NCBI GenBank assembly: GCA_903867855.1
Contig: CAIPTA010000144.1
Span: 10,284 to 74,283 of the forward strand
DNA from: Oligoflexia bacterium
GTDB lineage: Bacteria; Bdellovibrionota; UBA1018; CAIPTA01
Reading direction: 5' to 3'
Length of the DNA stretch: 64,000 nt
The position numbers were made by a program, and so were the translations under genes. Shown in pieces: positions 1-64,000 of the stretch; positions within the stretch are counted from its first letter, which is position 1, and each line of letters begins with the position of its first letter. The notes under the pieces were generated by a model. It was not told the origin of the DNA, did no database searches, and worked only from the letters and a program-made list of their open reading frames with translations.

Positions 1-96
1 AATAATGAGCGAGAGAATGCCGATACTGTAGTAGCGCCAGTATTTGCGATAGTAGAAAAAGATAACGCGAAAATTTTCACGGAATTTCTGATTCAT
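1..96 (-). CDS. Partial CDS: N-terminal 32 codons of a membrane protein that continues beyond the window start (possibly an ABC-transporter-type N-terminus)
   Basis: ATG at 96-94 on the minus strand. Translation MNQKFRENFRVIFFYYRKYWRYYSIGILSLII stays open to position 1 and has a hydrophobic TM start. It is absent from the ORF track because it is truncated. Confidence 0.35.
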   Translation of the reverse strand, partial: MNQKFRENFRVIFFYYRKYWRYYSIGILSLII

Positions 97-110
97 GGGG
101 ATGGAAAAGA

Positions 111-1022
111 CTAAGCTTCGAAGCCTGGAAATGCAAGGCGGAGAAAGTCTTCCGGTAGCGGAGCTTCAAATTGTTTCCCGAGTATTTCTAGGCGGTATGC
201 GTGCAGCAAAAGTCGGGGTACATCTGGAAATTCCACACCATAGGTAGCGTCGCCCAAAATGGGCAGTTTATTTTCTGAAAGGTGCACTCTGATCTGGTGA
301 GTGCGACCCGTGAGAGGCTTGGCTTCCACTAGGCTGATCTTGCGATTGTGAGAAAAAGTGGAGCTGAGTAGTTGCACTTGAGTTTCGGCGTATTTTCCGC
401 CGCGTTCAATGCTGGCGAAGCGGCGCTTATTTCTGGGATGAGGGCCAATATAACTCTTCACTTCAAAGGATTTTTTAGTGGGAGTACCGAGCACTGCGGC
501 GTAATAGGTCTTTTGCACGTCTCTGCCCTGAAAGGCTTGAGCCACAGCAGCATTCGCCTCTTTGCGTTTCGTGAAGAGGATCACTCCGGAAGTATCGCGG
601 TCGAGGCGATGATGCACGCCGAGGTAAACATCTTTTGCGGTTTTGCCGTCGCGTTTCGCGAGCATGGTTTGGGTGGCAAGTACAAGGTGGTGACGACTCG
701 TGTCGATGGTGGCGTGTGTCGGAATCAGCGGTGGCTTGTTCACCACGATGAGGTCTTCATCTTCAAAAAGGATGGCGGAGAGTGGAAGAGTGAGTTCGTC
801 TGTTTCTTCTTCCTTTTGTTCCCCGATGAAAAAACGAATTTTGTCGCCCGTGCGAATCGCTTTCGCATTTTGCAGGCAGCGCTTGCGATTTAGGTACACT
901 GCGCCAGTTTCAATGAGCTTGCGCGCTTGGGAGCGTGAAACACCTTCGCAGTACATGGGAATCACCTTATCAAGACGCGGGTCGTCTGGAATTTCCCTCA
1001 CTAATATGTCGTACTGCTTCAT
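111..1022 (-). CDS. RluA-family 23S rRNA pseudouridine synthase (RluD/RluC-like)
   Basis: 303 aa. S4-like N-terminal segment (SRSQARKLIETGAVYLNRKR) and catalytic motif HRLDRDTSGVILF. Confidence 0.85.
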   Translation of the reverse strand: MKQYDILVREIPDDPRLDKVIPMYCEGVSRSQARKLIETGAVYLNRKRCLQNAKAIRTGDKIRFFIGEQKEEETDELTLPLSAILFEDEDLIVVNKPPLIPTHATIDTSRHHLVLATQTMLAKRDGKTAKDVYLGVHHRLDRDTSGVILFTKRKEANAAVAQAFQGRDVQKTYYAAVLGTPTKKSFEVKSYIGPHPRNKRRFASIERGGKYAETQVQLLSSTFSHNRKISLVEAKPLTGRTHQIRVHLSENKLPILGDATYGVEFPDVPRLLLHAYRLEILGKQFEAPLPEDFLRLAFPGFEA

Positions 1023-1096
1023 AGCGTCTTTATAACTGCTTGAGGAATTTATTCAACGGAATTAAGATGCAGGCACTCGGGGAAGTGGGGAAATAC

Positions 1097-2035
1097 ATGA
1101 CAGCGCCAAAAAGTTTGGAAAGCGTAACTATTCTTGGTTCAGGTCCGGCGGGCTTAACAGCCGCGATCTACGCTGCTCGCGCGGATTTGCAGCCACTCCT
1201 TATTCATGGTGGCCAACCTGGCGGTCAACTCACCACCACCACCGAAGTAGAAAACTTTCCCGGCTTTGCGAATGGCATTATGGGCCCTGAGCTCATGGAG
1301 GCCTGCACGAAACAAGCAGAGCGCTTCGGCACTCGCTTTGTGCAAGCACAAGTAACATCGGTGGACCTCTCCAAGCGCCCTTTCAAAATCACGATGGATG
1401 ATGGCACCAGCTTTGAGACGAAAACTTTGATCGCCGCTACTGGAGCTACTGCCAAGTATCTTGGGATTCCTCGTGAAGCGGAATTGCTGGGGCGCGGAGT
1501 TTCGGCTTGCGCCACTTGCGATGGTTTCTTTTTCCGAAATCAAGATATAGCTGTTGTGGGTGGTGGCGATACAGCCGCTGAAGAGGCTACATTTCTCACT
1601 AAATTTGCAAAATCCGTTACGCTGATTCACCGTCGTCATGAGTTGCGCGCGTCTAAGGCAATGCAATCAAGAGTTTTGAATAACCCAAAAATCAAGCCCA
1701 TGTGGGATTCCGCCGTGGTGGAAATTTTGGGTGATGGTGAAGTGAAGAGCCTAAAAGTGAAAAACCTGAAGACTGGCGTGATTAGCGATCTCGCGGTTAC
1801 TGGCTTATTTGTGGCCATTGGTCACCAACCGAACTCTGGTCTTTTCCAAAAGTATGTTGATACTGATGCAAACGGTTATGTGATCACCACCAAGGGCGTG
1901 CGCACCAAAGTGCCTGGCTTCTTTGCTTGCGGTGATTTGCAAGATCATGAGTACCGCCAGGCGATTACTGCCGCGGGCACGGGCTGCATGGCTGCGCTAG
2001 ACGCAGAACGATTTCTCAATGGACATGAAGAGTAA
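1097..2035 (+). CDS. trxB: Thioredoxin reductase
   Basis: FAD motif GSGPAGLTAAIYAARA, redox-active CATCDG, second dinucleotide motif VVGGGDTAAEEA. Start moved from ORF-track 1040 to ATG 1097, which has a purine-rich GGAAGTGGGG upstream. Confidence 0.9.
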   Translation: MTAPKSLESVTILGSGPAGLTAAIYAARADLQPLLIHGGQPGGQLTTTTEVENFPGFANGIMGPELMEACTKQAERFGTRFVQAQVTSVDLSKRPFKITMDDGTSFETKTLIAATGATAKYLGIPREAELLGRGVSACATCDGFFFRNQDIAVVGGGDTAAEEATFLTKFAKSVTLIHRRHELRASKAMQSRVLNNPKIKPMWDSAVVEILGDGEVKSLKVKNLKTGVISDLAVTGLFVAIGHQPNSGLFQKYVDTDANGYVITTKGVRTKVPGFFACGDLQDHEYRQAITAAGTGCMAALDAERFLNGHEE

Positions 2036-2049
2036 GTAAGGAGACTGCA

Positions 2050-3327
2050 ATGAGTGAGTATATTGGCGATAGTATTTTTTCTTCCAACGAGCTGTATCGC
2101 AGCGTAATGAATCAACTCGATCGAGCCTGCTCGATTGCGGGTCTTGATCCAAACGTGGCAGATCGCTTGAAAAAACCAAAGCGTGCTTTGGTAGTGAGTG
2201 TGCCCGTGCGTATGGACGATGGTTCTATCCACACCTTCGAAGGCTATCGCGTACAACACAATATGACTCTTGGCCCCGGCAAGGGCGGTATTCGTTACCA
2301 CCAAGACGTTACTCTCTCGGAAGTGGCAGCGCTTGCAACGTTGATGACGATGAAATGCTCCCTTGTTGGTCTCCCCCTCGGCGGGGCTAAAGGCGGCGTG
2401 CGCGTAAATCCAAATCTGCTTTCTCGCGCCGAGAAACAAGCACTTACTCGCCGTTATACCACTGAAATTTCCATGATCATTGGTCCGGATAAAGATATCC
2501 CAGCTTCTGATGTGGGCACGGATGGACAAACCATGGCTTGGGTGATGGATACCTTCTCCCAAATCAAAGGCTATGCAATTCCCGGCGTAGTAACTGGTAA
2601 GCCTGTAGATATCGGCGGATCCTTGGGGCGCGAAGAATCTACCGGACGCGGCGTAGTGTTCTGCACCGAAGAAGCCGCAAAAATTTTGAAGATACCGATG
2701 AATCAGCAAACGAAAGTGGCTGTGCAAGGTTTCGGAAAAGTGGGTGCAATTGCAGCTCGTGAAATTCACTCTCTTGGCACCAAAGTGGTAGCCGTGAGCG
2801 ATGTTTCCGGCGGTATCTATAACGAAAAAGGTTTAGACATTCCCGCTTGTATGGAATGGGTGCAAAAAAATGGCGTGCTGAAGGGCTACCCCAATGCACA
2901 AGCTATCACCAATGAGGAATTGCTTGAGCTCAACGTAGAGATCCTACTTCCTTGCGCGATGGAAAACGTGATCACTGGCAAAAATGCAGCGAAAGTAAAA
3001 GCTCGTTTGATCGCTGAAGGCGCAAACGGACCGATCACTCCAGAAGGCCACGAAATCCTCGTGCAAAAAGGCGTGGTAGTGGTGCCAGATATTTTGGCTA
3101 ACGCTGGTGGCGTGATCGTGAGCTACTTCGAGTGGGTACAAGATATCCAAAGTTTCTTCTGGCAAGAAAACGAAGTGAACTCTCGCTTGAAGACGCTTAT
3201 GGTTCAAGCTTTCCATGATGTGCACGGCACCACGGAAAAACTGAAAACTGATATGCGTTCAGCAGCGCTTGCGAGAGCGATGATGAGACTCGAAAAAGCG
3301 ATGCTACTTCGCGGCCTCTTCCCATAA
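2050..3327 (+). CDS. gdhA: Glutamate dehydrogenase (Glu/Leu/Phe/Val dehydrogenase family)
   Basis: 425 aa. Signature LPLGGAKGGV with the catalytic Lys, Rossmann motif GFGKVG, SD TAAGGAG upstream. Confidence 0.9.
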   Translation: MSEYIGDSIFSSNELYRSVMNQLDRACSIAGLDPNVADRLKKPKRALVVSVPVRMDDGSIHTFEGYRVQHNMTLGPGKGGIRYHQDVTLSEVAALATLMTMKCSLVGLPLGGAKGGVRVNPNLLSRAEKQALTRRYTTEISMIIGPDKDIPASDVGTDGQTMAWVMDTFSQIKGYAIPGVVTGKPVDIGGSLGREESTGRGVVFCTEEAAKILKIPMNQQTKVAVQGFGKVGAIAAREIHSLGTKVVAVSDVSGGIYNEKGLDIPACMEWVQKNGVLKGYPNAQAITNEELLELNVEILLPCAMENVITGKNAAKVKARLIAEGANGPITPEGHEILVQKGVVVVPDILANAGGVIVSYFEWVQDIQSFFWQENEVNSRLKTLMVQAFHDVHGTTEKLKTDMRSAALARAMMRLEKAMLLRGLFP

Positions 3328-3402
3328 GAGACATCGCCAATTCTCCAATCTTGAAAATTTTTCGATGTCTCTGCGTTGAAAGACGCAGCTAAATGCTAAC
3401 AA

Positions 3403-3436
3403 TAAAAAAGGCACCCTCTGTGGGTGCCTTTTTTTA
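3403..3436. terminator. Bidirectional rho-independent terminator between convergent gdhA and the 3434-3934 gene
   Basis: Stem GGCACCC (3410-3416) / GGGTGCC (3422-3428), loop TCTGT. An A-run lies 5' (3403-3409) and a T-run 3' (3429-3436). Confidence 0.8.
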
Positions 3437-3934
3437 TTTACAGCCCCAGATGCGGTGTTCGCTTTTGCCATGATCGCGGTAGTGTTTTTCAGGGTTCAGG
3501 CAATAGTTTTTCGGGCTGTTTTGGCAAATATCTGGATAGCGATCCAAATAGCACTGGCCTTCTGAATCGCGTGGAGCGTCGCGGTCTCCGTGATCTCTGT
3601 CTCCACCGTCGTGGTCTCGATAGTCATCATCGGAGCGGTTAGATGGTGATCCTTGGCAGATGGAAGTATCTACAGAATAGTCAAAAGCGGTTCCGTTTGC
3701 GTCTAAATAGAAGCAGCTAGTTGCTCCGTTTGCACCTTGGGCCCAGCCGGTTCGACCACTACAGTAGGAAGGTGGAAGAGAAGATCCATAGGCTGATCCA
3801 TTGCTGTCAGCGTAGAAGCATCTATTTACGCCGTTGGTATCCTGGCTGATCACTACGTTGGCTTGGGCTACTGAAATACCTAGAAGTGACGCCAGGGGAA
3901 TAATGGTTAAAATCGCGCAAATTACCTTCTTCAT
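3434..3934 (-). CDS. Secreted Cys-rich protein of unknown function
   Basis: 166 aa. Signal peptide MKKVICAILTIIPLASLLGISVAQA, 8 Cys in the mature part, two copies of a CFY-x-D-x-NG-(S/T)-A module, and an Asp/His/Arg-rich DRDHGDRD stretch. Confidence 0.6.
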   Translation of the reverse strand: MKKVICAILTIIPLASLLGISVAQANVVISQDTNGVNRCFYADSNGSAYGSSLPPSYCSGRTGWAQGANGATSCFYLDANGTAFDYSVDTSICQGSPSNRSDDDYRDHDGGDRDHGDRDAPRDSEGQCYLDRYPDICQNSPKNYCLNPEKHYRDHGKSEHRIWGCK

Positions 3935-4204
3935 ACAATTGAACTCCTAGTTATTTTTAAAGCCTTTGTTTCGTTCGCTAGGTTTTATCTCGAATTTAAG
4001 GTCGGGGGTATGGAAGTCGATGAAACTGCTTTCTAACTGAAAACAGACGAATGATTTCTTTAATATTTTCAAGCATTTAAGCTGATAGTGGTGGGCGTAT
4101 CAGTGGACGAGTTTGAACTGAATTGAATGTTGACTAAAACAGTACAATAAATTACTCTCAATCCGCAAGAAAGGGGCTCAAACATTAGATGAGCCATTAC
4201 CAAT

Positions 4205-4693
4205 ATGAATCTTTTAAAAGCAAAAATTGTCGCTGTCCTTCCCATTTTATTTGGTGTTCTACTGCTTTCTAGCTGCGACTCTAGCGAACAGACAATAAGA
4301 AATGCTTCAAGCCCAGCGAGCATGCATTTTGAGAGAGTTATTCCAGGGCTGCCATATTGCGCTCATGAGTCGACCACGCGGGTGTTCGGCGCTGATATTT
4401 CTTGTGGTGGCGATGCTGAGCCTGGGCAGGCTTTCGCTAGTTGCTTACATGACGAGACGAGTTGCGACAGTTATGCAAATGGTGAAGATACCATTTTTGC
4501 TTTCGATCTTAATTTTGATCCTGCCGCCACCCTCAAGGGGGACCAAATAGAAACTTATACAGCCGCGTTCGACAACGCGGGCGACGTGAGATTAACCATT
4601 CAAAGTAACTTTTATAATTACGCTCCAATTCCAAATTTTAATATTTATCAAACTCACTCGCTGCAAGTAAAAATGCTGAGTCCCAAAAAATAG
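4205..4693 (+). CDS. Putative lipoprotein, unknown function
   Basis: 162 aa. Lipobox LLLSSC after a hydrophobic N-terminus. No recognisable domain. Confidence 0.55.
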   Translation: MNLLKAKIVAVLPILFGVLLLSSCDSSEQTIRNASSPASMHFERVIPGLPYCAHESTTRVFGADISCGGDAEPGQAFASCLHDETSCDSYANGEDTIFAFDLNFDPAATLKGDQIETYTAAFDNAGDVRLTIQSNFYNYAPIPNFNIYQTHSLQVKMLSPKK

Positions 4694-4712
4694 CGAGACA
4701 CATTTCCCAAAT

Positions 4713-5105
4713 TTATTTTCGCTTTTTAGCCCTCGGCTTCTTGGTCTTTGGGATATTTCCAATCCTTGGATCTTTTTTAAGGATCATTTCGCAAGCTAGG
4801 ATTGCTGCCTCCTCAAAGTCATCAGCGTTCGAAGGTAGCACTTGCCAGCCAGTTGGTCCGCCTTCCGCGAAAAGATAGATCGAGCGCATGCTGGGAAAAT
4901 CTCTCTTCAGGCTTTCATGGTTTTCTTTCGTAGTGGCTAGCCAAACGCCATTGTCTTCGGGGGAACTTTCGCGATCGCGCAGGATAAGAACGATCTTCTC
5001 GCCCACATAAATAGCAGTGCAGCCGAACATCGGCCTGGTATAAGGCTCGGCTGATTCTAAGGCATCAAGCACAAAAGGATATGGCGGAGCCTTTTTAATC
5101 TTCAT
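4713..5105 (-). CDS. TfoX N-terminal-domain-like protein
   Basis: 130 aa. MFGCTAIYVGEKIVLILRD resembles the TfoX_N core (MFGG-x-G-x-Y-x-x-G-K-x-F). Basic C-terminal tail. Confidence 0.4.
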   Translation of the reverse strand: MKIKKAPPYPFVLDALESAEPYTRPMFGCTAIYVGEKIVLILRDRESSPEDNGVWLATTKENHESLKRDFPSMRSIYLFAEGGPTGWQVLPSNADDFEEAAILACEMILKKDPRIGNIPKTKKPRAKKRK

Positions 5106-5131
5106 GATTGCTCACAGCGTTGGCCTACGTA

Positions 5132-6520
5132 TTAAGCAGATTTCTGATTCGATTCTTTGCCGAAAATTAAAATTTTCGTCTCTCGATACACGCGATCAAA
5201 TTCGGATGATTCACCTTTAAGGCGATCCGCAAGGCCACGAAATTCGGAGGAGTTGGCAACGGTCTTTTTGGCAACCATCCCGAGTTGTTCCATCGCGCTC
5301 ACGCTCAAAGAAACACTCTTTTCCTGAGCATTTGTTGCTTCAGAAATATTCTTAATCTTCTCGAGCATGGTACTAATTTGCTCTTGAATGTCTGCATAGT
5401 TCTTTACAGATTGATCGCCAACACTTCTGCCCTTACTGGTTTTCTCTTCTACACTTTTTACAATTTCCGCTACAAATCTGCGGCTATCCCCAATCAGTTT
5501 TTCAATCTGCATGGCTGCACTTCCGCTTGTCTGAGCGAGTTTACCCATTTCAACAGCAACAATGGCAAAGCCTTTGCCTTGCTCACCCGCTCTGGCAGCC
5601 TCGATAGAGGCATTGAAGGAAAGGAGCTCTGTTTTCTGCACGATAGAATTGATCACTTCAGTTTTTGAGCCAATTTCTTCAATGGTTTTTAGAATTTCTT
5701 GCAGATGATTATTGGTTTGCTGAATGCCTTCGAGGCCAATAGAAAGCTCATCCATGATGCTGGCACCAGACTTCGTATTTTCTTGCACTAGATTTGCGAT
5801 ATCAATGCAATTTTTCACATGATTCGAGGTCTCGGAAATCATCACTTGTACTTGATTTAAAGCTGTATCTGTTTGTTGGATCGCGGCAGATTGTTCGCTT
5901 GTGGAGGCGGCAGCTTCTTCGCTCTGCTGCACAAGAATACTAGCAGCCGAATCTAGGCTGGCAATTTTGGATGAAAGTTGGCCCACAACTAAATCTTGCG
6001 CACGCACGAAGCGACCAAAAATTAAGCTTAAGTAAGTGACTGGGAGTGTTTCTACAATCACAAATGCAGCATGAACTAGCACGATGCCGAGAGAGGCTTT
6101 GTAGTTGAAAACACTATCTGGCAAGAAAAAGAAAAATCCCAAGTGGTGCACAGCGATAGTGCCTGCAGCGGCTAAGGGTACGGCTATATTTCCAAAAATA
6201 GTAACCAGCGCTAGCATCACAAAAACATGAAAGTGAAGCTCGATCATTCCACGCCCTAGGTGAATGAGCAGCGCAGAAAAAAACATTAGAGACATGCCGA
6301 TGATAATAGAAAGTAATTTGCGGTTTCCACCCAGTAACCAAAGCATCGCAGGCCCCGCACAAATCACTAGGGATGCCACGGTGGCAAAACTCATCCCTGT
6401 TCTAAATTGCCAAGCCACCGCAGCCATCACGGGTATATGCAAAAATAGGAAACAAATTCCGAATATATTCATTCGGTCAATGTGGCGTTCAGATAGTAGC
6501 AGTTGTTTATCGGTGCTCAT
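5132..6520 (-). CDS. Methyl-accepting chemotaxis protein with polytopic N-terminal membrane module
   Basis: 462 aa. MCP signalling hairpin [33 protein letters not shown]. About 6 predicted TM helices in the first 185 aa or so. No periplasmic domain or clear HAMP. Confidence 0.85.
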
Positions 6521-7191
6521 ATCCCAGCTCCCATGGATATTTGTTTCAGTCGAAATGGATCAGAGGCTTGGCGTGTTCTCTTGCCAATCACGCAACCAAA
6601 AATCGGGTAGGGCTGCATAGTGTGGCCCAAGTCTGTCAGAATATTTCTTCGTAGTTCAGCGAAGGAAATCTTTTGTGTATTTGTTGGACGAAAGGGCGCA
6701 TAGCCGCCTGAATAGAGCAGTGCACCACTTTTATCGATAAAGGCTAAGGATGGAGCTCCTACGAGACCAAATTTTTTCACAAAGAGCTCTTCGTCATTTT
6801 CCAGGTAAAGCTTTATATGCTGCGCACTAAGGAGTTTATCGAAATCGGGCACCGCTAAACGAAACCCTTGTTCCTGTTCTTTCGTGCCCACGAGCACCAC
6901 CACCTGTGCATCGCTGCTGGGAACTCGTTGAAACTCTTCGAGGAGTTGAATGGCTGTTCGCTGTGAGCATCCACAGTCGCTATACAAAATATGATAAGCA
7001 GTGTGTCCACTTTGAGATATTTGTGGGGCCGGGTAGATTTTTGCGAGCTCCGCTAAATTGTTTTTTCCGTCCACACGAATTGCCGCGTAGTGAAAAAGGC
7101 CCAAGTACGCGCTAGCACCCAGCAATAGTAGGCACCAAGTGCCAACTAGAAAATAAGCCATTTTTTGTTTTGGAGTCGAAAGGCGCACCAT
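6517..7191 (-). CDS. Membrane-anchored thioredoxin-fold-like protein (hypothetical)
   Basis: 224 aa. N-terminal TM helix, CGC motif (YSDCGCSQ), thioredoxin-like beta-alpha pattern. Its stop overlaps the MCP start in an ATGA. Confidence 0.5.
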
Positions 7192-7257
7192 CTTGTATCG
7201 GTTTGGCCTGTGTTTTTCTAAACGAGAAATCTTCCCTTTAGGCGGGAACTACAATGC

Positions 7258-9075
7258 TTATTCTAGGTACATTGCTTCGAGTTCAGATTTAAATTTCTGA
7301 CTCAAAAATTTTCTCTTCACCTTGAGGGAAGGAGTGAGCTCACCGCTTTCCACGGTGAATTCTTTTGGCATGATATGCACCTTTTTAATCGATTCATATT
7401 TCGCGAGCTGAGCATTTAACTGCGCCATCGTATCATCTACGAGTTTAATGATCTCAGGCCGCTTAATCAGCTCAGAGTATTCACTAGATAAAATTTTATT
7501 ATTTTTTGCAAACTGCATCACTGCTTCTTGATTCAAGGTTACTAGAGCCACAGCATAGGGCTTCTGATCGCCATACACCACGAGCTGGTTGAGCAGGGAA
7601 AAGCTCTTAGAAAGATTTTCGATTTTTTGGGGCGCAATGTATTTTCCACCAGCGGTTTTGATTAAATCTTTTTTGCGATCAGTGATGCGGAGATAGCCAT
7701 CGCTATCGATATTTCCGATATCACCCGTATAGAACCAGCCATTCTGAATTGCTTCTGCGGTTGCTTCTGGATTCTTGTAGTAGCCCTTGAAATTCTTCTC
7801 ACTCTTAATAAGAATTTCGCCATCGTCTGCAATGCGAATCAGAACTTCGGGAAATACTTTTCCTACGGTGCCGAATTTATTTGCATGAGGAATATTCACA
7901 CTCACAGGGGCGCAGGTTTCAGTGAGTCCGTAGCCTTCGAAAACGGGCACACCAACGATATGCATGAACTCTTGAATATTGCTGGCAAGCGGGGCAGAGC
8001 CGCTCACGGCGAACTTAATTCTTCCACCAAAGCGATCTGAGATTTTACTAAACACCAGCTTTTTGGCGAGGGTATATTCCGCAATGGTCTTTATCGAAGG
8101 GGTTTTACCCACGTTCACTGCGGTGAGATATTCACGCCCCACTTCCATGGCCCAGTTGAAAAGCCCTCTTTTTACAGAGGAACCCTCTGCTACTGTGCTC
8201 ATAATTTTGGTGTAAACCTTTTCGTAAATTCGCGGCACAGATACCCAGAGAGTTGGGCGCACTTCAGTGAGATTGCCCACAAGTGCTTCAATAGATTCAG
8301 CGAAGGCTTGCGTCCAACCGAAGTAATAGCAAGTCATGCTCTCCCATTTTCCGAATATATGACTCATCGGCAGGAAGGATAGCAACACTTCATCGTGACC
8401 TATATCGGCTTGAAAAAGAGCCTTGTGCACATCATCCATCACCGACGACATGCAAGAATGAGTGAGAATCACGCCTTTTGGTAATCCCGTGGTTCCGGAT
8501 GTATAACAGATCGTGAAAATATCGGTTGGCTTGGCTTCTTCTAAATTTTTATCGAAGGCGCCATCAAATTTTCCCTCGGATTCTAAGCCGAGATCATAGA
8601 GTTTTTGCCAGGAAATCACATTTAGTCCGGCAGGCATTTCCTCTGGCTTCACATCAAAGGAAACAATAATTGTTTTTAGCTTCGGACACTCTTTGCTGAT
8701 ACCCGCAACTTTTTGTAGATTCTTAAATTCATCAATAAAGAGCACACCGATTTCAGAATGATTTAAAATATATTTTACGTCTTCAGGCGTATTGGTTGGA
8801 TAAATTGGCACGGTGATCGCCGCGCAGCCAAGAATGGCGAAATCGAATTGTCCCCAATGCAGAGAGGTTTGCGCAAGAATAGAAACCTTTTCCGCTTTGG
8901 TGACGCCGAGGCGCATGAGTCCAGCCGCGAGATGGCGGATCGTTTCGTACTGCGCACCGAAAGTGACATCCTTCCACTCTCCGTCTTTTTTATAGCGGAA
9001 TCCCACTTTATCGGGATCTGCTTTAACGCGACGTAGGAAGGCTTCACTAATTGTTTTTGAAGAAGAAATGTCCAT
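7258..9075 (-). CDS. Long-chain fatty-acid-CoA ligase (AMP-dependent synthetase)
   Basis: 605 aa. AMP-binding signature YTSGTTGLPKGV and C-terminal GWFYTGDIG ... DRKKDLIKTAGGKYIAP. Confidence 0.85.
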   Translation of the reverse strand: MDISSSKTISEAFLRRVKADPDKVGFRYKKDGEWKDVTFGAQYETIRHLAAGLMRLGVTKAEKVSILAQTSLHWGQFDFAILGCAAITVPIYPTNTPEDVKYILNHSEIGVLFIDEFKNLQKVAGISKECPKLKTIIVSFDVKPEEMPAGLNVISWQKLYDLGLESEGKFDGAFDKNLEEAKPTDIFTICYTSGTTGLPKGVILTHSCMSSVMDDVHKALFQADIGHDEVLLSFLPMSHIFGKWESMTCYYFGWTQAFAESIEALVGNLTEVRPTLWVSVPRIYEKVYTKIMSTVAEGSSVKRGLFNWAMEVGREYLTAVNVGKTPSIKTIAEYTLAKKLVFSKISDRFGGRIKFAVSGSAPLASNIQEFMHIVGVPVFEGYGLTETCAPVSVNIPHANKFGTVGKVFPEVLIRIADDGEILIKSEKNFKGYYKNPEATAEAIQNGWFYTGDIGNIDSDGYLRITDRKKDLIKTAGGKYIAPQKIENLSKSFSLLNQLVVYGDQKPYAVALVTLNQEAVMQFAKNNKILSSEYSELIKRPEIIKLVDDTMAQLNAQLAKYESIKKVHIMPKEFTVESGELTPSLKVKRKFLSQKFKSELEAMYLE

Positions 9076-9090
9076 GGGAAAAATTCTAAC

Positions 9091-9576
9091 TTACTCTCTC
9101 ACTTTTAAGGAGCGTTTCTTGAGCTGGGCTAGCTCTTTTTTCACGTCTTTTTCTTTAATGCTTGCACGCTTATCATGAAGTTTTTTCCCGCGGCCAATGC
9201 CAAGCTCAACTTTCACGCGGCCCTTCACAAAATACATTTGCGTGGGCACGATGGTGAACCCTTTTTCGTTTACGGCAGCGGCCAATTGCTCGATCTGGTG
9301 CTTATGTAGCAGAAGCTTCCGCACTCTAGTGGGCACATGGTTTTCACGATTACCGTGTGTATACTCGCTGATGTGTAAATGAGAAAGATAGGCCTCGCCG
9401 CCCTTCACGAAGGCGAAAGAATCGGCCATTTGTGCCTTACCACTACGTAGGGATTTTACTTCCGTGCCAGTGAGCACGAGCCCGGCTTCCACAATTTCTT
9501 TGATCTCAAAGCGGTGACGCGCATCGCGATTCTGCGCGATGATTTTATTGCCGGCGTTTGCGTCTTTTTTGCTCAT
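9091..9576 (-). CDS. smpB: SsrA-binding protein SmpB
   Basis: 161 aa. Family-typical IAQNRDARHRFEI, LTGTEVKSLR, KLLLHK and a basic C-terminal tail. Confidence 0.9.
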   Translation of the reverse strand: MSKKDANAGNKIIAQNRDARHRFEIKEIVEAGLVLTGTEVKSLRSGKAQMADSFAFVKGGEAYLSHLHISEYTHGNRENHVPTRVRKLLLHKHQIEQLAAAVNEKGFTIVPTQMYFVKGRVKVELGIGRGKKLHDKRASIKEKDVKKELAQLKKRSLKVRE

Positions 9577-10427
9577 TGTAGTTCGGCGAAGATGGCGCCA
9601 AATTCCTCGATGCTTAGGGTTTCAGCTCTGCGCTGTCCATCGATTTTGGCCCTTGCAAGGATCTCTTGCAATACTTTTTTCTCCGCAAACTTGCCCCATT
9701 CGGTGCGCCCGAGCTCCATGGATAAGCTATTCTCTAGAGTTTTGCGACGATGGGAGAAGCATACGCGCACAAGCTGATGAAAACGCAAAAAGTGCTCTCT
9801 ATCTTTGAACGGTAGCACTGGCTTTTCTCGGCGCTCAAAAACAAGCACGGCGGATTCTACTTTCGGCGATGGGCGGAACGCGGTTGGCTTCAAGGTCTGC
9901 TGCATGCTCACGTTGTAGAAGTTTTGCGCGGCTACGCTGATATTGCCATAGGCTTTGGAATTGGGGCGGGCGGCAATTCGTTGGCCCACTTCCTTTTGAA
10001 ACATGAGCACCATTTTGGAGATACGATCTTGGCGTTCCAAGAGACGAAACAAAATTTCAGTGGCCACATTATAAGGAAGATTAGCGCAGACCACGAGCTG
10101 TGTATTGGCTGCAACACCGGTTTCTGTCCACAATTTTTCCCAGTCAAAATCGAGAGCATCGGTGTGGAACACAAACACTTCCTCTTGGCCTTGAATCCGA
10201 ATCGTTTCGCCGATCTCTTTGGCGAACACATCATCTTTTTCTAGCACGCAATATTTTGCTGCTTTCTTTGCGAGACCTAAGCTCAGGGCGCCACGTCCTG
10301 GGCCGATCTCGAGCAATAGAGGAATTTCTGAGGGCACGGCATCCACAATTTTTTGAATCGCTACTTTGTCCACCAGGAAATTTTGCCCGAGGGATTTTTT
10401 CGCGAATTTTGGTTTTTCTTCTCTCAT
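9573..10427 (-). CDS. rsmA: 16S rRNA (adenine1518/1519-N6)-dimethyltransferase
   Basis: 284 aa. KSLGQNFL, SAM motif LEIGPGRGALS, ANLPYNVATEILF. Confidence 0.9.
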   Translation of the reverse strand: MREEKPKFAKKSLGQNFLVDKVAIQKIVDAVPSEIPLLLEIGPGRGALSLGLAKKAAKYCVLEKDDVFAKEIGETIRIQGQEEVFVFHTDALDFDWEKLWTETGVAANTQLVVCANLPYNVATEILFRLLERQDRISKMVLMFQKEVGQRIAARPNSKAYGNISVAAQNFYNVSMQQTLKPTAFRPSPKVESAVLVFERREKPVLPFKDREHFLRFHQLVRVCFSHRRKTLENSLSMELGRTEWGKFAEKKVLQEILARAKIDGQRRAETLSIEEFGAIFAELQ

Positions 10428-11473
10428 TGCTTGCCTCTTGCTTCTTTCGCTTCAGTGCGCGGAGCTACTTCCATGCCAAAGAGTTCTGCGCCGTGAAGGC
10501 CCGCACCTTGGCTAAATCGAAGCGCTCCGAGTGCCGCAATCATGGCGCCGTTATCCGTGCAAAATTCTGGAGCGGGCACATGGAGGCGACAAAATCCAGG
10601 GAGCGCCATTTTTAATTTCTCCCGAAGACGCGCACTGGAAGCCACGCCGCCAGCTACCACCAAATTTTTGTATTGCCCGTTTTTTGCCGCCATTACAGTT
10701 TTCTTCACGATCGCATCCACTATGGCTTCCTGGTAGGAGGCGCAAATATCGGGAAGAATTTCTGGAGTGGCCGGAGTTTTTTGCAGGAAATGCAGGAGAG
10801 AAGTTTTGAGTCCGGAGAAGCTAAAATCGGGAATGTCCTTTCCTGGCAAGGCACGAGGAAATTTATAGGCAGCCGGATTTCCTTGCAGGGCTAGTTTGGC
10901 AACGGCTGGTCCGCCTGGGTAAGGGAGTTGCAAGAGGCGAGCTCCTTTATCGAAGGCCTCTCCCGCGGCATCATCCCGGGTGTGGCCTTGGGGAGTGAAT
11001 CGCTGCCAAGCATCGCCGATTTCATAAAGCGAGGTGTGGCCGCCGGAAACGATGAGGCCAAGAGCAGGCAGGGGCAAATTTGGTTCGGTGAGGAGAATAG
11101 CCGCAAGGTGCGCTTCCAAATGATTGATCGGAATCACAGGCACACCTAACGCATAGGCCAATGTTTTGGCCGCATTCACGCCCACCATGAGCGATCCAAT
11201 CAGGCCAGGGCGATTCGTGACTGCGATTGCATGGATATCACCGTATTTGAGGCCGGCTTTGGAAAAACTGGCGCGCACCACAGGAAGCAAGCTTTCCAGG
11301 TGGCGACGGGAGGCTAATTCAGGCACCACGCCACCCCAGCGCTCGTGCACCTCCTCTTGCCGAGCAGTTACGTCGGATAAGAGCTCCAGGCGCAGCGGAT
11401 CAGCGTTCGCGCGAACGATGGCCGCGGAAGTTTCGTCGCAGCTGCTCTCGATGCCTAAGATGAATTTATCCAT
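10424..11473 (-). CDS. tsaD: tRNA N6-adenosine threonylcarbamoyltransferase
   Basis: ILGIESSCDETSAAIV, metal-binding HLEAHL, GGVASS. Start set at ATG 11473 (MDKFILGIE), not the longer ORF start 11524. Confidence 0.9.
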   Translation of the reverse strand: MDKFILGIESSCDETSAAIVRANADPLRLELLSDVTARQEEVHERWGGVVPELASRRHLESLLPVVRASFSKAGLKYGDIHAIAVTNRPGLIGSLMVGVNAAKTLAYALGVPVIPINHLEAHLAAILLTEPNLPLPALGLIVSGGHTSLYEIGDAWQRFTPQGHTRDDAAGEAFDKGARLLQLPYPGGPAVAKLALQGNPAAYKFPRALPGKDIPDFSFSGLKTSLLHFLQKTPATPEILPDICASYQEAIVDAIVKKTVMAAKNGQYKNLVVAGGVASSARLREKLKMALPGFCRLHVPAPEFCTDNGAMIAALGALRFSQGAGLHGAELFGMEVAPRTEAKEARGKQ

Positions 11474-11576
11474 GGATTTTGCTCTTCGGCTTTGTACTTC
11501 CAAAGCGGCTCTAGTCACAATCAAAAAGAGTTATCTTCGATTGAAATGCTGCCCTTTGCCGAGTATATTCAGCGCC

Positions 11577-12536
11577 ATGCCAGCCATCACACGCACCAAG
11601 CTTCAGATTTTCTCTGGAACCTCCACTCTGCCCCTGGCCCAAAAGATTGCAGAAAATCTCGGTGTCGATCTCGCGCAATCCGAAACTCGCCGCTTTAGCG
11701 ACCAAGAAATTTTCGTAGAAATCAAAGAAAGTATCCGCGGTGCGAATGTGTATGTGGTGCAAAGCACCTGCGCTCCGGTGAATGATAATCTGATGGAGCT
11801 ACTCGTGATGGTAGACGCTCTAAAGCGCGCCAGCGTGGGCTCGATCACTGCGGTGATGCCTTACTATGGCTATGCACGCCAAGATCGTAAAGTGGCTCCG
11901 CGCACTCCGATCACCGCGAAATTAGTAGCCGATTTGCTCACTGCCGCTGGTGTGGATCGTGTGGTTTCCATGGATCTTCACTCTGGTCAAATCCAAGGCT
12001 TTTTTAATATTCCCTTCGACAATCTTTTTGCCCGCCCCGTGCTGCTAAACTATGTGCGTGAAAATTTAGCAACTGGTGGCGATCTCGTGATTGTTTCTCC
12101 TGACGCTGGAGGCGTGGAGCGTGCTCGCGCCTACGCTAAAAAAGTGGATGCGAAAGTGGCCATGATCGACAAGCGTCGCACGGGACCAAACGTGGCCAAG
12201 GCCATGAATCTCGTGGGTGATGTGGCAGGAATGAAGGCACTCATTCTTGATGATATGGTTGATACCGCTGGCACACTTACGGAGGCCGCTGTCGCGCTTC
12301 TAAAGCACGGTGCTACGGAAGTATATGCCTGCGCTACTCACGCCGTGCTATCTGGCCCGGCCATTGCCCGCCTCAAAGATTCTCCGATTAAAAAATTAGT
12401 AACCACCGATACCATTCCGCTCACAAAAGATGCGCGGGAGTGCGGAAAAATTGAAGTGCTTTCTGTGGCAGGGCTTTTAGCGGAAGCCATTCGCCGAATT
12501 CACTACCACGATTCTGTTAGCTCGCTCTTCGACTAA
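11577..12536 (+). CDS. prs: Ribose-phosphate pyrophosphokinase
   Basis: Begins MPAITRTKLQIFSGTS. YARQDRK and PRPP loop LILDDMVDTAGT. The 5' part of ORF 11166-12536 is antisense to tsaD and was discarded. Confidence 0.9.
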   Translation: MPAITRTKLQIFSGTSTLPLAQKIAENLGVDLAQSETRRFSDQEIFVEIKESIRGANVYVVQSTCAPVNDNLMELLVMVDALKRASVGSITAVMPYYGYARQDRKVAPRTPITAKLVADLLTAAGVDRVVSMDLHSGQIQGFFNIPFDNLFARPVLLNYVRENLATGGDLVIVSPDAGGVERARAYAKKVDAKVAMIDKRRTGPNVAKAMNLVGDVAGMKALILDDMVDTAGTLTEAAVALLKHGATEVYACATHAVLSGPAIARLKDSPIKKLVTTDTIPLTKDARECGKIEVLSVAGLLAEAIRRIHYHDSVSSLFD

Positions 12537-12545
12537 GGGCCTGCG

Positions 12546-13109
12546 ATGAAGATTTTAGTTGGCCTCGGCAATCCCGGACGTGAACACCTGCTTAATCGTC
12601 ATAACTTAGGCTTCCTCGTTCTAGATGCTTGGGCAGCGAAGCACGGAGAGAGTTTTCGGAAGAAAGAATTTCGCGCAGAAATATTGCGAACCAAGATGGG
12701 CGCAGAAGATGTGCTGCTGTTGAAGCCGCAAACCTATATGAATCACTCTGGTGAGTCGATACACGAAGCGATGAGTTTTCATAAGGTAGCGATCGAAGAT
12801 GTGATTGTGGTGCATGATGAGCTGGATATTCCGCCGCAGAGTTTTCGTTTGAAGCGCGGTGGTGGTCACGGCGGGCACAATGGCCTCCGATCCATCCTGC
12901 CCATGGGAGATGCTTTTTTTCGTGTGCGCATGGGGATTGGGCGTCCACCCCATCCGGGCATGGAAGTGGCCGATTTTGTGTTAGGGAATTTAACGAAAGA
13001 CGATTTGGATTTTTGGCAAAAAGAAATGGATCGAGTTCACGAGGCGATCGAGCTTGCAATTAGTGGCAAGCCGGAAATCGCGATGAACCAGTTTAACCGA
13101 AAGGGATAG
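12546..13109 (+). CDS. pth: Peptidyl-tRNA hydrolase
   Basis: 187 aa. [14 protein letters not shown] (catalytic His), GHNGLRS. Confidence 0.9.
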
Positions 13110-13110
13110 T

Positions 13111-14211
13111 ATGGCTTTAAGTTGTGGAATTGTTGGTCTCCCGAATGTGGGTAAATCCACTTTATTTAATGCGCTCACGAATGCAAAAGTGGCCGCGGAA
13201 AACTTTCCCTTCTGCACTATCGATCCAAACGTGGGTGTGGTGAAGGTGCCCGATCCGCGCCTGCAAGAGATCACCAAGCGCATTAAGCCGCAGACGGTGA
13301 TTCCCGCCAACATGGAATTCGTGGATATCGCTGGTATCGTAAAGGGCGCCTCAAAGGGTGAAGGCCTTGGCAATAAATTCCTCGCCAATATTCGCGAAAC
13401 TTCCGCGATCATCCATGTGGTGCGCTGTTTCGTGGATGACAATGTGATTCACGTGAATGGCACCGTAGATCCCTTAAGCGATGTTTCCGTGATTGATATG
13501 GAGCTCATGCTCGCCGATCTAGATACTGTGCAGAAGCGTTATCCCTTCGTGGAGAAGGCGGCAGCTCGCGATCCGAAAGGCTTCGCGAAGCAGGCAGAAG
13601 CAATGAAAAAAGTGAAGGATGCGCTAGAGGCTGGCAAGCCTGTGCGGGCGCTCAACCTCACGGCGGAAGAACAAGTAGCTGTGCATGAGCTACATCTTCT
13701 TACGATCAAAAAAGTTTTATACGTGGGCAACGTAACGGAAGATGATGTGGCTGAGCCGATGAAAAATCCTCACTACGCAAAACTCTCCGACTATGCCGCA
13801 AAAGAAGGCAGCGGCGTGGTTTCCATCTGCGGAAAAATCGAAGCGGAATTAGTGGAACTCGATGGCGCCGACAAAATGGAAATGCTCGCCTCCCTCGGAC
13901 TTAAAGAGGATGGCCTTTCTCGTTTGATTCGTCAGGCATTCAAGCTCCTCGGCCTTTCTACTTACTTCACTGCTGGTGAAAAGGAAGTTCGTGCTTGGAC
14001 CATCCACCAAGGTTGGACAGCTCCGCAAGCCGCCGGCGTGATCCATACTGACTTTGAACGAGGCTTCATCAAAGCAGAAGTTTATCACTGTGAAGATCTC
14101 TTCCGCCTTAATTCGGAAGCAGAAATCAAGGCGAAGGGTTTGCTTCGTCTGGAAGGAAAAGAATATGTGGTGCGTGACGGCGACGTGATGCACTTCCGAT
14201 TCAATGTTTAG
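13111..14211 (+). CDS. ychF: Redox-regulated ribosome-binding ATPase YchF
   Basis: 366 aa. G1 motif [17 protein letters not shown]-terminal RAWTI ... GFIKAEV ... [11 protein letters not shown]. Confidence 0.9.
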
Positions 14212-14213
14212 GA

Positions 14214-15182
14214 ATGGCCGCACGGAAAACAAATAGTCAGCAAGAGAGTTTCGATTTCGTCACAGCCCCTAAGCTAGGGCCTGATCCGAAGCCTCCTTTT
14301 GATTCCCGCGCCCTTTTTCGTCTCGCCGCTGAAGGCATTTTTCTTGGCACCTCCTCTTGGAAATACCGTGGCTGGGAAGGCATGATCTATCGCGGCGGCT
14401 ATGCGAGCGAGGCGCAATTTCAAAAGCAATCTCTTCGCGAATATACATCGCTGCTACCTTGTGTGGGCGTAGATTTCACTTTCTATACTTGGCCCATGCC
14501 CGACATGATGAGCTATCTCGTGGATGCCACGCCCGAGAATTTCCGCTGCTTTCCAAAAGTCACGAAACGCATCACCCTAGAAGAATTTCCCAATGTGGGG
14601 AGCTACGGTAAGTGGGCGGGTCAAAAAAATCCCGAGTTCTTAAACGTAGACGCCTTCCAAGAAAATTTCTTGAAGCCGATCAGTATCCTCGATTCTCGTC
14701 TCGGCGCGATTTTTTTCGAATTCACTCACCTTGAGGAGAAGCATCTCCCTCAGCTTGAAAAGTTTTTCTCCAGTATTCCTCGCACATTTCAATATGGAGT
14801 GGAGCTCAGGAGCCCAGCCCTCGTAAAGGCGAAATTCTATTCCATGCTCCAAAGCCTCGAAGTTGCCCCCATTTTCAATAGCTGGACGAAAATGCCCACG
14901 ATCGGTGAGCAGTTTAAATACTATCTGGCCGGAGGTGGGGAGAAGAGCCGTCTGCCCTTGGTGGCTCGAGGGCTTTTACGACCAGGCAGAAGCTATGAGG
15001 AGGCTGTGCGCCTATTCCAGCCTTACCAGCAGATTAAAGATGAATTCCCTGAATTCAGGGCGGACTTAGTGAAGTTGATGCGATTTGCTCGGGAATCAGA
15101 GCGCAAGGCCTATATCCTGATCAATAATCGTCTTGAAGGTTCGGCCCCCCATACGATTGGTGCCTTACTGAAAAGCTTGTAG
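14214..15182 (+). CDS. DUF72 (UPF0759) family protein
   Basis: 322 aa. GTSSWKYRGWEGMIY matches the DUF72 N-terminal GTSGW-x-Y-x-x-W pattern. Confidence 0.65.
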   Translation: MAARKTNSQQESFDFVTAPKLGPDPKPPFDSRALFRLAAEGIFLGTSSWKYRGWEGMIYRGGYASEAQFQKQSLREYTSLLPCVGVDFTFYTWPMPDMMSYLVDATPENFRCFPKVTKRITLEEFPNVGSYGKWAGQKNPEFLNVDAFQENFLKPISILDSRLGAIFFEFTHLEEKHLPQLEKFFSSIPRTFQYGVELRSPALVKAKFYSMLQSLEVAPIFNSWTKMPTIGEQFKYYLAGGGEKSRLPLVARGLLRPGRSYEEAVRLFQPYQQIKDEFPEFRADLVKLMRFARESERKAYILINNRLEGSAPHTIGALLKSL

Positions 15183-15212
15183 AAGAAGCGTTTTTCCATT
15201 AAACAATGGGGC

Positions 15213-15470
15213 ATGGATCTATTCCGACGTTTCCGAAATCCAGGGCTTCGCTCAGGACGCGCTTCCCGCGTGGTATTTTATTACCCCGGCGAGGAGCCTA
15301 CCTTCTTGGAAGACGCTCATGTGATTCTCTATAAAAGTGGAATCGTAGATGTGTATCATCGTGAACAGCAGGTGAGCACCCACGTGCAAAACGTGGAAAT
15401 TGTTTGGCATAGTCATCGTGATGCCAAATCACTTCGCCTCATCAAGAACGACGTTACACAGACCCACTAA
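15213..15470 (+). CDS. Small hypothetical protein (coding status uncertain)
   Basis: 85-aa ORF in an otherwise unassigned gap. No recognisable motif. Its 3' end overlaps the convergent thioesterase gene by 17 nt. Confidence 0.3.
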   Translation: MDLFRRFRNPGLRSGRASRVVFYYPGEEPTFLEDAHVILYKSGIVDVYHREQQVSTHVQNVEIVWHSHRDAKSLRLIKNDVTQTH

Positions 15471-15969
15471 GTTTATTCCATTGGCGTGGGCGACCATGAT
15501 CATCCACACTCACAAACACCGTTTCGCAGCGGCAGATCTCTGAGCTCGCTTTGATCTCATACTGATTGATGGGGTCTACTCGCGTTGGATCATCAGCAAA
15601 CGCACGGCGGGTAACAATCACTTCCAGTGTAATCGAGGTGTGGCCACGACGGGCAACTCGGCACCAAATCTCCAGCATATCGCCGAGCTTCGCTGGCTGA
15701 TTAAAAATTAATTCAGAAATTTTGAGTGTCACAATTCTTCGCGCGTTCATTTGGCAGCTCGCAAAAATGGCACTCGCTTCATCGATCCACGCCACTAACT
15801 GACCACCAAAAATTGTTCCGGCTGCATTCAGATCCGTATACATCACGATTCTGCGCGAAGAGCGCATATAGCCATGTTGTTCAGGATTGAACTCTACTGC
15901 TGCGGAGGCGGATTTTGGTTTGCTGACTTTTCCAGCTTTGCTGGTGTTGGGGGCGGATTTTTTTGCCAT
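15454..15969 (-). CDS. Acyl-CoA thioesterase (hotdog fold, YciA-like)
   Basis: 171 aa. TDLNAAGTIFGGQLVAWIDEA matches the YciA-type motif. The Lys/Ala/Ser-rich N-terminal tail overlaps the upstream gene by 76 nt, so the start is uncertain (alternative ATG 15867). Confidence 0.75.
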   Translation of the reverse strand: MAKKSAPNTSKAGKVSKPKSASAAVEFNPEQHGYMRSSRRIVMYTDLNAAGTIFGGQLVAWIDEASAIFASCQMNARRIVTLKISELIFNQPAKLGDMLEIWCRVARRGHTSITLEVIVTRRAFADDPTRVDPINQYEIKASSEICRCETVFVSVDDHGRPRQWNKLSGSV

Positions 15970-17717
15970 TGGAATGCGAGCTCCTGTATTGGGATAAGGC
16001 TACCATCTTTATTCAAGAGTTTATACCAAGTATAGTTGCGTAAAATAGCAGCCACATATTTTCTAGTTTCTTGGAAAGGGATGAAGTCAATGAAGGCGTC
16101 CACAGGAAAAGCCTCTTTGAATAATTCACTCGTCTCTAAACTTTTTTGCCAAGCGGCCGCTCGGGTTGGGCCCGCATTATAGGCAGCCAAGGCTAGGGCG
16201 ATATTCCCATTGAAACGGTCGAGGAGTTTTTTTAAATACTGCGCGCCTAATTCAGTATTGAGCTGAGGCTGAAAGAGATCGCGGCGCCTTGGCACTTCGC
16301 CGATAGAGCGAGCGGTGCTTGGGAGTAGCTGCATGAGCCCGTAGGCATCGGAGTGGGAAAGCGCATTGGGATCGAAAGCTGATTCTTGTTTCGTGAGTGA
16401 TTGAATTAGCAATGGGTTGATGCCCGTGAGCTCGCCCGCACTCTGGATTTGCTTCGGGAATGCATTTGGGAAAAGTAGACTTAAGCCATAGGGTGAAACA
16501 AGAGAGGGGTCTAAACTCATGGCAGCATAGGCTTCTGTGAAGCCAGCACCATAAAGCCCGGCCGATGCAAAGAAGCTTGCCATGGCGAGTGCACCACTGG
16601 CATTTGCTTGGCCAAGAATCGCACCCGTGGGGCGATAGGCAAATAGATTTTCTGCCTCAATACGCGCAAAATCGCTGAGCCCATTTTCTAGCAGCGCGCG
16701 CACTTTCCAAATACCCATTAATTGGCGGGGTAAAAGGGCGCCTTCTAGCTGTGCCCATGTTGGGGCTTTTTGACTTTTAATCAGCTCCAGCGGATTTCTG
16801 CCCAACGTCTCCGCACCCTGCAAACCGTAGTAGCTAAATGGATTGGAATCCCAAATTTCTTGATAGAGCTTATTGGCTTCTTCGAGCTTGCCCTTTTCTT
16901 TGAGAATTCGTGCTCGCCAAAAACGAGAACGGTCAAAACTATCACTTTGTGGAAAGCTAGCTTCCAGTTTTTCTAGAAGCGGTTCCGCCTCGCTCCATTT
17001 TTTGTGCAGGATGAGCGCCATTGCCTCATCGAAAAGATCCCCATCTGGGCTCACTGGTTTCACGCCAGCCTGGCCAGCCACTCCATGATATTTGGCCAAA
17101 TTCGTAAGAGCGCGGATCTCTTCACTGGAGAGATCTTGGGTGAGTTCCATTCGAAGGGCAGAATCAGAGGGTAGCGCTAGCAGGGCCTCTCCAAGGTAGG
17201 CATCATAAAGAATAGCATCTGGATCTAGAAGATCGAGCAGGGCAGCCACTGCGTCTTCATGCTCTTCCCAATCCTTCCAAGCGAGCAGCTCCAATCCGCG
17301 AATGAGCATTTTTTGAGCAATTTTTTTCTGACCCTTCTTCGCCGCCACTTCACCGAGCGCGAGGATCGTATCCGTGCGTAGGGGCTTCGCAAGTTCTGCC
17401 AAGGCCGAGTGCGGATGCTCGAGTAACAGGCGATCAAAGTTTTCTAGGCTTTTAGCAAAGAGTTTTTTGCTAGCCTGGCTTTGAGCCAGCGAGAACTCCG
17501 CAAAATCAGAAAACTCGCTCGTATCCGATAGTTTTTTCAAAGCTGCCTCATCGCGTTTTTGAAGCGCTTTGCTTAAGCTTTTCGCTTCCGGCAGCAAGGA
17601 TTTTGTGTAGATCGCGGGCGGCGGGCCTAAAAAGGGTCGTAATTCTGCAGGAAAACTGCTGGTAGCCGAAGCACAGAGCGCGAGACTGGAATGAATTAGC
17701 TGCAGTAGGGAAATCAT
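15894..17717 (-). CDS. Soluble lytic murein transglycosylase (Slt70-like)
   Basis: 607 aa. Long helical repeat N-domain, then SLT catalytic motif QESAFDPNALSHSDAYGLMQLLPSTA and AYNAGPTR. Confidence 0.85.
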   Translation of the reverse strand: MISLLQLIHSSLALCASATSSFPAELRPFLGPPPAIYTKSLLPEAKSLSKALQKRDEAALKKLSDTSEFSDFAEFSLAQSQASKKLFAKSLENFDRLLLEHPHSALAELAKPLRTDTILALGEVAAKKGQKKIAQKMLIRGLELLAWKDWEEHEDAVAALLDLLDPDAILYDAYLGEALLALPSDSALRMELTQDLSSEEIRALTNLAKYHGVAGQAGVKPVSPDGDLFDEAMALILHKKWSEAEPLLEKLEASFPQSDSFDRSRFWRARILKEKGKLEEANKLYQEIWDSNPFSYYGLQGAETLGRNPLELIKSQKAPTWAQLEGALLPRQLMGIWKVRALLENGLSDFARIEAENLFAYRPTGAILGQANASGALAMASFFASAGLYGAGFTEAYAAMSLDPSLVSPYGLSLLFPNAFPKQIQSAGELTGINPLLIQSLTKQESAFDPNALSHSDAYGLMQLLPSTARSIGEVPRRRDLFQPQLNTELGAQYLKKLLDRFNGNIALALAAYNAGPTRAAAWQKSLETSELFKEAFPVDAFIDFIPFQETRKYVAAILRNYTWYKLLNKDGSLIPIQELAFQWQKNPPPTPAKLEKSANQNPPPQQ

Positions 17718-17726
17718 GGGCCCAGC

Positions 17727-18344
17727 TTACGCTGAAGGAATATCACGGTTCAGCTCCTGAAGTGCATGGAGCACTTCTGTTACGAGAGCTTGATCCTCAC
17801 CGTGCAAAGAGTTTTGCAGACGCTCCAATTTTGGAATCACGGATTGCACTCTTTCAAAATCTTTCCGACGGCGCACAAAAATCGCATCCGTCATGGCGTT
17901 GAAGCCTTCTGCTAGTTCTTGAAAGTTATCTTTAGTGCGAAATTGAATATGACGATCCAGCACGCCCTGTTGCATGGCAATCATCGACATGCGGAGCTTA
18001 TATAAAGGGCCAGCGATACGATGAGAATGGAAGATCGCGAGAAAGAAGGCGCAGAGAATTACCACCACACTAAAGAGCAAAAGGAAAAGTAAGAAATCAG
18101 AGCGAGTTTGCGAAAGCGCTAAGCGAGCCGATGCGTTCTCGCGAAAGAGGGTGGTTTTTTCCAGGCTATCAAGAATCGTGAGCATGAAAATGGGAAAAAG
18201 TGAGGTGAACACAAGCACGGCGGTGGAAAAAAGGAGGGCGAAACGCCACTGAAAGGTTGGGTTAATTAGCCAATGCTTACGCAAGTTTTTCATGGAGACT
18301 CTATTCTCCTTGGAAAAGGGGCTCACTGTCAAACCGGAATCCAC
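17727..18344 (-). CDS. Two-TM membrane protein with HAMP-like linker
   Basis: 205 aa from GTG 18344, or 188 aa from ATG 18293. Two TM helices followed by RIAGPLYKLRMSMIAMQQG ... FQELAEGFNAM, which is HAMP-like. Confidence 0.5.
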   Translation of the reverse strand: MDSGLTVSPFSKENRVSMKNLRKHWLINPTFQWRFALLFSTAVLVFTSLFPIFMLTILDSLEKTTLFRENASARLALSQTRSDFLLFLLLFSVVVILCAFFLAIFHSHRIAGPLYKLRMSMIAMQQGVLDRHIQFRTKDNFQELAEGFNAMTDAIFVRRRKDFERVQSVIPKLERLQNSLHGEDQALVTEVLHALQELNRDIPSA

Positions 18345-19382
18345 TCAAGCGGGAAGCAGGTTATCCACAAATTCTTGCGGGTGGAAGGGCCGAAGATCAT
18401 CCGCACTTTCGCCGAGCCCGATAAACATAACAGGTAAGCCAAGTTCCACGCTCACAGCGAAAACAGCTCCACCGCGAGAGGAACCGTCCATCTTGGTAAG
18501 CACAATGCCCGTGGTGGGAATGGCGGCAGTGAACTCTCGTGCTTGCTGAATCGCGTTTTGACCTAAGGTTGCGTCGAGCACTAAGAGCACGCGATGCGGT
18601 GCGCCCGGAATTTTCTTTTCGATCACTCGCGCTACCTTTTTCAACTCTTCCATCAAATTATCTTTGGTGTGGAGGCGGCCGGCAGTATCGAGAATTACTT
18701 CATCCACTTCTCTGGCAAGTCCGGCTGCAACCACATCGAAAGCCACCGCGGCGGGGTTAGCCCCTTGCGCAGGGGCCACGCATTCCACATCCAGGCGCTT
18801 GGCCCATACCTGGAGCTGCTCCACGGCGGCTGCCCGGAAAGTATCTCCTGCCCCCAAAATCACTTTTTTGCCTTCACTTTTCGCGAGTGCGGCCAGCTTT
18901 CCCGCTGTAGTAGTTTTTCCTGCGCCATTCACGCCGATGAGCACCGTAACCATCGGTTTGGAATTCACTGGCTTAGGCAGGGGAATGGCGTTGAGCAGGG
19001 AGAGCATGCGTTCCCGAAGTTTTTGTTTTAGGAGTTCCGGCGACGGCATTTCTTGAAAATCTTTTTTCAGGTCGCTCAGGAAAAGTTCCGTCACTTTCGG
19101 GCCGAGATCCGCGGCTAGTAAACTCTCTTCCAAGCTTTCCCAAAGCGGGTGTTTCTCACTCCATTTTTCTTGGGAAGTGATACTAGCAAGCGACTCTTTT
19201 AGCCTACTCAGTAAGGGGCCGCGGCTTTTTTCCAGACCCTGTTCCCAGGGGTTTTTGGGCGAAATTGGCGAAAAAGTCTCATTTTTAATCGACTCTTTTG
19301 CTTTTTTTGGCCGCCTCAGAAGGATTATAGCAATAGTACAGGCTACCGCTATGAGACAAACTATTGATATTACTGGATTCAT
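18345..19382 (-). CDS. ftsY: Signal recognition particle receptor FtsY
   Basis: 345 aa. N-terminal TM anchor and NG-domain GTPase motifs GVNGAGKTTT, DTAGRLH, LTKMDGSSRGG. Confidence 0.9.
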   Translation of the reverse strand: MNPVISIVCLIAVACTIAIILLRRPKKAKESIKNETFSPISPKNPWEQGLEKSRGPLLSRLKESLASITSQEKWSEKHPLWESLEESLLAADLGPKVTELFLSDLKKDFQEMPSPELLKQKLRERMLSLLNAIPLPKPVNSKPMVTVLIGVNGAGKTTTAGKLAALAKSEGKKVILGAGDTFRAAAVEQLQVWAKRLDVECVAPAQGANPAAVAFDVVAAGLAREVDEVILDTAGRLHTKDNLMEELKKVARVIEKKIPGAPHRVLLVLDATLGQNAIQQAREFTAAIPTTGIVLTKMDGSSRGGAVFAVSVELGLPVMFIGLGESADDLRPFHPQEFVDNLLPA

Positions 19383-19452
19383 TCCTATTCCTGACCGTTA
19401 TGCCACGTGAATTGACTTTCCCACACGCTGACGATATCGATGGCTACGTATT

Positions 19453-20133
19453 ATGTTGCAGCGAATCATCAGAGCAATTCTCTTCAGTATTCCCTTGGCC
19501 GCTTTTATCGGATTGGCTTGCCAATCGGAAGAGCAGAGCTTGCTTCGTTTCTATTACGCCACGAATACGGATTACCAAAGTTATTTAGAAGATGTGCAAA
19601 GCTTCGGTCAAGCAACAATTCCTATTTCACATAGCCCCTGGAATTTGAAGGACCCTCAGCAAATTGCCCGTGTGCTTCGTATGCGTTTGGATCCTGCCCT
19701 TTGGAGCAACGATCAAGTGCGCCGTTTGGCGGAGCATGTGGTGCGTCTCAGCCATCGCTATCATTTTCCACCTGCCCTTATCCTTTCCATGATCGAGGTG
19801 GAGAGTCGTTTCGTGCCCACCGCGGTTTCAGGCCACGGGGCAGTGGGTTTGATGCAAGTTATGCCGTCCACTGGGGAGCGTTTGGCGGCTGAGCTTTCTA
19901 TGCCTTGGGACGCGAAAAAGAGTTTGCGTGATCCCCTCACTAATATAGAGCTTGGTTTACAATATATGGTTCAGCTGAGGGCGCGCTTTAAGCAACCTCG
20001 TCGCTACCTAACGGCTTATAATATTGGCCCTTCCGCACTTTTGCGCAAACTGAAGAGCGGCGAACCTTACTCTGAGCGTTACTACAATAAAGTGATGCGC
20101 TCCTATCACGAGTACGCTACAAGAGCTCTCTAA
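19453..20133 (+). CDS. Lytic transglycosylase domain lipoprotein
   Basis: 226 aa. Lipobox GLAC and SLT motif EVESRFVPTAVSGHGAVGLMQVMPSTG ... AYNIGP. Confidence 0.8.
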   Translation: MLQRIIRAILFSIPLAAFIGLACQSEEQSLLRFYYATNTDYQSYLEDVQSFGQATIPISHSPWNLKDPQQIARVLRMRLDPALWSNDQVRRLAEHVVRLSHRYHFPPALILSMIEVESRFVPTAVSGHGAVGLMQVMPSTGERLAAELSMPWDAKKSLRDPLTNIELGLQYMVQLRARFKQPRRYLTAYNIGPSALLRKLKSGEPYSERYYNKVMRSYHEYATRAL

Positions 20134-20134
20134 G

Positions 20135-20827
20135 ATGTATGTGATCCTTCTTTCCGGCGGACTCGATTCCGCCCTGAACCTTGCCATAGCCGCCAAAAAT
20201 AATCAGGCGAAGCTAGCTATTACTATCCAATATGGTCAACGTGCTGAAGCCGCAGAGCTCAATGCTGCTCGTAAACTTTCTGAGTTTTATGGAGTGGATT
20301 GGAAGAGTGTGGATTTGAGCTGGCTTGGCGAAATCAATACTACAAGCCTAACGCGAGCGAGCTCTAGTTTACCCACTCCGAAAGCAAACGAATTGGATAA
20401 TATGGAGATTGTGCGAGAGAGCGCGAAGGCTGTTTGGGTAGCAAACCGCAACGGTGTTTTCTTAAATGTGGCCGCTGCCTATGCAGAGGCGATGAAAGTG
20501 AAAACTGTGTTGGCCGGTTTCAATCGCGAAGAGGCGGCAACCTTTCCCGATAATTCCGTAGCCTTTCTTGATGCGCTTAATCATAGCTTTTCTTTCTCTA
20601 CCATGAATCAGGTAAGGGCCGATTGCTTCACAAAGGATTTAGACAAAACACAAATTATCGCGCAATCTCTTGAGCTAAATCTCCCGCTGCATTTAGTCTG
20701 GAGCTGCTATGAGGCGGGTCCGAAGCGATGCTGGCAGTGCGAGAGTTGTAAACGCACTGAACGAGCGTTACTAGCGGCCGGGCAAGAAGGCCAGGATTGG
20801 CTGCAGAGAATGGACTATAAAGTATGA
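20135..20827 (+). CDS. queC: 7-cyano-7-deazaguanine synthase
   Basis: 230 aa. PP-loop LLSGGLDS and C-terminal Zn cluster CWQCESCKRT. Confidence 0.85.
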   Translation: MYVILLSGGLDSALNLAIAAKNNQAKLAITIQYGQRAEAAELNAARKLSEFYGVDWKSVDLSWLGEINTTSLTRASSSLPTPKANELDNMEIVRESAKAVWVANRNGVFLNVAAAYAEAMKVKTVLAGFNREEAATFPDNSVAFLDALNHSFSFSTMNQVRADCFTKDLDKTQIIAQSLELNLPLHLVWSCYEAGPKRCWQCESCKRTERALLAAGQEGQDWLQRMDYKV

Positions 20828-21405
20828 ATTTGTTCACAAAAATTTTGCCGGGGAATATTCCCTATACCGGAGTGGAGCTACGCCCGCAGTGGATCGCAGA
20901 ACAAACGGGGCATTTCGGTGATGCTTTGGTAGCCTTCCGCGGACCCTGCCATGTGAAATCTTCCGAAATGGTAGACGTAGAAGATTCACGTCGAAATCTT
21001 TTTATCGAATCGAAAGAAATGCTCCACTTTCTCGGGGAGAATTTTCATCTTGGTCTAGATGCGGCAGTGGGTCACCAGCGTTTGCTCATCGCCAATTTTG
21101 TAGAGCTGCTAGCTGCTGAGTTGCCTGCTCAATTTCGCGTGGGCCGCCAGGGCGATGATATTTTTATTCGTGAAACGGGCAATCAGCAAAATTTAAAACT
21201 TTCAGTTTCTGTGGTTACCGCAACTGCCGTTTCAACGATCATTCATTTCGGTGTGAACATTGATGCGAGCGGCGCTCCAGTGCCTGCGATAGGTCTACAA
21301 AATTTAGGCATTGATCCGGAAGCTTTTGCTCAAAAAGTACTCACTCGTTGGGTGTGGGAATTTGATTCTATGTATAAGGCTCGCTGCAAGGTATCGCCCC
21401 GATGA
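20824..21405 (+). CDS. DUF366-like protein, translationally coupled to queC
   Basis: 193 aa. YTGVELRPQWI ... GDALVAFRGPCHV ... EMVDVED ... EMLHFLGENF resembles my recollection of the DUF366 N-terminal pattern. ATGA overlaps on both sides. Confidence 0.4.
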   Translation: MNLFTKILPGNIPYTGVELRPQWIAEQTGHFGDALVAFRGPCHVKSSEMVDVEDSRRNLFIESKEMLHFLGENFHLGLDAAVGHQRLLIANFVELLAAELPAQFRVGRQGDDIFIRETGNQQNLKLSVSVVTATAVSTIIHFGVNIDASGAPVPAIGLQNLGIDPEAFAQKVLTRWVWEFDSMYKARCKVSPR

Positions 21406-22532
21406 CAATCAAGGCGCCGAAACCAAAGCTTCCGCCAATTTCTCCAATCCTCCAAGCTTGTGCCACGTATGTGCCGGGAAAGCCTGTGGAGGAATTGCAA
21501 CGCGAGCTTGGGCTTAGCGATATCATCAAGCTCGCTTCCAATGAAAATCCACTCGGGCCCTCTCCGATCGCGCTTAAGGCGATTGAAAATGAAATTGCGA
21601 ATATACATTTCTATCCGGATGTAAATCACTTTTATTTGCGACAAAAACTGGCAGCCCGGTTAGGGGTTACAGCCCAGGAATTGATTATCGGAAATGGCTC
21701 AGAAGAAGTGGTGAGTTTGTTGATTCGCTCCTATTGTTCGCCTGGCGACAATACTGTGGGATGCGGAGCTGCTTTTTTGGCCTATCGTGTTTGTAGTCAG
21801 GTGCATGGAGTGGAATATCGCGAGCCGGCCCTGAATCGCGATATGAATCTAGAGTTAGAGGAACTCCTCTCTTTGGTAGACGCAAAAACGCGCATTGTTT
21901 TTCTTCCGAACCCGAATAATCCAACGGGCACATACTTGAATCGCGCTACCATGAGAAAACTTTTGCAGCGCTTGCAGGAGCGATCTGTGCTGGTGATGCT
22001 CGATTATGCGTATTGGGAGTATGTGCGCACGAAAGATTTGCCAAGCCCTGAAGAACTCTATTCAGAGTTTCCTAATGTTTTAGTCACCCGCACTTTTTCT
22101 AAAATCTATGGCCTCGCTGGGCTCCGCGTGGGTTACGGCATGGCCCATCCCGATATATTAGAAACCATGCGCAAAGTGAAGATGCCTTTTAATGTGACCA
22201 CGCTTGGTCTTGCGGCGGCACTGGCAGCTCTCGAGGATGAAGCTCATGTGAAACGTTCCTATGATCTAAACGTGGAAGGTATTGAGTATTTGGAAAAAGA
22301 GTTTCAGCGCATGGGTTTGGATTTCTGGCCGAGCCAAGCCAATTTCCTTTTAGTGCGCATGCCAGTGGATGCAAAACAAGTTTATGATAAAATGCTCACC
22401 GAGGGTGTGATTCTCCGCCCAGTGGCAAACTATCGCCTGCCAGAATTTCTGCGTGTGAGCGTAGGCACCATGAGCCAAAATAAGCGCATGATTGCTTCCT
22501 TAGAAAAAACATTGCGCGGTTTTAAGGCATGA
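21402..22532 (+). CDS. hisC: Histidinol-phosphate aminotransferase
   Basis: 376 aa. LASNENPLGPSP, PNPNNPTG, PLP-Lys motif RTFSKIYGLAGLRVGY. Confidence 0.85.
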   Translation: MTIKAPKPKLPPISPILQACATYVPGKPVEELQRELGLSDIIKLASNENPLGPSPIALKAIENEIANIHFYPDVNHFYLRQKLAARLGVTAQELIIGNGSEEVVSLLIRSYCSPGDNTVGCGAAFLAYRVCSQVHGVEYREPALNRDMNLELEELLSLVDAKTRIVFLPNPNNPTGTYLNRATMRKLLQRLQERSVLVMLDYAYWEYVRTKDLPSPEELYSEFPNVLVTRTFSKIYGLAGLRVGYGMAHPDILETMRKVKMPFNVTTLGLAAALAALEDEAHVKRSYDLNVEGIEYLEKEFQRMGLDFWPSQANFLLVRMPVDAKQVYDKMLTEGVILRPVANYRLPEFLRVSVGTMSQNKRMIASLEKTLRGFKA

Positions 22533-23206
22533 GAAATTTACCCATAGTTGCGATTGATGGTCCTGCGGGTAGCGGAAAGAGCACGGTAGCAAAAGCGCTA
22601 GCGAAGCGTTTGCAGTTTGTGCACGTGGATACAGGTGCGCTATATCGCGGAGTTGCTTGGCTCGCCATCCGTAAGGGTGTGGAGCTTGGGGTGGAGCAAG
22701 ATGTGGTGGCCACTTCCAGCGGTGTGAAATTTGAGTTTCGCTATATTGGCGATGGAAATCATCTCTTTCTGGATGGCGAAGATGTGGCGAATTTCATTCG
22801 CACAGAAGAGGTAAGTGCCGCCGCTTCAAAGGTTTCGGCCTTCCCTGGAGTGCGCTCTTTATTATTAGATCTACAGCGTAGCTTTGGGAAAACCGGCGGT
22901 GTTGTGCTCGAGGGGCGTGATATCGGCACGGTGGTTTTTCCCAATGCTGAGTTAAAGTTCTTTCTCTTTGCCTCTCCACAAGAGCGTGCGTTGCGTCGCC
23001 ATCAGGAGCTTAAAGCTAAGGGCATTGAAAGTGATTTAGACTCTGTGGCGCAGGATCTTGCCAAGCGCGATCATCAGGATTCCACAAGGGCCATTGCTCC
23101 CTTGAAGCAAGCTGCTGATGCCATACCTGTTGATACCAGCGGGAAAACCATCGAAGCAGTGCTGGATCAGCTAGAAGCACTGGTTCGCCAGCGCATGGTG
23201 TACTAG
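22529..23206 (+). CDS. cmk: Cytidylate kinase
   Basis: 225 aa. IAIDGPAGSGKST P-loop, DTGALYR, EGRDIGTVVFP. Confidence 0.9.
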   Translation: MRNLPIVAIDGPAGSGKSTVAKALAKRLQFVHVDTGALYRGVAWLAIRKGVELGVEQDVVATSSGVKFEFRYIGDGNHLFLDGEDVANFIRTEEVSAAASKVSAFPGVRSLLLDLQRSFGKTGGVVLEGRDIGTVVFPNAELKFFLFASPQERALRRHQELKAKGIESDLDSVAQDLAKRDHQDSTRAIAPLKQAADAIPVDTSGKTIEAVLDQLEALVRQRMVY

Positions 23207-23215
23207 AATAAGCAC

Positions 23216-24394
23216 ATGCTATCCGACGTGAAACGTATTTTGCTCGTCCGCACGGACAAAATTGGAGATGTAACTCTCACTACGCCGGCCATTGCGGCTC
23301 TAAGAAAAAAGCTCCCTGTTGCCCACTTGGTGGGTTTGGCTTCAAGCATCGGCGCTGAAATTTATCGTAGCAATCCTCACCTGAATGAGACCATCGAGCT
23401 CACGGAGGCCCATAAGGGATTTGTGGGATTTTTTCGATTGTTGATGCTCATCCGCCGGCAACACTTCGATGCGGTGGTTGTGTTTCAATCCCGATTTACC
23501 ATTGCGTTCTTGTTATTTTTGAGCAGGATTCGCTTTCGCGTGGGACCACTTTCAAAGTGGTGGTCGTGGTTATTTTTTAATCGGGGTCGCCGCCAGAATC
23601 GATCCGCTGTGGAGATGCACGAGGCCGATTATAATCTTCAGCTTTTACGCCTCTTTGAGATCACAGTGGCGGGCACTAAAGAGCGCACCTACCTGCAAGT
23701 GCAGCCTGAGGCGAAGCGTAGCGCCCAACGATTTTTTCAGGAAAAGGGTTTGTCTAACGGCAAAAAGACAGTGGCCATTCACCCCGGCATGGCAGGTTCT
23801 GCGCTGAATTGGCCGGAGAGCAATTATAGTTATCTGGGACGCTCCTTAAGTAAGCACTATAATATCGTAGTTACGGGCGGGCTTTCAGAGTCGGCGCTAG
23901 TGGAGCGAGTGTTTCAAAATATTGCGAAAAATCAGAGCTATCTTCCCGATCAACCCGTGGTGGCGAAGTTTATTGGGGAGAGGGGCTTAGCTGAGCTCAT
24001 TGGTATTCTAGACCAATGTGATGGCGTGGTTGCTCCGAGCACCGGCCCCATGCACCTTGCGGTGGCGCTTGGGAAAAAAGTGGTGAGTGTGTTTTCGCCC
24101 ATTAAAGTGCAGAGTGCGGTGCGCTGGGGCCCTTATGGGGTGAATGTGGGCAATAATTTGGGGATTCTACCTCAGGACCAAGCCTCCGTTTTAATTCCCG
24201 ATGTGAATTGTGCGGAGGGTTTTCATTGTGCCCTTTCTGCTTGTATCTATTATCCTTGCATGCCAAGAATTGCTGTAGAGGATGTGGAAACTCAGCTGCT
24301 TGTTTTGCTTGAGGGTTCGTCCGTTTCAATGGTGAAGAGTTCTGCTTTTATGAGCTATGAATTCGAAGATAGTTATGGAGAGTCGGAGCTATGA
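23216..24394 (+). CDS. Glycosyltransferase family 9 (LPS heptosyltransferase-like)
   Basis: 392 aa. N-terminal ILLVRTDKIGDVTLTTPAIAALRK is typical of GT9, and PSTGPMHLAVALG lies in the C-domain. Confidence 0.8.
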   Translation: MLSDVKRILLVRTDKIGDVTLTTPAIAALRKKLPVAHLVGLASSIGAEIYRSNPHLNETIELTEAHKGFVGFFRLLMLIRRQHFDAVVVFQSRFTIAFLLFLSRIRFRVGPLSKWWSWLFFNRGRRQNRSAVEMHEADYNLQLLRLFEITVAGTKERTYLQVQPEAKRSAQRFFQEKGLSNGKKTVAIHPGMAGSALNWPESNYSYLGRSLSKHYNIVVTGGLSESALVERVFQNIAKNQSYLPDQPVVAKFIGERGLAELIGILDQCDGVVAPSTGPMHLAVALGKKVVSVFSPIKVQSAVRWGPYGVNVGNNLGILPQDQASVLIPDVNCAEGFHCALSACIYYPCMPRIAVEDVETQLLVLLEGSSVSMVKSSAFMSYEFEDSYGESEL

Positions 24395-25404
24395 AGTTCG
24401 CGATCAAGCGTAGTCGATTTCAAGAGATTGTTTCTCGATTTTCCAACAAACAAATTCTAGTTATTGGTGATGTTGGGGTGGATCGCTATACGATCGGCTC
24501 CGCAAGCCGTCTTTCGCCAGAAGCACCAGTGCCGGTTGTTGCCGTTACTTCCGTTCGCGATAAATTAGCGATGGCCGCCAACGTAGCAGAAAACTTGCAG
24601 GCGTTCGGAGCCAAGGCTTCGCTAAGCTCTTTGGTTGGCGAAGATCGCGTGGGCAATGAGCTTTACTCTCTTCTTGAAGAGAGTAAAATTTCTAGTTCCG
24701 CTTTGTTTCGTCATCCTTCCCGCCGCACCACCTTGAAAGAAAGAGTGATTGCGCAAAATCAACAAGTGGTGCGTATCGACCATGAGACGAGTGAAGCCCT
24801 TAACGCGGCTGCGGAAGAATTCTATTTGAGCCAAGTGAGTGCCGCTTTTCAGAGTGTGGATGGCGTGATCCTGGAAGACTATGCCAAGGGTCTACTCACG
24901 AAACGCGTTCTTCGCGATGTGATTGCTCTGTGCGAAGCGGAAAAGAAATTTGTTTCTGTGGATCCGCCAACTATGGGCACTCGTTTGCCTTCCGATTATC
25001 GTGGCGTTTCGATGCTCACGCCAAACTTAGCCGAGGCTGAAAAACTTTCTGGTATTGAAATTAAAGACGATGCCTCTTTGCAAAAAGCCGGCGATCACCT
25101 ACTGCAAGAAGTTGGTGCTCCAATCGTAGTGATTACCCAGGGAAAATTGGGGATGACTATTTTTACGAAGCAAGACAAGCCTCTCCACATTCCAACTTTC
25201 GCTCGCGCCGTTTTTGATGTTTCGGGCGCGGGAGATACGGTGATCTCCATGCTCACCCTTGCGATCATCGCTGGGGCGTCTATCGAGGAGAGTGCTATTC
25301 TAGCTAACTTCGCTGCTGGAGTTGGCGTGGGTAAGCCTGGCACCGCCACAGTGAGCTTGGAAGAGCTCGAGCAATACATGCAAATGCATGGTGGACTCAA
25401 TTAG
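24391..25404 (+). CDS. hldA: D-glycero-beta-D-manno-heptose-7-phosphate kinase (RfaE domain I type, PfkB family); no adenylyltransferase domain
   Basis: 337 aa. ILVIGDVGVDRY, PfkB motif DVSGAGDTV. Adjacent to the GT9 gene. Confidence 0.75.
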   Translation: MKFAIKRSRFQEIVSRFSNKQILVIGDVGVDRYTIGSASRLSPEAPVPVVAVTSVRDKLAMAANVAENLQAFGAKASLSSLVGEDRVGNELYSLLEESKISSSALFRHPSRRTTLKERVIAQNQQVVRIDHETSEALNAAAEEFYLSQVSAAFQSVDGVILEDYAKGLLTKRVLRDVIALCEAEKKFVSVDPPTMGTRLPSDYRGVSMLTPNLAEAEKLSGIEIKDDASLQKAGDHLLQEVGAPIVVITQGKLGMTIFTKQDKPLHIPTFARAVFDVSGAGDTVISMLTLAIIAGASIEESAILANFAAGVGVGKPGTATVSLEELEQYMQMHGGLN

Positions 25405-25507
25405 CTTACTGCCTTGCGTTAGCGCAAATCCCTGGGAAAAATCGTAAAGATCCTTTATGGTTATTGCCTAGGAGCCCCTAACTCTTTTGTTTCAATGAGG
25501 TAATTTC

Positions 25508-26023
25508 ATGAAGATTCAGTCCCTTTCCCGCGCATTTTTATTCACCACTCTTCTACTCAGCTTGGGAGTAGTGGGCTGTGCAAAGAAAAAAAATCTTAAG
25601 CCCGATGATGATTCCTCGAACACATCTTCGACTGTTGATGCGGCGGATGTAAATTCAGGCGCTGCCAGCAGTGATAATGATAATGCGATGGGCTTGCGCA
25701 CGATTCACTTCCCTTATGATTCCTTCGTGGTGACTGGCGAGAACAAAGAAATTCTTGAGTCAAACATCAAAATCATGAAGAGCAACGAGTCGATGAAAGT
25801 GCAAATTGAGGGTCACTGCGATGAACGCGGTGGCATTCAATACAATCTAGCTCTTGGCGAAAAACGCGCTAATGCGATTGCAAAGTTGATGACGGCTGGT
25901 GGCATTGCGAAATCTCGTGTTAACACGATCAGCATGGGAAAAGAAAAGCCGATTGCTCAAGGCAGTGGTGAAGAAGTTTGGGCGAAAAATCGTCGCGCCA
26001 ACTATGTGATCACGGAGAAGTAA
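25508..26023 (+). CDS. pal: Peptidoglycan-associated lipoprotein
   Basis: 171 aa. Lipobox VVGCA and OmpA-like domain IHFPYDSF ... EGHCDERGGIQYNLALGEKRANA ... NRRANYVI. Confidence 0.9.
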   Translation: MKIQSLSRAFLFTTLLLSLGVVGCAKKKNLKPDDDSSNTSSTVDAADVNSGAASSDNDNAMGLRTIHFPYDSFVVTGENKEILESNIKIMKSNESMKVQIEGHCDERGGIQYNLALGEKRANAIAKLMTAGGIAKSRVNTISMGKEKPIAQGSGEEVWAKNRRANYVITEK

Positions 26024-26032
26024 GTTTTTTTC

Positions 26033-26386
26033 ATGAAGAAAATAGGGCTGCAATCGCTAGCACGACTTGTGAAGTTGAGCCTCGGCGGGGCGGCCCTTTT
26101 TTTATTGGTGGGGTGCTCGGCGTTTGGTACGCGTCCGGTAAGGCAGATGTCTTATGCGGAAGCGGCTTTCAAAGCGGCAACCCAAGCCAACGCCGAAAAC
26201 TCTCAGCCCCAGCTATACCTGCTCGCGAAAGATACCTTGCTTCGCGCTCGCTCCTATTACCGTTTAAAAAATTTCAAGCAAGCCAGAATTTTTGCTATCC
26301 GATCAAGACGCTTTTCTGAAGATGCCGAACTCAAGGCAGTGCGTGGAGAAAGCAGTTCCAAACAAGGCGAATCTCTGGTGAAATAA
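26033..26386 (+). CDS. Small helical lipoprotein (DUF4398-like?)
   Basis: 117 aa. Lipobox LLVGCS and an Ala-rich helical body. Sits between pal and cpoB. Confidence 0.5.
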   Translation: MKKIGLQSLARLVKLSLGGAALFLLVGCSAFGTRPVRQMSYAEAAFKAATQANAENSQPQLYLLAKDTLLRARSYYRLKNFKQARIFAIRSRRFSEDAELKAVRGESSSKQGESLVK

Positions 26387-26390
26387 CTGC

Positions 26391-27167
26391 ATGGAAAATA
26401 AATCTATGCGTGGTCCCGTCGCGATCCTATTCACTAGTTTTTTACTCACTGGTTGTTTTCAAACCCGTGCGGATATTCAACAAGAAAAAGAGCAACAGGC
26501 AATGGAAAGTTCCATGCAGCAGAGTGTTGCGGAACAATCGCAATCTCTGGAAGAACTACAGCAACATGTAGCGAAGTTACAGGGGCATATCGAAGAGCTT
26601 GAACACGGCCATAAGTCAGATGCGGGCGCCGAGCAGAAAAATCAGGAAGAGTTAAATAAAAAACTTGCCGCCATCACCGCACGATTGGATGCGATTGAGC
26701 AGAAACAAGAAGTGCTCTTCACAGAAGTAACGAAAGCCAAGCAAGAAGCTTTGCAAGCCCCAAAGTCTGCTCCAGCGGAACTTGCCCAAGGTGGAACTCC
26801 AAAACGAAAAGCCGCGGGCTTTGAGGCGGGCATCACCGCATTTCACGCTCATCAATATGCAGATGCAGCTGCAAATTTTAGTGCTTATTTGAAATCAGGA
26901 AAAAGCGTGAAGCATGCGCTTGATGCCAACTATTTTTTGGGCGAATCGCAGTATCAGCTGAAGCAATATTCTCAAGCTATTTTGGCCTATAATGCAGTTC
27001 ATGAAAAGGCGGGTAAGGCCTTGCTAGGTCGCAAGGCAACTCTGCGAATCGCGGAGTGCTTTTCGTTGATGGGAAATCACAAGGATGCGAAAGCTTTTGC
27101 CCAGCTTCTCTTGGATGCGAGCCCAGATAGTGCTGAAGCGAGAGCAGCACGGAAGTACTTGAAATGA
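26391..27167 (+). CDS. cpoB: Tol-Pal system protein YbgF/CpoB
   Basis: 258 aa. Signal peptide, Gln/Glu-rich coiled coil, C-terminal TPR-like repeats. Position directly after pal. Confidence 0.65.
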   Translation: MENKSMRGPVAILFTSFLLTGCFQTRADIQQEKEQQAMESSMQQSVAEQSQSLEELQQHVAKLQGHIEELEHGHKSDAGAEQKNQEELNKKLAAITARLDAIEQKQEVLFTEVTKAKQEALQAPKSAPAELAQGGTPKRKAAGFEAGITAFHAHQYADAAANFSAYLKSGKSVKHALDANYFLGESQYQLKQYSQAILAYNAVHEKAGKALLGRKATLRIAECFSLMGNHKDAKAFAQLLLDASPDSAEARAARKYLK

Positions 27168-28720
27168 AAAACCTGATTTTTACTGCGCTTGCGTTAGTGC
27201 TGGCATCGTGCACCTCGAGCAAGCAGTCTACGAAGTCTAATTCAGGAAGCATCTATATCATGTACAATAATGATAACTTTGCTTTCCTGGATCCTTGCGG
27301 CTGCCGCATCTCTCCGATCGGAGGAATTGATCGTAGATGGAATGCAATGCAAGGCTATGCAGAAGAGTCGCGCGTATTTGTTGATGGCGGGAATTTTCTA
27401 TTCAAGAGCCCGAGCGCGGCAGACTATCTCAAGCCACAATGGTTTGAGCAGGCCAAGGGCGTGGTGGAAGGATACAATCTTCTGCATGCAGATGCTGTTG
27501 CTATTGGAGAAAATGAGTTTGCGCTCGGTGTGAAAAAGTTTGAAGAGATCGCCGCTACGGCGAACTTCCCTTTCCTATCAGCCAATATTTATAAAAAGGG
27601 CACAGATACTCTGTTTGCCAAGGATTCCATTCTCCTCGAAAAGCGTGGAAAGAAAATTGGCGTTTTCGCTGTATTTTTGCCGAGCCTCAAGTTGCCTCCT
27701 GAATTAGAGGCGCGAGATATTAATGAGGCTGCTCGTGAGGAAGTGAAAAAACTTCGCGCTAGAGGAGCAGATTTAGTGATCGCTCTTGCGCACGAAGGCT
27801 ATGAGAATGATTTGAAGTTGGCTAAGGCTGTGCCCGGTATCGATCTGATTGTGGGCGCAAGCTCGCAAAGTTTGTTGCAAAATCCAACCTCGGAAGGGGA
27901 TACGCGAATTGTGCAGCTCTCTAGCCAAGGGCAGATGTTTGCCTACTTAGAGTATGGTCTCCAGGAATTTCCGAAAAAGCTTCTTAGCAATGTGGTGCTT
28001 GAGCTGAATGCGGATTTCAACCATTCGCCGAACGATGAAGCGAATCCGATGAAAAATTTGATTGCGGTTACCAACTTGCGCATTGGCCAGGCAAATCGCA
28101 AGCTCGATGAAAAAATTTGGGCCGAACATAAGGATGCTGTAGCTGGGTATGATACTTTCATTAGCTGCCGTGATTGCCATAGTAAGCAAGCAGAGTTTCA
28201 AGAAGGCAAGCCCCATGCGGCCTCATTCTTGGCATTGGTCGCTAAGAAGCAGGAAACTAACCTAGACTGTGTGAAGTGCCATAGCGTAGGCCTCGGTGTG
28301 CCAGGTGGATTCCAGTCGATGTCAGAAGCGCTTCGCGATGAGTCTGGGCAGGGTGTGGCGGTTGAATCTGTGATTGCGAAAATGGGCAAAGATTTTCCAC
28401 CTAAAGAAGAATATCGTGTGCTGTATCATAAGGATCCAAAACACTTACGTGCTGATGTGCAGCGCTGGATTGCCTCCTTGCAAAGTAGTGGGGTGAAGAA
28501 GGCCTTCCTCGGCATGCAGTGCGAGAATTGCCATGGTGGAATGTCTGGGCATCCATTTGCCAACGATAATAAGTCACCCACCGTAACTAGCGCAATTTGC
28601 CTGCAGTGCCACACCAAAGAGCAGGCTCCAGCTTGGTACGGTAGCGATGGAAAAGTAAACACAGCGGTAGTGGCAGCGGCGATTAAAGAAATGGGCTGTC
28701 CTCGCAATACGAAAGAGTAG
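27164..28720 (+). CDS. Lipoprotein fusing a degenerate calcineurin/5'-nucleotidase-like domain to a C-terminal tetra-haem cytochrome c domain
   Basis: 518 aa. Lipobox LASC. N-domain resembles UshA-type phosphoesterases but lacks the metal ligands (NNDNF, DGGNF, GENEF). Four CxxCH motifs: CRDCH, CVKCH, CENCH, CLQCH (28166-28612). Confidence 0.7.
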   Translation: MKNLIFTALALVLASCTSSKQSTKSNSGSIYIMYNNDNFAFLDPCGCRISPIGGIDRRWNAMQGYAEESRVFVDGGNFLFKSPSAADYLKPQWFEQAKGVVEGYNLLHADAVAIGENEFALGVKKFEEIAATANFPFLSANIYKKGTDTLFAKDSILLEKRGKKIGVFAVFLPSLKLPPELEARDINEAAREEVKKLRARGADLVIALAHEGYENDLKLAKAVPGIDLIVGASSQSLLQNPTSEGDTRIVQLSSQGQMFAYLEYGLQEFPKKLLSNVVLELNADFNHSPNDEANPMKNLIAVTNLRIGQANRKLDEKIWAEHKDAVAGYDTFISCRDCHSKQAEFQEGKPHAASFLALVAKKQETNLDCVKCHSVGLGVPGGFQSMSEALRDESGQGVAVESVIAKMGKDFPPKEEYRVLYHKDPKHLRADVQRWIASLQSSGVKKAFLGMQCENCHGGMSGHPFANDNKSPTVTSAICLQCHTKEQAPAWYGSDGKVNTAVVAAAIKEMGCPRNTKE

Positions 28721-28725
28721 GAGAT

Positions 28726-29286
28726 CTAACTCTTCGATTTAGGGGCCAAATTCATTTTACGGATTGCTTCCAGGCTATCTTTGCCTAGATTGCCTTTCGC
28801 TAAAACTTTTAAAATAAAATCTGTTTTTCCCTCTATATAATCGTCGATGGAGTTAGGAAATTTTTCTGCCAGTCGAAATTTTAGCGAACCGTATTCATCG
28901 CGTAGAGCTGTATTTTCTCGTAAGGCATCGCGTAGGGAGAGATGATTTAGCAGCGCCTCACTATGGCTAGGGCAGACGTATAAATTATGTTTTATTTCTG
29001 GCTGCGGGTGCCGAAATGCCTCTCTGTTTTCGATACCCAGATTGCCTCTATGCTCATAGCCTAGACTAGCGAGTTTGTCTGCGATTTGCGGCAAGAGAGA
29101 GAGATCGGAAATCACAATATCAATATCGATGATAGGTTTTGCGGCAAGCCCTTGCACAGAAGTGCTTCCCACATGCTCTATAGCAAGAGCCAGATCGGAA
29201 ACTTTAATCCAGAGTAGAGCTTTGAGTTTACTAAATTGCCTTGGCCATTCTTCACTATAGGGGCAAACGATAACCGCGCTGCTCAT
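28726..29286 (-). CDS. GrpB/UPF0157 family protein (nucleotidyltransferase fold)
   Basis: 186 aa. HVGSTSVQGLAAKPIIDIDI and the later NLYVCP ... FRD pattern are typical of GrpB. Confidence 0.75.
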   Translation of the reverse strand: MSSAVIVCPYSEEWPRQFSKLKALLWIKVSDLALAIEHVGSTSVQGLAAKPIIDIDIVISDLSLLPQIADKLASLGYEHRGNLGIENREAFRHPQPEIKHNLYVCPSHSEALLNHLSLRDALRENTALRDEYGSLKFRLAEKFPNSIDDYIEGKTDFILKVLAKGNLGKDSLEAIRKMNLAPKSKS

Positions 29287-29289
29287 TAT

Positions 29290-29925
29290 TTAATTCCAGT
29301 TAACGGTGAATTCTGCGGCTGGGCCTTCGGCCTTCTCGATCTTGATGAAGCCCTTATTTAGGCCGTGCAGGAAAACATCTTTCGTTACTTCAACGTCTTT
29401 CAAGCAATACTCGATGATCTTTTTCACATCGCCTTGCTTCCACCATTCTACTGCCATGATACCATCCGCACTTTTGCCCACGCCGAGGGTGGCGGTGGCC
29501 ACTTTCTCTAGCTTCACAAATTTCCAGCCGCTCACATTATGGATATCGAGCATGATATCAAAGGTGTCGAGCTTTGAGTGGTGAGGGCAGCCGTACTTCT
29601 CGAGCACCGGCAAATCGAAGCCAATAATATTATAGCCAATCACGAGGCGCTCTTTGCAGAGCTTGATCATGTCGCCTAATTGATCTTCCGTATAGGAGTA
29701 GAATTTGCCATCGCGAGAATCGTAGGCGCAGGCCACCGATACTTCGAGAGCTTTAAAGTTTTTCCAGCCACCTACGGCATCCACTAGCGTTTTTGTTTCG
29801 ATATCCACTACGAGAAAATCTTTGTGATTTTGAAATAGAGAGGCAGGCGACAAGTCGCTGCCCAAAGGGATGCTAAGATCATGGCTCCAGAAGGAGGAAC
29901 TGAGTTTTACGCGATTTGTGCTCAT
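29290..29925 (-). CDS. Stand-alone DEDDy-type 3'-5' exonuclease (RNase H-like fold)
   Basis: 211 aa. ExoI VVDIET, ExoII GYNIIGFDLPVL, ExoIII YCLKD (Y-x3-D). Confidence 0.65.
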   Translation of the reverse strand: MSTNRVKLSSSFWSHDLSIPLGSDLSPASLFQNHKDFLVVDIETKTLVDAVGGWKNFKALEVSVACAYDSRDGKFYSYTEDQLGDMIKLCKERLVIGYNIIGFDLPVLEKYGCPHHSKLDTFDIMLDIHNVSGWKFVKLEKVATATLGVGKSADGIMAVEWWKQGDVKKIIEYCLKDVEVTKDVFLHGLNKGFIKIEKAEGPAAEFTVNWN

Positions 29926-30090
29926 AGGAATTGGATACCATAGTTCGAAAATCGCTTCAAAAGATTGCGCAGACTCTCTGTGTCTAAATGGAATATAAAT
30001 ATTTTATGTTTGTATCTACTTGGACAATGTTTAAAAATTCGCTGGAGATTCGTGCCTTTACCCCCGCATCCGGAACCCACAGATTTTTGC

Positions 30091-30119
30091 TTGACCAAAA
30101 CAATCAGGCTTGTTAGAGT
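30091..30119 (+). promoter_or_regulatory. Sigma70-like promoter for the riboswitch RNA
   Basis: TTGACC (30091-30096), 17-nt spacer, TAGAGT (30114-30119). T-rich stretch just upstream. Predicted TSS about 30126. Confidence 0.5.
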
Positions 30120-30160
30120 TGAAATATAGGGAATGGGAAACAAATTTTAAGTTAGGAAAT

Positions 30161-30252
30161 CCCAGCGAAAAGGGCAATCCGTAGCGAAAGCACGGGGCGC
30201 AAAGTTCTTATCCTACCCTCGAGAGAGAAGGGATGAAGAATTGCCGCAAGGG
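30161..30252 (+). promoter_or_regulatory. c-di-GMP class I (GEMM-I) riboswitch aptamer
   Basis: AAAAGGGCAAUCC-GUAGC-GAAA-GCAC-GGGGCGCAAAG-[hairpin 30205-30240]-UUGCC. This matches the conserved AGGGCAAACC ... GAAA ... GGGACGCAAAG ... UU(A/G)CC framework of the Vibrio cholerae Vc2 aptamer. Confidence 0.8.
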
Positions 30253-30551
30253 CGAGTGTTCCATACGTTCGGTCGAGAGCATCGGCGGCTCTGACTATGC
30301 TATGCTTGGGTTAACTATTGGCGGCGAGCTGATAGTTAGGACGTGTCGGGCCTCGAAGGAGAAACGAATGAAAACGGAGTGCTAGCGCAAGCTAGTGGTT
30401 CCGTTTACGAGAAACTTGTTTAAAAAAATTCAAATATCGATTGCATAGGATTTCGGCTCGGGACGGAGATGATAGAGTAAATATCTCTGCCGCGAGGTGA
30501 GCCTACACTATATGTGTTTGCAGCCTGCCGATTTTGATCGGCGGCGATGAA

Positions 30552-30584
30552 AGAGGTTGATTATGAATCAACCTCTTTTTTTTT
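30552..30584 (+). terminator. Rho-independent terminator of the riboswitch RNA (T-tract overlaps the convergent suhB stop codon)
   Basis: 11-bp perfect stem AGAGGTTGATT (30552-30562) / AATCAACCTCT (30566-30576), 3-nt loop, then a run of 8 further T (30577-30584; 9 consecutive T from 30576). Confidence 0.85.
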
Positions 30585-31377
30585 ATTTCAAAATTTCCAT
30601 CATGCGGGGATGAATAATCCCATTCGTCGCGAGCACTTCTCTGCCCATCAGATCTAATGGATCATTTCTATAGTTACTCACTTCGCCACCAGCTTCCGTG
30701 ACTAGTGCTGCTCCGGCACAAATATCCCAGCTACCTAAATTTTGTTCCCAAAAGCCATCGAATACACCTGCGGCTACGTAGGCAAGGTCGATTGCGGCAG
30801 CGCCGGGGCGTCTTACTGCGCGGGCCTCTAGGTGAGCATTGTGAAATTTCTCGATCGCAGGCGCTAGCATGCTCTCTTCTTGGCTGTAAGCAAAACCAGT
30901 GGTGAGCAAGCACTCAGAAATTTTCTTGCGATCACTCACGTGAATTTTCTTTTTCCCAAGAAAGGCGCCACTTCCCTTGGCTGCATGAAAAGTTTCCTTT
31001 AGACAAGGAATATGAATCACACCGAGCACTGGGTCCCCCGCGATCGCGAGACCGATAGAGACACAAAACATGGGAAAGCCGTGAACGAAATTTGTGGTGC
31101 CATCGAGTGGATCCACATGCCAAACGGGAGTATCGCCGTGAATGAGATCACTTTGGCCACTTTCTTCCCCAATGAAAACGAAGCTAGGAAACTTTTTCTG
31201 AAGAGCGGCTTTAATGAATTTTTCGCTCTTTAAGTCAGCTTGTGTAACAAGCCCTGCTTTAAACTTTTCTTTGATGATGAGTTTTTTACGATAGTAGCTT
31301 AGCAAAATTTTGCCTGCGCCTTCTGCTACTTTACAAACCTCGGCCTTAATTTTTACGAGCTCTGATTTCTTGAGCAT
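30583..31377 (-). CDS. suhB: Inositol monophosphatase family protein
   Basis: 264 aa. IMPase motifs WHVDPLDGTTNFVHG and GSWDICAGAALVTEAGG. Confidence 0.85.
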   Translation of the reverse strand: MLKKSELVKIKAEVCKVAEGAGKILLSYYRKKLIIKEKFKAGLVTQADLKSEKFIKAALQKKFPSFVFIGEESGQSDLIHGDTPVWHVDPLDGTTNFVHGFPMFCVSIGLAIAGDPVLGVIHIPCLKETFHAAKGSGAFLGKKKIHVSDRKKISECLLTTGFAYSQEESMLAPAIEKFHNAHLEARAVRRPGAAAIDLAYVAAGVFDGFWEQNLGSWDICAGAALVTEAGGEVSNYRNDPLDLMGREVLATNGIIHPRMMEILK

Positions 31378-32300
31378 TAGAAGAAGGCCTCTTTCGCGTG
31401 AGTCTTGGTATACTCGGCTACATATTTTTTATATTCTTGGATAAGTCTCTTTGTGAGTTCGCCGCCACCAGAGGGAAACACTTGCTTGGCTCCATGTTCA
31501 AATCGGATTCCGCACACTGGCATGATTTCCCTCGTTGCACTACTTACGAAACACTCTTTCATGCTGGGAATATCTTCCGGACGCAATGGTCGCTCCGAGT
31601 AGCCCACACCAATTTTTTTGCAAACTTCGGCAACGGCTCTTTTCGTGAGACCTTTTAGATTCCCCGTATTGGTGCCTGCTTCATGAGGGGGAGAAATTAT
31701 CTTCCCATCCTGCACAAAGCACACATTGCTATTCGATGCCTCAGTTAATTTTCCATCTAGACTTAAAATAAGAGCATCGTCTGCTCCCAATTTTTTTACT
31801 TCGCCGACGGCAAGGATATTGTTCAAGTAGTTACCACTCTTGATATTTGGATCGAGGGCGAGGGGAGAGTTCCGCCTGATCGAGGGCATGGCGAGCCACA
31901 TACCTTCTTGGTAAAAGCGCGGATTCCAATCCACTATGGGTTTCACTAAAATGATATAGCTCGTTTTTTTGGCTAGCGCTGGATCAAGATCGAGCACACT
32001 TTCGCCACGAGTGATTGCATAACGAATGAAAACTTCTTCGCCAGCCTGTACGTTGCTAGAGGCAACGGTGCGGCGAATTTCTTCTTTCAAGAAAAGTCGA
32101 GATTGGGAGAGTTCCATTTGCGCGAGTCGCGCGGAGTTTTCTAGGCGCTCGAAGTGCTCATCATAATAAAAGGGCACACCAGAATAAGTGCGCACTACTT
32201 CATAGATGGAGTCACCGTATAAAAAACCACGATCAAAGATGGAGATTTTTGCGTCACTCGCAGCCGTGATCAAACCATTCACATTCGCTGTTGCTTGCAT
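31377..32300 (-). CDS. Class IV (fold type IV) aminotransferase, branched-chain/D-amino-acid type
   Basis: 307 aa. FDRGFLYGDSIYEVVRTY, LTEASNSNVCFV, GNLKGLTR-like segment. Confidence 0.8.
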   Translation of the reverse strand: MQATANVNGLITAASDAKISIFDRGFLYGDSIYEVVRTYSGVPFYYDEHFERLENSARLAQMELSQSRLFLKEEIRRTVASSNVQAGEEVFIRYAITRGESVLDLDPALAKKTSYIILVKPIVDWNPRFYQEGMWLAMPSIRRNSPLALDPNIKSGNYLNNILAVGEVKKLGADDALILSLDGKLTEASNSNVCFVQDGKIISPPHEAGTNTGNLKGLTKRAVAEVCKKIGVGYSERPLRPEDIPSMKECFVSSATREIMPVCGIRFEHGAKQVFPSGGGELTKRLIQEYKKYVAEYTKTHAKEAFF

Positions 32301-32309
32301 AGGGGAAGC

Positions 32310-33452
32310 TTACTGTAAGCGTTCGAGCTTAGCTAGAGGATAGTAAAATTGCAGAATCTCTCTGTAGGATTTGCCAAGATCCGCCATGGCCTTCGCGCCA
32401 ATCTGGCACATACCCACGCCGTGGCCATATCCATGGCCATCAAACTCTACTCCGTTATCGTTCGCGTGTAGATCGAAAGCGGTGCTCTTGATATGAGTAT
32501 TTCCTACAGCATTGCGAAAGGCGTTTGCAGAAATCACGGCGGTATTTCCTTGCGAATCAGAAATGATAAGATCATTCATGCGCGCATTTTCGTTGTTTGG
32601 TCCTGATTCTAAATGGGCGAGACGAGCAAAGCCTCGTGGCAATAAGCCAGCCACTTTGTGTAAGGCCTGATCGAGCTGATAGAGTGAGCTATGGAAATTC
32701 CAATGTCTTTGGCTGGCGCTGGTTTGGTGGTAAGGGCAAACCACTGGGCGAATATAGCCATATTTTTCGCCCCACACTGCTTCTGGATTTTCTGTTTTTC
32801 CGCCACAGTCCGCATGGAAAAAGGCTTTGATAGGTTCATGCTTCCACGCGAGAACCATCCCTTGAGTGCTTTCTGCCGCGCGGTTCGATTTTGGTGTTTC
32901 GCTACTAGCACCATCATATACTTGATCTTGGGTAGTGCTCTCTAAATCAAAATTTCTCGCCGAACTATATTGCATCTGGTGGAGTGCATAGGTACGCGAG
33001 GCCACCGCTTGAGCACGCAGAGCTTCCATCGGCCAGCTTGCCAGCATCTCCTTGTTGATTAGGCCGGCAATATATTTTTCTAAGTTAAGCTTATTCACCA
33101 CGGCACAGTTGCCATGATCGATATAGATAAAAATATCGCCGCGATAGGCTTTATCCTGAATGTTCACAAAATTGCCACGGGAACTGATTTGTAGGCGTTG
33201 CTCTGGCTTGGAATTCAGGCCATAGCTAATTCCTGCTTGGTTGCAGTGAATACTAAATACGCTGCTAGACTCAATGCTCACTGTATTATTTAGAACGAGA
33301 TCGGTGCCGGAAATTTCTAGCTCAGTGAAGTGACCTAGGAGCACGCGTACATCGCGATTCTCTAGGCTCGTGAGGCTTGGTCTTGGTATGGCGGCTTCTG
33401 CGGATACGCAAAAACAAATATTAAAGGCTAAAAAACTACGAAGCCACCACAT
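32310..33452 (-). CDS. SpoIID/LytB domain protein (peptidoglycan remodelling)
   Basis: 380 aa. Signal peptide, MEALRAQAVASRTYAL, FHADCGGKTE, GHGVGMCQIGA. Confidence 0.8.
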   Translation of the reverse strand: MWWLRSFLAFNICFCVSAEAAIPRPSLTSLENRDVRVLLGHFTELEISGTDLVLNNTVSIESSSVFSIHCNQAGISYGLNSKPEQRLQISSRGNFVNIQDKAYRGDIFIYIDHGNCAVVNKLNLEKYIAGLINKEMLASWPMEALRAQAVASRTYALHQMQYSSARNFDLESTTQDQVYDGASSETPKSNRAAESTQGMVLAWKHEPIKAFFHADCGGKTENPEAVWGEKYGYIRPVVCPYHQTSASQRHWNFHSSLYQLDQALHKVAGLLPRGFARLAHLESGPNNENARMNDLIISDSQGNTAVISANAFRNAVGNTHIKSTAFDLHANDNGVEFDGHGYGHGVGMCQIGAKAMADLGKSYREILQFYYPLAKLERLQ

Positions 33453-33475
33453 GAAATCTCCTAAGAGATTCTAAC

Positions 33476-34228
33476 TCACTTTTTCGTGAGCTCGGTGAAG
33501 AATTTCATAAAATCTAACGGGAAGGGGAACACAATCGTGTGATTGCCTTCTTCAGAGGAAACTTCCTTTAACGTTTGCAGGTAACGAAGGGAAATTGTAC
33601 CAGGGCTTTCGCTCATCAGCTTACCTGCTTCCGAGAGTTGTTTGGCGGCTTGGAATTCTCCTTCGGCAGCAATCACTTTCGCGCGACGTTCCCTCTCCGC
33701 TTCTGCTTGTTGAGCCATCGCTCGCTGCATTTCAGGGGGCAAATCAATTTGTTTCACTTCCACATGACTCACCTTGATGCCCCAGGGAGCGGTTTGCACA
33801 TCGAGAATATTTTGTAGCTTCGTGTTGAGTGATTCTCTCTCCGATAGAAGTTCATCGAGCTCAACTTGGCCGAGCACGCTTCGTAGCGTGGTTTGTGAAA
33901 GTTGGGAGGTGGCGAAAAGATAATTTTCGATTTCAATCACGCTTTTTAGAGGATCTACCACGCGGAAATAAATTACGGCGTTTACTTTGAGGGTAACGTT
34001 ATCACGGGTAATGATATCTTGTGGAGGCACGTCGAAGGTAACTGTGCGGAGATCTACTCGTGTCATTTTATCGAGAATGGGAACGATAACTACAAGCCCG
34101 GGCCCTTTTGGCTCCTTAATCGCGCGACCCAACCGAAACACCACACCACGCTCATATTCATTCAGCACGCGCACCGCGCTCATTAAAACTACAACGATGG
34201 GAATTAAGAACACAAAAAATTCAGGCAT
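33476..34228 (-). CDS. SPFH/Band 7 (stomatin-like) membrane protein
   Basis: 250 aa. N-terminal TM helix, [16 protein letters not shown] ... V.A.IY.RV, Ala/Glu-rich coiled coil. Confidence 0.85.
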
Positions 34229-34239
34229 AACTAATACTC

Positions 34240-34896
34240 CTATTTCAGATGGCTCATCACCTTTTGCAGATCATTCCAGGCTTCACGTTTTTTGTCTGGC
34301 GCTTGGAGTAGCTCTCGTGGGTGATGAGTTAAAAAAAGTTTTCTGCCTTTGAAGGAGTGATCCTGCAGCCGTAATTTTTCAAGGCCGATATCGGCACGAG
34401 CGAGCGTACGAGCTGGGAGTTCACCGAAGGCAACAATGAGTTTCGGTTGTAAAAGTTCAATTTGTTTTTCTAGATATTTCAGGCAAATAAGTGCCTCTTC
34501 TTCACGAGCAATCTGCCCGGTAGGAGGCTTACACTTCAACAAATTGGTGAGGTAAACTTCTTCAAGCCGCAGACCCATGGCGGCGATCATTTTCGTGAGT
34601 AGTTCGCCTGCCTCATCACTGAAAGGCTTGCCAGCTTCATCGTCTTTTCGGCTTGGAATATCGCCTAGAAAAAGCACCTTAGGCTTAGCGTGCCCAATTC
34701 CAAAAACTAGTTTTTCTCTGCCTAAATGGGCGCTGCAATCCTTACAAAAACGCATGGATTCTGAGAGGCCTTGTAGGGAATCTACCTGCTTTTCATAGGG
34801 ATTTTCAGCGGCTACCGGATTGAATTGTAAGGGTAGCTCTTCCACGCCCGCGAACACCTCACGCAGCGTCTTGGCTAACTCATCTTTCAGCGTCAT
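34240..34896 (-). CDS. Uracil-DNA glycosylase, family 4
   Basis: 218 aa. [50 protein letters not shown] and C-terminal THHPRELL. Confidence 0.85.
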
Positions 34897-35000
34897 TTCA
34901 GCACTCTATGGCGGAATACCTGCTATTCGCAATAGTTTTTCTTTCTAAGGTTTTTGGCCTGCTCACCGATAGGTATGTGTGGCCAAGGAGGACCCTAATC

Positions 35001-35249
35001 ATGGATAAAGAACTCGACGATACCCTCGATCTAGATACTCAAAGCGAAATCGAAAGCACGCCCTCACTCTATCAAAACCCAACTCTCCCAGCAGACGAAG
35101 CCCTGAAGCTCTTGGAGTCTTGCCCTGTTTGTAATTGCCGAGTGCGTTTTACGAATTTCTCTGACTTTGCACGTCTAATTTCTCACGAAGTGATCCGCTG
35201 TGAAGAGTGCGGCTATCGTGCGAAAAAAGACATGAATCACCTTCAGTAA
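35001..35249 (+). CDS. Small zinc-ribbon protein, unknown function
   Basis: 82 aa from ATG 35001, with SD AAGGAGGA 8 nt upstream. CPVCNC ... CEECGY. The 3' end overlaps the convergent uvrC by 7 nt. Confidence 0.5.
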   Translation: MDKELDDTLDLDTQSEIESTPSLYQNPTLPADEALKLLESCPVCNCRVRFTNFSDFARLISHEVIRCEECGYRAKKDMNHLQ

Positions 35250-37009
35250 TTTTTTCTCTGCTTACGTTGGAATTCCACGGCGAAGCGATGCGCCTCATCT
35301 CGAATCCGCTGCATTAGATGACAAACTGCGGATTCGGGAGCGAGCGTAATCGGGTTCATTCTTCCTGGCTTAAACACTCTCTCAAACGTTCTCGTTACTT
35401 CCCGATTATCAAAATCCGATTCCACCTTGCTCTTAGCTAACGAAACCACATCGATCCCCGTAATATTCAATTCCTTCACCACTTCCACAGCCATCGAGAG
35501 CTGCCCCTTACCGCCATCAATGATGAGTAAATCCGGTGGATCCTCGAAATTCTCTTCCGCATATTCCGAGCTTTTTAAAAGTCTGCGCGATATCACTTCG
35601 CGCATTGCTGCGAAATCATTTTGTGAATCAATGCTCTTCATCTTGTAGTGCCGATACAAGGATTTATCTGCCTTACCTTCGATGAATGTAACCCTGGAGG
35701 CCACAATGCCTGTATCGCCAAGGTTGGAAATATCAAAACACTCGATTCGCCGTGGGTAATTTTCTAATTGTAACTTCGAGCGTAGATCAGCCAGCACGCG
35801 GTAGATGCTGCCTTTTTCTCTCTGACGCTCTTCAAAGATGTTAGCTGCATTTTTGGCGGCTAATTCGAGCAGATCATGCTTGCCGCCTTTTTGCGGGATA
35901 AAGAATTTGGTGTTCGTCTGCATTTGTGCAAAGCCTTCTTCGAAAAGGCTTTGTTCGGGCAAATCGAAGGGAATCAAAATTTCATTTGGCGCACTTTTGG
36001 CTTCTGCACCTGGAAAAGCTGATTGAGTAGTGAAGGTGGGTTCCTCTAGTTGATCTTCCGCCAAATAGAATTGAGCGAGGAAGCTAGTGAGAATTTCTTC
36101 GTTGGAACGATCTTCTACATGATCGAAGTGGAAACTGGCAGTATCCACCACATCGCCGCCACGTACGAAGAGAAGGGCAACGCTCGCTGATGCGCCAACA
36201 CGGTGCCAACCTACGACATCCATACGAATATCACCATAGATCGGATTAGAAACATTGGCGGATTTCTTCCTTTGCAGCGTTTCTTGTAGGCCCTTCAGGA
36301 GATCACGAAGACGAGCCGCTTTCTCGAATTCCATTTCTTCCGCTAGCTTCTCCATTTCCGCTTCCATTTTTTTGATGGCGTCAGTGCCATGCCCACTTAA
36401 TAGTTCTAGCGCGTGGTTTAAATCTCTTTGATAGTCTTCAGCAGTGATCATGCCGGTGCATGGTGCGCTGCAAGTGCCAATCTGATAATTGAGGCAGGGG
36501 CGACTACGATTTTGAAATTCGGAATCGCTGCAATCACGGAGACGAAAGTTTTTATTCAAAAAGCGCATCGCTTCGCGAAGGTGCCCGGCGGAAGCGAAGG
36601 GGCCAAAGATACGCATGCCTTTTCGTTTTTTGGGCCTTCGCATATACACGAGTTTTGGGAAACTGTGAGATTCATCGATGATCACAAAGGGATAGGATTT
36701 ATCGTCGCGCAGTAAAATATTGTAGCGCGGCTTATGCTTCTTGATCTGGATGCTTTCCAGAATCAGGGCCTCGGCTTCGGAATTAGTGAGAATGATCTCG
36801 AATTCCGCAATCTTGCTAACTAAGGTTTTGGTCTTGGGATCGTCTACGTTTTTGTGGAAATAGGTGCGGATGCGGTTAGTGAGGTTTTTCGCTTTGCCGA
36901 TATAGAGAATCTTGCCGTGCTTATCGAGCATGCGATACACGCCAGGGCCTTCACTCGCTTCCCGAGCCTTATCCTGGAGATATAGCAGTCTTTGTTCGGC
37001 TGTACTCAT
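35243..37009 (-). CDS. uvrC: Excinuclease ABC subunit C
   Basis: 588 aa. GIY-YIG (GVYRMLDKHGKILYIGKAKNL), UVR domain (EMEFEKAARLRD), C-terminal endonuclease/RNase H-like region. Confidence 0.9.
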   Translation of the reverse strand: MSTAEQRLLYLQDKAREASEGPGVYRMLDKHGKILYIGKAKNLTNRIRTYFHKNVDDPKTKTLVSKIAEFEIILTNSEAEALILESIQIKKHKPRYNILLRDDKSYPFVIIDESHSFPKLVYMRRPKKRKGMRIFGPFASAGHLREAMRFLNKNFRLRDCSDSEFQNRSRPCLNYQIGTCSAPCTGMITAEDYQRDLNHALELLSGHGTDAIKKMEAEMEKLAEEMEFEKAARLRDLLKGLQETLQRKKSANVSNPIYGDIRMDVVGWHRVGASASVALLFVRGGDVVDTASFHFDHVEDRSNEEILTSFLAQFYLAEDQLEEPTFTTQSAFPGAEAKSAPNEILIPFDLPEQSLFEEGFAQMQTNTKFFIPQKGGKHDLLELAAKNAANIFEERQREKGSIYRVLADLRSKLQLENYPRRIECFDISNLGDTGIVASRVTFIEGKADKSLYRHYKMKSIDSQNDFAAMREVISRRLLKSSEYAEENFEDPPDLLIIDGGKGQLSMAVEVVKELNITGIDVVSLAKSKVESDFDNREVTRTFERVFKPGRMNPITLAPESAVCHLMQRIRDEAHRFAVEFQRKQRKNY

Positions 37010-37039
37010 CTTTACCTGGTAGTATATTTCAAAATAGCA

Positions 37040-37070
37040 TTGAGTGTCGAAGCAGATTTTCTTTTATAAT
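37040..37070 (+). promoter_or_regulatory. Possible promoter giving a leaderless or near-leaderless mRNA for the 37078 gene
   Basis: TTGAGT (37040-37045), 19-nt spacer, perfect TATAAT (37065-37070). The ATG at 37078 is 7 nt downstream and has no SD. Confidence 0.3.
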
Positions 37071-37077
37071 AGAGACT

Positions 37078-37515
37078 ATGGCAGTTGGTGAAGAAATAAT
37101 CTGTTTTTGTAGTTCTTGTAACCTAGATTTGCGTCATGTGATTGTGGCGCACAAATCTGGAAATTCTGGGCCCATCGCAAAGGTTCGTTGCAATACTTGC
37201 GCTAAGATCCATGCGTTTCGTAATAATCCGGCCATCGTGGCCGCGAAGAAGGCTGCTACGCCTAGAGGGGCGGCCGCTCCGCGAGAGAAGGTACAGGTAA
37301 TTCCCCTCGAAGTAGAGTGGCGTGAACAGCTACGATCGAAGGAAAAATCGCCTTCGATACAGTATTCACCAGGCCATGATTTCAAAGTTGGTGATGTTCT
37401 CGACCATCCAAGCTTCGGATGTGGTATCGTGAGATCTCTGAAAGAAGGCAATAAGTTTGAAGTGCTGTTTCAGCGGGAAATTAAGGTGCTCGTGCACCGC
37501 CTAAAAACAAGCTAG
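37078..37515 (+). CDS. Zinc-ribbon protein with C-terminal small beta-barrel-like segment, unknown function
   Basis: 145 aa. CFCSSC ... CNTC, then GDVLDHPSFGCGIVRSL ... KFEVLF. Confidence 0.5.
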   Translation: MAVGEEIICFCSSCNLDLRHVIVAHKSGNSGPIAKVRCNTCAKIHAFRNNPAIVAAKKAATPRGAAAPREKVQVIPLEVEWREQLRSKEKSPSIQYSPGHDFKVGDVLDHPSFGCGIVRSLKEGNKFEVLFQREIKVLVHRLKTS

Positions 37516-37525
37516 GAGCATTCTC

Positions 37526-38692
37526 ATGGCTGACGGAAAAGTGGAGCATAATAGCTACGAAGTGAAGCCTCATATTTTGGAGCGCTTTCCTGTTGCTTCA
37601 AGGTCTATTTGGAAAGATGTTTCCGATAAAGACTGGAACAGCTGGATCTGGCAGCAGCAGAATCGCGTAAAAAATCTTGAGCAGCTGGGCAAAGTAATTA
37701 ATCTCACCGACGAGGAGCGCAAAGCCTATGAGGGCTCGGTGGAAATGTTCAACATGAGCATCACGCCTTACTATGCAGCTTTAATGGATCCAAATGATCC
37801 AAACTGCCCGATTCGATTGCAGGCCGTGCCGAAGCTGGGTGAACTCTATATTTCTCCTACCGATATGGAAGATCCACTCGCGGAAGAGCGCGATATGCCT
37901 GTGCCTGGGATTACCCATCGCTATCCTGATCGCGTGCTTTTTTATACCACTCATAATTGCGCCATGTACTGCCGCTTCTGCACGCGAAAAAGAAAAGTTT
38001 CTGATCCCGGTTCTGCGGCTCAAACGAAACAGCTCGATGATAGTCTCGCCTATATTCGTGCGCACAAAGAAATTCGCGATGTAGTTATCTCTGGCGGTGA
38101 TCCACTCTCCAATTCTGATGATCGTCTCGATTATATTTTGGGTTCGCTCCGCGATATGCCTCATATTGAGATGTTCCGCCTTGGCACCCGGAATATGGTT
38201 ACGCTCCCTCAGCGTATCACCGATGATTTTGTGAATATGTTGCGCAAGCATCACCCTGTTTTTGTGAACACGCATTTTAACCATCCCAAAGAATGCACTC
38301 GAGAAGCCTTTGATGCTTGTCGACGCCTCGCTGATGCCGGTGTGGTAATCTCAAATCAAATGGTGCTGCTAAAAGGCATCAATAATGATCCTAAAACCGT
38401 GATGGAACTCAATCATAAATTGCTGATGATGAGAGTGCGTCCTTACTATATTTATCAGTGTGATCTCTCTCAGGGTATCTCTCACTTTCGCACCACGGTT
38501 GACGAGGGTCTAAATATCATCGAGCATCTTCGTGGATGGACGAGCGGTCTCGCCGTGCCTCACTATGTGATCGATGCGCCAGGTGGCGGTGGAAAAATTC
38601 CTTTGCTTCCGCAGTATCTGGTGAAGAAGGAAGGCAAGAAGGTTACGCTTCGTAACTTCCGCAAACAACAGTTCGAATACAACGAGCCCTAG
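37526..38692 (+). CDS. KamA-family radical SAM aminomutase (L-lysine 2,3-aminomutase-like)
   Basis: 388 aa. THRYPDRVL, cluster CAMYCRFC, NQMVLLKGINND, PYYIYQCDLSQGISHFRT, PLP-Lys motif DAPGGGGKIP. Confidence 0.85.
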   Translation: MADGKVEHNSYEVKPHILERFPVASRSIWKDVSDKDWNSWIWQQQNRVKNLEQLGKVINLTDEERKAYEGSVEMFNMSITPYYAALMDPNDPNCPIRLQAVPKLGELYISPTDMEDPLAEERDMPVPGITHRYPDRVLFYTTHNCAMYCRFCTRKRKVSDPGSAAQTKQLDDSLAYIRAHKEIRDVVISGGDPLSNSDDRLDYILGSLRDMPHIEMFRLGTRNMVTLPQRITDDFVNMLRKHHPVFVNTHFNHPKECTREAFDACRRLADAGVVISNQMVLLKGINNDPKTVMELNHKLLMMRVRPYYIYQCDLSQGISHFRTTVDEGLNIIEHLRGWTSGLAVPHYVIDAPGGGGKIPLLPQYLVKKEGKKVTLRNFRKQQFEYNEP

Positions 38693-38695
38693 CAA

Positions 38696-39751
38696 GTGGC
38701 GGAGCTTTGGCAGCAAGAATTGCAGCGCGCGATTGGTTCAGTAGATAGGCTTGCTGGCTACGCTTTTCTTGGTACGGATGCGCAATTAGTAGAAAATAAA
38801 TTCCGCACTCTTGTGCCTGAATATTATTTGAATCTCATCGATAAAAGCGATCCTGAAGATCCAATTGCGAAAATGGCATTTCCTGAAGTGAAGGAATTGC
38901 TCTCCGGTAGCACGGCCCTTCGCGATCCCATTGGCGATCTCTCTCGGCAAGTAGCGCCGCGCCTCACACATCGCTATCCCGATCGTGCGCTTTTGCATGT
39001 GACGAATCTTTGCCCGATGTATTGTCGATTTTGCTTTCGAAAAAATTTAATGAATGAAAAAGAAGAAGAGCTCTATGTTGGAGATTTTCAGCCAGCAGCA
39101 AATTATCTGTCTGCGCATCCAGCTGTGCGGGAGCTGATCTTCTCAGGTGGCGATCCCTGGATGCTAGGCGATCACAAGCTCTCCGAATTAGTGGATTTGT
39201 TTTTGAAGAGTGCGCCTCAGCTGGAGATCCTGCGATTTCACACCCGAATGCCGGTTACGCTTCCTGCTAGAATTACGGACGGATTAATTTCCGCCATTTC
39301 TCGCATGGGTAAAAAAACAATTGTGGTTACTCACTTTAATCATCCACGAGAAATTAGTGAGGTGGCAAAGCGGGGTATCTCAAAATTGGCTAACGCTGGA
39401 ATTACAGTGCTCAATCAAAGTGTGCTCCTCAAGGGCGTGAATGATCGAACCGAAATTTTACAGGATCTTTTTCGTGGTCTTGGGTCTATCGGAGTATTGC
39501 CCTATTATTTGCATCACTGCGATTTGGTTAGCGGAGCTGAACATTTTCGCACTTCTATTACTGCAGGCCAGGCACTCTGGCGCTCTTTGCGGGGTACGAT
39601 TCCTGGCTATCTACTCCCAGAATATGTACTCGAGATTCCTGGCGCCATTGGCAAGGTTCCCGTTGCAGAGCCCTATGTTAAGGCTCTTGGCGGCGGAGTG
39701 TATTCGCTAGAGCATCACGGAACTAAGGTGGAATACCGCGATCCCGTATAG
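38696..39751 (+). CDS. Second KamA-family radical SAM aminomutase (shorter, EpmB/YjeK-like)
   Basis: 351 aa from a GTG start. THRYPDRAL, CPMYCRFC, NQSVLLKGVND, PYYLHHCDLVSGAEHFRT, EIPGAIGKVP. Confidence 0.8.
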   Translation: MAELWQQELQRAIGSVDRLAGYAFLGTDAQLVENKFRTLVPEYYLNLIDKSDPEDPIAKMAFPEVKELLSGSTALRDPIGDLSRQVAPRLTHRYPDRALLHVTNLCPMYCRFCFRKNLMNEKEEELYVGDFQPAANYLSAHPAVRELIFSGGDPWMLGDHKLSELVDLFLKSAPQLEILRFHTRMPVTLPARITDGLISAISRMGKKTIVVTHFNHPREISEVAKRGISKLANAGITVLNQSVLLKGVNDRTEILQDLFRGLGSIGVLPYYLHHCDLVSGAEHFRTSITAGQALWRSLRGTIPGYLLPEYVLEIPGAIGKVPVAEPYVKALGGGVYSLEHHGTKVEYRDPV

Positions 39752-39861
39752 ATGAAAAAGTACCACAAGATTCCGAGCTGTTGGCGCCAACGTGTAAACA
39801 TTAAGTATTCGTTTCTTGCTATCAAACTCCGGGCAGCTCACAATTTCTCTAGAGGGCTTTT

Positions 39862-40401
39862 ATGAAAATTATCGCAATCACTTCCTTTCTTTTTATACTA
39901 GCTTGGCTATCGGTGCCGGCGCAGGCAGCACTCAGTGCCTCTGATTTTTTTTGCCGAGAAATTCCCGTGAAACCGCCTGAATATTTCAGCGCTCAAGTAA
40001 AAACTTGTGCTGATGGATCGAAGCCCGCAGTAAACAACGCAAACGGCGGAATCTGCGTGGAGTATGGATTTTGCACAGTGGTAGAAAAAGACCTGAAAAG
40101 CACAAAAGTGAAAAACGCCGCCGGACATGAAGTAAAATTCAGCGAGCTAAACGACAAAGAGCAAGCCAAGTATTTGAAAGACAATATCCCACCAACGGCA
40201 TGGTTGGTTTCCACGCTTACTTGTCAAAAGATAACAGCCTCCGGCTCGACAGAATGCCCAGGAATTAATAACTGCAAAGGCGATATTAACTACGCTGGCA
40301 CTGCGGGAACTTATAGCGCTAGCGATGATATGCACTATCGCTTAAATAGTAGTAATTTGCAGGATTCAGATGTGATCAAAAATGGGGTAAACGCAAAATG
40401 A
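39862..40401 (+). CDS. Secreted Cys-containing protein, unknown function
   Basis: 179 aa. Signal peptide ending PAQA-A, 8 Cys, no recognisable domain. Confidence 0.6.
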   Translation: MKIIAITSFLFILAWLSVPAQAALSASDFFCREIPVKPPEYFSAQVKTCADGSKPAVNNANGGICVEYGFCTVVEKDLKSTKVKNAAGHEVKFSELNDKEQAKYLKDNIPPTAWLVSTLTCQKITASGSTECPGINNCKGDINYAGTAGTYSASDDMHYRLNSSNLQDSDVIKNGVNAK

Positions 40402-40643
40402 AGTTTCTAACACTGGCTCTACTTTTTGCCTCTCTCTCTTCTCAGGCCAGCGGAATGGTAACCATCCGAGGATTGCTTACTTCAAATACAGCTACCGAAT
40501 GCGCATTGGAAACGAAAGATCGAATTTATTTTATCTCAAAGAAAATTCTAAACGAAGATCAACTCGCCCAGCTCAAGCCTGGTAAAAAGTTGATCGCGCT
40601 CACAGTGCCATTTTCTGGAATTGAAAAGGTACAGACGAAATAG
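40398..40643 (+). CDS. Small secreted protein, unknown function
   Basis: 81 aa. Signal peptide MKFLTLALLFASLSSQASG. ATGA overlap with the upstream gene. Confidence 0.5.
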   Translation: MKFLTLALLFASLSSQASGMVTIRGLLTSNTATECALETKDRIYFISKKILNEDQLAQLKPGKKLIALTVPFSGIEKVQTK

Positions 40644-41147
40644 TTAGTGAATTAGTCCTGCGTTCGCACAGGCACTTTGTTCTGCAGTGCCAGTTACAAA
40701 TATTTTGGTATCGCTATCCAGTTCAAGCTTGGCGAGCTTTCCAGTCACAGATTCCACTAACTCGTTTAGGCAATTACGGCCATCCCAGTAGAGCGTTGAA
40801 TTGAGCGTTCTCGTTAGCGTTAGAGTGGCGGGTAGCATATTGGTAAACTCATTTGTAAGCTCTGTGCAGTGATCTCCTAGCTCCTGTGAAGCCGGAGAAA
40901 AATCATTCATCACATAGACAGTTCCCACATTGCTGTCTGGCAGGAGGCCTGCAAGAAAGTTAAATTCAAGTGTGGAGCTGGTGGGGTAGTTATGCCCGTT
41001 GGGTGCCACTCCAGGAGTGCATTGAAAATCGAGTTGCCCTAATTTTGTAATTAAGATTGATTTAGTTTCAGTGGATATGGTTGCTGCGTTTGCAGCGCTG
41101 CAAAGAAAAACTAGTGCTACGATACCAAGTATTTTATTCATTTTCAT
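40644..41147 (-). CDS. Secreted protein, unknown function
   Basis: 167 aa. Signal peptide ending SAANA-A, 5 Cys in the mature part. Confidence 0.55.
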   Translation of the reverse strand: MKMNKILGIVALVFLCSAANAATISTETKSILITKLGQLDFQCTPGVAPNGHNYPTSSTLEFNFLAGLLPDSNVGTVYVMNDFSPASQELGDHCTELTNEFTNMLPATLTLTRTLNSTLYWDGRNCLNELVESVTGKLAKLELDSDTKIFVTGTAEQSACANAGLIH

Positions 41148-41258
41148 CTCCCGAACTGCAAGCTAGCAGAGCCAAAGACCTAACGATAATTGATAGTAAT
41201 CATCGCTGTGATAAGCAAAATGAATAAATGGGTTCCGTGAGCCAAAGAGCTATCTAAC

Positions 41259-42323
41259 TCAAGGATGCGGTATCACTGGTGGAATCACCGGTGGTATCGG
41301 GTGCGGTATCGGATGAAACTCAATGTTTCGAATATTTACAGCCACTGGCAGATTTACAACTCCACCAGCATTGATGAGAAGTAGATTGGCTGTGTAAGTT
41401 CCAACTCGTAGCGACGAGGCAGGAATTTTAATAGTAGCTTTGTTCGTCAGCAGATCCATCGGCACAGTAATGTCTAGCTTTGTGGCACCATCTTGCCATT
41501 CTACTACAGAAGGAAAGCTCATATTGGCAAAGCTGATGGCCAGGCTTGCGTCTTGTACGGCCTGTCCAAAGTTTAAGGTCTCCGCAATGTTTAATGTTGT
41601 AGGGCTCACCATTTTTGGTGCTGTAAATACGCGAACGGCAAAAGAGTTGGAAACAGCGTCTGTATACGGATCGCTAATTGTTGCCATTTGAAAAAAAGGA
41701 CTCGCGGTTGCCTCTGGCGGCAGAATAAAGCGTGCCGTGATTCCATCCCACTCGCCCCAGAAGGTTTGGCCGCCTAAATTCAAAATTGGGGTGGCTGATT
41801 CTAAACCAGAAGTATTTACACGAACGATTTGGGATCCTAGCCCGGCACCTAAGTCTATGTTGGTGGCGGCTACTTCGAGATCAGGATAGGTAGAGCCTTT
41901 CACGTGAATTAAAACAGAATTACTGCAAGCGCCGTCCTGAGCGCAAACCATAAATGCCCAATCCGTATTCGCATTCGCGGCCCCGGTGAGCGCGGTAATA
42001 TCCATATCAATTTCATTTGGACTAATGGCGTTGATCCACACTCCTGGCTGGCGGCCCCACACCGCGTTTTGCCACGAACCTAAGTTTGGATACACTTGGC
42101 GATAATTAACCTGCACTTGATGTTGAAGGTCGCGGTGGGATGGATTCGGATCTTGGTATTGAGGGCTCGGAAAAAATCCGTCACCCAAAAGAAATAAATT
42201 ACTCGTAGTATAGTCTTTGGCCACAAAATCTGTTGTGGGGGCCATGCTAATTTCGATGGGGGTATTGCCTGCCATCGCAGAAAGAGAGCTTAGTAAAATG
42301 AACGCCAATAAAAATTTCATCAT
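41259..42323 (-). CDS. Secreted protein with C-terminal His/Pro/Ile-Val repeat tail, unknown function
   Basis: 354 aa. Signal peptide ending SAMA-G, beta-rich body, C-terminus HPIPHPIPPVIPPVIPHP. Confidence 0.6.
   Translation of the reverse strand: MMKFLLAFILLSSLSAMAGNTPIEISMAPTTDFVAKDYTTSNLFLLGDGFFPSPQYQDPNPSHRDLQHQVQVNYRQVYPNLGSWQNAVWGRQPGVWINAISPNEIDMDITALTGAANANTDWAFMVCAQDGACSNSVLIHVKGSTYPDLEVAATNIDLGAGLGSQIVRVNTSGLESATPILNLGGQTFWGEWDGITARFILPPEATASPFFQMATISDPYTDAVSNSFAVRVFTAPKMVSPTTLNIAETLNFGQAVQDASLAISFANMSFPSVVEWQDGATKLDITVPMDLLTNKATIKIPASSLRVGTYTANLLLINAGGVVNLPVAVNIRNIEFHPIPHPIPPVIPPVIPHP
41262..41315 (-). repeat. Short in-frame tandem repeat encoding (H/P)P(I/V)IP units at the C-terminus of the 354-aa protein
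   Basis: The DNA reads cggtatc/tggtggaatcac/cggtggtatc repeats. The translation is HPIPHPIPPVIPPVIPHP. Confidence 0.6.
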
Positions 42324-42332
42324 TTTATCCTT

Positions 42333-42614
42333 TTAGTGGCCGGGGGTAACACAGGTGGAAGAAGCGGTATCGCAAACAGTGCCATTAGCGCACATATCGC
42401 TGGTATTACAGTAGGTATAGCAGGCAGAGCCGTAAACACCCCCAAAGCCGCCAGCTTGGCAATGGTAGGGCCAGCAAGAGCGAATACTACCATCGTTGCC
42501 TTGAATGGCTGCTCTGTCGGAAGTACAGCTATAGCTTGCGGGCGTTTTAATGGGGTCAGCAAAGGCATTGGCCGCTGTGAGGGTGAGGGCCAGAATCAGG
42601 GCTAGTTTAGTCAT
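42333..42614 (-). CDS. Secreted Cys-rich mini-protein (about 74 aa mature, 10 Cys)
   Basis: Start set at ATG 42614, preceded by AAGGAG. Signal peptide MTKLALILALTLTAANAFA. Lies 9 nt upstream of the 354-aa gene. Confidence 0.6.
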   Translation of the reverse strand: MTKLALILALTLTAANAFADPIKTPASYSCTSDRAAIQGNDGSIRSCWPYHCQAGGFGGVYGSACYTYCNTSDMCANGTVCDTASSTCVTPGH

Positions 42615-42762
42615 ATAACTCCTTGTTTGCGCGCTGCAATGTATAAGGCTTTTGGCCATAAGGCAACAAAAAAGGCGTGGAGGGTAAATCCTGGGTATCG
42701 TTAGTTATATTCTAAGGAATACGGTCCAAATTTTAGAATTCGATATGGGATCTAGAGGGTCG

Positions 42763-44820
42763 CTATTCCGGCCCAGCGCTCAAGAGCTCCAGTTCAAGCT
42801 GCTTTAGCTTCTTCACGCGATCGCGAATCTGAGCGGCTTCTTCGAATTCATGGGCTTTCGCGCGCTTCAGCATTTCCTCATGAGACTTCTCGATCGCTCG
42901 GCGCACATCTCCCACAGATCTCAGTTTACTAAAATCAAATTGCGACACGGAGCTTGCTACTTTGTCTAATACAGCCCCTGTAATGCTCATGCCATCTTTC
43001 GCCATCACATCCCAATTGCGGATATTTCGAATCACCGTCTTTGGGGTGATGCCATGCTCAAGGTTATAGGCGCGCTGAATGCCGCGGCGGCGATCCGTTT
43101 CCGAAATGGCCTTGCGCATGCTCTCCGTAATCTTATCTGCATAAAGAATCACGCGACCCTCTACGTTACGTGCCGCGCGACCAATCGTTTGAATGAGGGA
43201 GCGTTCACTGCGCAGGAATCCTTCCTTATCCGCATCTAGAATACCCACGAGCGAAACTTCCGGAAGATCGAGGCCCTCTCTCAATAAGTTGATTCCAATG
43301 AGCACATCAATCACGCCCATGCGGAGATCACGCAAGATTTCGATGCGCTCCAGAGTTTCAATGTCAGAGTGGAGGTATTTAACTTTGATTCCCTTGCTTA
43401 AAAAGAAGGTGGCCAAATCTTCCGCAGATTTTTTGGTGAGTGTGGTCACGAGCACACGAGATTTTTTCTCTCCATCCACGCGCTTTTTCACTTCTTCGAG
43501 CAAATCCGCCACTTGCGTTTTCGCGGAACGAATTTCAATCTCTGGATCGAGGAGTCCGGTGGGACGAATGATCTGCTCCACGATTTCGCCGCCGGATTTT
43601 TTTAGTTCATAATCAGCAGGAGTAGCACTCACGTAAATCAAGCCGCCTGTGCGCTTCGAGCTCATGTCTTCAAATTCTTCAAAGTTGAGTGGGCGGTTAT
43701 CGAGTGCGCTTGGCAGGCGGAAACCATATTCCACAAGGCTTGTTTTTCTCGCGCGGTCACCGCGATACATGGCGCCGATTTGGGAGGCAGTTACGTGGCT
43801 TTCATCGAGCACCAGCAGATAACCTTCAGGAAAGAATTCCATGAGCGTAGGTGGAGGGGCGCCGGAATCACGGCCTGTCAAGTGGCGAGAATAGTTCTCG
43901 ATCCCCTTGCAGTGGCCTAGCTCTTCCAGCATCTCAATATCGTAGAGCGTGCGCTGCTCTAGGCGTTTTGCTTCCACTTGTTTGCCAATCGAATTTAGCT
44001 GCTGCAAGCGTTGTTGTAATTCATCTTGAATCGTTACGATGGCTCGTCTGCGCAGATCCGCTTCGGTTACATAGTGCGTGGCCGGATAGATCGAAACCAT
44101 TTTGAGTTTACGAATCGGCACGCCGCGAAGAGGATCCACCTCTGTGATGGATTCTACAGAATCTCCAAAGAACTCAATGCGAATAGCTTTCTCTTCTTCA
44201 TAGGCCGGAAAAATTTCCACCACATCGCCGCGCACACGAAAAGTGCCGCGATGAAAATCCACATCGTTGCGCTCATACTGAATAGAGACCAATTTTTTCA
44301 AAAGATCATTTCGTTTAATTTCTGTCTGGTCCACGATTTGCACGATGAGATCGCGATAGAGTTCTGGAGAGCCTAAGCCATAGATAAAGGAGACGCTGGA
44401 AATCACAATCACATCACTACGCGTGAGCAGAGAGTGAGTGGCGGAGTGGCGCATGCGATCGATCTCTTCATTGATGGCAGAATCTTTCTCAATGAAAGTA
44501 TCGGTAGATGGCACATAGGCTTCTGGCTGGTAGTAGTCGTAGTAAGAAACGAAATATTCTACTGCATTATTGGGAAAAAATTCTTTGAACTCTTCGTAGA
44601 GCTGTGCGGCCAAGGTTTTATTGGGCGCGATGATGAGGGTGGGACGATTCACACGTCCGATCAAATTCGCGAGGGTAAATGTTTTTCCGGAACCGGTAAC
44701 ACCGAGAAGCACTTGATGCTTCTGGCCCGTTTCGATTCCCTTCACGAGCGCTTCAATAGCTTTGGGCTGATCGCCTTGCGGTTGAAATGGGGATGCTAAT
44801 TGAAAGGGGCGCTTTTCCAT
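42763..44820 (-). CDS. uvrB: Excinuclease ABC subunit B
   Basis: 685 aa. PQGDQPKAI, Walker [14 protein letters not shown] box, C-terminal UVR domain ([10 protein letters not shown]). Confidence 0.95.
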
Positions 44821-44856
44821 GGCTGTGAAGCTATTTTATACTATACTTTGCTCACG

Positions 44857-45903
44857 ATGTTGAAACTTGATGCACTGAAATCCCATTATGAGCGATTTCC
44901 TTATCCGCAAGCGCCTATTTTTGCAAAAGCGCGTCCGGATCGGATAGCCCTGCTCAACTATCGTGCTGGAATCGCTGCATGTTTTGGCAGCACGAGATTT
45001 GCCAAGGAGAAGCCACGCATTCTTGTGGCCGGATGCGGCACTGTGGAACCGATTGCTATCGCGCTAGCCAATCCGAAGGCAGAGATCGTTGCGATTGACC
45101 TCTCAGAGGCCTCGATCCGCTCCCTCAAGCGCAAACTGTTTTTGCATCGTTTAACCAAGCGAGTGGGAGCCATGCAGGGAGATCTACTCGCTCTTCCCTC
45201 GATGCTAGGAAATTTCGATTATATTGTTGCCACCGGTGTGCTCCATCACTTGCCAGATCCAAGCGCAGGGCTGCATGCCTTGGAGCAGCGCTTGGCTCCA
45301 GGCGGAATCGTGCGCCTCATGCTGTATTCTACGCAAGGGCGTGAGTGGATCGAGCGGCTCCGAGATTGGCGCATCACGCTTAACATTAAATCCCGGAAAG
45401 AATTGGAATCGGCTCTCGCCGCACTTCCGGCAACTCATCCCTTTCGCATCACCTATGCACTTCACTCCGATGTGAAATCTGAAAGTGGATTGCGAGATGC
45501 TTTTTTTCATGTGCAGGAAAAATCATTCGATGCCTTGGAGATGGCTGCCTTTCTTGGCTCTGCGGGATTAGAGGCTCGAAGATTTCTCCATAGGACTGGA
45601 GGCCAACCCAATAGTATTTTGCCTCACGGGGCACAACTAAGTGACTGGGAGAAAATTGCAGTTTTAGATCGTTTGCATGCGCTTGAAGAAAATTTTGTAT
45701 TTTTTGCTACGAGAAAGTTCGAACCATTTCAACAAAGCACGGCGGACTTTGAGTGGAATGAGGCGGTTGCGAAGTTGCTAGGCAAAAAAGTTTGGTCGCA
45801 TCTTTTAGAAAAGGAAGTATTGCTGAGTAGGCGAGCTATACCCAAAGAAGTGGAAGAGCTGGAATCTGCTCTTTATCTCTTGCGTGCTGGCGGAAGCGCA
45901 TGA
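44857..45903 (+). CDS. Class I SAM-dependent methyltransferase
   Basis: Motif I ILVAGCGTVEP, and later ATGVLHHLPDP. Start set at ATG 44857 rather than TTG 44800, which would overlap uvrB. Confidence 0.7.
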   Translation: MLKLDALKSHYERFPYPQAPIFAKARPDRIALLNYRAGIAACFGSTRFAKEKPRILVAGCGTVEPIAIALANPKAEIVAIDLSEASIRSLKRKLFLHRLTKRVGAMQGDLLALPSMLGNFDYIVATGVLHHLPDPSAGLHALEQRLAPGGIVRLMLYSTQGREWIERLRDWRITLNIKSRKELESALAALPATHPFRITYALHSDVKSESGLRDAFFHVQEKSFDALEMAAFLGSAGLEARRFLHRTGGQPNSILPHGAQLSDWEKIAVLDRLHALEENFVFFATRKFEPFQQSTADFEWNEAVAKLLGKKVWSHLLEKEVLLSRRAIPKEVEELESALYLLRAGGSA

Positions 45904-46373
45904 AAATTGGCTTGCTGGAAAATCAAAGTTTCCGCGAATTTTCTCCTGGCCTTTCCAGTGGGGAGCACTATATCCGTTTTCCTTTGGCACTCGGTTTCAC
46001 TGGCTCCAAGCGACTGAAAGAAATTCAGCAAATATTGCAGGATGATTCTGCGTCAATCGTAGAGCGATTCGCTGCTTACGAGTTGGCGGATGAATTAGTG
46101 AGCGCTCTCTCGTTAAAGGGGATTCGGCTGGGACCAAACGGGGAGTGTGAGTATTTGTCGCCAAAGCGCTGGTTGCCTTCACCAGCGATTCTTTTCGATG
46201 CTGGCAGCATCCAAGAGTATTTTACTAAGGAGCAAATAAAGTACGTAGAACTATTAGTTCCACGCTGGGCTCTGGCTTTTCGAAAAAAGGTTGATGAGGC
46301 AGCGATACTTTCGCTATATGAGCAGATGCTTTCACCCGTTTCACCGTATCTCAATTTCCGAGTAGAAAAGTAA
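45900..46373 (+). CDS. Hypothetical protein coupled to the methyltransferase
   Basis: 157 aa. ATGA overlap with the upstream gene. No recognisable motif. Confidence 0.45.
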   Translation: MKIGLLENQSFREFSPGLSSGEHYIRFPLALGFTGSKRLKEIQQILQDDSASIVERFAAYELADELVSALSLKGIRLGPNGECEYLSPKRWLPSPAILFDAGSIQEYFTKEQIKYVELLVPRWALAFRKKVDEAAILSLYEQMLSPVSPYLNFRVEK

Positions 46374-46431
46374 TTCATCTACTACACGGCAGCGGCTTTC
46401 AAAGCATGCTTCACACTGCTACCATTTTTTT

Positions 46432-46641
46432 ATGATCCTTCTCCACCGTCTGAATGGCAAAGAGTTCACAGTGAACTCTGATCAAATAAAGTTTGTTGAG
46501 GCTACGCCAGATACAGTGATCACTATGGTCACGGCGGATGAGAAGTTCATGGTGAAGGAAAGTGTAGCTGAGGTGATTCAGCTCACGATCGACTATAAGC
46601 GCAAGTGGTTGTGGAAGCCGCTAGAGCAGGGGAAGAGCTAA
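46432..46641 (+). CDS. flbD: Flagellar protein FlbD
   Basis: 69 aa. LHRLNGKEFTVNSDQIKFVEATPDTVITM matches the FlbD family pattern. Immediately precedes motA. Confidence 0.8.
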   Translation: MILLHRLNGKEFTVNSDQIKFVEATPDTVITMVTADEKFMVKESVAEVIQLTIDYKRKWLWKPLEQGKS

Positions 46642-47415
46642 ATGGATTTAGTAAGTCTCATTGGTACATTTTTGGGTATTGGCGCCGTGGTTGGTGGAGC
46701 CATGCTGGAACACCTTCCCTTATCAGCAATTACTGCACCTACCGCATTCATCATCGTGATGGGGGGAACTCTTGGAGCTATTCTCTTGAGTTTTCCGATG
46801 TCCGATTTGAAGAGAGCCTTCACTGAGGGCTTGAAGCTCGTGTATCGCAATTTGGATACGGATTATCGTCCACTCATCGAAGAGATTACGAAAGTGGCAA
46901 CAGTGGCTCGGAAAGAGGGTGTGCTCGCGATCGAAGGTTTGCGCAACTCCATCGTGGACGAAAAATTTAAAAAAGCCTTGAAGTATGTGATCGATGGTTT
47001 CGAACCGAAGACAGTGGTGGAAATTCTCGAAGCGGATGCCTACTTTGAATTTGAAGAGATGGAAGTGGCAGGTAAGTTGATTGAAGGTATGGGTGGTTAT
47101 TCGCCGACGGTAGGTATCGTAGGAGCCGTGCTTGGTCTGATTCACGTTATGCGTAACCTCTCCAACCCAGATGAGATTGGTCCGGGTATCGCGATCGCCT
47201 TCGTGGCAACGGTGTACGGGGTGGGTTTCGCTAACTTACTATTTATGCCGATGGGTTCCAAAGTAAAACGGAAAGCTGCGATCATGCAGCAGCGCTCGGA
47301 GCTAATTAAAGTAGGAATTCAAGGAATTCAAGAGGGCTTAAACCCTCACTTTCTCAAAGAAAAATTGGAAGTATTTCTGGATCATAAATATCGCACTCAT
47401 GGTGAAGGGCACTAA
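46642..47415 (+). CDS. motA: Flagellar motor stator protein MotA
   Basis: 257 aa. Four TM helices and conserved C-terminal IAIAFVATVYGVGFANLLFMP. Confidence 0.85.
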   Translation: MDLVSLIGTFLGIGAVVGGAMLEHLPLSAITAPTAFIIVMGGTLGAILLSFPMSDLKRAFTEGLKLVYRNLDTDYRPLIEEITKVATVARKEGVLAIEGLRNSIVDEKFKKALKYVIDGFEPKTVVEILEADAYFEFEEMEVAGKLIEGMGGYSPTVGIVGAVLGLIHVMRNLSNPDEIGPGIAIAFVATVYGVGFANLLFMPMGSKVKRKAAIMQQRSELIKVGIQGIQEGLNPHFLKEKLEVFLDHKYRTHGEGH

Positions 47416-48189
47416 TTGAAAAAGAAGCACCCGGAACACGTAAACTTAGAGCGCTGGCTAGTTAGCTATGCGGATTTCATCACGCTTCTTTTCGCGTTCT
47501 TCGTGGTTATGTATTCGATCGCTAACCAAGATAAGGCGAAGATCAAGCAGATAACCGAGGCTATCGAGCGCACATTTCTCGGGCCAGCGGCGAAGATTGA
47601 TGCAGGCTCTGGTTCGGATGTGAACGTATTCACGCAAAAATCATCGATGGTTGGCCAGGTGGTGGATCAGCCCATGGGCCATAACAATGCCCTTCCTGAG
47701 CATAATCCAGAACTTGAAAAAATCGCGGAACGCATTGAGGAGAGCCTCTCCTATCAAATGCAAACCACGGATCTGAAAGATATCTATAAAATTATATATG
47801 ATGATCGTGGCCTTGTGATTCGCTTCTCTGCTAATAAACTTTTTGATCCAGGGTCTGAAGTGGTGCGTAGCCAATATCTCCCACTCATCGATAAGATCAG
47901 CGGCGTGATTGCCGATGGAAATCGACTGATCCGCATCGAAGGGCATACCGATAACCAATCTCTCCCCGAGGGCGCAAAGTATCCTACCAACTGGGAGCTC
48001 TCCACTGCGCGTGCGGCTTGGATTGTGCGCTATATGCGCGCTAAATGGAAAATTCCTTCCTCAAGACTCTCTGCCGCTGGATATGCCGATGGGCAGCCAA
48101 TAGCGAGCAATGCCAACGAAGAAGGACGCGAACGAAATCGTCGCGTTGAGATCGTGGTCACTTCCGTGCAGAGCACGAAACAAGAGTGA
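47416..48189 (+). CDS. motB: Flagellar motor stator protein MotB
   Basis: 257 aa from a TTG start abutting the motA stop. ERWLVSYADFITLLFAFFVVMY with the conserved Asp, and an OmpA-like C-domain (EGHTDN ... NRRVEIV). Confidence 0.85.
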   Translation: MKKKHPEHVNLERWLVSYADFITLLFAFFVVMYSIANQDKAKIKQITEAIERTFLGPAAKIDAGSGSDVNVFTQKSSMVGQVVDQPMGHNNALPEHNPELEKIAERIEESLSYQMQTTDLKDIYKIIYDDRGLVIRFSANKLFDPGSEVVRSQYLPLIDKISGVIADGNRLIRIEGHTDNQSLPEGAKYPTNWELSTARAAWIVRYMRAKWKIPSSRLSAAGYADGQPIASNANEEGRERNRRVEIVVTSVQSTKQE

Positions 48190-48231
48190 TATTTCAAATT
48201 ATAGCAATCGCCGCTTCCAGATGATTCCGCA

Positions 48232-49017
48232 ATGAATGCCCTAACGCCTGCAGAGTTTTTGAACAGAGAGTGGTTTTTAAGATTTCAATTCGGCCAGCAC
48301 GAATTGATCTTTGGACAACCAAGTTCCTCCATCCTTGTTTTTGTATTGAGTCTTTTAGCAGTTCTCTTTGGCCTCCGTTTCCTCAGCGATGAGCGAAAAC
48401 AAAAATCTCAATTCTGGTGTGGCCTGGCTCTGGTCCTTAGTGGAGTTGGTTCCGCCGTGGCGGGAATTTATTACCAAGCATTCGGCTATCAAATTCGTTG
48501 TAGTGGTCTGGCTATCTGCGCTTCTACGAGTCTGTGGGAAAGCCTGTATCTTTGCTTATCGAGCATAGGGGTGATGGCATTCCTTTTCGCGATTGCCTAC
48601 TCTAGTCTTCTGGCAAATAAACGAAAATACCTCATTCTTTATGCACTAACAGTAACGTTCACTTATAACGCACTCTTGCTTTTCGGAATTATAAAACAAA
48701 ATTTATTTTTGCTTTCATATGATTTTTCGATCCTATTTACTGCATTTTCCATCCTGATATTGGTTGTGGTGAATGGAGTCGACTATTTAAAGCGTGAAGA
48801 AGAGCTAAGCAGAACCTTGCTTCGATCCTACTTTATTTTATTTTGTACTTCCTGCTCGTACTATCTTTATTACCAGCTGCATCTCACAGAATGGCTTTGG
48901 GCAAGGAATATGTGGTTTTCACAAAATGATGTTTTACACCTTGGTATGATCGTCTGGATTTATTATCTGGGAAATAAACTAGCGCCTCTATTGCATGATA
49001 GGGCGCTAGGTAGCTGA
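48232..49017 (+). CDS. Polytopic membrane protein, unknown function
   Basis: 261 aa with about 7 hydrophobic segments. No recognisable motif. Confidence 0.5.
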   Translation: MNALTPAEFLNREWFLRFQFGQHELIFGQPSSSILVFVLSLLAVLFGLRFLSDERKQKSQFWCGLALVLSGVGSAVAGIYYQAFGYQIRCSGLAICASTSLWESLYLCLSSIGVMAFLFAIAYSSLLANKRKYLILYALTVTFTYNALLLFGIIKQNLFLLSYDFSILFTAFSILILVVVNGVDYLKREEELSRTLLRSYFILFCTSCSYYLYYQLHLTEWLWARNMWFSQNDVLHLGMIVWIYYLGNKLAPLLHDRALGS

Positions 49018-49024
49018 TTTCGGT

Positions 49025-50320
49025 CTATCCGCGCTCAAATGGATTTCTTAGTTCCACAGTTTGATTGCGATCAGGGCCCACAGAGAGAAGCACGGATTTT
49101 ACTTCGAGTTCATCTTCAATATATTTTAGGTAGTCGGCGAGTGCTTGAGGGATTTTTTTGACGTCACTAAGATCGGTGATCTCTTCATTCCAAGCCTTCA
49201 AGGTTTTATAAACAGGTTTCGTTCCGGCCAACTCTTCAATCGAAGCGGGAAGGGTGGTGAGCTTTTTGCCTTTATATTCGTAGGCTGTGCAAACTTGAAT
49301 TTCATCGAGGCCGCTCAATACATCGAGCTTCGTGATGGCAAGACCAGTGAAGCCATTAATATTGCGCGCGTGGCGAAGAGCCACTAGATCGAGCCAGCCA
49401 CAACGACGTTTGCGCCCGGTGGTAGCGCCAAATTCATTGCCTACTTTTTGCAGACGCTCGCCAACAGGATTGAGTTGCTCTGTTGGAAAGGGGCCGCTAC
49501 CTACGCGAGTGGTATAGGCTTTCACAATCGCAATCACTTCATGCACAGAGGTTGGCGGAATACCCGCGCCAGTAGTGGCTCCGCCGCTAGTGGTATTAGA
49601 GCTAGTTACGAAAGGATAAGTGCCTTGGTCGATATCAAGGAGAGCGCCTTGCGCACCTTCGAAAAGAATTTTCTTTTTGCTGCGAATGCCCGCGTGAAGA
49701 ATTTCATTGGTGTCCGTTACATAAGGGCGAATTTTTTCGCCGAGTGCAAGAAAGTGATCGAGCACAGCATTCACATCAATGGGCTTTTCGCCGTAGAGGT
49801 GGGTGAGCAGACAGTTTTTTTCCGTGACGGTTTCATCAAGACGGGATTTCAAATAGCTCGCATTCATAAGATCGCCGATACGAATCCCGATGCGTGAAAT
49901 TTTATCCGCATAGGCGGGGCCAATACCGCGACCCGTGGTGCCAATATTGGTGCTGCCCTTCGCCTTTTCACGAAGCTGATCAAGTTGCTTATGGTAAGGC
50001 ATGATCACATGTGCCCGATCACTGATGTGGACGCGAGAATTTTTTAGGTAGCCGCTGGCTTTAAGCGTTTCTAGTTCGTGCAGGAAAATTTCTGCGTCTA
50101 CCACTACGCCATTACCAATTAAGCATGTTTTGTCGGCGTGGAGAGCTGCGGCAGGAATCAGGTGGAGTACTACTTTTTTTCCGTCTACAACGAGGGTGTG
50201 GCCAGCATTATTGCCGCCTTGGTAACGCACGATAATCTCTGCGTGCTTGCCGTAGATATCAACAACTTTGCCTTTGCCTTCATCGCCCCACTGGGCTCCG
50301 ATTACTGCTACATTAGCCAT
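49025..50320 (-). CDS. purA: Adenylosuccinate synthetase
   Basis: GAQWGDEGKGK, GGNNAGHT, TTGRGIGPAYADK, FGATTGRKRRCGW. Start set at MANVAVIG (ATG 50320). Confidence 0.95.
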   Translation of the reverse strand: MANVAVIGAQWGDEGKGKVVDIYGKHAEIIVRYQGGNNAGHTLVVDGKKVVLHLIPAAALHADKTCLIGNGVVVDAEIFLHELETLKASGYLKNSRVHISDRAHVIMPYHKQLDQLREKAKGSTNIGTTGRGIGPAYADKISRIGIRIGDLMNASYLKSRLDETVTEKNCLLTHLYGEKPIDVNAVLDHFLALGEKIRPYVTDTNEILHAGIRSKKKILFEGAQGALLDIDQGTYPFVTSSNTTSGGATTGAGIPPTSVHEVIAIVKAYTTRVGSGPFPTEQLNPVGERLQKVGNEFGATTGRKRRCGWLDLVALRHARNINGFTGLAITKLDVLSGLDEIQVCTAYEYKGKKLTTLPASIEELAGTKPVYKTLKAWNEEITDLSDVKKIPQALADYLKYIEDELEVKSVLLSVGPDRNQTVELRNPFERG

Positions 50321-50322
50321 GA

Positions 50323-51300
50323 TTACTTGCACTCCTCTGCATTGACTGCGTTGTTGGTGATACCATTTTTATAGTAGGCGATCATAGAGTTAGCCGCAGC
50401 AATGCCTACTTTTTTTTGCGCTTCCTTCGTAGCGGCACCAATATGTGGCGCACAAATCACTTTTGGGTGTTGCACAAGGGGATGATTCGCTCCTGTGGGC
50501 TCCGTTTGGAATACATCCAAGGCAGCTCCAGCGAGAGTGCCATCGTTTAGAGCGGCTAGAAGAGCTTCTTCGTTCACAATGCCGCCGCGAGCAGTGTGAA
50601 TAAGATAAGATCCCTTTTTCATTTTAGAAAATTGGGCAGCCCCTAGGAGATTTTTCGTAGAATCCACGAGCGGTAGATGCACGCTGATCACATCACTAGC
50701 GGCGAGCGCATCTTCTACTGTTGCGGCCCAGTTTTTTACGAAGGAATTTTCTGGTTTTTGTCGAAGTTCGTTCGCGTGAAGACTATAGGCTACTACCGAC
50801 ATTCCCAGAGAGTGACAGATTCTCCCTACTTGGCTACCAATCGCGCCGAAGCCGAGAATGCCGATCGTGCGTCCGGCGGCTTCGTGGCCCACAAGTTCCT
50901 TTTTCTCCCAGAGATTTTGCTTCATGCCGCTGGTGGCGCGTGGAATTTCGCGGAGTAAGCTAAAGAGAAAGCCGAGGGTGAGCTCTGCTACTGCATTATT
51001 GTTTACGCCGGGAGTATTGAAAACGAGGATTTTCTTGGCGGAGGCGTGGGCCACATCCACATTGTCCACGCCAGCTCCTGCGCGCATGATAACTTTTAAG
51101 TTGGTGGCGCAATCGATTAGTTCTTTAGTCATCTTGGTGGCAGAGCGAATCACCACAACTTCAAAGTCTGAAAGAATTTTTTTTAGAGCTTCTTTTTCGA
51201 TCGATTTGTGTGCAGAGATTTCAAAGTGTTCACTTTGTTCAAGAAGCGCCAGGCCCTCGGAAGAGAGCCCGTCTGTAATCAGCACTTTGATCTTGTTCAT
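50323..51300 (-). CDS. D-isomer-specific 2-hydroxyacid dehydrogenase (phosphoglycerate dehydrogenase-like, no ACT domain)
   Basis: 325 aa. NAD motif GILGFGAIGSQVGR, HTARGGIVNEEAL, LDVFQTEP, PHIGAAT. Confidence 0.8.
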   Translation of the reverse strand: MNKIKVLITDGLSSEGLALLEQSEHFEISAHKSIEKEALKKILSDFEVVVIRSATKMTKELIDCATNLKVIMRAGAGVDNVDVAHASAKKILVFNTPGVNNNAVAELTLGFLFSLLREIPRATSGMKQNLWEKKELVGHEAAGRTIGILGFGAIGSQVGRICHSLGMSVVAYSLHANELRQKPENSFVKNWAATVEDALAASDVISVHLPLVDSTKNLLGAAQFSKMKKGSYLIHTARGGIVNEEALLAALNDGTLAGAALDVFQTEPTGANHPLVQHPKVICAPHIGAATKEAQKKVGIAAANSMIAYYKNGITNNAVNAEECK

Positions 51301-51317
51301 GGGTCCATCAGAATGGA

Positions 51318-51581
51318 TTAGTGCTTAACGCGTTTGCTATTCTTAGCTTCGTTTTTTTCTTCGCGAACTTTATCGAAGATCGCTAGGGCTTCATCGCGCA
51401 AATCATTCTCATGCACAAAGCGATAGAATGCTTCCATATCAGCCTGCTGGCGAAAATTCTTCGGCACACCATTTACCATCGCAGAAGCTAGATTTTTGGC
51501 AAGTGCCTCTTCGCTGTCTTCGCTTTCCACGGTTGGTTCGATTTCATCTTCGTCAATTTCGGCTGCTTTATTGGTTGTCAT
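51318..51581 (-). CDS. Small acidic hypothetical protein
   Basis: 87 aa. Asp/Glu-rich N-terminus and basic C-terminus. Sits between the sigma54 activator and the dehydrogenase gene. Confidence 0.45.
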   Translation of the reverse strand: MTTNKAAEIDEDEIEPTVESEDSEEALAKNLASAMVNGVPKNFRQQADMEAFYRFVHENDLRDEALAIFDKVREEKNEAKNSKRVKH

Positions 51582-51596
51582 TCTTGGTGCCTCTGC

Positions 51597-53261
51597 TTAC
51601 TGAATATTGTTTTGTTCTAGCACATCTGCGCCATTTTCCAATAACCCATAGCGGTGAAGCTTGTTATAGAGGGTTTTAATGGTGATGCCGAGCACCTTAG
51701 CCGTCTTCGTCTTATTCCCGTGCTGGAAGGCCAACATCTGGAGAATATGGTTCTTTTCGAGACTATCAAGCGTCATGGCCACGGTAGTGGCACCATGATT
51801 GCTTTGGGGGGCATCGCTAGGATTGGTGCTTTGCGCCATGCGAATATTGAAGGGCAGATCATCCAATTTAATGTCAGGACCTTCCGCCAAGATCTTCAAT
51901 TGCTCGATCGCATTTTGCAATTCACGGATATTGCCGGGCCAAGCATAGGTTTTGAGGGCATCCATCGCACGTGCTTCCACGCCAAGGTGACGTGTGCTGC
52001 CATAACGATTGCTTTCTAAGAAATGCTTCACGAGCTGAGGAATATCTTCCTGACGTTTTCGGAGAGGAGGCACGCGCAGGGTGATCGTGTTGAGGCGGTA
52101 GAAAAGATCTTCGCGGAAACGTCCGTTCTTCACTTCGTGTTCAAGGTCGCGATTGGTAGCAGAGAGCACTCGCACATCCACGCGGATAGGAGTCTTGCCG
52201 CCGATGCGATACATTTCGCCCTCTTGCAGGAAGCGCAGGAGCTTTGCCTGAATATTGAGGCTCATCTCTCCGATTTCATCTAGGAAGATCGTGCCGCCGT
52301 CAGCGGTTTCTGCAAGACCCAATTTTTGGGCAACAGCACCAGTGAAGGATCCTTTTTCGTGACCGAACAATTCACTCTCAAGCAGGCTCTCTTGAAGAGC
52401 GCCGCAGTTGATGGTTACGAAAGGTTTGTCAGCGCGATCACTTTGTTTGTGAATACGGTGAGCCACGAGTTCTTTACCCGTGCCGCTTTCACCCTGAATG
52501 AGCACGGAAACGCGGGTGGGGGCGATCTTATCTGTCATCGAAAGCATAGTGAGCACGGCAGAGGATTGCCCGATGATCATCTTGGAATCGCTGGAGCGAT
52601 TCACGATCGTTTTGAGGGCGCGGTTTTCTTTTTGGAGCAGCTTTTGTTGCTCCATGATGCGCTCGTTAGCGATGCGAAGTTCGTGAGTTTTTTCTTCTAC
52701 GATTTTTTGCAGCTCTTTATTGAAAGAATTTACTTTATTGTAGAGCTGGGCGTTCGCGAGCGCGAGAGATACTTGTGCGCCAATGCCTTCCATCACGTAG
52801 AGATCGTGCTCGTCGAAAGCGTTGGCCTGAGCGGCTTCCACGTTCAGCACGCCTGTGAGTTCTTTTTTGGAGTTCACGATAGGCACGCAAAGAGCGGATT
52901 TTGTTTTCACGGGAAACTTAAGCGAAGTAAAATTTTTATCCTGGCTAATATCGTTCGAGATAAAACCTTTTTTGGTTTTGATCACGTGACCGATAATACC
53001 TTCGTTGCGAAGTTGGAATCCGGGCGAAAGGAAGCTCGTATAGGCTCCTTCGTGGGCTTGAAGTGTAGCAACGCCTTCGGCATTACTCGTCCATAAACTA
53101 ATATAGTAGTAGTTGAAACGGCTCTGAATAATCTTCAAAGTTTCTTTGTAGAGGTTTTCCGCATTCAAAAGACCCTGCAGCATATGGCTGAGCTCATTCA
53201 GCATCTGTAGCTGGGCTCTATCCTTGCTGAGTGCAAGATTTTGTAGTTCTGTGTTTTCCAT
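51597..53261 (-). CDS. Sigma-54-dependent transcriptional activator with N-terminal GAF domain
   Basis: AAA+ motifs GESGTGKE and EKGSFTGA (GAFTGA-type), C-terminal Fis-type HTH (NKTKTAKVLGITIKTLYNKL). Start set at ATG 53261 (MENTELQ) with GGAGGGA upstream. Confidence 0.85.
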   Translation of the reverse strand: MENTELQNLALSKDRAQLQMLNELSHMLQGLLNAENLYKETLKIIQSRFNYYYISLWTSNAEGVATLQAHEGAYTSFLSPGFQLRNEGIIGHVIKTKKGFISNDISQDKNFTSLKFPVKTKSALCVPIVNSKKELTGVLNVEAAQANAFDEHDLYVMEGIGAQVSLALANAQLYNKVNSFNKELQKIVEEKTHELRIANERIMEQQKLLQKENRALKTIVNRSSDSKMIIGQSSAVLTMLSMTDKIAPTRVSVLIQGESGTGKELVAHRIHKQSDRADKPFVTINCGALQESLLESELFGHEKGSFTGAVAQKLGLAETADGGTIFLDEIGEMSLNIQAKLLRFLQEGEMYRIGGKTPIRVDVRVLSATNRDLEHEVKNGRFREDLFYRLNTITLRVPPLRKRQEDIPQLVKHFLESNRYGSTRHLGVEARAMDALKTYAWPGNIRELQNAIEQLKILAEGPDIKLDDLPFNIRMAQSTNPSDAPQSNHGATTVAMTLDSLEKNHILQMLAFQHGNKTKTAKVLGITIKTLYNKLHRYGLLENGADVLEQNNIQ

Positions 53262-53492
53262 ACATCCCTCCAATAACGCTATTCCCGCCAATGCCCCTTT
53301 TTTGAAGGGTTTACCACCGTTGGCGCAGGGCATGGTATAAAATATACACGGAAAGCGCAAGGGGTGACTGGATAAAAATTATCCATATAAATTATTTATT
53401 GCTTCAACTATATGAAATGATTAAGGTAAAATCACTTCTAGTTATATTGCTCTGCGCAATGTGGCGATCCAATGTCTAAGGGATTCAAGCAT

Positions 53493-54461
53493 TTAGCCGC
53501 GCGGTGGTTTTTTGGAATAGCTGCGGCTACTCGCATGGAATTCCTTCGTAAGCTTTTGAAAGTTTTTCAGTCGAGCCAGGGGGAGCTCTCCATCCTGAAC
53601 GGCCTTCTGAACAGCGCAGGAGGGTTCGCTCTCGTGAGTGCAATTTCGAAAGCGGCACTTCAAGGCTAGTGCGTCGATTTCTGGAAAGGAGTTCACATCT
53701 TCTGCCTTCGCGGAGGCGAGTGAGCGCATTCCTGGAGTATCAATCAAACAGGCGCCTTCGGGAGAAAGCAAAAGTTTTCTCGAGGTAGTGGTGTGCTTGC
53801 CCTTGCCGTCATAGCTGCGGGTTGTGCCAGTCTGCTGCTTGCTCTCGGATAGCAATGTATTTACGAGGGTGGATTTCCCCACGCCCGATGATCCCATGAG
53901 GGCGATGGTCTGGCCGCTGCTTAATCTAGCTCGTAAGGAGTCAGTGCCGCTGCCCGTGACGGAGCTAACCGAAATAATCGCAATAGAGTTTAGGCGCTTC
54001 TCGATGCTGGCAAGATCTGCCTGATACAAATCAGATTTCGTAAGCACTAAGATTGGCTCTACTCGAGCGTCTACGGCCATGGTGATGTAGCGCTCCGTGA
54101 GCTCTAAACTAAAGTGTTCATCGGCGCAGGTCACGATCCAAAGTTCGTCTACATTGGCCACCATCGGTTGGCTAAGGCCAGTGTTTCCGGCGGCAGCGCG
54201 CTCCAATAGATTGCGCCTTGGTAGAATTTCCTGCACCCAAAATAGTTTCTCGGAAAGGCTACCTAGCAGCCAATCGCCTACGCAAACATTGCCATCACCG
54301 AGTGATTTCTGTAGCTGCCCAGACATTTCGGCAAAAAAATTACCCTCTGCCGCTGTTACGAAAAGCCCCTTACGCTGCACTTCGATTACGCGAGCAGGAA
54401 TTAGCGGCGGTTTCGCGAGCTTCGGATTCCAGCCAAGTTGCTCTAGTTTGCCGGACCCCAT
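53493..54461 (-). CDS. rsgA: Ribosome small-subunit-dependent GTPase A
   Basis: 322 aa. Circularly permuted GTPase motifs (LTKSDL, GSSGVGKSTLVN, DTPG) and Zn motif CRFRNCTHESEPSCAV. Confidence 0.9.
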   Translation of the reverse strand: MGSGKLEQLGWNPKLAKPPLIPARVIEVQRKGLFVTAAEGNFFAEMSGQLQKSLGDGNVCVGDWLLGSLSEKLFWVQEILPRRNLLERAAAGNTGLSQPMVANVDELWIVTCADEHFSLELTERYITMAVDARVEPILVLTKSDLYQADLASIEKRLNSIAIISVSSVTGSGTDSLRARLSSGQTIALMGSSGVGKSTLVNTLLSESKQQTGTTRSYDGKGKHTTTSRKLLLSPEGACLIDTPGMRSLASAKAEDVNSFPEIDALALKCRFRNCTHESEPSCAVQKAVQDGELPLARLKNFQKLTKEFHASSRSYSKKPPRG

Positions 54462-55747
54462 TTAGGTGCCTCGCAGTTACCGTAGTCTGAGGTGATTTGC
54501 CTGTGCACGGTATTGTCGATATTAGTAATATATAGATTTCGTTTACCCTTGCGATTAGAGCTGTATACCAGGAAGTAACCATCCGGAGCGAAGTCAGGGT
54601 CTTCATTATCGCCCATATTTTTTGTTAAGCGCTCGATGCTGGATCCATCCGGACTCATGATAAAAATATCAAATTTACCAGCATCCCAGCCGGCGAAAGC
54701 AATTTTATTCCCCTGGGGCGACCAGCTTGGAGTGGCGTTATAATCACCGGCAAAGGTGAGGCGAGTTACATTCGCGCCATTCGCATCCATTTTGTAAATC
54801 ATTGGCCGACCCGCACGATCGGAAACGAAAGCAATGGAATTGCCATCTGGGCTCCAACTCGGATCCACATCTAAGCCATAGCTATTGGTTAAACGTTGCG
54901 CCACCTTGGTGACAGGATCCATCACAAATATTTCAGGATTTCCAGGAAAGCTCATGGTGAGGGCAATACGTTTTCCGTCAGGGGAGAAGTTTGCACCGGA
55001 GTTGATCCCGTTACGATTGGAGATCATGTTGATCTTGCCACTGGGGAGATCGTACATAAATAAATTATGATTACGGATATTGTGTTGATCACGCGTTATA
55101 GCGGTGAAGGCGATTTTGTGACCATCGCGTGACCATGCTGGCGCCATGGCGTGCGCAAAGTGAGAGGTTACTTTCACGATATTGTAGCCATCGTAATCCA
55201 TCACATAGACTTCTTTTTTACCGGTTTTATCGGAAACAAAGGCAATCTTCGAGGTGAAGGGGCCTTTCTTGCCGCTCAAAGCGAAGAGCACATCATCGGC
55301 GAGAGTGTGGCCGAGTTTGCGAGAGGTATCTGTGCTGGCATGATATTTCTTCGCGAAGATTTCCTTGTTACTGGTGGTGGAGTAGAGGTGCATCTCTAGC
55401 TCGATCCCGTTTGCGCTAACGCTACCTTTTCCTTTTAGCAGAAATTCTGCACCGATGGAGCTCCAGTCCGTCATTTTAAAGCTGCCAGCAGTGATGCCCG
55501 CATTTCCTTGTTCGATGAAGGCCGTGGGATTCATGAACTCGAAGAGACCGGAGAAGGCAAGATCTTCTGTGGCTACTTCGCGAACAGATCGTACTCTTCC
55601 TTCCATATCGTTAGTGGCGGTAACGGTTGGAAAGGCAACGATGGATTTGCGAGTGCGCGCATCGCCCACCGCGATCTTGAGTAGGGGTTCATCGGCAAAT
55701 GCTAGGGAACTTGCTAGGGTGAGAAGGAGTAAAAAATATTTTTTCAT
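54443..55747 (-). CDS. tolB: Tol-Pal system beta-propeller protein TolB
   Basis: 434 aa. Signal peptide, N-terminal TolB domain, repeated P-x-WS-(P/R)-DG blades. Confidence 0.9.
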   Translation of the reverse strand: MKKYFLLLLTLASSLAFADEPLLKIAVGDARTRKSIVAFPTVTATNDMEGRVRSVREVATEDLAFSGLFEFMNPTAFIEQGNAGITAGSFKMTDWSSIGAEFLLKGKGSVSANGIELEMHLYSTTSNKEIFAKKYHASTDTSRKLGHTLADDVLFALSGKKGPFTSKIAFVSDKTGKKEVYVMDYDGYNIVKVTSHFAHAMAPAWSRDGHKIAFTAITRDQHNIRNHNLFMYDLPSGKINMISNRNGINSGANFSPDGKRIALTMSFPGNPEIFVMDPVTKVAQRLTNSYGLDVDPSWSPDGNSIAFVSDRAGRPMIYKMDANGANVTRLTFAGDYNATPSWSPQGNKIAFAGWDAGKFDIFIMSPDGSSIERLTKNMGDNEDPDFAPDGYFLVYSSNRKGKRNLYITNIDNTVHRQITSDYGNCEAPKWGPAN

Positions 55748-56535
55748 ATAGGAAATAGTACCTCTATACCAGAGCTGCGTAAACCTGGAGCCATCTCTGC
55801 GGGGGGGGGAGCAAAATTGCTATTATTGATCGCCGACTTCACGCAATTATCGAAAACCTCGTTACCGGATTTTTGCAGGAATTGAAAGCTCATCACTTTC
55901 CCTTTTGCATCAATATAGATTCTAACCGCTGCGCGTAGTTTTTCTGACTGCAACCAAACCGGAATAATCCAATTTGAACGCAATACATCCGTGATATGAG
56001 CGCCATAGGCATTCATTGTGGATTCCATGGTGCCGCTCATGCTGGTGCCCTGATGGAGCTGGTTGCCACGATTCACGGATCGATAGCGCTCCTGGAATTT
56101 TTTGAGTTCTTCTTTCTGCTTTTGTTGCTCTGCCGCTTTTTCTTTATTCACTTCGCGCTTTAGCTTCTCAATTGCGCTTTCCGCGGCCACTTCTGGATTC
56201 TTTATCTTCGCCGGCTTCGCTACAGGAATTGGGGCAGGAGTTGGCGCAGCTTTCACTGGCACAGGCACTGGAGTGGTTTTTTTCACTTCCTCTTTGATGG
56301 GCTCTGGCGGCGGAGCCTTATCTTTCACCGGTAAAGTGGGATCAACCACTTGAGCATTATTGTTTTTTGCCTCACTGGGGAGGGCCACCATATCTACCTG
56401 AATCGCAGGAAGATAGAGCTTGGCAGAGCTCGGAAAAAGTCTATTGGAGGCGATTACGAGAACAAAGAGCGCGAGATGAGCGAGCAGAGAAGCGAAGATA
56501 AATTTTTCGGTGCGTTTCGCCTCACTTGTAGGCAT
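55744..56535 (-). CDS. tolA: TolA-like protein (TonB/TolA C-terminal domain)
   Basis: 263 aa. N-terminal TM helix, Pro/Lys-rich spacer, Lys/Glu coiled coil, C-terminal TonB_C-like domain. Position between tolR and tolB. Confidence 0.7.
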   Translation of the reverse strand: MPTSEAKRTEKFIFASLLAHLALFVLVIASNRLFPSSAKLYLPAIQVDMVALPSEAKNNNAQVVDPTLPVKDKAPPPEPIKEEVKKTTPVPVPVKAAPTPAPIPVAKPAKIKNPEVAAESAIEKLKREVNKEKAAEQQKQKEELKKFQERYRSVNRGNQLHQGTSMSGTMESTMNAYGAHITDVLRSNWIIPVWLQSEKLRAAVRIYIDAKGKVMSFQFLQKSGNEVFDNCVKSAINNSNFAPPPAEMAPGLRSSGIEVLFPI

Positions 56536-56537
56536 AT

Positions 56538-56978
56538 CTACCTATCTTTCGGCTCTGTCACTAAACCTATTTTGGAAATTCCTGCGCCTTGCACTGTAGC
56601 CATCACATTAGCCACAGTTCCATAGGAGATGGAGCGATCGGCTTGAATAAATATTTCCTTCTTTTCCCGAGTTTCATAAATCGCGCGGAGTTTACTGCCG
56701 AGATCGGCGGCAGATATTTCTCGTCCATTGATATTGGTAGAACCATTTTTTTCAATCACTAGAACGATAGCTTTCTCTTGTTCATCGAGGGCGGGTGATT
56801 TCGTTTTGGGTAAACTTACCTGAATGCCTTGTTGCATGAGCGGGGCGCTCACCATGAAAATAATCAGAAGCACAAGCATCACATCCACTAGCGGAGTTAC
56901 ATTAATCTCCGAGATCGGCGCATGGCTTGGAGTGCCGGGCGAAAGGTGGTTGTTCTTATTGTGCTGAAATCCAGCCAT
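56538..56978 (-). CDS. tolR: TolR/ExbD biopolymer transport protein
   Basis: 146 aa. INVTPLVDVMLVLLIIFMV with the conserved Asp. Confidence 0.85.
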   Translation of the reverse strand: MAGFQHNKNNHLSPGTPSHAPISEINVTPLVDVMLVLLIIFMVSAPLMQQGIQVSLPKTKSPALDEQEKAIVLVIEKNGSTNINGREISAADLGSKLRAIYETREKKEIFIQADRSISYGTVANVMATVQGAGISKIGLVTEPKDR

Positions 56979-57652
56979 TAAATCGCGCCTTCTCTTTGTA
57001 GCAAGTTTAAGAGATCTTGGTGAAAGGAATCGAGGGCGATGGATTGACCACGAATTTTGCCTTGTAAAAAGTTATAGCCAACACCCGCTGGAATGGCCGC
57101 AGCAAGACCTACCGCTGTAGCAATGAGTGCTTCCGAAATTCCAGGTGCTACAGCGGCAAGATTTGCACTGCCCGAGGCACCGATGGATTGAAAGCTATTC
57201 ATAATTCCCCAAACCGTTCCAAAGAGTCCGATGAAGGGCGCAGTGCTTGCTGTAGTGGCAAGCCAAGCAGTGGAGTATTCGAGGGTGGCAAGTTCGTTGC
57301 TTTGGGCTTTGCGAAGGGCGCGGATCACAATGTCGCCACGTAGGCCTTCTTGTGCTTCGCTGTCGCCAAGTTTGCGCAGCTCACGAATTGCGGCCTGGAA
57401 ACTTCTCGCTACAGGGCTCAAGGGATAATCACTGGCGCGACTAAAGGCTTCCGAAATATTCCAGCCTCCCCAAAATCCATTTAAGAATTGTTCATTTTGA
57501 TTGGCTGCCTGCTTCAGCAGTTGCCGCTTCATGAGGATAACGGCCCAGGATCCTACGCTCGCGGTAAACAAAAGCAATAAGACGAGTTTTACGATCGGGC
57601 CGGCGTTTAAAATGAGATCGAGGGCATTGAGGTGCATGTCGGTATTTTGCAT
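56978..57652 (-). CDS. tolQ: TolQ/ExbB proton-channel protein
   Basis: 224 aa. MotA/TolQ/ExbB signature LATTASTAPFIGLFGTVWGIM ... VAPGISEALIATAVGL. Confidence 0.85.
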   Translation of the reverse strand: MQNTDMHLNALDLILNAGPIVKLVLLLLFTASVGSWAVILMKRQLLKQAANQNEQFLNGFWGGWNISEAFSRASDYPLSPVARSFQAAIRELRKLGDSEAQEGLRGDIVIRALRKAQSNELATLEYSTAWLATTASTAPFIGLFGTVWGIMNSFQSIGASGSANLAAVAPGISEALIATAVGLAAAIPAGVGYNFLQGKIRGQSIALDSFHQDLLNLLQREGAI

Positions 57653-57710
57653 GCCCCTAGCTTATTTGTTGCTATGAGAAAAGGAAACCTGGAAACAGGT
57701 AAGAAGGGGT

Positions 57711-58631
57711 TCAGGCGTTGCTTTTCTTCCAGCTCAAGTAGGCGCCAATCGCGAAAACGAAAAGAATGCTCGTGAGTCCAAGGCTCGAGAGGGGGCCAGC
57801 GCTGCCTCCCGAAAGCGACGAAATCATTTTCGTATTCTCTTTAAACAGGAAAAAGCTGGGGCTCGAATGAGTCCAGAGGGGTAATCCAGCGAAGGAGTGG
57901 AGTGCTCCGTAGAGCGCAGAGAGGAAGCCGAGCCCACGGTGGGCGCGCCCACTTTTTAAATAGAAAAAACCAAGTGTGATATTTAGCAGGAGCAAGTTGA
58001 TATAATCGAGAGGCACGAGCTGAAACTGAACCCACTTCAGTGCGATATAAATAACGGAAGTGAGCAGGACAGCCCGCATCGGGCTCATCATTTCGTGAAT
58101 TTTGCGCAGCAGTTTATGGCGAAAGAGAAATTCTTCGCAAAAGATAAAAACGATGAGCGAGAGAAGATCCATGAAGAAGAGCGGGAAAACTGGTGTGCCA
58201 ATGGCCGAGGTAATATAGGTGCCGAGATAAACGATGGCTCCCGCGATGGCGAATACTAAAATATAGATGAAGGCCACAGAGAGGCCGCTACTTAAGCCGC
58301 GGAAAAATTCTTCCTTCGCTCTCCGTTCTAGCTGCCAAAAACTGCGATGACTATCATTCCAAAATGTTTGGTGTTGGTAGAGCGCACGATCGCCGAGCCA
58401 AAGAGTAACGGTGACAAACGCAGCACCCACCGCATAGGCTAAAAAGATATACTGGCTCGCTACCTCATTCACCGTATTAGAAAAATCGAGACCCACCTTA
58501 CCCTTCACTAGCACCAAGCTAGAAACAATGGTGAATAAGAGCGTGTTCACGATCTTATTCACCAAGGAGTAGATGATGGGAAATAGAAGCAGGAATCGAT
58601 AGCGACGAAGCTGAAGGAGTTGCTGTGTCAT
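57711..58631 (-). CDS. CPBP-family intramembrane metalloprotease
   Basis: 306 aa, polytopic. EEFLFRH (EExxxR motif) and a later ALHSF His motif. Confidence 0.7.
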   Translation of the reverse strand: MTQQLLQLRRYRFLLLFPIIYSLVNKIVNTLLFTIVSSLVLVKGKVGLDFSNTVNEVASQYIFLAYAVGAAFVTVTLWLGDRALYQHQTFWNDSHRSFWQLERRAKEEFFRGLSSGLSVAFIYILVFAIAGAIVYLGTYITSAIGTPVFPLFFMDLLSLIVFIFCEEFLFRHKLLRKIHEMMSPMRAVLLTSVIYIALKWVQFQLVPLDYINLLLLNITLGFFYLKSGRAHRGLGFLSALYGALHSFAGLPLWTHSSPSFFLFKENTKMISSLSGGSAGPLSSLGLTSILFVFAIGAYLSWKKSNA

Positions 58632-60049
58632 TGCAGAATATTCCAGCCCTTCGTGGCTTGGGAGAAGCGTTTTTGGTTTACGATCGAGCCGGCAGGAAAG
58701 GATTGGCGTGCAATGGCATTCGGCGTGAAGCTACTTAAGCGTTCCACGCGATAGTCGATGCCGATCATATTTTCAGAAAGCCAGCTGGCCCAGGGCATGC
58801 TCCGGCTTTGCGAAATTCGTTTCAAAAAACTTAAGGGTGCGCCGCTTGCATAACCTGCGCGAGAAACACACTCCACCGCTTCTTGATCCACTAGAATCTC
58901 ATCCGCCACATCCACATTTTTGCTTTCCAAGGTGGATTGATCCTTGAGCACCTGTAACCATTGCTCCTCGGATAGATTCGCGAGCTCTTCAGGCCATTTT
59001 TTTCCAAAGCTCACCTTACTTGGTGGAATGTGCACTGCCCGAACCATCGGACGAATCAGTAAATAGGCCAGCTCTGCTTCATTGCTCGCTGTATCGATTG
59101 CCCGCGCACTAACAGCAAAATAGCCACCAGGTAGCTCAAGCTGTAGCCATGGATTTTTCTCTTCCAGATGTGACTTCAATTGGTAGATGCGAAAAATATT
59201 CCAATGCCGCTTCTGCCAATAGGCTTGGATTTTTTTTGGACAAGCCTCCAGAGTTCTTTCCGCAATGGCCTTCATATACACAAAGCCATCCACTTCATCG
59301 TGGGAGAGCTGGGGCATCGTGAAATATTTATTGATCATGTAGCGCCCGAGAATCGCAGACTTCACTTTTGTGTTCAGGGCGGGAATTCGCGGTGCGCTTA
59401 AAATCTTTTTTCGCCTTTTCATGGCTTCCGCCTGATGGGCATTTTGCTTGGCCGTGAATTCTTGTTTCAAAAAGTCGAGATCGGCTCCAAGCAATCCGTA
59501 AGAATCCTTGGGAGCATCAGCCGCCTCGGCGATCGATTCGAGTTGCAGAGAGGCGCTATTGCTATTTCCCATTTGCTCATCGAAATGTCGGAAAGCCAGC
59601 ATTGTCTTCCGGCTAAGCACGAGGTTTTCGAGAAAATTGAAATTCAGAAAGGGATTTTCGAGAGCATTGATGCCCATTTTTTTCCAAGCGAGGTTGGAGT
59701 AATAGCTGCTTAGGTACACTTCCTCTGTTTGCGCCTTGCTCGCGGTATTTTCATCGCCAGGAAGCAGGAGCATTCGGCTATAGATCCAGCCAGACGGCGC
59801 CTCATCCTTCGCCTTCATATTTTTTAGTGCTGCGGGCTTACCAAAGAGCCAGCGACCGAAAACTTTTTCTACCTGGAACTCATCCCCAGTTTGAATCCGG
59901 CCTCCCCAAATGGGAGAAAGCTTTTCCGTGGGAGCCTCAAAGAGCGGACTTTTTCGTAGCTCCACCCAAGCTCCACCGATGCGAGGCTCGTCAGCAAGGC
60001 ACGCGGTGCTGACTAAAAAAAAGCATAGAGAGGCGAATAATTTCTGCAT
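58628..60049 (-). CDS. Secreted hypothetical protein coupled to the CPBP protease
   Basis: 473 aa. Signal peptide MQKLFASLCFFLVSTACLA. ATGA overlap with the downstream gene. No recognisable domain. Confidence 0.55.
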   Translation of the reverse strand: MQKLFASLCFFLVSTACLADEPRIGGAWVELRKSPLFEAPTEKLSPIWGGRIQTGDEFQVEKVFGRWLFGKPAALKNMKAKDEAPSGWIYSRMLLLPGDENTASKAQTEEVYLSSYYSNLAWKKMGINALENPFLNFNFLENLVLSRKTMLAFRHFDEQMGNSNSASLQLESIAEAADAPKDSYGLLGADLDFLKQEFTAKQNAHQAEAMKRRKKILSAPRIPALNTKVKSAILGRYMINKYFTMPQLSHDEVDGFVYMKAIAERTLEACPKKIQAYWQKRHWNIFRIYQLKSHLEEKNPWLQLELPGGYFAVSARAIDTASNEAELAYLLIRPMVRAVHIPPSKVSFGKKWPEELANLSEEQWLQVLKDQSTLESKNVDVADEILVDQEAVECVSRAGYASGAPLSFLKRISQSRSMPWASWLSENMIGIDYRVERLSSFTPNAIARQSFPAGSIVNQKRFSQATKGWNILQ

Positions 60050-60127
60050 GTTGGTCTAGTGTAGTGTTCCCGCAAAAGCTTTACAAGACTACCCAAGCAA
60101 TGGGAAGGATGCTAGGCTCTAAAAAGT

Positions 60128-60838
60128 ATGTTGATCTCACTCCGCCAAGTAGCGAAAGCGTATAGTCCGAACTCTTTAGTGCTCAGAAACGTAAATCTGG
60201 AGCTCGCTAAGGGAGAATTTCTTTTCGTGGTGGGCGATAGCGGTGTGGGCAAAACCACGCTGCTGAAGTTGATCACTGCTGAAGAATTCCCAACGGACGG
60301 ACAAGTTACTTTTGATGGCATTCGTTCAGAATTGGATTCCTCGAAGCTGCTTCGCTTCCGGCGCCGTGTGGGAGTGGTGCCACAGGACTATCGCTTGCTG
60401 AAGGATCGTACAGTTTACGACAATGTGGTGATCCCGCTTTTCTTTGGTCGCCATGGCACGAATTCTCCGCCCGTTAGTTTTATGGGTAAGGGCGCGCGCA
60501 AGTTGGTGGAAGACGCAGTGACCAATGTGGGTTTGCCCGTGAAAATTTTAGAAGCGCGAGTGCGCGAACTTTCTGGCGGGGAGCAGCAGCGCGTGGCCAT
60601 TGCCAGAGCCATTATTAATTCTCCGGATTTGCTGATTGCGGATGAGCCAACGGGGAGTTTGGATCACGACCATACTTGGACGGTGATGGACTTATTCCAA
60701 AAATTGAACCTTAAGGGCATGGCCTTTGTGGTGGCAACTCACGATCGGGAAATCATTCGCCGGGTTAGGAAGCGTACTTGTCATTTAAGTGGCGGCACCA
60801 TTCGGGTGGACGACCGTGAGGGCGCATGTATTTTTTAA
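60128..60838 (+). CDS. ftsE: Cell-division ABC transporter ATP-binding protein FtsE
   Basis: 236 aa. Walker A GDSGVGKTT, signature LSGGEQQR, Walker B LLIADEP. Followed by ftsX. Confidence 0.9.
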   Translation: MLISLRQVAKAYSPNSLVLRNVNLELAKGEFLFVVGDSGVGKTTLLKLITAEEFPTDGQVTFDGIRSELDSSKLLRFRRRVGVVPQDYRLLKDRTVYDNVVIPLFFGRHGTNSPPVSFMGKGARKLVEDAVTNVGLPVKILEARVRELSGGEQQRVAIARAIINSPDLLIADEPTGSLDHDHTWTVMDLFQKLNLKGMAFVVATHDREIIRRVRKRTCHLSGGTIRVDDREGACIF

Positions 60839-61707
60839 ACGCCGCTCTTCTAGGCATGAGTCGCCGCGTGGTGGCTTCCATTCTAGTAATTTTTGGTGGC
60901 GCTGCTTTGCTCGCAGCCATGGCATCCATTGGACTTTGGTCGCACTGGGTGGGCTGGCAAAAGCAAAATCTGCGAGCGAGCCGCACAGCGGCCGTATTCG
61001 TAGATAGCATTGATAAAAATGTGGTGGAAGAAGTGCTCACGCAAGTGATGCAAGTGCCTGGAGTGGAATCGGCTCGGGTAGTGAGTCCGGAAGAGTTCAC
61101 TGCTTTCCTGAAGCAACATTTTCCTGATTTGGCAGCGGCAACGGTGGAGCTTGGTGATAGCGTAATTCCGCGCACTCTCGAAGTTGTTTTTCCTCTCGAT
61201 TCCGATACTTTTTCTAGGCAGCATAGTGCGGATCAGATCAAGGCCATTAAAAATGTGACCCGCATCGATGATGGCGCGGATCGCTTGGGTGCTGCAATTC
61301 ATTCCCTCGCGTGGCTGAGTTATGGCGGAATTTGTTTAACGATTGGCTTGTGGCTCGTATTGCTCATTGTTTGTTTGGGCCACTACCAAAGTATTTTTTA
61401 TACTGATTCCCAAGAGATTCAGCTCATTCGAAGCTTTGGCGCCTCGAAGTTTTCGATTTTCTTGCCATGGCTATTAGAAGCGGTATTTCAAAGTTTGATC
61501 ACGGGAATCGTGGTGGTGCTTTCTTTGGTTTTTGGTCGAGGCTACCTAACGGAAGTCTATAACCAGTTCTTCGGATCCTTGGGCTACGAGCCCTTTGTAT
61601 TAGAAAATAAAAATTTTTTGATCGTCTCGATGGCGATTTTTCTATTGGCTCTAGTGGCCCATGTACTCGGTGGACTTTTCGCGTTGATGCGAGGAAAAAT
61701 TGCATAA
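60826..61707 (+). CDS. ftsX: Cell-division permease FtsX
   Basis: 293 aa. One N-terminal TM helix, a periplasmic loop domain, and three C-terminal TM helices. Overlaps ftsE. Confidence 0.8.
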   Translation: MYFLNAALLGMSRRVVASILVIFGGAALLAAMASIGLWSHWVGWQKQNLRASRTAAVFVDSIDKNVVEEVLTQVMQVPGVESARVVSPEEFTAFLKQHFPDLAAATVELGDSVIPRTLEVVFPLDSDTFSRQHSADQIKAIKNVTRIDDGADRLGAAIHSLAWLSYGGICLTIGLWLVLLIVCLGHYQSIFYTDSQEIQLIRSFGASKFSIFLPWLLEAVFQSLITGIVVVLSLVFGRGYLTEVYNQFFGSLGYEPFVLENKNFLIVSMAIFLLALVAHVLGGLFALMRGKIA

Positions 61708-62866
61708 GTATTCCGGTGCATTCCTTTTGGTATTCCTTGCTGGGATAATCATCTCGGCTTCTGCGTCTGCGGCGTTGAGCAACAAGAAACAGGATTTGCA
61801 CGCTATTCAGGGCGAAATTTCTCGTCTGGAAACGGGTATGCAGAGTGCGAAACAGCAGGAAGCATCCCTCGCGGCCGATCTCCAAAAACTAGAAAAGCTG
61901 CTTAAGTTGCAGGCCCTCGAAATTCAGCTGAGCACTATCGAATTAGAGAAGCTCGGAGAGCGCGTGCAGGAGATGATGTCGCGCGAAGATTCTTTAAGCC
62001 AAAGCATTGATAATCGGAAAAAACGGATTCGAAATTTACTTTCCGTATTGCCAACGCTCGAAAGCCAAAACTCTTTTGCAAGACTCATGGATGAAAATCG
62101 CATTTATACTTTCCAATATCGAGAAGTGGTGGCGCGCCTCCTTCGCGATGATAGAGAAGAAATTTTATCCCTTCGAAAAGTTTTAGGTGAAGTGGATGCC
62201 TTAAATGAAAAGCTGCGGGAAGAAAAAGATCGTCTTGCGGCTCATGCCGACGATCTAAAAGAACAACAGGAAATTCTTACGCTCAATAAAAATTTGAAGA
62301 AAGACTTATTGCGCAAAAATCATAAGGAGCAATCTCAGCGCCTGCATGCCTACCAAGCGGCCAAAGCAGCAGAGAGTGAGCTCGAAACGATGTTGAGTAG
62401 AATTAATATTGCCGCAGAAAATCGTCAGCGGGCAGAGCCTGTGCCCACTGTGCCTGCGCCAAAAGGAACGAGTTTTGCGAGTCAGCGCGGGCGCTTACCA
62501 TTACCTGTTACTGGGGAAGTGGTAACTCCCTTCGGCAGAAAGTATGATGCGGCAACGAGCTTGTACACGTTTCATAAAGGCGTGGATATTCGTGCCAGTG
62601 CTTCCTCTCCAGTGCGAGCCGTATTTGGTGGCAAGGTAGTGTATTCCGGCCATATCGGCGGTTACGGTCAGCTTTTGATATTAGATCATGGAGATCAATA
62701 CTATAGCTTGGTGGGTCAGCTCGGGGATATTTTGAAAAAAGAGGGAGATAGCATTGCTGCAGGAGAGATGATCGCCCGCACTGCTCCGGATAGCACTCCA
62801 CTTTATTTTGAAATTCGTCAACGTCATATAGCCGTTAATCCGGTACCGTGGTTCGCAGGAAAATAA
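61700..62866 (+). CDS. envC: Murein hydrolase activator EnvC-like (coiled coil plus M23/LytM domain)
   Basis: 388 aa. Long coiled coil, then HKGVDI ... YGQLLILDHGDQYYSLVGQL ... LYFEIR. Confidence 0.8.
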   Translation: MHKYSGAFLLVFLAGIIISASASAALSNKKQDLHAIQGEISRLETGMQSAKQQEASLAADLQKLEKLLKLQALEIQLSTIELEKLGERVQEMMSREDSLSQSIDNRKKRIRNLLSVLPTLESQNSFARLMDENRIYTFQYREVVARLLRDDREEILSLRKVLGEVDALNEKLREEKDRLAAHADDLKEQQEILTLNKNLKKDLLRKNHKEQSQRLHAYQAAKAAESELETMLSRINIAAENRQRAEPVPTVPAPKGTSFASQRGRLPLPVTGEVVTPFGRKYDAATSLYTFHKGVDIRASASSPVRAVFGGKVVYSGHIGGYGQLLILDHGDQYYSLVGQLGDILKKEGDSIAAGEMIARTAPDSTPLYFEIRQRHIAVNPVPWFAGK

Positions 62867-62930
62867 ACTCCTCTAGTGCAGCCAGCGCCGAACTTTGAGA
62901 CCATATAGGCAATTGTCTTAAGGAGTTTCC

Positions 62931-64000
62931 ATGAAGAAATTTGTTTATCTATTTATCCTCTCTCTCTTGTTGATTCAGAACGGTGCGGAAGCCGCGAAGA
63001 AAAAGAAGAAAGATGAAACTCCTACTGCGTCTGCGGTTTCGAATGCAAAGTATGATGATATCGCCTTATTTGGGCGCGTGATCAATTTCATCGAAAAACA
63101 ATATGTGGATGAGGTGAAAACAAAAGATCTTGTTTATGGTGCGATCAAAGGAATGCTGGAGACTCTCGATCCCCATTCCAACTTCATGCCGCCTGAAATT
63201 TATACTCAGTTGAAAACGGATACGGCTGGAAAATTCGGCGGTCTCGGCATCGAAGTTTGGGTGAATAAAGATAATATTCTCACCGTAGTTTCTCCTATGG
63301 AAGGTACGCCTGCTTGGAAGGCGGGCATCAAGCCTGGAGATCGCATCATGAAAATCGACGGAGCTAGCACGAAGGGCATGAGCATCGTGGAAGCTACTAC
63401 CAAAATTCGCGGAGAGATCGGCACAGAGATTCAATTCACCATTGCCCGCGATGGAGTTACAAAACCTATCGAGTTTAAGCTGAAACGCGTTTCGATTGAT
63501 CTAAAAAGCGTGAAGAATGAACTACTCGCCGATGACTTTGGCTATATCCGCCTTAGCCACTTTCAAGAGCATTCCGCTACGGAAGTAAAAGATGCCATCA
63601 AGGCGATGGAAGCAAAGCATAAACTGAATGGTCTTGTGCTAGATATGCGCAATAATCCAGGCGGTCTTCTCGATCAGGCGGTGGACGTTTCTAATCTCTT
63701 CATCGATGGTGGGCCGATTGTTTCCACAATTGGTCGCAATAAGGATGATAAGGAAGTGAAATTTGCAAAGTCGGGAATTGCCCGCCTTGATTTCCCTATG
63801 GTTGTGCTGGTGAACGGGAACTCTGCCTCGGCCGCAGAAATTGTTGCTGGCGCACTGAAAGATCATAAGCGAGCTCTCATTGTAGGTAGCAGAACATTTG
63901 GAAAAGGCTCTGTGCAAACCGTAATTCCTCTAGCCGAAGATGTTGGCCTCAAACTCACCATTGCGCGCTACTATACTCCCAATGGCACCTCGATTCAGGC
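62931..64000 (+). CDS. ctpA: Carboxy-terminal processing protease (S41), partial; continues past the window end
   Basis: My own translation from ATG 62931 (SD AAGGAG upstream): signal peptide, PDZ segment GIKPGDRIMKIDG, LDMRNNPGGLL, catalytic region NGNSASAAEIVAGAL ... GSRTFGKGSVQ. Not in the ORF track because there is no stop in the window. Confidence 0.85.
   Translation, partial: MKKFVYLFILSLLLIQNGAEAAKKKKKDETPTASAVSNAKYDDIALFGRVINFIEKQYVDEVKTKDLVYGAIKGMLETLDPHSNFMPPEIYTQLKTDTAGKFGGLGIEVWVNKDNILTVVSPMEGTPAWKAGIKPGDRIMKIDGASTKGMSIVEATTKIRGEIGTEIQFTIARDGVTKPIEFKLKRVSIDLKSVKNELLADDFGYIRLSHFQEHSATEVKDAIKAMEAKHKLNGLVLDMRNNPGGLLDQAVDVSNLFIDGGPIVSTIGRNKDDKEVKFAKSGIARLDFPMVVLVNGNSASAAEIVAGALKDHKRALIVGSRTFGKGSVQTVIPLAEDVGLKLTIARYYTPNGTSIQ

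Follow-up and report, generated by a model that had tools for sequence, protein, structure and literature searches.

What does a riboswitch do when no gene lies behind it? This question is raised by a c-di-GMP-I aptamer in the window, the whole stretch of 64,000 nucleotides analyzed here, which comes from an uncultured predatory-type Bdellovibrionota bacterium. To our knowledge, riboswitches without a gene under their control are very uncommon, and the best-known one, merRNA, found in a single genus and explained by a speculative sponge model only, has been without a companion for over a decade. The original prediction, made from the letters of the window, placed the aptamer in a stand-alone RNA unit with its own promoter and terminator and with nothing in cis to regulate.

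The aptamer is the only Rfam match in the window, and its match spans the full RF01051 model (positions 1 to 87). The aptamers of eight related loci score between 42.6 and 50.8 bits, all above the Rfam threshold. G30173 (model position 11), CGCAAA at 30198-30203 and UUGCCG at 30241-30246 are invariant in all nine aptamer-bearing sequences. From the Vc2 structures we take the ligand to be contacted by the G that corresponds to Vc2 G20, by the A of CGCAAA and by the C of UGCC, and all positions assigned in this way are conserved in the window aptamer and in its eight relatives. The presence of a G, and not an A, at the G20 position presumably favors c-di-GMP over 3',3'-cGAMP. We regard the element as a genuine c-di-GMP-I aptamer, which would be expected to bind its ligand.

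Sequence, structure, binding-site nucleotides and the GAAA tetraloop of the first hairpin are those of a classical GEMM-I riboswitch (RF01051). Unlike the classical representatives, the window aptamer lies outside any 5' UTR, has no ORF behind it, lacks a terminator/antiterminator or Shine-Dalgarno-sequestering platform, and is fused to a conserved noncoding domain. Its closing helix P1, in which (U)CCC at 30160-30163 pairs with GGG(C) at 30250-30253 in the RNAalifold prediction, joins helix Pa of that domain without a linker.

Positions 30126 to 30584 of the + strand constitute an autonomous noncoding RNA gene of about 460 nt (Table 1), the ends of which are predicted from the sequence. The promoter that had been proposed upstream of the aptamer was found in place, with the TG of an extended -10 element at the end of its 17-nt spacer (TGT), and transcription is predicted to start at approximately position 30126. 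In most members of the family described below, AUAGG(G/A) stands 3' of the -10 element. The perfect 11-bp hairpin with a T-run, said to end near 30584, is also there, with the core AGAGGTTGATT/AATCAACCTCT within 30549-30579 and nine T residues up to 30584; read on the - strand, the same hairpin has a mere UUU behind it. Taken singly, neither the promoter match nor the terminator match has statistical significance, as shuffled sequences yield equal numbers. The recurrence of promoter, aptamer and terminator in register among related loci is more than chance. Indeed, TTGAC[ACT], a 17-nt spacer ending in TGn, and (G/T)AnnnT are found in 11 of 11 full family members, and a G+C-rich hairpin followed by T6 to T9 stands at the equivalent spot in all members. 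The whole unit has a folding z-score of -4.87.

Table 1. Features of the RNA unit and its neighbors (window coordinates).
Feature	Position	Strand	Remarks
RNase H-like 3'-5' exonuclease gene, divergent	29290-29925	-	Not conserved as promoter-side neighbor
Promoter, sigma-70 type	30091-30119	+	-35 TTGACC 30091-30096; -10 TAGAGT 30114-30119
5' leader	30126-30160	+	First bases AUAGGG; from alignment
c-di-GMP-I (GEMM-I) aptamer	30163-30248	+	RF01051, 49.2 bits (gathering score 35)
Three-pair hairpin GCC/GGC, candidate switch	30243-30253	+	RNAalifold prediction
Three-way-junction domain	30254-30354	+	RNAalifold, covariation
Helix Pa (long)	30254-30270 with 30339-30354	+	Predicted
Hairpin Pb	30271-30296	+	Predicted
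Unpaired junction, conserved GCUUGGGUUA	30304-30313	+	Predicted
Hairpin Pc	30312-30338	+	G-GNRA loop GGCGA 30323-30327
Shine-Dalgarno-AUG	30355-30385	+	GAAGGAG 30355-30361, AUG 30368-30370; 6-nt spacer; predicted unpaired
Mini-ORF MKTEC*, 5 codons	30368-30385	+	Translation predicted only
Hairpin Pd, GCAA tetraloop	30372-30406	+	Outer stem covaries
A/U-rich linker	30407-30454	+	Predicted single-stranded
Variable hairpins	30455-30517	+	Pe 30455-30503; small hairpin 30505-30517
Hairpin Pf	30524-30544	+	CCUGCCGAU-UUUG-AUCGGCGG, directly before terminator
Intrinsic terminator	30549-30584	+	14-pair stem, loop AUG, U9
Inositol-monophosphatase-family (IMPase) gene ('suhB'), convergent	30583-31377	-	Only conserved neighbor

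The same unit recurs in eight further sequences from Bdellovibrionota, either genomes or metagenome contigs, and there is one partial copy besides (L161). Our comparisons cover 11 full sequences, nine with the aptamer and two without it (L006 and L172), together with the partial one; all belong to one clade and were located by their synteny with the IMPase gene. A scan of metagenome proteins gave at least one new family member (L083) among the four close relatives listed, and a metagenome pattern scan with the aptamer core (CGCAAARYTCTNATCCTAC...TGCCG) gave no matches.

Gene order supports the view of a self-contained unit. Both flanking genes of the window are on the - strand, as had been stated, and relatives repeat the gene order Aminotran_4, IMPase, RNA unit. 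The IMPase neighbor is kept and the promoter side varies, with genes other than the exonuclease in L004, L005, L162, L164, L168 and L171. L166/L167 have the same IMPase and exonuclease genes on either side, but the complete unit between them is turned around and still ends in a terminator of its own, with 79 nt left to the next gene, which indicates that the unit is autonomous. In every locus the unit is closed by a terminator before the next gene begins, and its neighbors are convergent or variable. A cis-acting riboswitch would be expected to have an ORF downstream on the same strand, but the unit contains no conserved ORF, and promoter and terminator accompany the aptamer in all nine aptamer-bearing loci, in agreement with a stand-alone RNA that has no gene to regulate in cis.

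Given that the unit is convergent with the IMPase gene and abuts it in 10 of 11 loci, and that in the window, L168 and L171 the T-run of the terminator extends into the stop codon of that gene, the RNA could instead exert cis-antisense control, with c-di-GMP-modulated convergent transcription interfering with the IMPase mRNA or pairing with its 3' end. Antisense RNAs under the control of a riboswitch have precedents (cited in PMC3627812). We nevertheless consider this very unlikely, because the strong hairpin and U9 end the RNA at the gene border and leave an overlap of a few nucleotides at most, 300 nt separate the aptamer from the terminator downstream, with no conserved alternative fold, and the L166/L167 unit is directed away from the IMPase gene.

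The stretch of 330 nt behind the aptamer had been treated as a spacer. This description has to be revised, since its approximately 300 nt form a conserved, covariation-supported RNA domain that also exists without the aptamer and that, as far as sequence comparison can tell, is previously undescribed and absent from Rfam. For the three-way junction, RNAalifold gives 34 pairs, 26 of them with compensatory changes, and 87.3% of the alignment cells are paired, compared with 33 to 52% when the partners are slid, a level equaled by none of 500 shuffles. In the 11-sequence alignment, 93.1% of the junction cells are paired, and compensatory changes are seen in 30 of the 34 pairs; over both alignments, slid partners give 31 to 52%. 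Approximately 15% of the paired junction cells are G-U, which makes the fold specific to the + (RNA) strand. The domain model R1 scores the window at 81.4 bits. An Rfam search at E<=10 over 29900-30700 returned the aptamer and chance terminator matches only, with the junction domain unmatched.

Further 3', the outer stem of Pd, which in the relatives begins 1 to 3 nt past the AUG, occurs as GGUGC/GCACC, AGUGC/GCACU and GGAGC/GCUCC. An A/U-rich stretch occupies the position of the linker in all members, and the hairpins that follow differ among them in number and sequence. Pf is a 9-bp helix with several pair types at each position; together with the terminator it is 88.5% paired, compared with 47 to 64% when the partners are slid. 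A role in sequestering CsrA/RsmA was rejected: GGA counts of all members, and of merRNA as well, deviate from those of dinucleotide shuffles by -1.2 to +0.9 SD, and the loop of Pc is a G-GNRA loop, not consistently GGA.

The 3' strand of Pa leads directly into an exposed Shine-Dalgarno-AUG. GGAG followed after 5 to 7 nt by AUG is found in 12 of 12 sequences (the 11 full members and the partial L161), with a spacer that varies. This invariance may reflect a function linked to translation. The ORFs that begin at the invariant AUG have 2 to 26 codons with no conservation of length, and six of them read MGA* or MSA*.

The longest + strand ORF of the unit is not one of 26 codons, as originally reported, given that a 50-codon ATG ORF is present at 30233-30385. 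It is one candidate for an unrecognized small-protein gene, which, together with a relic (the decaying leader of a lost gene), we regard as extremely improbable. The ORF starts within the aptamer without a proper Shine-Dalgarno sequence, and its 50-aa product has no Pfam match. Its counterparts elsewhere are fragments of 18 to 49 aa that start at the aptamer's own ATG, and L004 has no RNA-strand ORF of at least 18 aa. Comparison of the ORFs of all members in six frames revealed none common to all, with similarity that merely tracks nucleotide conservation; the conserved micro-ORF that such a search could have uncovered is absent from the unit, and the protein-coding reading was discarded. A relic is difficult to reconcile with the purifying selection on promoter, aptamer, helices and terminator among loci whose IMPase proteins are just 60 to 70% identical.

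The precedent named in the original prediction is merRNA (massively expressed riboswitch RNA), a 445-nt RNA of attack-phase Bdellovibrio bacteriovorus HD100 that was proposed to act as a c-di-GMP sponge or store and that its authors did not find conserved beyond the Bdellovibrio lineage (Karunker et al. 2013, PMC3627812). Both RNAs belong to Bdellovibrionota and combine a c-di-GMP-I aptamer with a stand-alone transcript of about 450 nt, an intrinsic terminator of their own, no conserved ORF, and a strong Shine-Dalgarno-AUG with a short ORF. They differ in the position of the aptamer, which is in the 3' half of merRNA (approximately nt 236 to 320 of 445) and at the 5' end of the window RNA, and in their neighbors, Bd1131 (aminotransferase) and Bd1134 (mrp) for merRNA and the IMPase gene here. 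By reading, merRNA has no three-way junction with a G-GNRA loop, which the window RNA has. Massive attack-phase expression is likewise a feature of merRNA, whereas the window RNA is known from sequence alone.

Neither of two nhmmer profiles, one built from the post-aptamer part and one from the junction-to-AUG module, scored merRNA above 500 shuffles. A shared 5' module (YUCGGG-hairpin-UAG-GGCC-AAGGAG-AUG) that had been seen by eye was abandoned on this result. Positional orthology through a class-IV aminotransferase was not supported either; the window aminotransferase has 307 aa, is type-I-like and falls below all equivalog cut-offs, and Bd1131 has 1068 nt (approximately 355 aa), with no strands given in Table S1. 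The precedent therefore stands as a stand-alone aptamer RNA of the same phylum but not as a supported homolog outside the aptamer, and is an analogy only. Nor is the window RNA a "longer relative", the 445 nt of merRNA (PMC3627812) being about equal to its approximately 460 nt. In the later literature, a search for functional studies of merRNA and of RNAs like it gave mentions of expression only.

The sponge model of merRNA can be extended to the window RNA, which would then be made abundantly in order to bind c-di-GMP, its remainder serving stability and termination. An orphan aptamer with conserved binding-site nucleotides, a near-consensus -35 element that with the extended -10 suggests a strong promoter, the absence of a detectable expression platform, and the proposal of this mechanism for an RNA of the same phylum (PMC3627812) are all consistent with it. 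The structural selection on approximately 300 nt downstream, however, goes well beyond the needs of a stable tail. Moreover, the domain model R1 recognizes L006 with 37.8 bits and L172 with 44 bits, although neither was used to build it, and both retain the promoter, the Shine-Dalgarno-AUG, Pd, Pf and the terminator, with no c-di-GMP-I match in either. A covarying domain that can exist without the aptamer speaks against a pure c-di-GMP buffer, which we judge to be unlikely. The loss of the aptamer in two lineages that keep the RNA makes the aptamer look like an input module attached to an effector RNA rather than a ligand sponge alone, and the retention of the whole RNA in these lineages points to a function independent of c-di-GMP.

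How the aptamer might act on the remaining RNA was explored by looking for a switch. A mutually exclusive helix, as expected in a cis-acting riboswitch, was not found, the only candidate being the hairpin proposed in the original prediction, an invariant 3-bp helix in which G30243-C30245 pairs with G30251-C30253 and whose GGG is also used by P1. It shows no covarying pairs in the nine aptamer-bearing members, where a single one-sided change from G-U to G-C occurs. There is no hairpin with a U-run directly behind the aptamer, and a weak terminator-like site at 30380-30397 corresponds to hairpin Pd, behind which the relatives have A-rich sequence. When the 5' half of the aptamer was blocked in the model, the consensus fold of the domain was unchanged and no alternative consensus helix appeared. 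The modeled accessibility of the Shine-Dalgarno sequence and AUG showed no consistent shift between enforced and blocked aptamer, and a translational switch was therefore rejected. As modeled, this lack of a consistent effect of the aptamer on the remaining RNA would fit passive ligand binding equally well.

The exposed Shine-Dalgarno-AUG with its minimal ORF might also recruit 30S subunits or ribosomes, in a self-stabilizing or titrating manner tuned by c-di-GMP. Such a ribosome-directed RNA would explain why this element is invariant and unpaired in the consensus fold while spacer and ORF vary, and merRNA too has AAGGAGG, 6 nt and AUG. Against this, accessibility is not consistently tied to the state of the aptamer in the models, the motif of merRNA arises in 2 to 7% of shuffles, and the conservation may be structural, given that the codons after the AUG form the 5' strand of Pd and covary with it. 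We therefore regard this reading as quite doubtful.

The reading that we favor, and hold to be somewhat more probable than all others combined, is an autonomous noncoding RNA of about 460 nt that carries a c-di-GMP aptamer as its input and a trans-acting effector downstream, with the ligand altering stability or partner binding. The RNA would act in trans, its downstream part being an effector on the ribosome, a protein or another RNA, and the aptamer would be the c-di-GMP input module. In the absence of a mutually exclusive helix, a terminator or a sequestered Shine-Dalgarno sequence behind the aptamer, the ligand most likely compacts the 5' end, where P1 would stack on Pa. This compaction would change the stability of the RNA or the binding of a partner, rather than turn a gene on or off.

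Related arrangements are known. In EutX/Rli55 (B12 riboswitch) and SreA/SreB (SAM riboswitch), a noncoding transcript carries a metabolite-sensing aptamer at its 5' end and acts in trans through the sequence further 3'. SreA/SreB arise as the terminated leaders of genuine genes. In EutX/Rli55, a ligand-controlled terminator immediately 3' of the aptamer determines whether transcription continues into the effector part. The window RNA differs from EutX/Rli55 in having no conserved terminator between aptamer and effector part. Ligand-dependent stabilization has been described for the Vc2-containing sRNAs upstream of tfoY in Vibrio cholerae, in which the Vc2 aptamer is 3'-terminal and doubles as a classical 5'-UTR riboswitch for tfoY (Pursley and Waters, bioRxiv 10.1101/617340). 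By analogy, c-di-GMP may affect the stability or activity of the window RNA, here too without acting through termination, although its aptamer is 5'-proximal and no gene lies downstream.

These results show orphan c-di-GMP riboswitch RNAs to be conserved, autonomous genes in further Bdellovibrionota lineages, with the aptamer joined to a covariation-supported domain of approximately 300 nt that is new to Rfam. The naturally occurring aptamer-less versions separate "sensor" from "effector", and the question of why orphan riboswitches exist becomes experimentally testable. If the effector is directed at the ribosome, a second messenger would be linked directly to translation by RNA alone. A bolder and improbable form of this idea is a c-di-GMP-sensing decoy, an abundant noncoding RNA whose Shine-Dalgarno-AUG and ORF of 2 to 5 codons capture 30S subunits, ribosomes or a translation factor. 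If this were true, the conserved three-way junction would present the Shine-Dalgarno-AUG, the aptamer-less lineages would have uncoupled the function from c-di-GMP, merRNA would represent either a convergent or a highly diverged answer to the same task, and global translation would be coupled to c-di-GMP in the non-growing hunting phase of these predators.

Rfam recognizes the c-di-GMP-I aptamer (RF01051) over the full model; its 49.2 bits exceed the gathering score of 35. No second Rfam family passes its threshold in the 64-kb window, and a permissive Rfam scan of 29900-30700 gave, beyond the aptamer, chance matches to the terminator hairpin only. The promoter and terminator that the original prediction placed around the aptamer are both present as sequence elements, and both flanking genes lie on the minus strand. 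Single matches of either kind are no more frequent in the window than in shuffles; their significance comes from their conservation across related loci. The downstream gene, previously called suhB, belongs to the inositol monophosphatase family, and this name holds as a family label only, since the protein falls below every NCBIfam equivalog cut-off (top match histidinol-phosphatase HisN, 166 bits versus a cut-off of 275). Back-to-back with the RNA promoter, within the RNA leader, a minus-strand promoter-like site could drive the divergent exonuclease gene, giving overlapping divergent promoters. Two genes away from the exonuclease, beyond a GrpB gene, is a multihaem c-type cytochrome; at L166, one of the related loci, a similar cytochrome immediately adjoins the exonuclease gene.

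Features of the RNA unit and its surroundings in the window
Feature	Position	Strand	Detail
Multihaem c-type cytochrome	27164-28720	+	518 aa
Exonuclease	29290-29925	-	RNase H-like exonuclease fold
Promoter-like site of the RNA	30091-30119	+	TTGACC-17 nt-TAGAGT, TG upstream
Minus-strand promoter-like site	30123-30150	-	TTAAAA-16-TATATT
c-di-GMP-I aptamer	30163-30248	+	
ATG ORF	30233-30385	+	50 codons
Three-way junction (helices Pa, Pb, Pc)	30254-30354	+	
Hairpin Pd	30372-30406	+	
Hairpin Pf	30524-30544	+	9 bp
Terminator hairpin	30549-30579	+	perfect 11-bp core, then nine T
Inositol monophosphatase family (IMPase)	30583-31377	-	

Relatives of the unit were recovered with the IMPase gene as anchor. 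This protein assigns the window to Bdellovibrionota, the best genome matches (at most 66% identity) being MAGs labelled Bdellovibrionales, Oligoflexia and Bacteriovoracia. Aptamer-bearing units occur at at least eight further distinct loci (L004, L005, L083, L162, L164, L166, L168 and L171; the near-duplicates L163 and L167 are outside this count). One copy, at L161, is cut by the contig end, two copies, at L006 and L172, have no aptamer, and the related loci L001-L003, L081, L082, L169 and L173 carry no unit. All nine aptamers score above the Rfam threshold (42.6-50.8 bits). The promoter geometry is the same in 11 of 11 full units, with TTGAC[ACT], a spacer of exactly 17 nt that closes with TGn, and (G/T)AnnnT, and every full unit ends in a G+C-rich hairpin and T6-T9. 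The first -10 position is G and not T in nine of the 11 promoters (TGnGAAnnT); these invariably combine the extended -10 TG with the exact 17-nt spacer, a pattern that may reflect a lineage-specific promoter preference. L169 is a close relative whose IMPase protein (P0056) shares 81% identity with the L005 protein; at L169 just 58 nt (3298-3356) separate the IMPase gene from the next gene, with no RNA-model match, and this lineage lost or relocated the unit recently. At L002, tandem repeats of ~45 nt (CCGCACAATCCTGGAAAYCCCGGACGCCCGAATCCTCCGCGGCCTC), broken by a masked N run, lie downstream of IMPase (about 4800-5300), where relatives carry the unit.

In 10 of the 11 full units the RNA is convergent with the IMPase gene, and the promoter-side neighbour varies among loci. 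The flanks of L166/L167 match the window (IMPase, then exonuclease, then multihaem cytochrome), with the entire RNA unit inverted and co-directional with both the IMPase and exonuclease genes; it ends in its own hairpin and T8, 79 nt ahead of the exonuclease start. By keeping promoter and terminator while flipped between the same neighbours, the unit qualifies as an independent gene. Antisense control is very improbable. The longest + strand ORF, wrongly put at 26 codons, has 50. Its start ATG is part of the aptamer, and its counterparts at other loci reach just 18-49 aa; L004 has no RNA-strand ORF of at least 18 aa, and no ORF is common to all members. That the locus is a relic or a coding region is hardly credible. 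With its own promoter and terminator conserved, no common ORF and an inverted copy that is still self-terminated, the stand-alone unit is borne out. The original observation is real and, judging from the sequences, its core reading is right, namely an orphan c-di-GMP riboswitch within an autonomous ncRNA gene.

What had been missed is the larger part of the finding, a conserved structured RNA, not in Rfam, that is attached to the aptamer. The whole unit folds much better than its shuffles (z = -4.87). When the 120-130 nt that follow the aptamer were aligned for the nine aptamer-bearing sequences, the consensus showed a 3-bp hairpin followed by the long helix Pa, which encloses the variable hairpin Pb, the unpaired conserved GCUAGGGUUA and hairpin Pc with a G-GNRA loop. 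Compensatory changes occur in 26 of its 34 pairs; 87.3% of cells are paired, versus 33-52% with partners slid, the covariation score is 0.61 versus at most 0.20 in controls, and the observed values were reached by none of 500 shuffles. A covariance model built from the nine sequences and searched in 450 kb of related DNA found new matches only at L006 (37.8 bits) and L172 (44 bits), both outside the training set. With these added, 93.1% of cells are paired (slid controls 31-50%), a figure obtained with the 11 sequences fitted to the model, and 30 of 34 pairs are compensatory. Since G-U pairs make up ~15% of paired cells, the fold exists on the RNA strand only.

Immediately 3' of Pa stand GGAG, 5-7 variable nt and an invariant AUG, a region predicted to be unpaired in the consensus fold. 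Hairpin Pd, which begins 1-3 nt past the AUG, shows covariation in its outer stem (GGUGC/GCACC, AGUGC/GCACU, GGAGC/GCUCC). An A/U-rich stretch, variable hairpins and the conserved hairpin Pf follow; Pf and the terminator are 88.5% paired versus 47-64% when slid, with 15 of 20 pairs compensatory. This Shine-Dalgarno-AUG would fit a ribosome-directed function of the RNA. The ORFs that it opens have just 2-26 codons, and their products are MGA (L164, L166, L168, L172), MSA (L083, L171), ME (L004), MKTEC (window), MSAG (L161) and MGASLAA (L162), each followed by a stop, with longer ORFs at L005 and L006. We regard such a function as quite unlikely.

The units of L006 and L172 keep the family promoter, three-way junction, Shine-Dalgarno-AUG, Pd, Pf and terminator. 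Neither has a c-di-GMP-I match at the gathering threshold, and L006 has none even at E<=10. Aptamer vestiges remain in L006 (AAACCCGGCG..., GGCGAAAGC), and in L172 only about 45 nt lead from promoter to junction domain, so that the absence reads as secondary loss. The survival of units without the aptamer indicates that the downstream RNA has a c-di-GMP-independent function.

A small hairpin competing with aptamer closure had been proposed as a switch. In RNAalifold predictions of aptamer plus domain, the aptamer closing helix P1 forms as (N)CCC with GGG(N) and Pa follows directly, and therefore the two can stack. When the 5' half of the aptamer was blocked, the sole gain was the proposed hairpin (an invariant 3-bp GCC/GGG), and the domain was unchanged. 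Among the nine members with an aptamer, the bases of this hairpin show no covariation that would speak for or against it. The modelled accessibility of the Shine-Dalgarno/AUG showed no consistent shift among free, aptamer-enforced and P1-blocked ensembles, and there is no terminator behind the aptamer. Given the lack of an alternative domain fold, of an accessibility shift and of a post-aptamer terminator, we conclude from this modelling that a classical expression platform is probably absent.

The precedent invoked for the unit was merRNA of Bdellovibrio bacteriovorus HD100, a 445-nt RNA (1,073,741-1,074,185, minus strand) induced about 5000-fold in attack phase, with a c-di-GMP riboswitch inside, no conserved ORF downstream and a proposed role as c-di-GMP store (Karunker et al., PMC3627812). 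Its aptamer lies in the 3' half, at about nt 236-320 (sequence in Figure S1, PMC3627812). Searched with profiles of this family, merRNA gives a weak match within the aptamer only (E = 0.13), and the post-aptamer and junction-to-AUG profiles score no higher than in 500 shuffles. merRNA too has AAGGAGG-6 nt-AUG and an ORF of 12 codons; motifs of this kind, however, turn up in 2-7% of shuffles. Next to merRNA lie Bd1134 (mrp) and Bd1131, a gene annotated as branched-chain amino acid aminotransferase. In the window, too, a class-IV aminotransferase adjoins IMPase, but it is of a shorter type than Bd1131. With the match confined to the aptamer and the other profiles at shuffle level, the two RNAs appear related in kind, without demonstrable homology. 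Later literature on merRNA mentions its expression only. An attack-phase "sRNA" of HD100, APsRNA5 (Figure S1, PMC3627812), contains AAAGGAG-7 nt-ATG together with an ORF of 29 codons (MAKKHVVRKEYIWNREIRELALLTETGPP, then stop) and may be a small-protein mRNA instead of an ncRNA.

A pure sponge, with the store role proposed for merRNA as its model and aptamer-less units in the family, is unlikely. The closest mechanistic precedent would be the V. cholerae sRNAs that bear Vc2 at their 3' end, where c-di-GMP binding shields the RNA from degradation (bioRxiv 10.1101/617340). By analogy, we somewhat favor the reading that the aptamer serves as a c-di-GMP input module for an effector RNA acting in trans and not as a gene switch, in which c-di-GMP binding would alter the stability or activity of that RNA.

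Follow-up and report, generated by a model that had tools for sequence, protein, structure and literature searches.

Results

The window analysed here, a 64,000-nt (64 kb) stretch from an Oligoflexia bacterium, contains a 657-nt gap (29926-30582) between a divergent RNase_H-like gene and a convergent inositol-monophosphatase (IMPase) gene. No longer stretch of the window is free of ORFs of 100 aa or more; the runner-up measures 271 nt, and the original prediction had correctly described the region as the largest intergenic gap. The features of the locus are collected in Table 1.

Table 1. Features in and beside the 657-nt gap (window coordinates)
Feature	Position	Strand	Basis or detail
Promoter	30091..30119	+	Consensus scan, geometry in homologues; -35 TTGACC 30091-96, 14 nt, extended -10 TG 30111-12, 1 nt, -10 TAGAGT 30114-19
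5' leader	30126..30162	+	Homologue alignments
c-di-GMP-I aptamer	30163..30248	+	RF01051 above gathering threshold, homologue covariation
G-C/C-G pairs (2-bp clamp)	30174-75 with 30199-30200	+	Rfam model alignment
P1a helix	30179-30195	+	GAAA loop 30186-89
GCAAAG junction	30199-30204	+	CAAAG part 30200-04
P2	30203-30242	+	CCUA 30212-15 at tetraloop-receptor position
UUGCC tail	30241-45	+	Rfam model alignment
Junction and hairpin H0	30249..30302	+	Alignments, MFE and centroid folds
Conserved 3' core	30303..30375	+	Model R2, H1 covariation
Hairpin H1	30311-39	+	7-nt loop CGGCGAG 30322-28; family consensus YGGNRAR
SD-like AAGGAG	30356-61	+	AUG 30368-70 at 6-nt spacing
Mini-ORF	30368..30385	+	AUG AAA ACG GAG UGC UAG (MKTEC*), behind SD-like box
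Hairpin H3	30372..30406	+	Begins 1-2 nt after AUG
A-rich linker, then variable hairpins (e.g., 30523-45)	30407..30548	+	Alignments
Intrinsic terminator	30549..30588	+	Terminator scan
IMPase gene, convergent	30583..31377	-	Adjoins terminator

Several lines of evidence identify the aptamer. First, when the entire window was compared with Rfam 15 by cmscan, 30163-30248 matched RF01051 (c-di-GMP-I) on the plus strand over model positions 1-87 of 87 (49.2 bits against a gathering threshold of 35; E = 1.4e-6), and this was the sole Rfam match at the gathering threshold in the 64 kb. Second, a permissive search of both strands of 29900-30650 again recovered this interval (E = 1.6e-8) and otherwise noise; within that region RF01786 (c-di-GMP-II) gave no match even at E ≤ 10, and the minus strand gave no aptamer. 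Third, with the pairing taken from the Rfam structure, 89.4% of pair cells are paired across 10 distinct homologues, compared with 32-50% in slid controls, and 8 of the 18 pairs carry changes on both sides. The GCAAA junction and the UUGCC tail are kept in 10 of 10. Elsewhere, loci L004 and L005 score 49.9 and 50.8 bits against RF01051. Judged by score and covariation, 30163-30248 is confirmed as a genuine c-di-GMP class I aptamer. A GEMM-I aptamer on the plus strand, with nothing comparable on the minus strand, had been predicted from the letters alone, with RF01051 and RF01786 as the families to compare; the score of the former, the silence of the latter, and the compensatory changes bear this out.

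The model alignment also places the parts of the aptamer where they had been proposed, i.e., a first hairpin of two G-C pairs and a GAAA-capped helix, the CAAAG junction, and a second hairpin with the CCUA receptor element. One detail is not supported as proposed: C30244-45 had been suggested to pair with G30172-73, but the Rfam model leaves both unpaired, and in the Vc2 structures their equivalents contact the ligand without mutual Watson-Crick pairing. We take G30173, A30201 and C30244/45 as the counterparts of three Vc2 ligand contacts, namely G20, A47 (which intercalates) and the 3'-tail C; all of these align to conserved model positions and are invariant in the 10 homologues. With its 2-bp G-C clamp, P1a with GNRA loop, GCAAAG junction, P2 with CUA-type receptor, UGCC tail and G at the G20-equivalent position, the aptamer resembles Vc2 (Vibrio cholerae tfoY) and the RF01051 family. 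In the GEMM-Ib riboswitches of Geobacter, which respond to 3'3'-cGAMP and share the overall GEMM-I fold, an A at the G20-equivalent position switches specificity; this A is absent here, the column being G in 10 of 10 members. The aptamer looks functional, and its predicted ligand is c-di-GMP and not cGAMP.

The aptamer lies in what appears to be a transcription unit of its own. Upstream, a promoter is predicted that is strong-looking, of sigma70 type and with an extended -10 element; its geometry, TTGAnn-N14-TGn-(-10), recurs with unchanged spacing at 16 of the 18 homologous loci, and the predicted transcription start site (TSS) is at ~30126. The leader starts with UAGGG (30127-31), ends with AAAUCCC and is 8-58 nt long among the homologues. 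Its final CCC (30161-63) and a GGG at 30250-52 are both invariant; we infer from their complementarity, because invariant positions yield no covariation, that they form a P1-type closing helix. The terminator, a 14-bp hairpin (30549-79) followed by a 9-U run, overlaps the stop codon of the IMPase gene and, therefore, is effectively bidirectional. Nearly all homologues have a GC-rich hairpin and U-run 250-340 nt 3' of the aptamer. The predicted RNA extends from ~30126 to ~30588 (~460 nt), and ~300 nt without a credible ORF separate the aptamer from the terminator.

On the plus strand of 30249-30582, just two ORFs reach 30 aa, one of 50 aa (30233-30385) that starts inside P2 and one of 36 aa across the terminator. 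Neither could be assigned to a family, and the 50-aa ORF had none in Pfam. Among the homologues, RNA-strand ORFs of at least 20 aa conserve neither frame nor length. A hidden protein gene was rejected; the BLASTP similarities correspond to the translated conserved 3' strand of the aptamer. Directly beside the aptamer, a terminator scan showed neither a terminator nor a platform that would sequester an SD. While canonical c-di-GMP-I riboswitches sit in a 5' UTR with such a platform (e.g., at L098), the RNA in the window has neither a platform nor a same-strand ORF to regulate and, in this respect, is not a canonical cis-acting riboswitch. The original prediction had missed this orphan status, i.e., that 3' of the aptamer there is neither a protein-coding gene nor an expression platform adjoining it, and that the aptamer heads a conserved stand-alone RNA.

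The region 3' of the aptamer is conserved in its own right. It begins with a junction motif, GCCGnAAGGG, and hairpin H0, which is conserved in position and variable in sequence; in the window, its stem (30272-80 with 30288-95) is present in both the MFE and the centroid fold, and because no U-run follows, H0 is not an intrinsic terminator. The 3' core then has the order GGGUUA, H1, single-stranded UCGGGCC..GAAGGAG and AUG. In 16 sequences, 88.6% of the H1 pair cells are paired (slid controls 21-48%), and compensatory changes occur in 9 of 11 pairs (46 cells). A covariance model, R2, scores 54.8 bits on the window (E = 3e-11), and its matches among 51 sources are confined to RNA-bearing loci. 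The permissive Rfam search of 29900-30650 returned no family for the core. An nhmmer profile of the 3' domain found two loci outside the profile, L006 (E = 2e-9) and L090 (E = 1e-7). H3 pairs AAACGGA (30372-78) with UCCGUUU (30400-06) around an inner GCUAGC-GCAA-GCUAGU, and its closing stem covaries (GGUGC/GCACC, GGAGC/GCUCC, GGCGC/GCGCC and GAGAGC/GCUCUU). The A-rich linker that follows, UUGUUUAAAAAAAUUCAAAU with an A-run at 30421-29, is kept in all members. The full-length RNA folds with z = -4.8 relative to shuffles. The comparative data show that the 3' domain is a real conserved structured module absent from Rfam.

In most members, the SD-like box is followed at 6-8 nt by an AUG, which opens a mini-ORF of 2-7 codons in most members and of 20-26 aa in a few. 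The peptides include MGA* (three members), MSA*, ME*, MSAG*, MKTEC* and MGASLAA*, and neither peptide nor stop position is conserved among the members. The AUG is absent at this position in L087; the closest AUG of L091 is 9 nt away from the box and out of register in the alignment.

GGA motifs number 7-12 per RNA, which equals the expectation from dinucleotide shuffles and provides no indication of CsrA sequestration; a CsrA/RsmA-sequestering sRNA of the CsrB/RsmY type was rejected on this ground.

Altogether, MAGs and metagenomes yielded ~15 distinct homologues, which belong to an uncultured Bdellovibrionota clade and share promoter geometry, aptamer, 3' domain and terminator. A metagenome search with the DNA pattern CGCAAARNTCTNATCCTAC...GGATG...TTGCC gave 0 matches and was too narrow because most members carry CTCTCGTCCTA in P2; a second pattern found 8 loci. 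By these comparisons, the RNA is a previously undescribed family conserved in this clade.

Two kinds of variants stand out. L006 and L090 are devoid of P2 yet still have a promoter, a terminator and a 3' core that includes H1 and the SD-like box/AUG; they match neither the aptamer model R1 nor any Rfam family. By eye, their aptamer is a P2-deleted remnant. A different aptamer replacing GEMM-I in these loci was rejected, the permissive Rfam search giving noise only. Conversely, the H1/SD core is missing from L096, which retains the promoter, the aptamer, the linker and the terminator. Because aptamer-less and core-less members both exist, neither module is indispensable, and the two could have separate functions.

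In most genomes, an aminotransferase-IMPase gene pair adjoins the RNA, while the genes upstream vary between loci. L085 has the unit in inverted orientation with respect to the IMPase gene, and in L087 an inserted Fic gene parts it from that gene, each unit having its own terminator; the RNA is entirely missing from the IMPase relatives L001-L003. Among aptamer-bearing genomes, the flanking IMPase proteins are 58-71% identical. These arrangements show that the unit is independent of its neighbours. Within the window, crude PilZ-motif flags fell on unrelated housekeeping proteins and no GGDEF motif was found.

Discussion

We suggest that the gap encodes a stand-alone, ~460-nt, trans-acting ncRNA that responds to c-di-GMP, has its own promoter and terminator and carries the aptamer as its 5' domain. 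We regard this as probably the correct reading because promoter, aptamer, 3' domain and terminator are all conserved and because variant and displaced units exist. A c-di-GMP-I aptamer is ordinary; the point of interest is the absence of a gene to regulate.

The RNA is modular and consists of the aptamer, a 3' core (H0, H1 with the YGGNRAR loop, exposed AAGGAG and AUG, and H3), the A-rich linker and the terminator. In the proposed mechanism, binding of c-di-GMP would close the aptamer together with the P1-type helix. Closure may then change how the 3' effector domain folds, how stable it is or how it binds its partners, and the candidate partners are the 30S subunit or a protein that would recognize the surface formed by the SD-like box/AUG and the H1 loop. 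At high abundance, the RNA would in addition act as a buffer for free c-di-GMP, a role suggested for the merRNA of Bdellovibrio. When the aptamer was forced in silico by constrained folding, SD/AUG accessibility did not change consistently across members, which gives no uniform support to occlusion of the SD by the ligand-bound aptamer. The sole candidate switch pairing found would join GCCG of the aptamer tail to CGGY on the 5' side of the H0 stem (~8 of 15 sequences). The conserved SD-like box and AUG leave room for a translational role.

A more specific version of this idea is possible, although we hold it only tentatively: the RNA would be a second orphan riboswitch family of Bdellovibrionota in which the aptamer gates a decoy ribosome-binding site and the YGGNRAR loop, titrating ribosomes or an RNA-binding protein in the course of the predatory life cycle. 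The AAGGAG and AUG would be presented at the foot of H3. If this is true, the aptamer-less and core-less variants are natural dissections of the two functions.

According to the merRNA hypothesis, the RNA would be purely a sponge or reservoir for c-di-GMP, its 3' part merely stabilizing and terminating the transcript. A strong-looking, conserved promoter with a TTGAC -35 and extended -10 element, the highly structured RNA (the z-score above), the merRNA precedent with its sponge model (PMC3627812) and L096, which drops the H1/SD core and keeps the aptamer, would all fit. However, L006 and L090 have lost P2 and yet retain promoter, 3' core and terminator; it follows that selection maintains the 3' domain even where c-di-GMP is not bound. 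Moreover, the H1 loop, the AAGGAG and the AUG are conserved beyond the needs of a stabilizing tail. In our view, a sponge function alone does not suffice, at least in this RNA family, and we consider it unlikely.

It is also rather improbable that the RNA is a cis-acting riboswitch on the mini-ORF, with the act of translation itself as output (e.g., stabilization of the RNA by ribosome loading, or a start-stop-like element). The SD-like box and AUG are spaced for translation in most members, the AUG lies at the foot of the covarying H3, and in L098 a related aptamer precedes a normal SD, an AUG and a 38-aa ORF. Against this, the mini-ORFs share neither length, peptide nor stop, the AUG is missing in L087 and out of register in L091, and H0 and H1 lie in the ~110 nt that separate the aptamer from the box downstream. 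The forced aptamer did not consistently change accessibility, and the aptamer-less L006 and L090 retain SD and AUG.

Regulation of a neighbour, either by c-di-GMP-dependent read-through into the IMPase gene as a cis/antisense effect or by control of the divergent RNase_H-like gene, is very unlikely: the overlap of the terminator with the IMPase stop codon and the frequent vicinity of the aminotransferase-IMPase pair could suggest it, but the inverted unit of L085 and the Fic-split unit of L087 have terminators of their own, upstream genes differ between loci, the relatives L001-L003 lack the RNA, and the terminator is strong. That the aptamer is a decaying, functionless relic of a lost regulated gene is hardly credible, for although no gene lies downstream and L006 and L090 are degenerate, the aptamer is conserved beside IMPase proteins of modest identity, shows compensatory changes, has invariant ligand-contact positions and keeps its promoter and terminator.

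The one well-known precedent, merRNA, comes from Bdellovibrio bacteriovorus HD100; this ORF-less RNA of 445 nt carries a c-di-GMP aptamer and is massively expressed in attack phase, its read coverage then being about that of all mRNAs together (Karunker et al. 2013, PMC3627812). It was proposed to act as a c-di-GMP sponge or buffer, and its authors saw no conservation outside Bdellovibrio (PMC3627812). merRNA has been without an established function since 2013, and in 2024 its function was still just "predicted" (PMC11323537). Both RNAs come from the phylum Bdellovibrionota, have a c-di-GMP-I aptamer inside ~450 nt with no conserved ORF and an intrinsic terminator, and carry SD-like AAGGAG(G) boxes with an AUG ~6-7 nt later; both have a class-IV aminotransferase gene in convergent orientation or nearby. 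Neither appears to have a FliA-type promoter (merRNA is unflagged in Table 2 of PMC3627812; the promoter here is sigma70-like). By contrast, there is no detectable similarity outside the generic aptamer core: blastn-short aligned only 15 nt, within the aptamer, the aptamers are 45% identical, and nhmmer with the 3'-domain profile gave no match to merRNA at E ≤ 10 with --max. The order of the domains is also reversed, the aptamer core occupying nt 245-315 of 444 in merRNA, after a long 5' domain, and ~nt 38-123 here, ~37 nt from the predicted TSS and with ~300 nt after it. The flanking genes are Bd1131 (BCAT) and Bd1134 (mrp) for merRNA, and those for IMPase and the RNase_H-like protein here. 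No Pfam family matches the divergent ORFs of L004 and L005, and the window has no Mrp-like P-loop protein; because Mrp-like neighbours are lacking, synteny with the merRNA locus is unsupported beyond the nearby class-IV aminotransferase. A likeness of HD100 APsRNA5/merRNA to the 3' core (GGGUUAG...AAGGAG...GAAUGG) was seen by eye only and was rejected, nhmmer finding none and blastn 11 nt at E = 0.23. Thus, by analogy, the RNA resembles merRNA in concept and not in sequence.

A riboswitch that heads an ncRNA now has a role approachable by comparative and biochemical experiments: a covarying structure, a defined promoter and terminator, the natural "deletion mutants" L006/L090 and L096, and the cis-acting contrast L098 are available.

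Riboswitch-controlled ncRNAs are known for other ligands, e.g., EutX of Enterococcus and Rli55 of Listeria with B12 riboswitches and SreA and SreB with SAM riboswitches. In EutX and Rli55, the ligand causes premature termination between aptamer and effector. The RNA described here resembles all four in having a 5' aptamer on an ncRNA, a 3' effector part and no downstream ORF; it differs from them in ligand class and effector and, unlike EutX and Rli55, has no terminator between aptamer and 3' core. SreA and antisense riboswitches are among the examples cited in PMC3627812. A conceptually related non-canonical output is reported in a preprint, according to which Vc2 also governs the stability of an upstream sRNA (bioRxiv 10.1101/617340).

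Results

We identify an orphan c-di-GMP riboswitch at the head of a conserved ncRNA family of uncultured Bdellovibrionota. The element in the window is almost certainly a c-di-GMP-I (GEMM-I) aptamer on the plus strand, as the original prediction had it. In a covariance-model scan with Rfam 15, RF01051 (c-di-GMP-I) matched over its full model (1-87 of 87) at E 1.4e-6 and with 49.2 bits, above the gathering score of 35; it is the sole match at that threshold in the whole 64 kb. When both strands of 29900-30650 were scanned permissively, this match came back (E 1.6e-8) with nothing besides sub-threshold noise near the terminator; there was no class II c-di-GMP match and, in line with what had been claimed for the minus strand, no aptamer there. 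The alignment to the model reproduces the proposed architecture of both hairpins and the junction (Table). The UUGCC tail was also correctly located, but its proposed pairing of C30244-45 with G30172-73 is absent from the model; in the crystal structures of the Vibrio cholerae Vc2 aptamer, G20 (corresponding to G30173 here) and the counterpart of the tail C touch the ligand, not each other.

Table. Features at and around the aptamer (window positions)
Feature	Position	Strand	Remark
RNase_H-superfamily protein, 211 aa	29290-29925	-	divergent, upstream of the RNA
Sigma70-like promoter	30091-30119	+	extended -10
RF01051 match	30163-30248	+	
G-C clamp, first hairpin	30174-75/30199-30200	+	2 bp
P1a arm	30179-95	+	GAAA cap 30186-89
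CAAAG junction	30200-04	+	
P2 arm (second hairpin)	30203-42	+	CCUA in receptor position, 30212-15
50-aa ORF	30233-30385	+	starts inside P2; no Pfam family
UUGCC tail	30241-45	+	
Mini-ORF, MKTEC then stop	30368-85	+	behind SD-like box
Terminator-like site	30549-30588	+	14-bp hairpin and U-run; best such site
36-aa ORF		+	spans terminator
IMPase gene	30583-31377	-	convergent; stop codon 30583-85

The aptamer lies, as predicted, in the largest gap, 29926-30582 (657 nt), the longest stretch free of ORFs of 100 aa or more; the runner-up has 271 nt. No credible plus-strand gene was found downstream of it in 30249-30582, the 50-aa and 36-aa ORFs being the only ones of at least 30 aa there, and neither a terminator nor an SD-sequestering platform adjoins it. 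From promoter to terminator the stretch spans ∼460 nt; its predicted folding is far more stable than that of shuffled sequences (z = −4.8), and the helices of the aptamer appear in both the MFE and the centroid fold. The terminator overlaps the stop codon of the convergent inositol-monophosphatase (IMPase) gene, which comes after class-IV aminotransferase and SpoIID genes. The hairpin at 30549-30590 is readable as a terminator both ways, with an A-run and a U-run on opposite sides.

Homologous loci were found through the IMPase protein, whose matches among GTDB species representatives (best, 66%) come from uncultured Bdellovibrionales, Oligoflexia, and Bacteriovoracia MAGs. Two of these representatives (L004 and L005) have an RF01051 match at the same convergent site, and an ENA metagenome scaffold (L081) encodes an identical IMPase protein in the same gene order. 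Contigs were fetched for eleven of ∼100 relatives (55-71% identity) in a large protein collection, and R1, a model of the aptamer, located the RNA in L083-L089 and L091-L094; L095-L102 came from a second pattern scan of metagenomes. The IMPase relatives L001-L003 have no RNA copy at the IMPase locus. The string of Band_7, SpoIID, Aminotran_4, and IMPase genes is conserved, and the genes beyond the other side of the RNA vary. In L085 (3800-4420), the entire unit of promoter, aptamer, 3′ core, and terminator is inverted with respect to the IMPase gene and aimed at an RNase_H-like gene, ∼75 nt short of which its own terminator stops. In L087 (3794-5620), an inserted gene for a 411-aa Fic-domain protein separates the RNA from the IMPase gene; the RNA lies upstream of the Fic gene on the same strand and still keeps its terminator. 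An ORF with several CXXCH haem motifs and cytochrome c7/c554-like Pfam matches (518 aa, window 27164-28720) is conserved beside the RNase_H-like gene not only in the window but also in L081 and L085; it has no visible connection to the riboswitch.

In an alignment of the full intergenic RNAs, the promoter geometry TTGAnn-N14-TG-n-(-10) is invariant in 16 of 18 loci and precedes a leader of 8-58 nt with the 3′ end AAA(A/U/G)CCC. Among ten aligned aptamers, 89.4% of pair cells (Rfam-derived pairing) hold standard pairs vs. 32-50% with slid partners, and eight pairs are altered on both sides. The distinction between GEMM-I and GEMM-Ib is the basis for reading the G20-equivalent as a marker of ligand selectivity; because all ten have G in this column, the GCAAA junction, and the UUGCC tail, the family aptamers are predicted to be selective for c-di-GMP over cGAMP. 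The junction GCCGAAAGGGU is conserved 3′ of the aptamer, and its GGG is able to pair with the pre-aptamer CCC in a P1-type helix, which lacks covariation support because both segments are invariant. Hairpin H0 is conserved in position and variable in sequence. The order of the conserved core is GGGUUAG, hairpin H1, CUAGA, ..UCGGGCC.., AAGGAG, 6-8 nt, and AUG, and R2, the covariance model of this core, matches RNA-bearing loci only among 51 sources. Across 16 sequences, pairing in H1 reaches 88.6% vs. 21-48% in slid controls, with compensatory changes in 9 of 11 pairs (46 cells) and the loop consensus YGGNRAR. Hairpin H3 starts right after the AUG, and its closing stem covaries (GGUGC/GCACC, GGAGC/GCUCC, GGCGC/GCGCC, GAGAGC/GCUCUU; AAACGGA/UCCGUUU in the window). 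An A-rich linker, variable hairpins, and a GC-rich terminator follow. No Rfam family matches the parts from the GCCGAAAGGGU junction through the terminator. The window RNA is G-rich (GC skew +0.24 to +0.26 over 30100-30550), and several GGG tracts are conserved (e.g., window 30308-30313, 30250-52, 30348-50, and 30129-31; CUAGGGUUAGGG in L086); a telomere-like GGGUUAGGG is present in several homologues.

Conservation extends to the SD-like box and the AUG, not to the ORFs that they open. These encode MGA (three members), MSA, MSAG, ME, MKTEC (window), or MGASLAA before a stop; in a few members they run to 20-26 aa. An AUG is missing from this position in L087, and in L091 the closest one, 9 nt away from the box, is out of alignment register. 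A hidden protein gene was rejected: longer ORFs on the RNA strand vary in frame and length among homologues, and their BLASTP similarities trace to the translated, conserved 3′ strand of the aptamer. Indels whose length is not a multiple of three, together with compensatory changes in the stems, suggest that selection acts on the RNA.

The family includes natural variants. L006 (4793-5366) and L090 (3793-4366) are without the P2 arm, and neither R1 nor Rfam finds an aptamer in them. What these loci retain is the promoter, the AAACCCGGCG motif, one hairpin with a GAAA cap, CGAAGGGGG, the 3′ domain in full, and the terminator. A 3′-domain profile built without these two loci detects both (E 2e-9 and 1e-7), and their R2 scores are 52-57 bits. 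In L096 (4700-5110) it is H0, H1, and the SD segment that are absent; the aptamer, with a GC-rich hairpin (GCGCGCGAGCGCG) immediately 3′ of it, is retained along with the family promoter, the A-rich linker, and a terminator. L095 is a diverged full-length member. As a contrast case, L098 (720-946, minus strand) has a related c-di-GMP-I aptamer that is weaker (R1, 31 bits), and downstream of it lie GAAGGAG-N7-AUG and a 38-aa ORF, MKKETKKVEVKKVKLDLEILELEAKIAPKLTQSSGAEC; in this conventional cis arrangement, a small lysine-rich peptide is apparently under classical riboswitch control.

Discussion

Beyond the correct aptamer call of the original prediction, the analysis contributes the genomic context, i.e., an orphan aptamer and its ncRNA family, which except for the aptamer is outside Rfam. 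The data show a bona fide-looking c-di-GMP-I aptamer that has no cis target, lies between a promoter and a terminator of its own, both conserved, and is joined to a conserved, covarying 3′ domain. The unit as a whole is mobile with respect to the neighbouring genes. A stand-alone ncRNA with no cis-regulated protein gene is, thus, the likely identity of the element.

The closest counterpart is merRNA of Bdellovibrio bacteriovorus HD100 (445 nt, 1,073,741-1,074,185, minus strand, between Bd1131 (BCAT) and Bd1134 (mrp)), which reaches ∼2x10^6 RPKM in attack phase, has no conserved ORF, and for which conservation beyond Bdellovibrio was not found (Karunker et al., PMC3627812); in 2024 it was still termed a "predicted" riboswitch (PMC11323537). 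Both RNAs are ∼450 nt and ORF-less with a GEMM-I aptamer, SD-like AAGGAG(G) and AUG boxes, a non-FliA promoter, and a class-IV aminotransferase nearby. However, their sequence, domain order, and precise synteny all differ. In the merRNA sequence of PMC3627812 Figure S1, the aptamer core occupies nt 245-315 of 444; the two aptamers are 45% identical, essentially at universal GEMM-I positions, and outside them neither nhmmer (E≤10, --max) nor blastn-short gave a match. Because the likeness is one of concept, we do not class the window RNA as a merRNA homologue; it is a merRNA-like, riboswitch-bearing ncRNA. APsRNA5, the second most abundant attack-phase sRNA of HD100 (PMC3627812), begins ..CUCGGGUUAGGUUCUGCGAAAGGAGCCUUGAAUGG.., and merRNA contains AUAAGGAGGUUCUUAGGGUUAU (Fig. 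S1 therein); by eye, both echo GGGUUAG...AAGGAG...GAAUGG of the family described here, a similarity that is not statistically significant (nhmmer, no match; blastn, 11 nt, E 0.23).

We suggest that the family RNA is a stand-alone, probably abundant transcript, in which the 5′ domain would bind c-di-GMP and the 3′ domain would serve as effector, with the single-stranded AAGGAG/AUG and the H1 loop as candidate contact surfaces. Ligand binding would alter RNA fold, stability, or partner binding, and the RNA would in turn buffer c-di-GMP. A role as c-di-GMP sponge has been proposed for merRNA (PMC3627812). For this family a pure sponge is insufficient, since the aptamer-less L006 and L090 argue that the 3′ domain works even where c-di-GMP is not sensed, which makes a regulatory input the best reading of the aptamer. 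A CsrA sponge was rejected, its signature being absent. A trans-acting, ligand-gated effector mechanism specifically is a tentative proposal of less than even probability. Constrained folding gave no consistent change in SD/AUG accessibility. The sole candidate switch, present in ∼8 of 15 sequences, pairs GCCG of the aptamer tail with CGGY in the 5′ strand of the H0 outer stem and competes with the UUCCGsC/GsCGGAA pairing of that stem.

Follow-up and report, generated by a model that had tools for sequence, protein, structure and literature searches.

A close counterpart to the RNA described here is merRNA of Bdellovibrio bacteriovorus HD100, where a 445-nt RNA that lacks a conserved ORF carries a c-di-GMP-I aptamer (Karunker et al. 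2013, PMC3627812). merRNA is massively expressed in attack phase, a role as a c-di-GMP sponge has been proposed for it, and the study that discovered it detected no relative beyond the Bdellovibrio lineage (PMC3627812). Few riboswitches are orphans of this kind, with no gene to regulate. For merRNA, which ranks among the most abundant RNAs in attack-phase Bdellovibrio, the only model since 2013 has been the speculative sponge, and a 2024 paper still calls it no more than a predicted riboswitch (PMC11323537). Aptamers fused to a noncoding output domain, rather than to a gene, also occur in trans-acting riboswitch sRNAs, among them EutX/Rli55 (an AdoCbl riboswitch with ANTAR-decoy hairpins), SreA/SreB, and a Desulfovibrio SAM-I sRNA (10.1101/803072; PMC5821096), and the present RNA resembles them in this respect. 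Two further c-di-GMP-I riboswitches precede protein genes: Bc1 of Bacillus thuringiensis, with a long downstream platform of two terminators (PMC11218506), and the Vibrio cholerae riboswitch Vc2, through which the stability of an sRNA upstream of it is controlled (10.1101/617340). The aptamer class is common to Bc1, Vc2, and the present RNA; the long platform recalls Bc1, and in Vc2 the output is RNA stability and not a simple on/off switching of a gene, but neither is reported to have a three-way junction and a gene-less start site.

We found that the ~300 nt following the c-di-GMP-I aptamer in the window (the whole 64-kb stretch of DNA analyzed) are the body of a self-contained noncoding RNA of ~460 nt, of which the aptamer is the 5′ third, and that this tail is a real, conserved, and uncharacterized RNA domain. 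As in merRNA, a c-di-GMP-I aptamer is part of an independent RNA, some 450 nt long, that has a terminator of its own and lacks a conserved ORF, in the phylum Bdellovibrionota, and by our own reading of the published sequence merRNA too has a strong Shine–Dalgarno (SD) sequence, a 6-nt spacer, and an AUG opening a 12-codon ORF. Outside the aptamer we detected no similarity between the two: blastn aligns the aptamer only (31–37 nt), and an nhmmer profile of the junction described below gave nothing at E ≤ 100. Moreover, the merRNA aptamer lies at about nt 235–320 behind a 5′ domain of ~230 nt, whereas here the aptamer is 5′ and is followed by ~340 nt. We conclude that this is a merRNA-type "orphan riboswitch RNA" with no recognizable ribozyme, and that the locus represents a second family of stand-alone c-di-GMP-I RNAs within this phylum, unrelated to merRNA in sequence.

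Table 1. Features of the RNA and its transcription unit (positions are those of the window).
Feature	Position	Strand	Description and basis
Promoter	30091-30119	+	−35 TTGACC, 17-nt spacer ending TGT (extended −10), −10 TAGAGT; promoter scan
5′ leader	30126-30162	+	Ends AAAUCCC; read from sequence
c-di-GMP-I aptamer	30163-30248	+	RF01051, 49.2 bits vs gathering score 35; this threshold test covers the adjoining aptamer, not the 3′ domain
Three-way junction	30254-30354	+	Covariation, model R1, folds
Pa, closing helix	30254-30270 with 30339-30354	+	Comparative
Pb	30271-30296	+	GUC-G-AGAGC[AUCGGCG]GCUCU-GAC at 30272-30295
Junction strand	30297-30311	+	Runs into invariant GGGUU 30308-30312
Pc	30312-30338	+	Loop GGCGA; stem UUAACUAU/AUAGUUAG at 30311-30339
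SD-AUG	30355-30370	+	SD GAAGGAG 30355-30361, 6-nt spacer, AUG 30368-30370
Mini-ORF	30368-30385	+	MKTEC-stop, opened by the SD-AUG; peptide not conserved
Hairpin Pd	30372-30406	+	Two tiers, GCAA loop, starts 2 nt after AUG; folds
A/U-rich linker	30420-30442	+	UUAAAAAAAUUCAAAUAUCGAUU; predicted single-stranded
Variable hairpin region	30447-30520	+	Includes long irregular hairpin 30455-30503; folds
Pre-terminator hairpin Pe	30523-30545	+	GCC-U-GCCGAU[UUUG]AUCGGC-GGC; inner part 30527-30542
Intrinsic terminator	30549-30588	+	14-bp stem, run of 9 U, A tract before; terminator scan

Promoter and terminator scans delimit the unit (Table 1). The −35 element is near consensus and is combined with an extended −10, both conserved among homologues, and the layout TTGACN-N15-TGN-[G/T]A...T recurs at an equal upstream distance in nine homologues and in L169. 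Transcription is predicted to start near 30126, and a high abundance of the RNA is likewise a prediction. At the other end, the terminator overlaps the stop codon of a convergent SuhB-type gene (30583-31377, minus strand; Pfam PF00459), and an equivalent terminator adjoins the SuhB-type gene in all homologues. The ORF list, the terminator scan, and Pfam gave no plus-strand gene between the aptamer and the terminator or after the terminator, so the riboswitch controls no downstream gene; the adjacent regulated gene that belongs to a c-di-GMP-I riboswitch acting in cis was not found.

The aptamer is recognizable in seven homologues (RF01051, 40–53 bits). Variants of the c-di-GMP-I aptamer that sense cGAMP carry an A at a position to which, by our own reading of the RF01051 model alignment, the first G of GGC in GGGCAAUCC is aligned; this G suggests specificity for c-di-GMP. 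The CCC at 30161-30163 is complementary to the GGG at 30250-30252 behind the aptamer, and the two may pair as a P1-like closing helix. All homologues keep AA(A/G/U)CCC ahead of the aptamer and AGGG behind it, and because both sides are invariant the pairing offers no covariation test. The leader AACCC could alternatively pair with the junction GGGUU rather than with the post-aptamer GGG, a possibility that lies beyond covariation testing for the same reason. We also considered an anti-pairing between the Pc loop (GGCGA/GGCAA) and the 3′ UUGCCG strand of the aptamer, which inspection of the sequences did not support: complementarity is present in the window, L005, and L085 and broken in L166 and L162, and the loop also persists in the lineage that lacks an aptamer.

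The preliminary description of this DNA had proposed that the segment is a structured domain attached to the aptamer, and had named three findings that would speak against it: lack of conservation in related genomes, lack of covariation, or a confident match to a described RNA family. We encountered none of the three. Ten homologues were recovered from Bdellovibrionota genomes and metagenomes, giving with the window 11 sequences from about seven lineages; their helices covary, and the only Rfam family matched, at the E-values given below, was c-di-GMP-I. The homologues have in common the order of elements in the tail (junction, SD-AUG, hairpin, A/U-rich linker, pre-terminator hairpin, terminator). 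All five hairpins proposed in that description are present at their positions, both in the sequence and in minimum-free-energy folds, and four of them lie where every recovered homologue also has a hairpin. Pa, the SD-AUG, and the A/U-rich linker were absent from it.

The first module of the tail is a three-way junction formed by Pa, Pb, and Pc, which in every case stands directly behind the aptamer, 1–2 nt after the GGG. In a sequence-only MAFFT alignment analyzed with RNAalifold, 23 of 27 junction pairs show compensatory changes. When pairs were counted in the ten homologues with model R1, 86.5–87% of the junction cells were paired, compared with 34–50% when the partners were slid by 1–3 columns, and none of 500 shuffles reached the observed values. 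Model-fitted alignments lean toward the modeled structure, and the MAFFT-only alignment gave the same helices. L169, which was left out of the building of R1, still matches it (44 bits, E 3e-10). G-U accounts for about a fifth of the paired cells in the junction; thus, the structure belongs to the plus strand. The Pc loop reads GGNRA or UGGNRAA in every homologue that carries Pc. Thermodynamic stability by itself is weak evidence here, and it is the comparative evidence that counts: the z score of the plus-strand fold is –2.4, equaled by 3 of 200 shuffles, and that of the minus strand is better still, at –3.3. With R1, neither the 64-kb window nor the remaining 67 of the 76 searched loci gave a further copy of the junction, and we found no phage or plasmid similarity of the tail.

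We compared the divergence of the RNA with that of the 4-fold degenerate sites in the adjacent SuhB-type gene, using Fisher tests on rounded counts. RNA identity exceeded 4-fold-site identity in L006/L167 (0.96 versus 0.89, p about 0.005), L082/L162 (0.79 versus 0.62, p 3e-4), and L005/L166 (0.71 versus 0.33, p 7e-13). We conclude that the RNA is under purifying selection. The first of these pairs is informative in a further respect: L006 and L167 have no recognizable aptamer and retain every module of the tail, and the whole RNA of this lineage changes more slowly than the neighboring silent sites. This argues that the tail has a role of its own and is not mere ballast. By the same reasoning it works without c-di-GMP, such that the aptamer may be an accessory rather than the input of a switch.

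Between Pa and Pd, in a short single-stranded gap, lies an element with the form of a translation start site. GGAG, a spacer of 5–7 nt whose sequence varies by lineage, and AUG occupy the same aligned position in all 11 sequences; the chance of such a GGAG-spacer-AUG anywhere in a shuffled RNA is 6–17% per sequence. The ORFs opened by the conserved AUG have 2, 3, 3, 4, 5, 7, 7, 20, 20, 26, and 26 codons and unrelated sequences, the one in L004 encoding Met-Glu only. No longer conserved ORF was found on the RNA strand across the homologues, and we dismissed as spurious a 50-aa ORF (30233-30385) that begins inside the aptamer, crosses covarying helices, and has no counterpart in the homologues. 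Modeling of the unpaired probability of the SD was inconsistent between homologues, and helix probabilities in full-length folds were erratic. The best complement of the SD is a strand of the aptamer, and the predicted pairing is weak (–4.5 to –10.8 kcal/mol), as expected for a pyrimidine-rich strand; no mutually exclusive pairing that would link ligand binding to the SD was found.

The distal half of the tail is less uniform. Folding predicts, in 10 of 10 homologues, a hairpin of 35–45 nt that begins within a few nt of the AUG and differs in sequence (for example, GUGC/GCAC versus GAGC/GCUC); MAFFT failed to align Pd, for which reason the evidence comes from per-sequence folds rather than from a formal pair count. 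Beyond it, at 40–57 nt past the AUG, nine of ten homologues have a stretch of 18–30 nt with 76–87% A+U and high unpaired probability, and an A-rich block aligns across all homologues. The long hairpin at 30455-30503 is lineage-specific, and the number and sequence of hairpins in the variable region differ by lineage. Pe, by contrast with this variation, is present in 11 of 11 sequences with compensatory changes in all seven consensus pairs; UU in its loop is invariant, and it is followed on its 3′ side by GC(A)G and a purine-rich spacer.

We searched Rfam 15, including group I and II introns, small self-cleaving ribozymes, RNase P, tmRNA, 6S, SRP, GOLLD, ROOL, HEARO, and raiA. No family other than c-di-GMP-I was matched at E ≤ 10 (positions 29900-30650 of the window, and L006) or at E ≤ 5 (eight homologues), the remaining matches being weak ones to terminator look-alikes and one raiA-hairpin at 16 bits. 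These results bear on the leading idea of the preliminary description, an allosteric self-cleaving or self-splicing ribozyme under c-di-GMP control. A structured, conserved RNA does adjoin the aptamer, and the precedent that had been cited is real: in Clostridioides difficile, too, a cyclic-di-GMP aptamer adjoins a larger structured RNA (PMC9481103). There, however, the aptamer is of class II and its partner is a recognizable group I intron that splices an mRNA (PMC9481103), whereas here the aptamer is of class I, no intron or other ribozyme family is matched in the window, L006, or the eight homologues, and there are neither exons nor a gene to splice. The C. difficile RNA holds as the single precedent for allosteric ribozymes, but not for aptamers in gene-less noncoding RNAs, which were already known from merRNA and EutX/Rli55. 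Nothing points to one large tertiary fold: conservation is modular (a junction of ~100 nt, the SD-AUG, and separate hairpins divided by an A/U linker without structure) and does not extend to the middle of the distal half, and a string of separate hairpins is not one compact core. We therefore regard a ribozyme as highly improbable. Less probable again, and close to refuted, is a gene for a small protein, with the riboswitch controlling a peptide read from AUG 30368 or from the 50-codon frame; a good SD and AUG and the presence of the longer frame in the ORF list would favor it, but peptide length (2–26 aa) and sequence are not conserved, and the longer frame has no counterpart elsewhere.

Among the remaining explanations, a pure c-di-GMP sponge or store on the merRNA model, in which nothing but the aptamer is important and the 300 nt of tail are stabilizing ballast (hairpins and a terminator) that has no specific output, is possible, on the unlikely side. 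It accords with a stand-alone aptamer RNA behind a strong conserved promoter and with the poorly conserved middle of the distal half, and it has already been proposed for merRNA (PMC3627812). Ballast, however, needs no invariant junction nucleotides, no Pc loop motif, and no SD-AUG kept in 11 of 11 sequences, and the retention of the tail under purifying selection after aptamer loss in L006 and L167 challenges a pure sponge. An aptamer-modulated protein scaffold (for Hfq, S1, RNase E, or another partner) or trans-acting sRNA, in which the junction, the A/U linker, and Pe would bind the protein or pair with target mRNAs, is unlikely. The RNA does have features typical of Hfq-type sRNAs (hairpins in modular arrangement, a single strand rich in A/U beside hairpins, and a terminator with a U tail), and riboswitch sRNAs that titrate proteins exist, EutX/Rli55 being one (PMC5821096). 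In EutX/Rli55, the riboswitch decides by means of a terminator whether the output hairpins are transcribed; the terminator scan found none between the aptamer and the tail here that could gate synthesis of the tail, the sole internal terminator-like site (30380-30397) having no U run and lying within Pd, and no pair of ANTAR-type hairpins was seen. There is also no conserved single-stranded seed beyond GGGUU, AAGGAG, and the A-runs. We rejected a sponge of the CsrB/RsmZ type since neither motif is enriched: GGA occurs 7–11 times per RNA compared with 7.5–12 expected from dinucleotide shuffles in nine homologues, and in each RNA of the same set the number of ANGGA motifs departs from expectation by no more than about 2 SD. 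Slimmer still is the chance of a tandem riboswitch, in which the junction would be a second aptamer that gates the adjacent SD together with c-di-GMP-I. In form alone the locus qualifies, with variable covarying stems around invariant junction bases just 5′ of an SD, the classic signature of a translational riboswitch; the junction also persists where the c-di-GMP aptamer is lost, and tandem arrangements including c-di-GMP-I are known (PMC9481103). Against this, there is no regulated gene to hint at a ligand and no similarity to any Rfam riboswitch class, and the invariance is weakly informative because only about seven lineages were sampled. It is very unlikely that the RNA is a relic expression platform, a leader whose gene disappeared in the common ancestor and left behind the SD-AUG and first codons. 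So long a 3′ extension behind a riboswitch is usually a leader, and AUG-GGN-GCN or AUG-AGU-GCG, found in 8 of 11 sequences, could be an ancestral gene start; yet the promoter, covarying helices, Pe, and terminator are kept among loci whose SuhB-type proteins are only 60–70% identical, and the RNA evolves more slowly than 4-fold degenerate sites.

As the best explanation of the whole, we tentatively propose, at less than even confidence, a free-standing noncoding RNA whose output is the gene-less start site and whose stability is tuned by c-di-GMP. Within the tail, the junction and the gene-less ribosome-binding site are the likely functional parts. Binding of c-di-GMP would stabilize the P1-like CCC/GGG pairing that flanks the aptamer; because this pairing abuts Pa, it would lock the junction and thereby determine how the SD-AUG is presented. 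At the start site a 30S subunit or a ribosome would then be captured with no meaningful peptide being made, and the captured particle would shield the A/U-rich linker from cleavage and so set the stability, and hence the abundance, of the RNA, the 3′ end of which would be guarded by Pe and the terminator. The abundant RNA could in turn buffer or report c-di-GMP. Three observations count against this proposal: Pd starts 1–4 nt past the AUG, a proximity expected to impede 30S binding and not to favor it; no exclusive pairing connects the ligand to the SD; and the aptamer-less lineage keeps its tail. STAB-SD elements provide an analogy only. These are SD-like sequences that stabilize transcripts by 30S binding without initiating a gene, as in Bacillus thuringiensis cryIIIA, and they lie near mRNA 5′ ends in Firmicutes and are not known to have a conserved AUG. 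Here, a strong SD likewise lacks a real coding sequence, on a transcript that would need to be stable, but the SD-AUG is internal and flanked by helices, in a Gram-negative lineage.

A bolder claim, that the junction and the SD-AUG form a new functional module on a noncoding RNA, for the capture of 30S subunits or ribosomes or the binding of a second ligand, and that in most lineages this module is gated by a c-di-GMP aptamer, strikes us as doubtful, falling between the scaffold or sRNA and the tandem riboswitch in probability. Were it true, some Bdellovibrionota would possess a second-messenger-controlled ribosome-binding sRNA or a gene-less two-input riboswitch, which would couple the level of c-di-GMP either to the capacity for translation or to how abundant the RNA itself is, and the purpose of the non-aptamer part of merRNA-type RNAs would also be accounted for. 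The family is diverse enough to show where in the tail selection acts (the covarying junction with its invariant bases, the gene-less ribosome-binding site, the A/U linker, and Pe), and a vague question about the purpose of the tail becomes one of specific mutations and assays.

The genomic setting provides some further observations. The RNA converges on the SuhB-type gene in all ten homologues, and the gene on its other side varies; at other loci it is flanked by proteins of 266–351 aa, which have no Pfam match and are therefore not Mrp. Positional orthology to merRNA was considered and rejected, as the loci differ: merRNA of HD100 is flanked by Bd1131 (355 aa, with a branched-chain aminotransferase annotation) and Bd1134, whereas the present RNA follows a SuhB-type gene, and a Bdellovibrio metagenome-assembled genome (L026) keeps an aminotransferase-SuhB operon, consisting of a 303-aa ORF that we take as the aminotransferase and then the SuhB-type gene, without the RNA. 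The terminator is probably bidirectional because an A tract precedes its stem. The SuhB-type protein of the window is 66% identical to that of the best species representative in the genome collection.

The hairpins listed in the preliminary description were all found in place, both in the sequence and in folds. Folding energy alone is unpersuasive (z = -2.4 for the + strand and -3.3 for the reverse strand), so we used comparative evidence instead. We anchored the homologue search on the SuhB-type protein, an inositol-monophosphatase-family neighbour encoded convergently to the RNA, whose closest relative in the species-representative genome collection has 66% identity. A promoter/RNA/terminator unit occupies the equivalent site, convergent to the SuhB-type gene, in three MAGs (L004, L005, and L006). 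A metagenome scan added L082 and L085 among the matches listed, and SuhB homologue look-ups added L161 (which ends at a contig edge), L162, L166, L167, and L169, for a comparison set of 11 sequences from about seven lineages. Two further loci have a gap of ~600 nt at the corresponding position, and several relatives among the SuhB-anchored loci examined have neither gap nor RNA. The SuhB-type flank is constant across RNA loci, while the gene on the opposite flank differs. The c-di-GMP-I aptamer scores above threshold in eight of the RNAs, that of the window included.

Features of the RNA and its flanking genes, in window positions
Feature	Position	Strand	Basis or remark
RNase H-fold exonuclease-like gene	29290-29925	-	ORF list and Pfam
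Promoter-like site	30091-30119	+	TTGACC, 17 nt, TAGAGT, TG upstream; promoter scan, start of transcription predicted
c-di-GMP-I aptamer (RF01051)	30163-30248	+	49.2 bits; gathering score 35
Pa, closing helix of the junction	30254-30270 with 30339-30354	+	comparative
Pb, first element of the preliminary description	30271-30296	+	comparative
Invariant GGGUU, end of junction strand	30308-30312	+	comparative
Pc, second element	30312-30338	+	comparative
SD GAAGGAG	30355-30361	+	immediately 3' of Pa
AUG	30368	+	
Pd, two-tier hairpin, third element	30372-30406	+	per-sequence folds
A/U-rich linker, predicted unpaired	30420-30442	+	homologue comparison
Variable region, holding the fourth element	30455-30503 (fourth element)	+	folds and alignment
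Pe, pre-terminator hairpin, fifth element	30523-30545	+	alignment
Intrinsic terminator	30549-30588	+	strong; 14-bp stem and nine U; terminator scan
Inositol-monophosphatase/SuhB-family gene	30583-31377	-	ORF list and Pfam
380-aa ORF	32310-33452	-	occupies SpoIID position; assigned by position

The RNA lies in a 657-bp intergenic gap (29926-30582) flanked by two minus-strand genes. Because the window's ORF list has no + strand gene 3' of the RNA, the flagged segment reads as the main part of a self-contained, ~460-nt RNA and not as a leader, and the predicted signals mark out a stand-alone transcription unit of that length. At 30583-30585, the stop codon of the convergent SuhB-type gene falls inside the terminator, a packing so tight that it may explain why the RNA always adjoins this gene. 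With its A tract, hairpin, and U tract, the terminator is probably active in both directions.

Comparison of the homologues establishes a conserved predicted three-way junction abutting the aptamer: AGGG follows the aptamer directly, and the junction begins 1-2 nt further on. On a sequence-only MAFFT alignment, RNAalifold recovered Pa, Pb, and Pc with compensatory changes at 23 of 27 pairs, so by these counts covariation favours the preliminary description among the SuhB-anchored relatives. A covariance model built from the MAFFT alignment detects the held-out L169 (44 bits, E = 3e-10). With this model, a second copy of the junction was absent from the window, and none turned up in the remaining 67 of 76 searched loci. 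Paired cells make up 86.5% of the 10-sequence model alignment versus 34 to 48% with slid partners, and none of 500 shuffles matches the observed pairing values on any measure, in this or a 9-sequence version; model-fitted alignments are biased to the modelled structure, and the MAFFT-only alignment concurs. The structure belongs to the + strand, given that about one fifth of paired cells are G-U. In all homologues possessing Pc, its loop reads GGNRA or UGGNRAA.

Immediately 3' of Pa, all 11 sequences carry an SD (Shine-Dalgarno) motif, 5-7 nt, and an AUG at the matching aligned position, with spacer sequences that depend on lineage. The open reading frames from this AUG run to 2, 3, 3, 4, 5, 7, 7, 20, 20, 26, and 26 codons and encode unalike peptides; by this comparison the putative start site is conserved yet heads no gene. 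A 50-codon ORF (30233-30385, +) in the frame of the mini-ORF was rejected as spurious: it begins within the aptamer, crosses the covarying junction, and is absent from homologues.

Beyond the AUG, Pd begins after 1-4 nt in 10 of 10 complete or partial homologues, with a different sequence in each, and a linker of 18-30 nt follows in nine of 10. Comparative evidence also establishes conservation of the predicted Pe and terminator: Pe is found in 11 of 11, with compensatory changes at seven of seven consensus pairs and an invariant loop UU, and the 3' end is a purine-rich spacer followed by the terminator.

As a yardstick for selection, we used the neighbouring SuhB-type gene at its 4-fold degenerate sites in three pairs of related genomes, applying Fisher tests to rounded counts. 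Identity of the RNA versus these sites was 0.96 versus 0.89 for L006/L167 (p ~0.005), 0.79 versus 0.62 for L082/L162 (p = 3e-4), and 0.71 versus 0.33 for L005/L166 (p = 7e-13), and the distal half alone exceeded the silent-site level in each (0.98, 0.72, and 0.63, respectively). These identities demonstrate purifying selection on the predicted RNA. The preliminary description had taken the tail, the segment 3' of the aptamer, for an uncharacterised structured domain, a view that homologues, covariation, and purifying selection all bear out.

In L006 (3865-4300, -) and L167 (2360-2800, -), about half of the aptamer is gone, and RF01051 has no match in L006 at E<=10 or in L167 at E<=5. Both keep the promoter, leader CCC, AGGG, junction, SD-AUG, Pd, linker, Pe, and terminator. 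Since the whole of this RNA is still under purifying selection, we conclude from the comparison that in one lineage the tail is independent of the aptamer and has a role without c-di-GMP sensing.

Rfam searches at permissive thresholds of the window, L006, and eight further homologues returned no family besides c-di-GMP-I, including those that the preliminary description had named. Comparison with phage and plasmid records gave no match. A CsrB-type sponge was rejected because GGA motifs are not enriched.

As a tentative mechanism, possible though short of probable, we postulate that c-di-GMP binding would lock the junction in place and with it the way the SD-AUG is presented, which it could do because the CCC/GGG pairing flanking the aptamer is 1-2 nt from Pa. 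A 30S subunit or ribosome would be trapped at the start site, with no productive translation. Its capture would shield the RNA from being cut in the A/U linker and thereby determine how abundant the RNA is, and protection of the 3' end would fall to Pe and the terminator. Counting against this mechanism, Pd is so near the AUG that initiation should be impeded. A thermodynamic search for a mutually exclusive switch structure gave results inconsistent between homologues.

We regard as somewhat unlikely a pure c-di-GMP sponge in which the tail is ballast, and as unlikely a protein-binding or trans-acting sRNA. That the junction is a second aptamer in a tandem arrangement seems distinctly improbable, and a relic of a lost gene very improbable. 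A ribozyme, the idea raised in the preliminary description, is extremely improbable: there is no sign of one, and the families it named, like all ribozymes in the permissive searches, gave no match. A small-protein gene was rejected as next to negligible, given ORFs of 2-26 codons with unconserved lengths, no common peptide, and no longer ORF conserved on the RNA among the homologues.

The nearest known system is merRNA, the massively expressed riboswitch RNA of Bdellovibrio bacteriovorus HD100, which is 445 nt long, lacks a conserved ORF, and has a c-di-GMP-I aptamer embedded in it. Its attack-phase expression is very high, at structural-RNA-like levels, and a c-di-GMP sponge role was proposed for it (PMC3627812); in 2024 it was still termed a predicted riboswitch (PMC11323537). 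Alignment of the two RNAs is confined to the aptamer, and the junction profile has no match in merRNA. The merRNA aptamer lies at nt ~235-320, in a different domain order, and its locus is between Bd1131 and Bd1134, whereas this RNA adjoins the SuhB-type gene. We therefore regard the RNA as an analogue of merRNA and not a demonstrable homologue; by this analogy it is a previously unseen variant of a known sort, the merRNA-type orphan c-di-GMP riboswitch RNAs. The family gives a first comparative handle on the job of the non-aptamer part in such RNAs. The preliminary description was right that the c-di-GMP-II/group I allosteric ribozyme (PMC9481103) is a real precedent, but in citing it as the only one it overlooked merRNA. 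Other precedents are riboswitch-sRNAs such as EutX/Rli55 (PMC5821096), Vc2, which governs the stability of an sRNA (10.1101/617340), and Bc1, a c-di-GMP-I with a long platform (PMC11218506).

By our reading of its published sequence, merRNA also has a strong SD (GAAGGAGG), 6 nt, an AUG, and a 12-codon ORF, here 5' of the aptamer, a post hoc resemblance that is possibly chance. The same caution applies to an AGGGUUA ~30 nt upstream of the merRNA aptamer (PMC3627812, Figure S1) and to CUCGGGUUAGG in APsRNA5 (same figure), an 11-mer found unchanged in the L005 junction. One Bdellovibrio MAG has the aminotransferase-SuhB operon without the RNA behind it.

All loci having gene calls show the order SpoIID-domain protein, class IV aminotransferase, and SuhB-type phosphatase before the RNA; in the window, where the set spans 30583-33452 (-), Pfam confirms the latter two. 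The set is possibly a cell-wall-related operon. About 1.4 kb from the RNA lies the gene for a 518-aa multihaem cytochrome c-like protein with CXXCH-type Pfam matches (27164-28720, +), and the locus of protein record P0022 repeats this neighbourhood, with an RNase H-like gene and then a cytochrome. Back-to-back with the RNA promoter is a weak promoter-like site (TTAAAA, 16 nt, TATATT; 30123-30150, -), which could drive the RNase H-like gene and thereby form a divergent promoter region.
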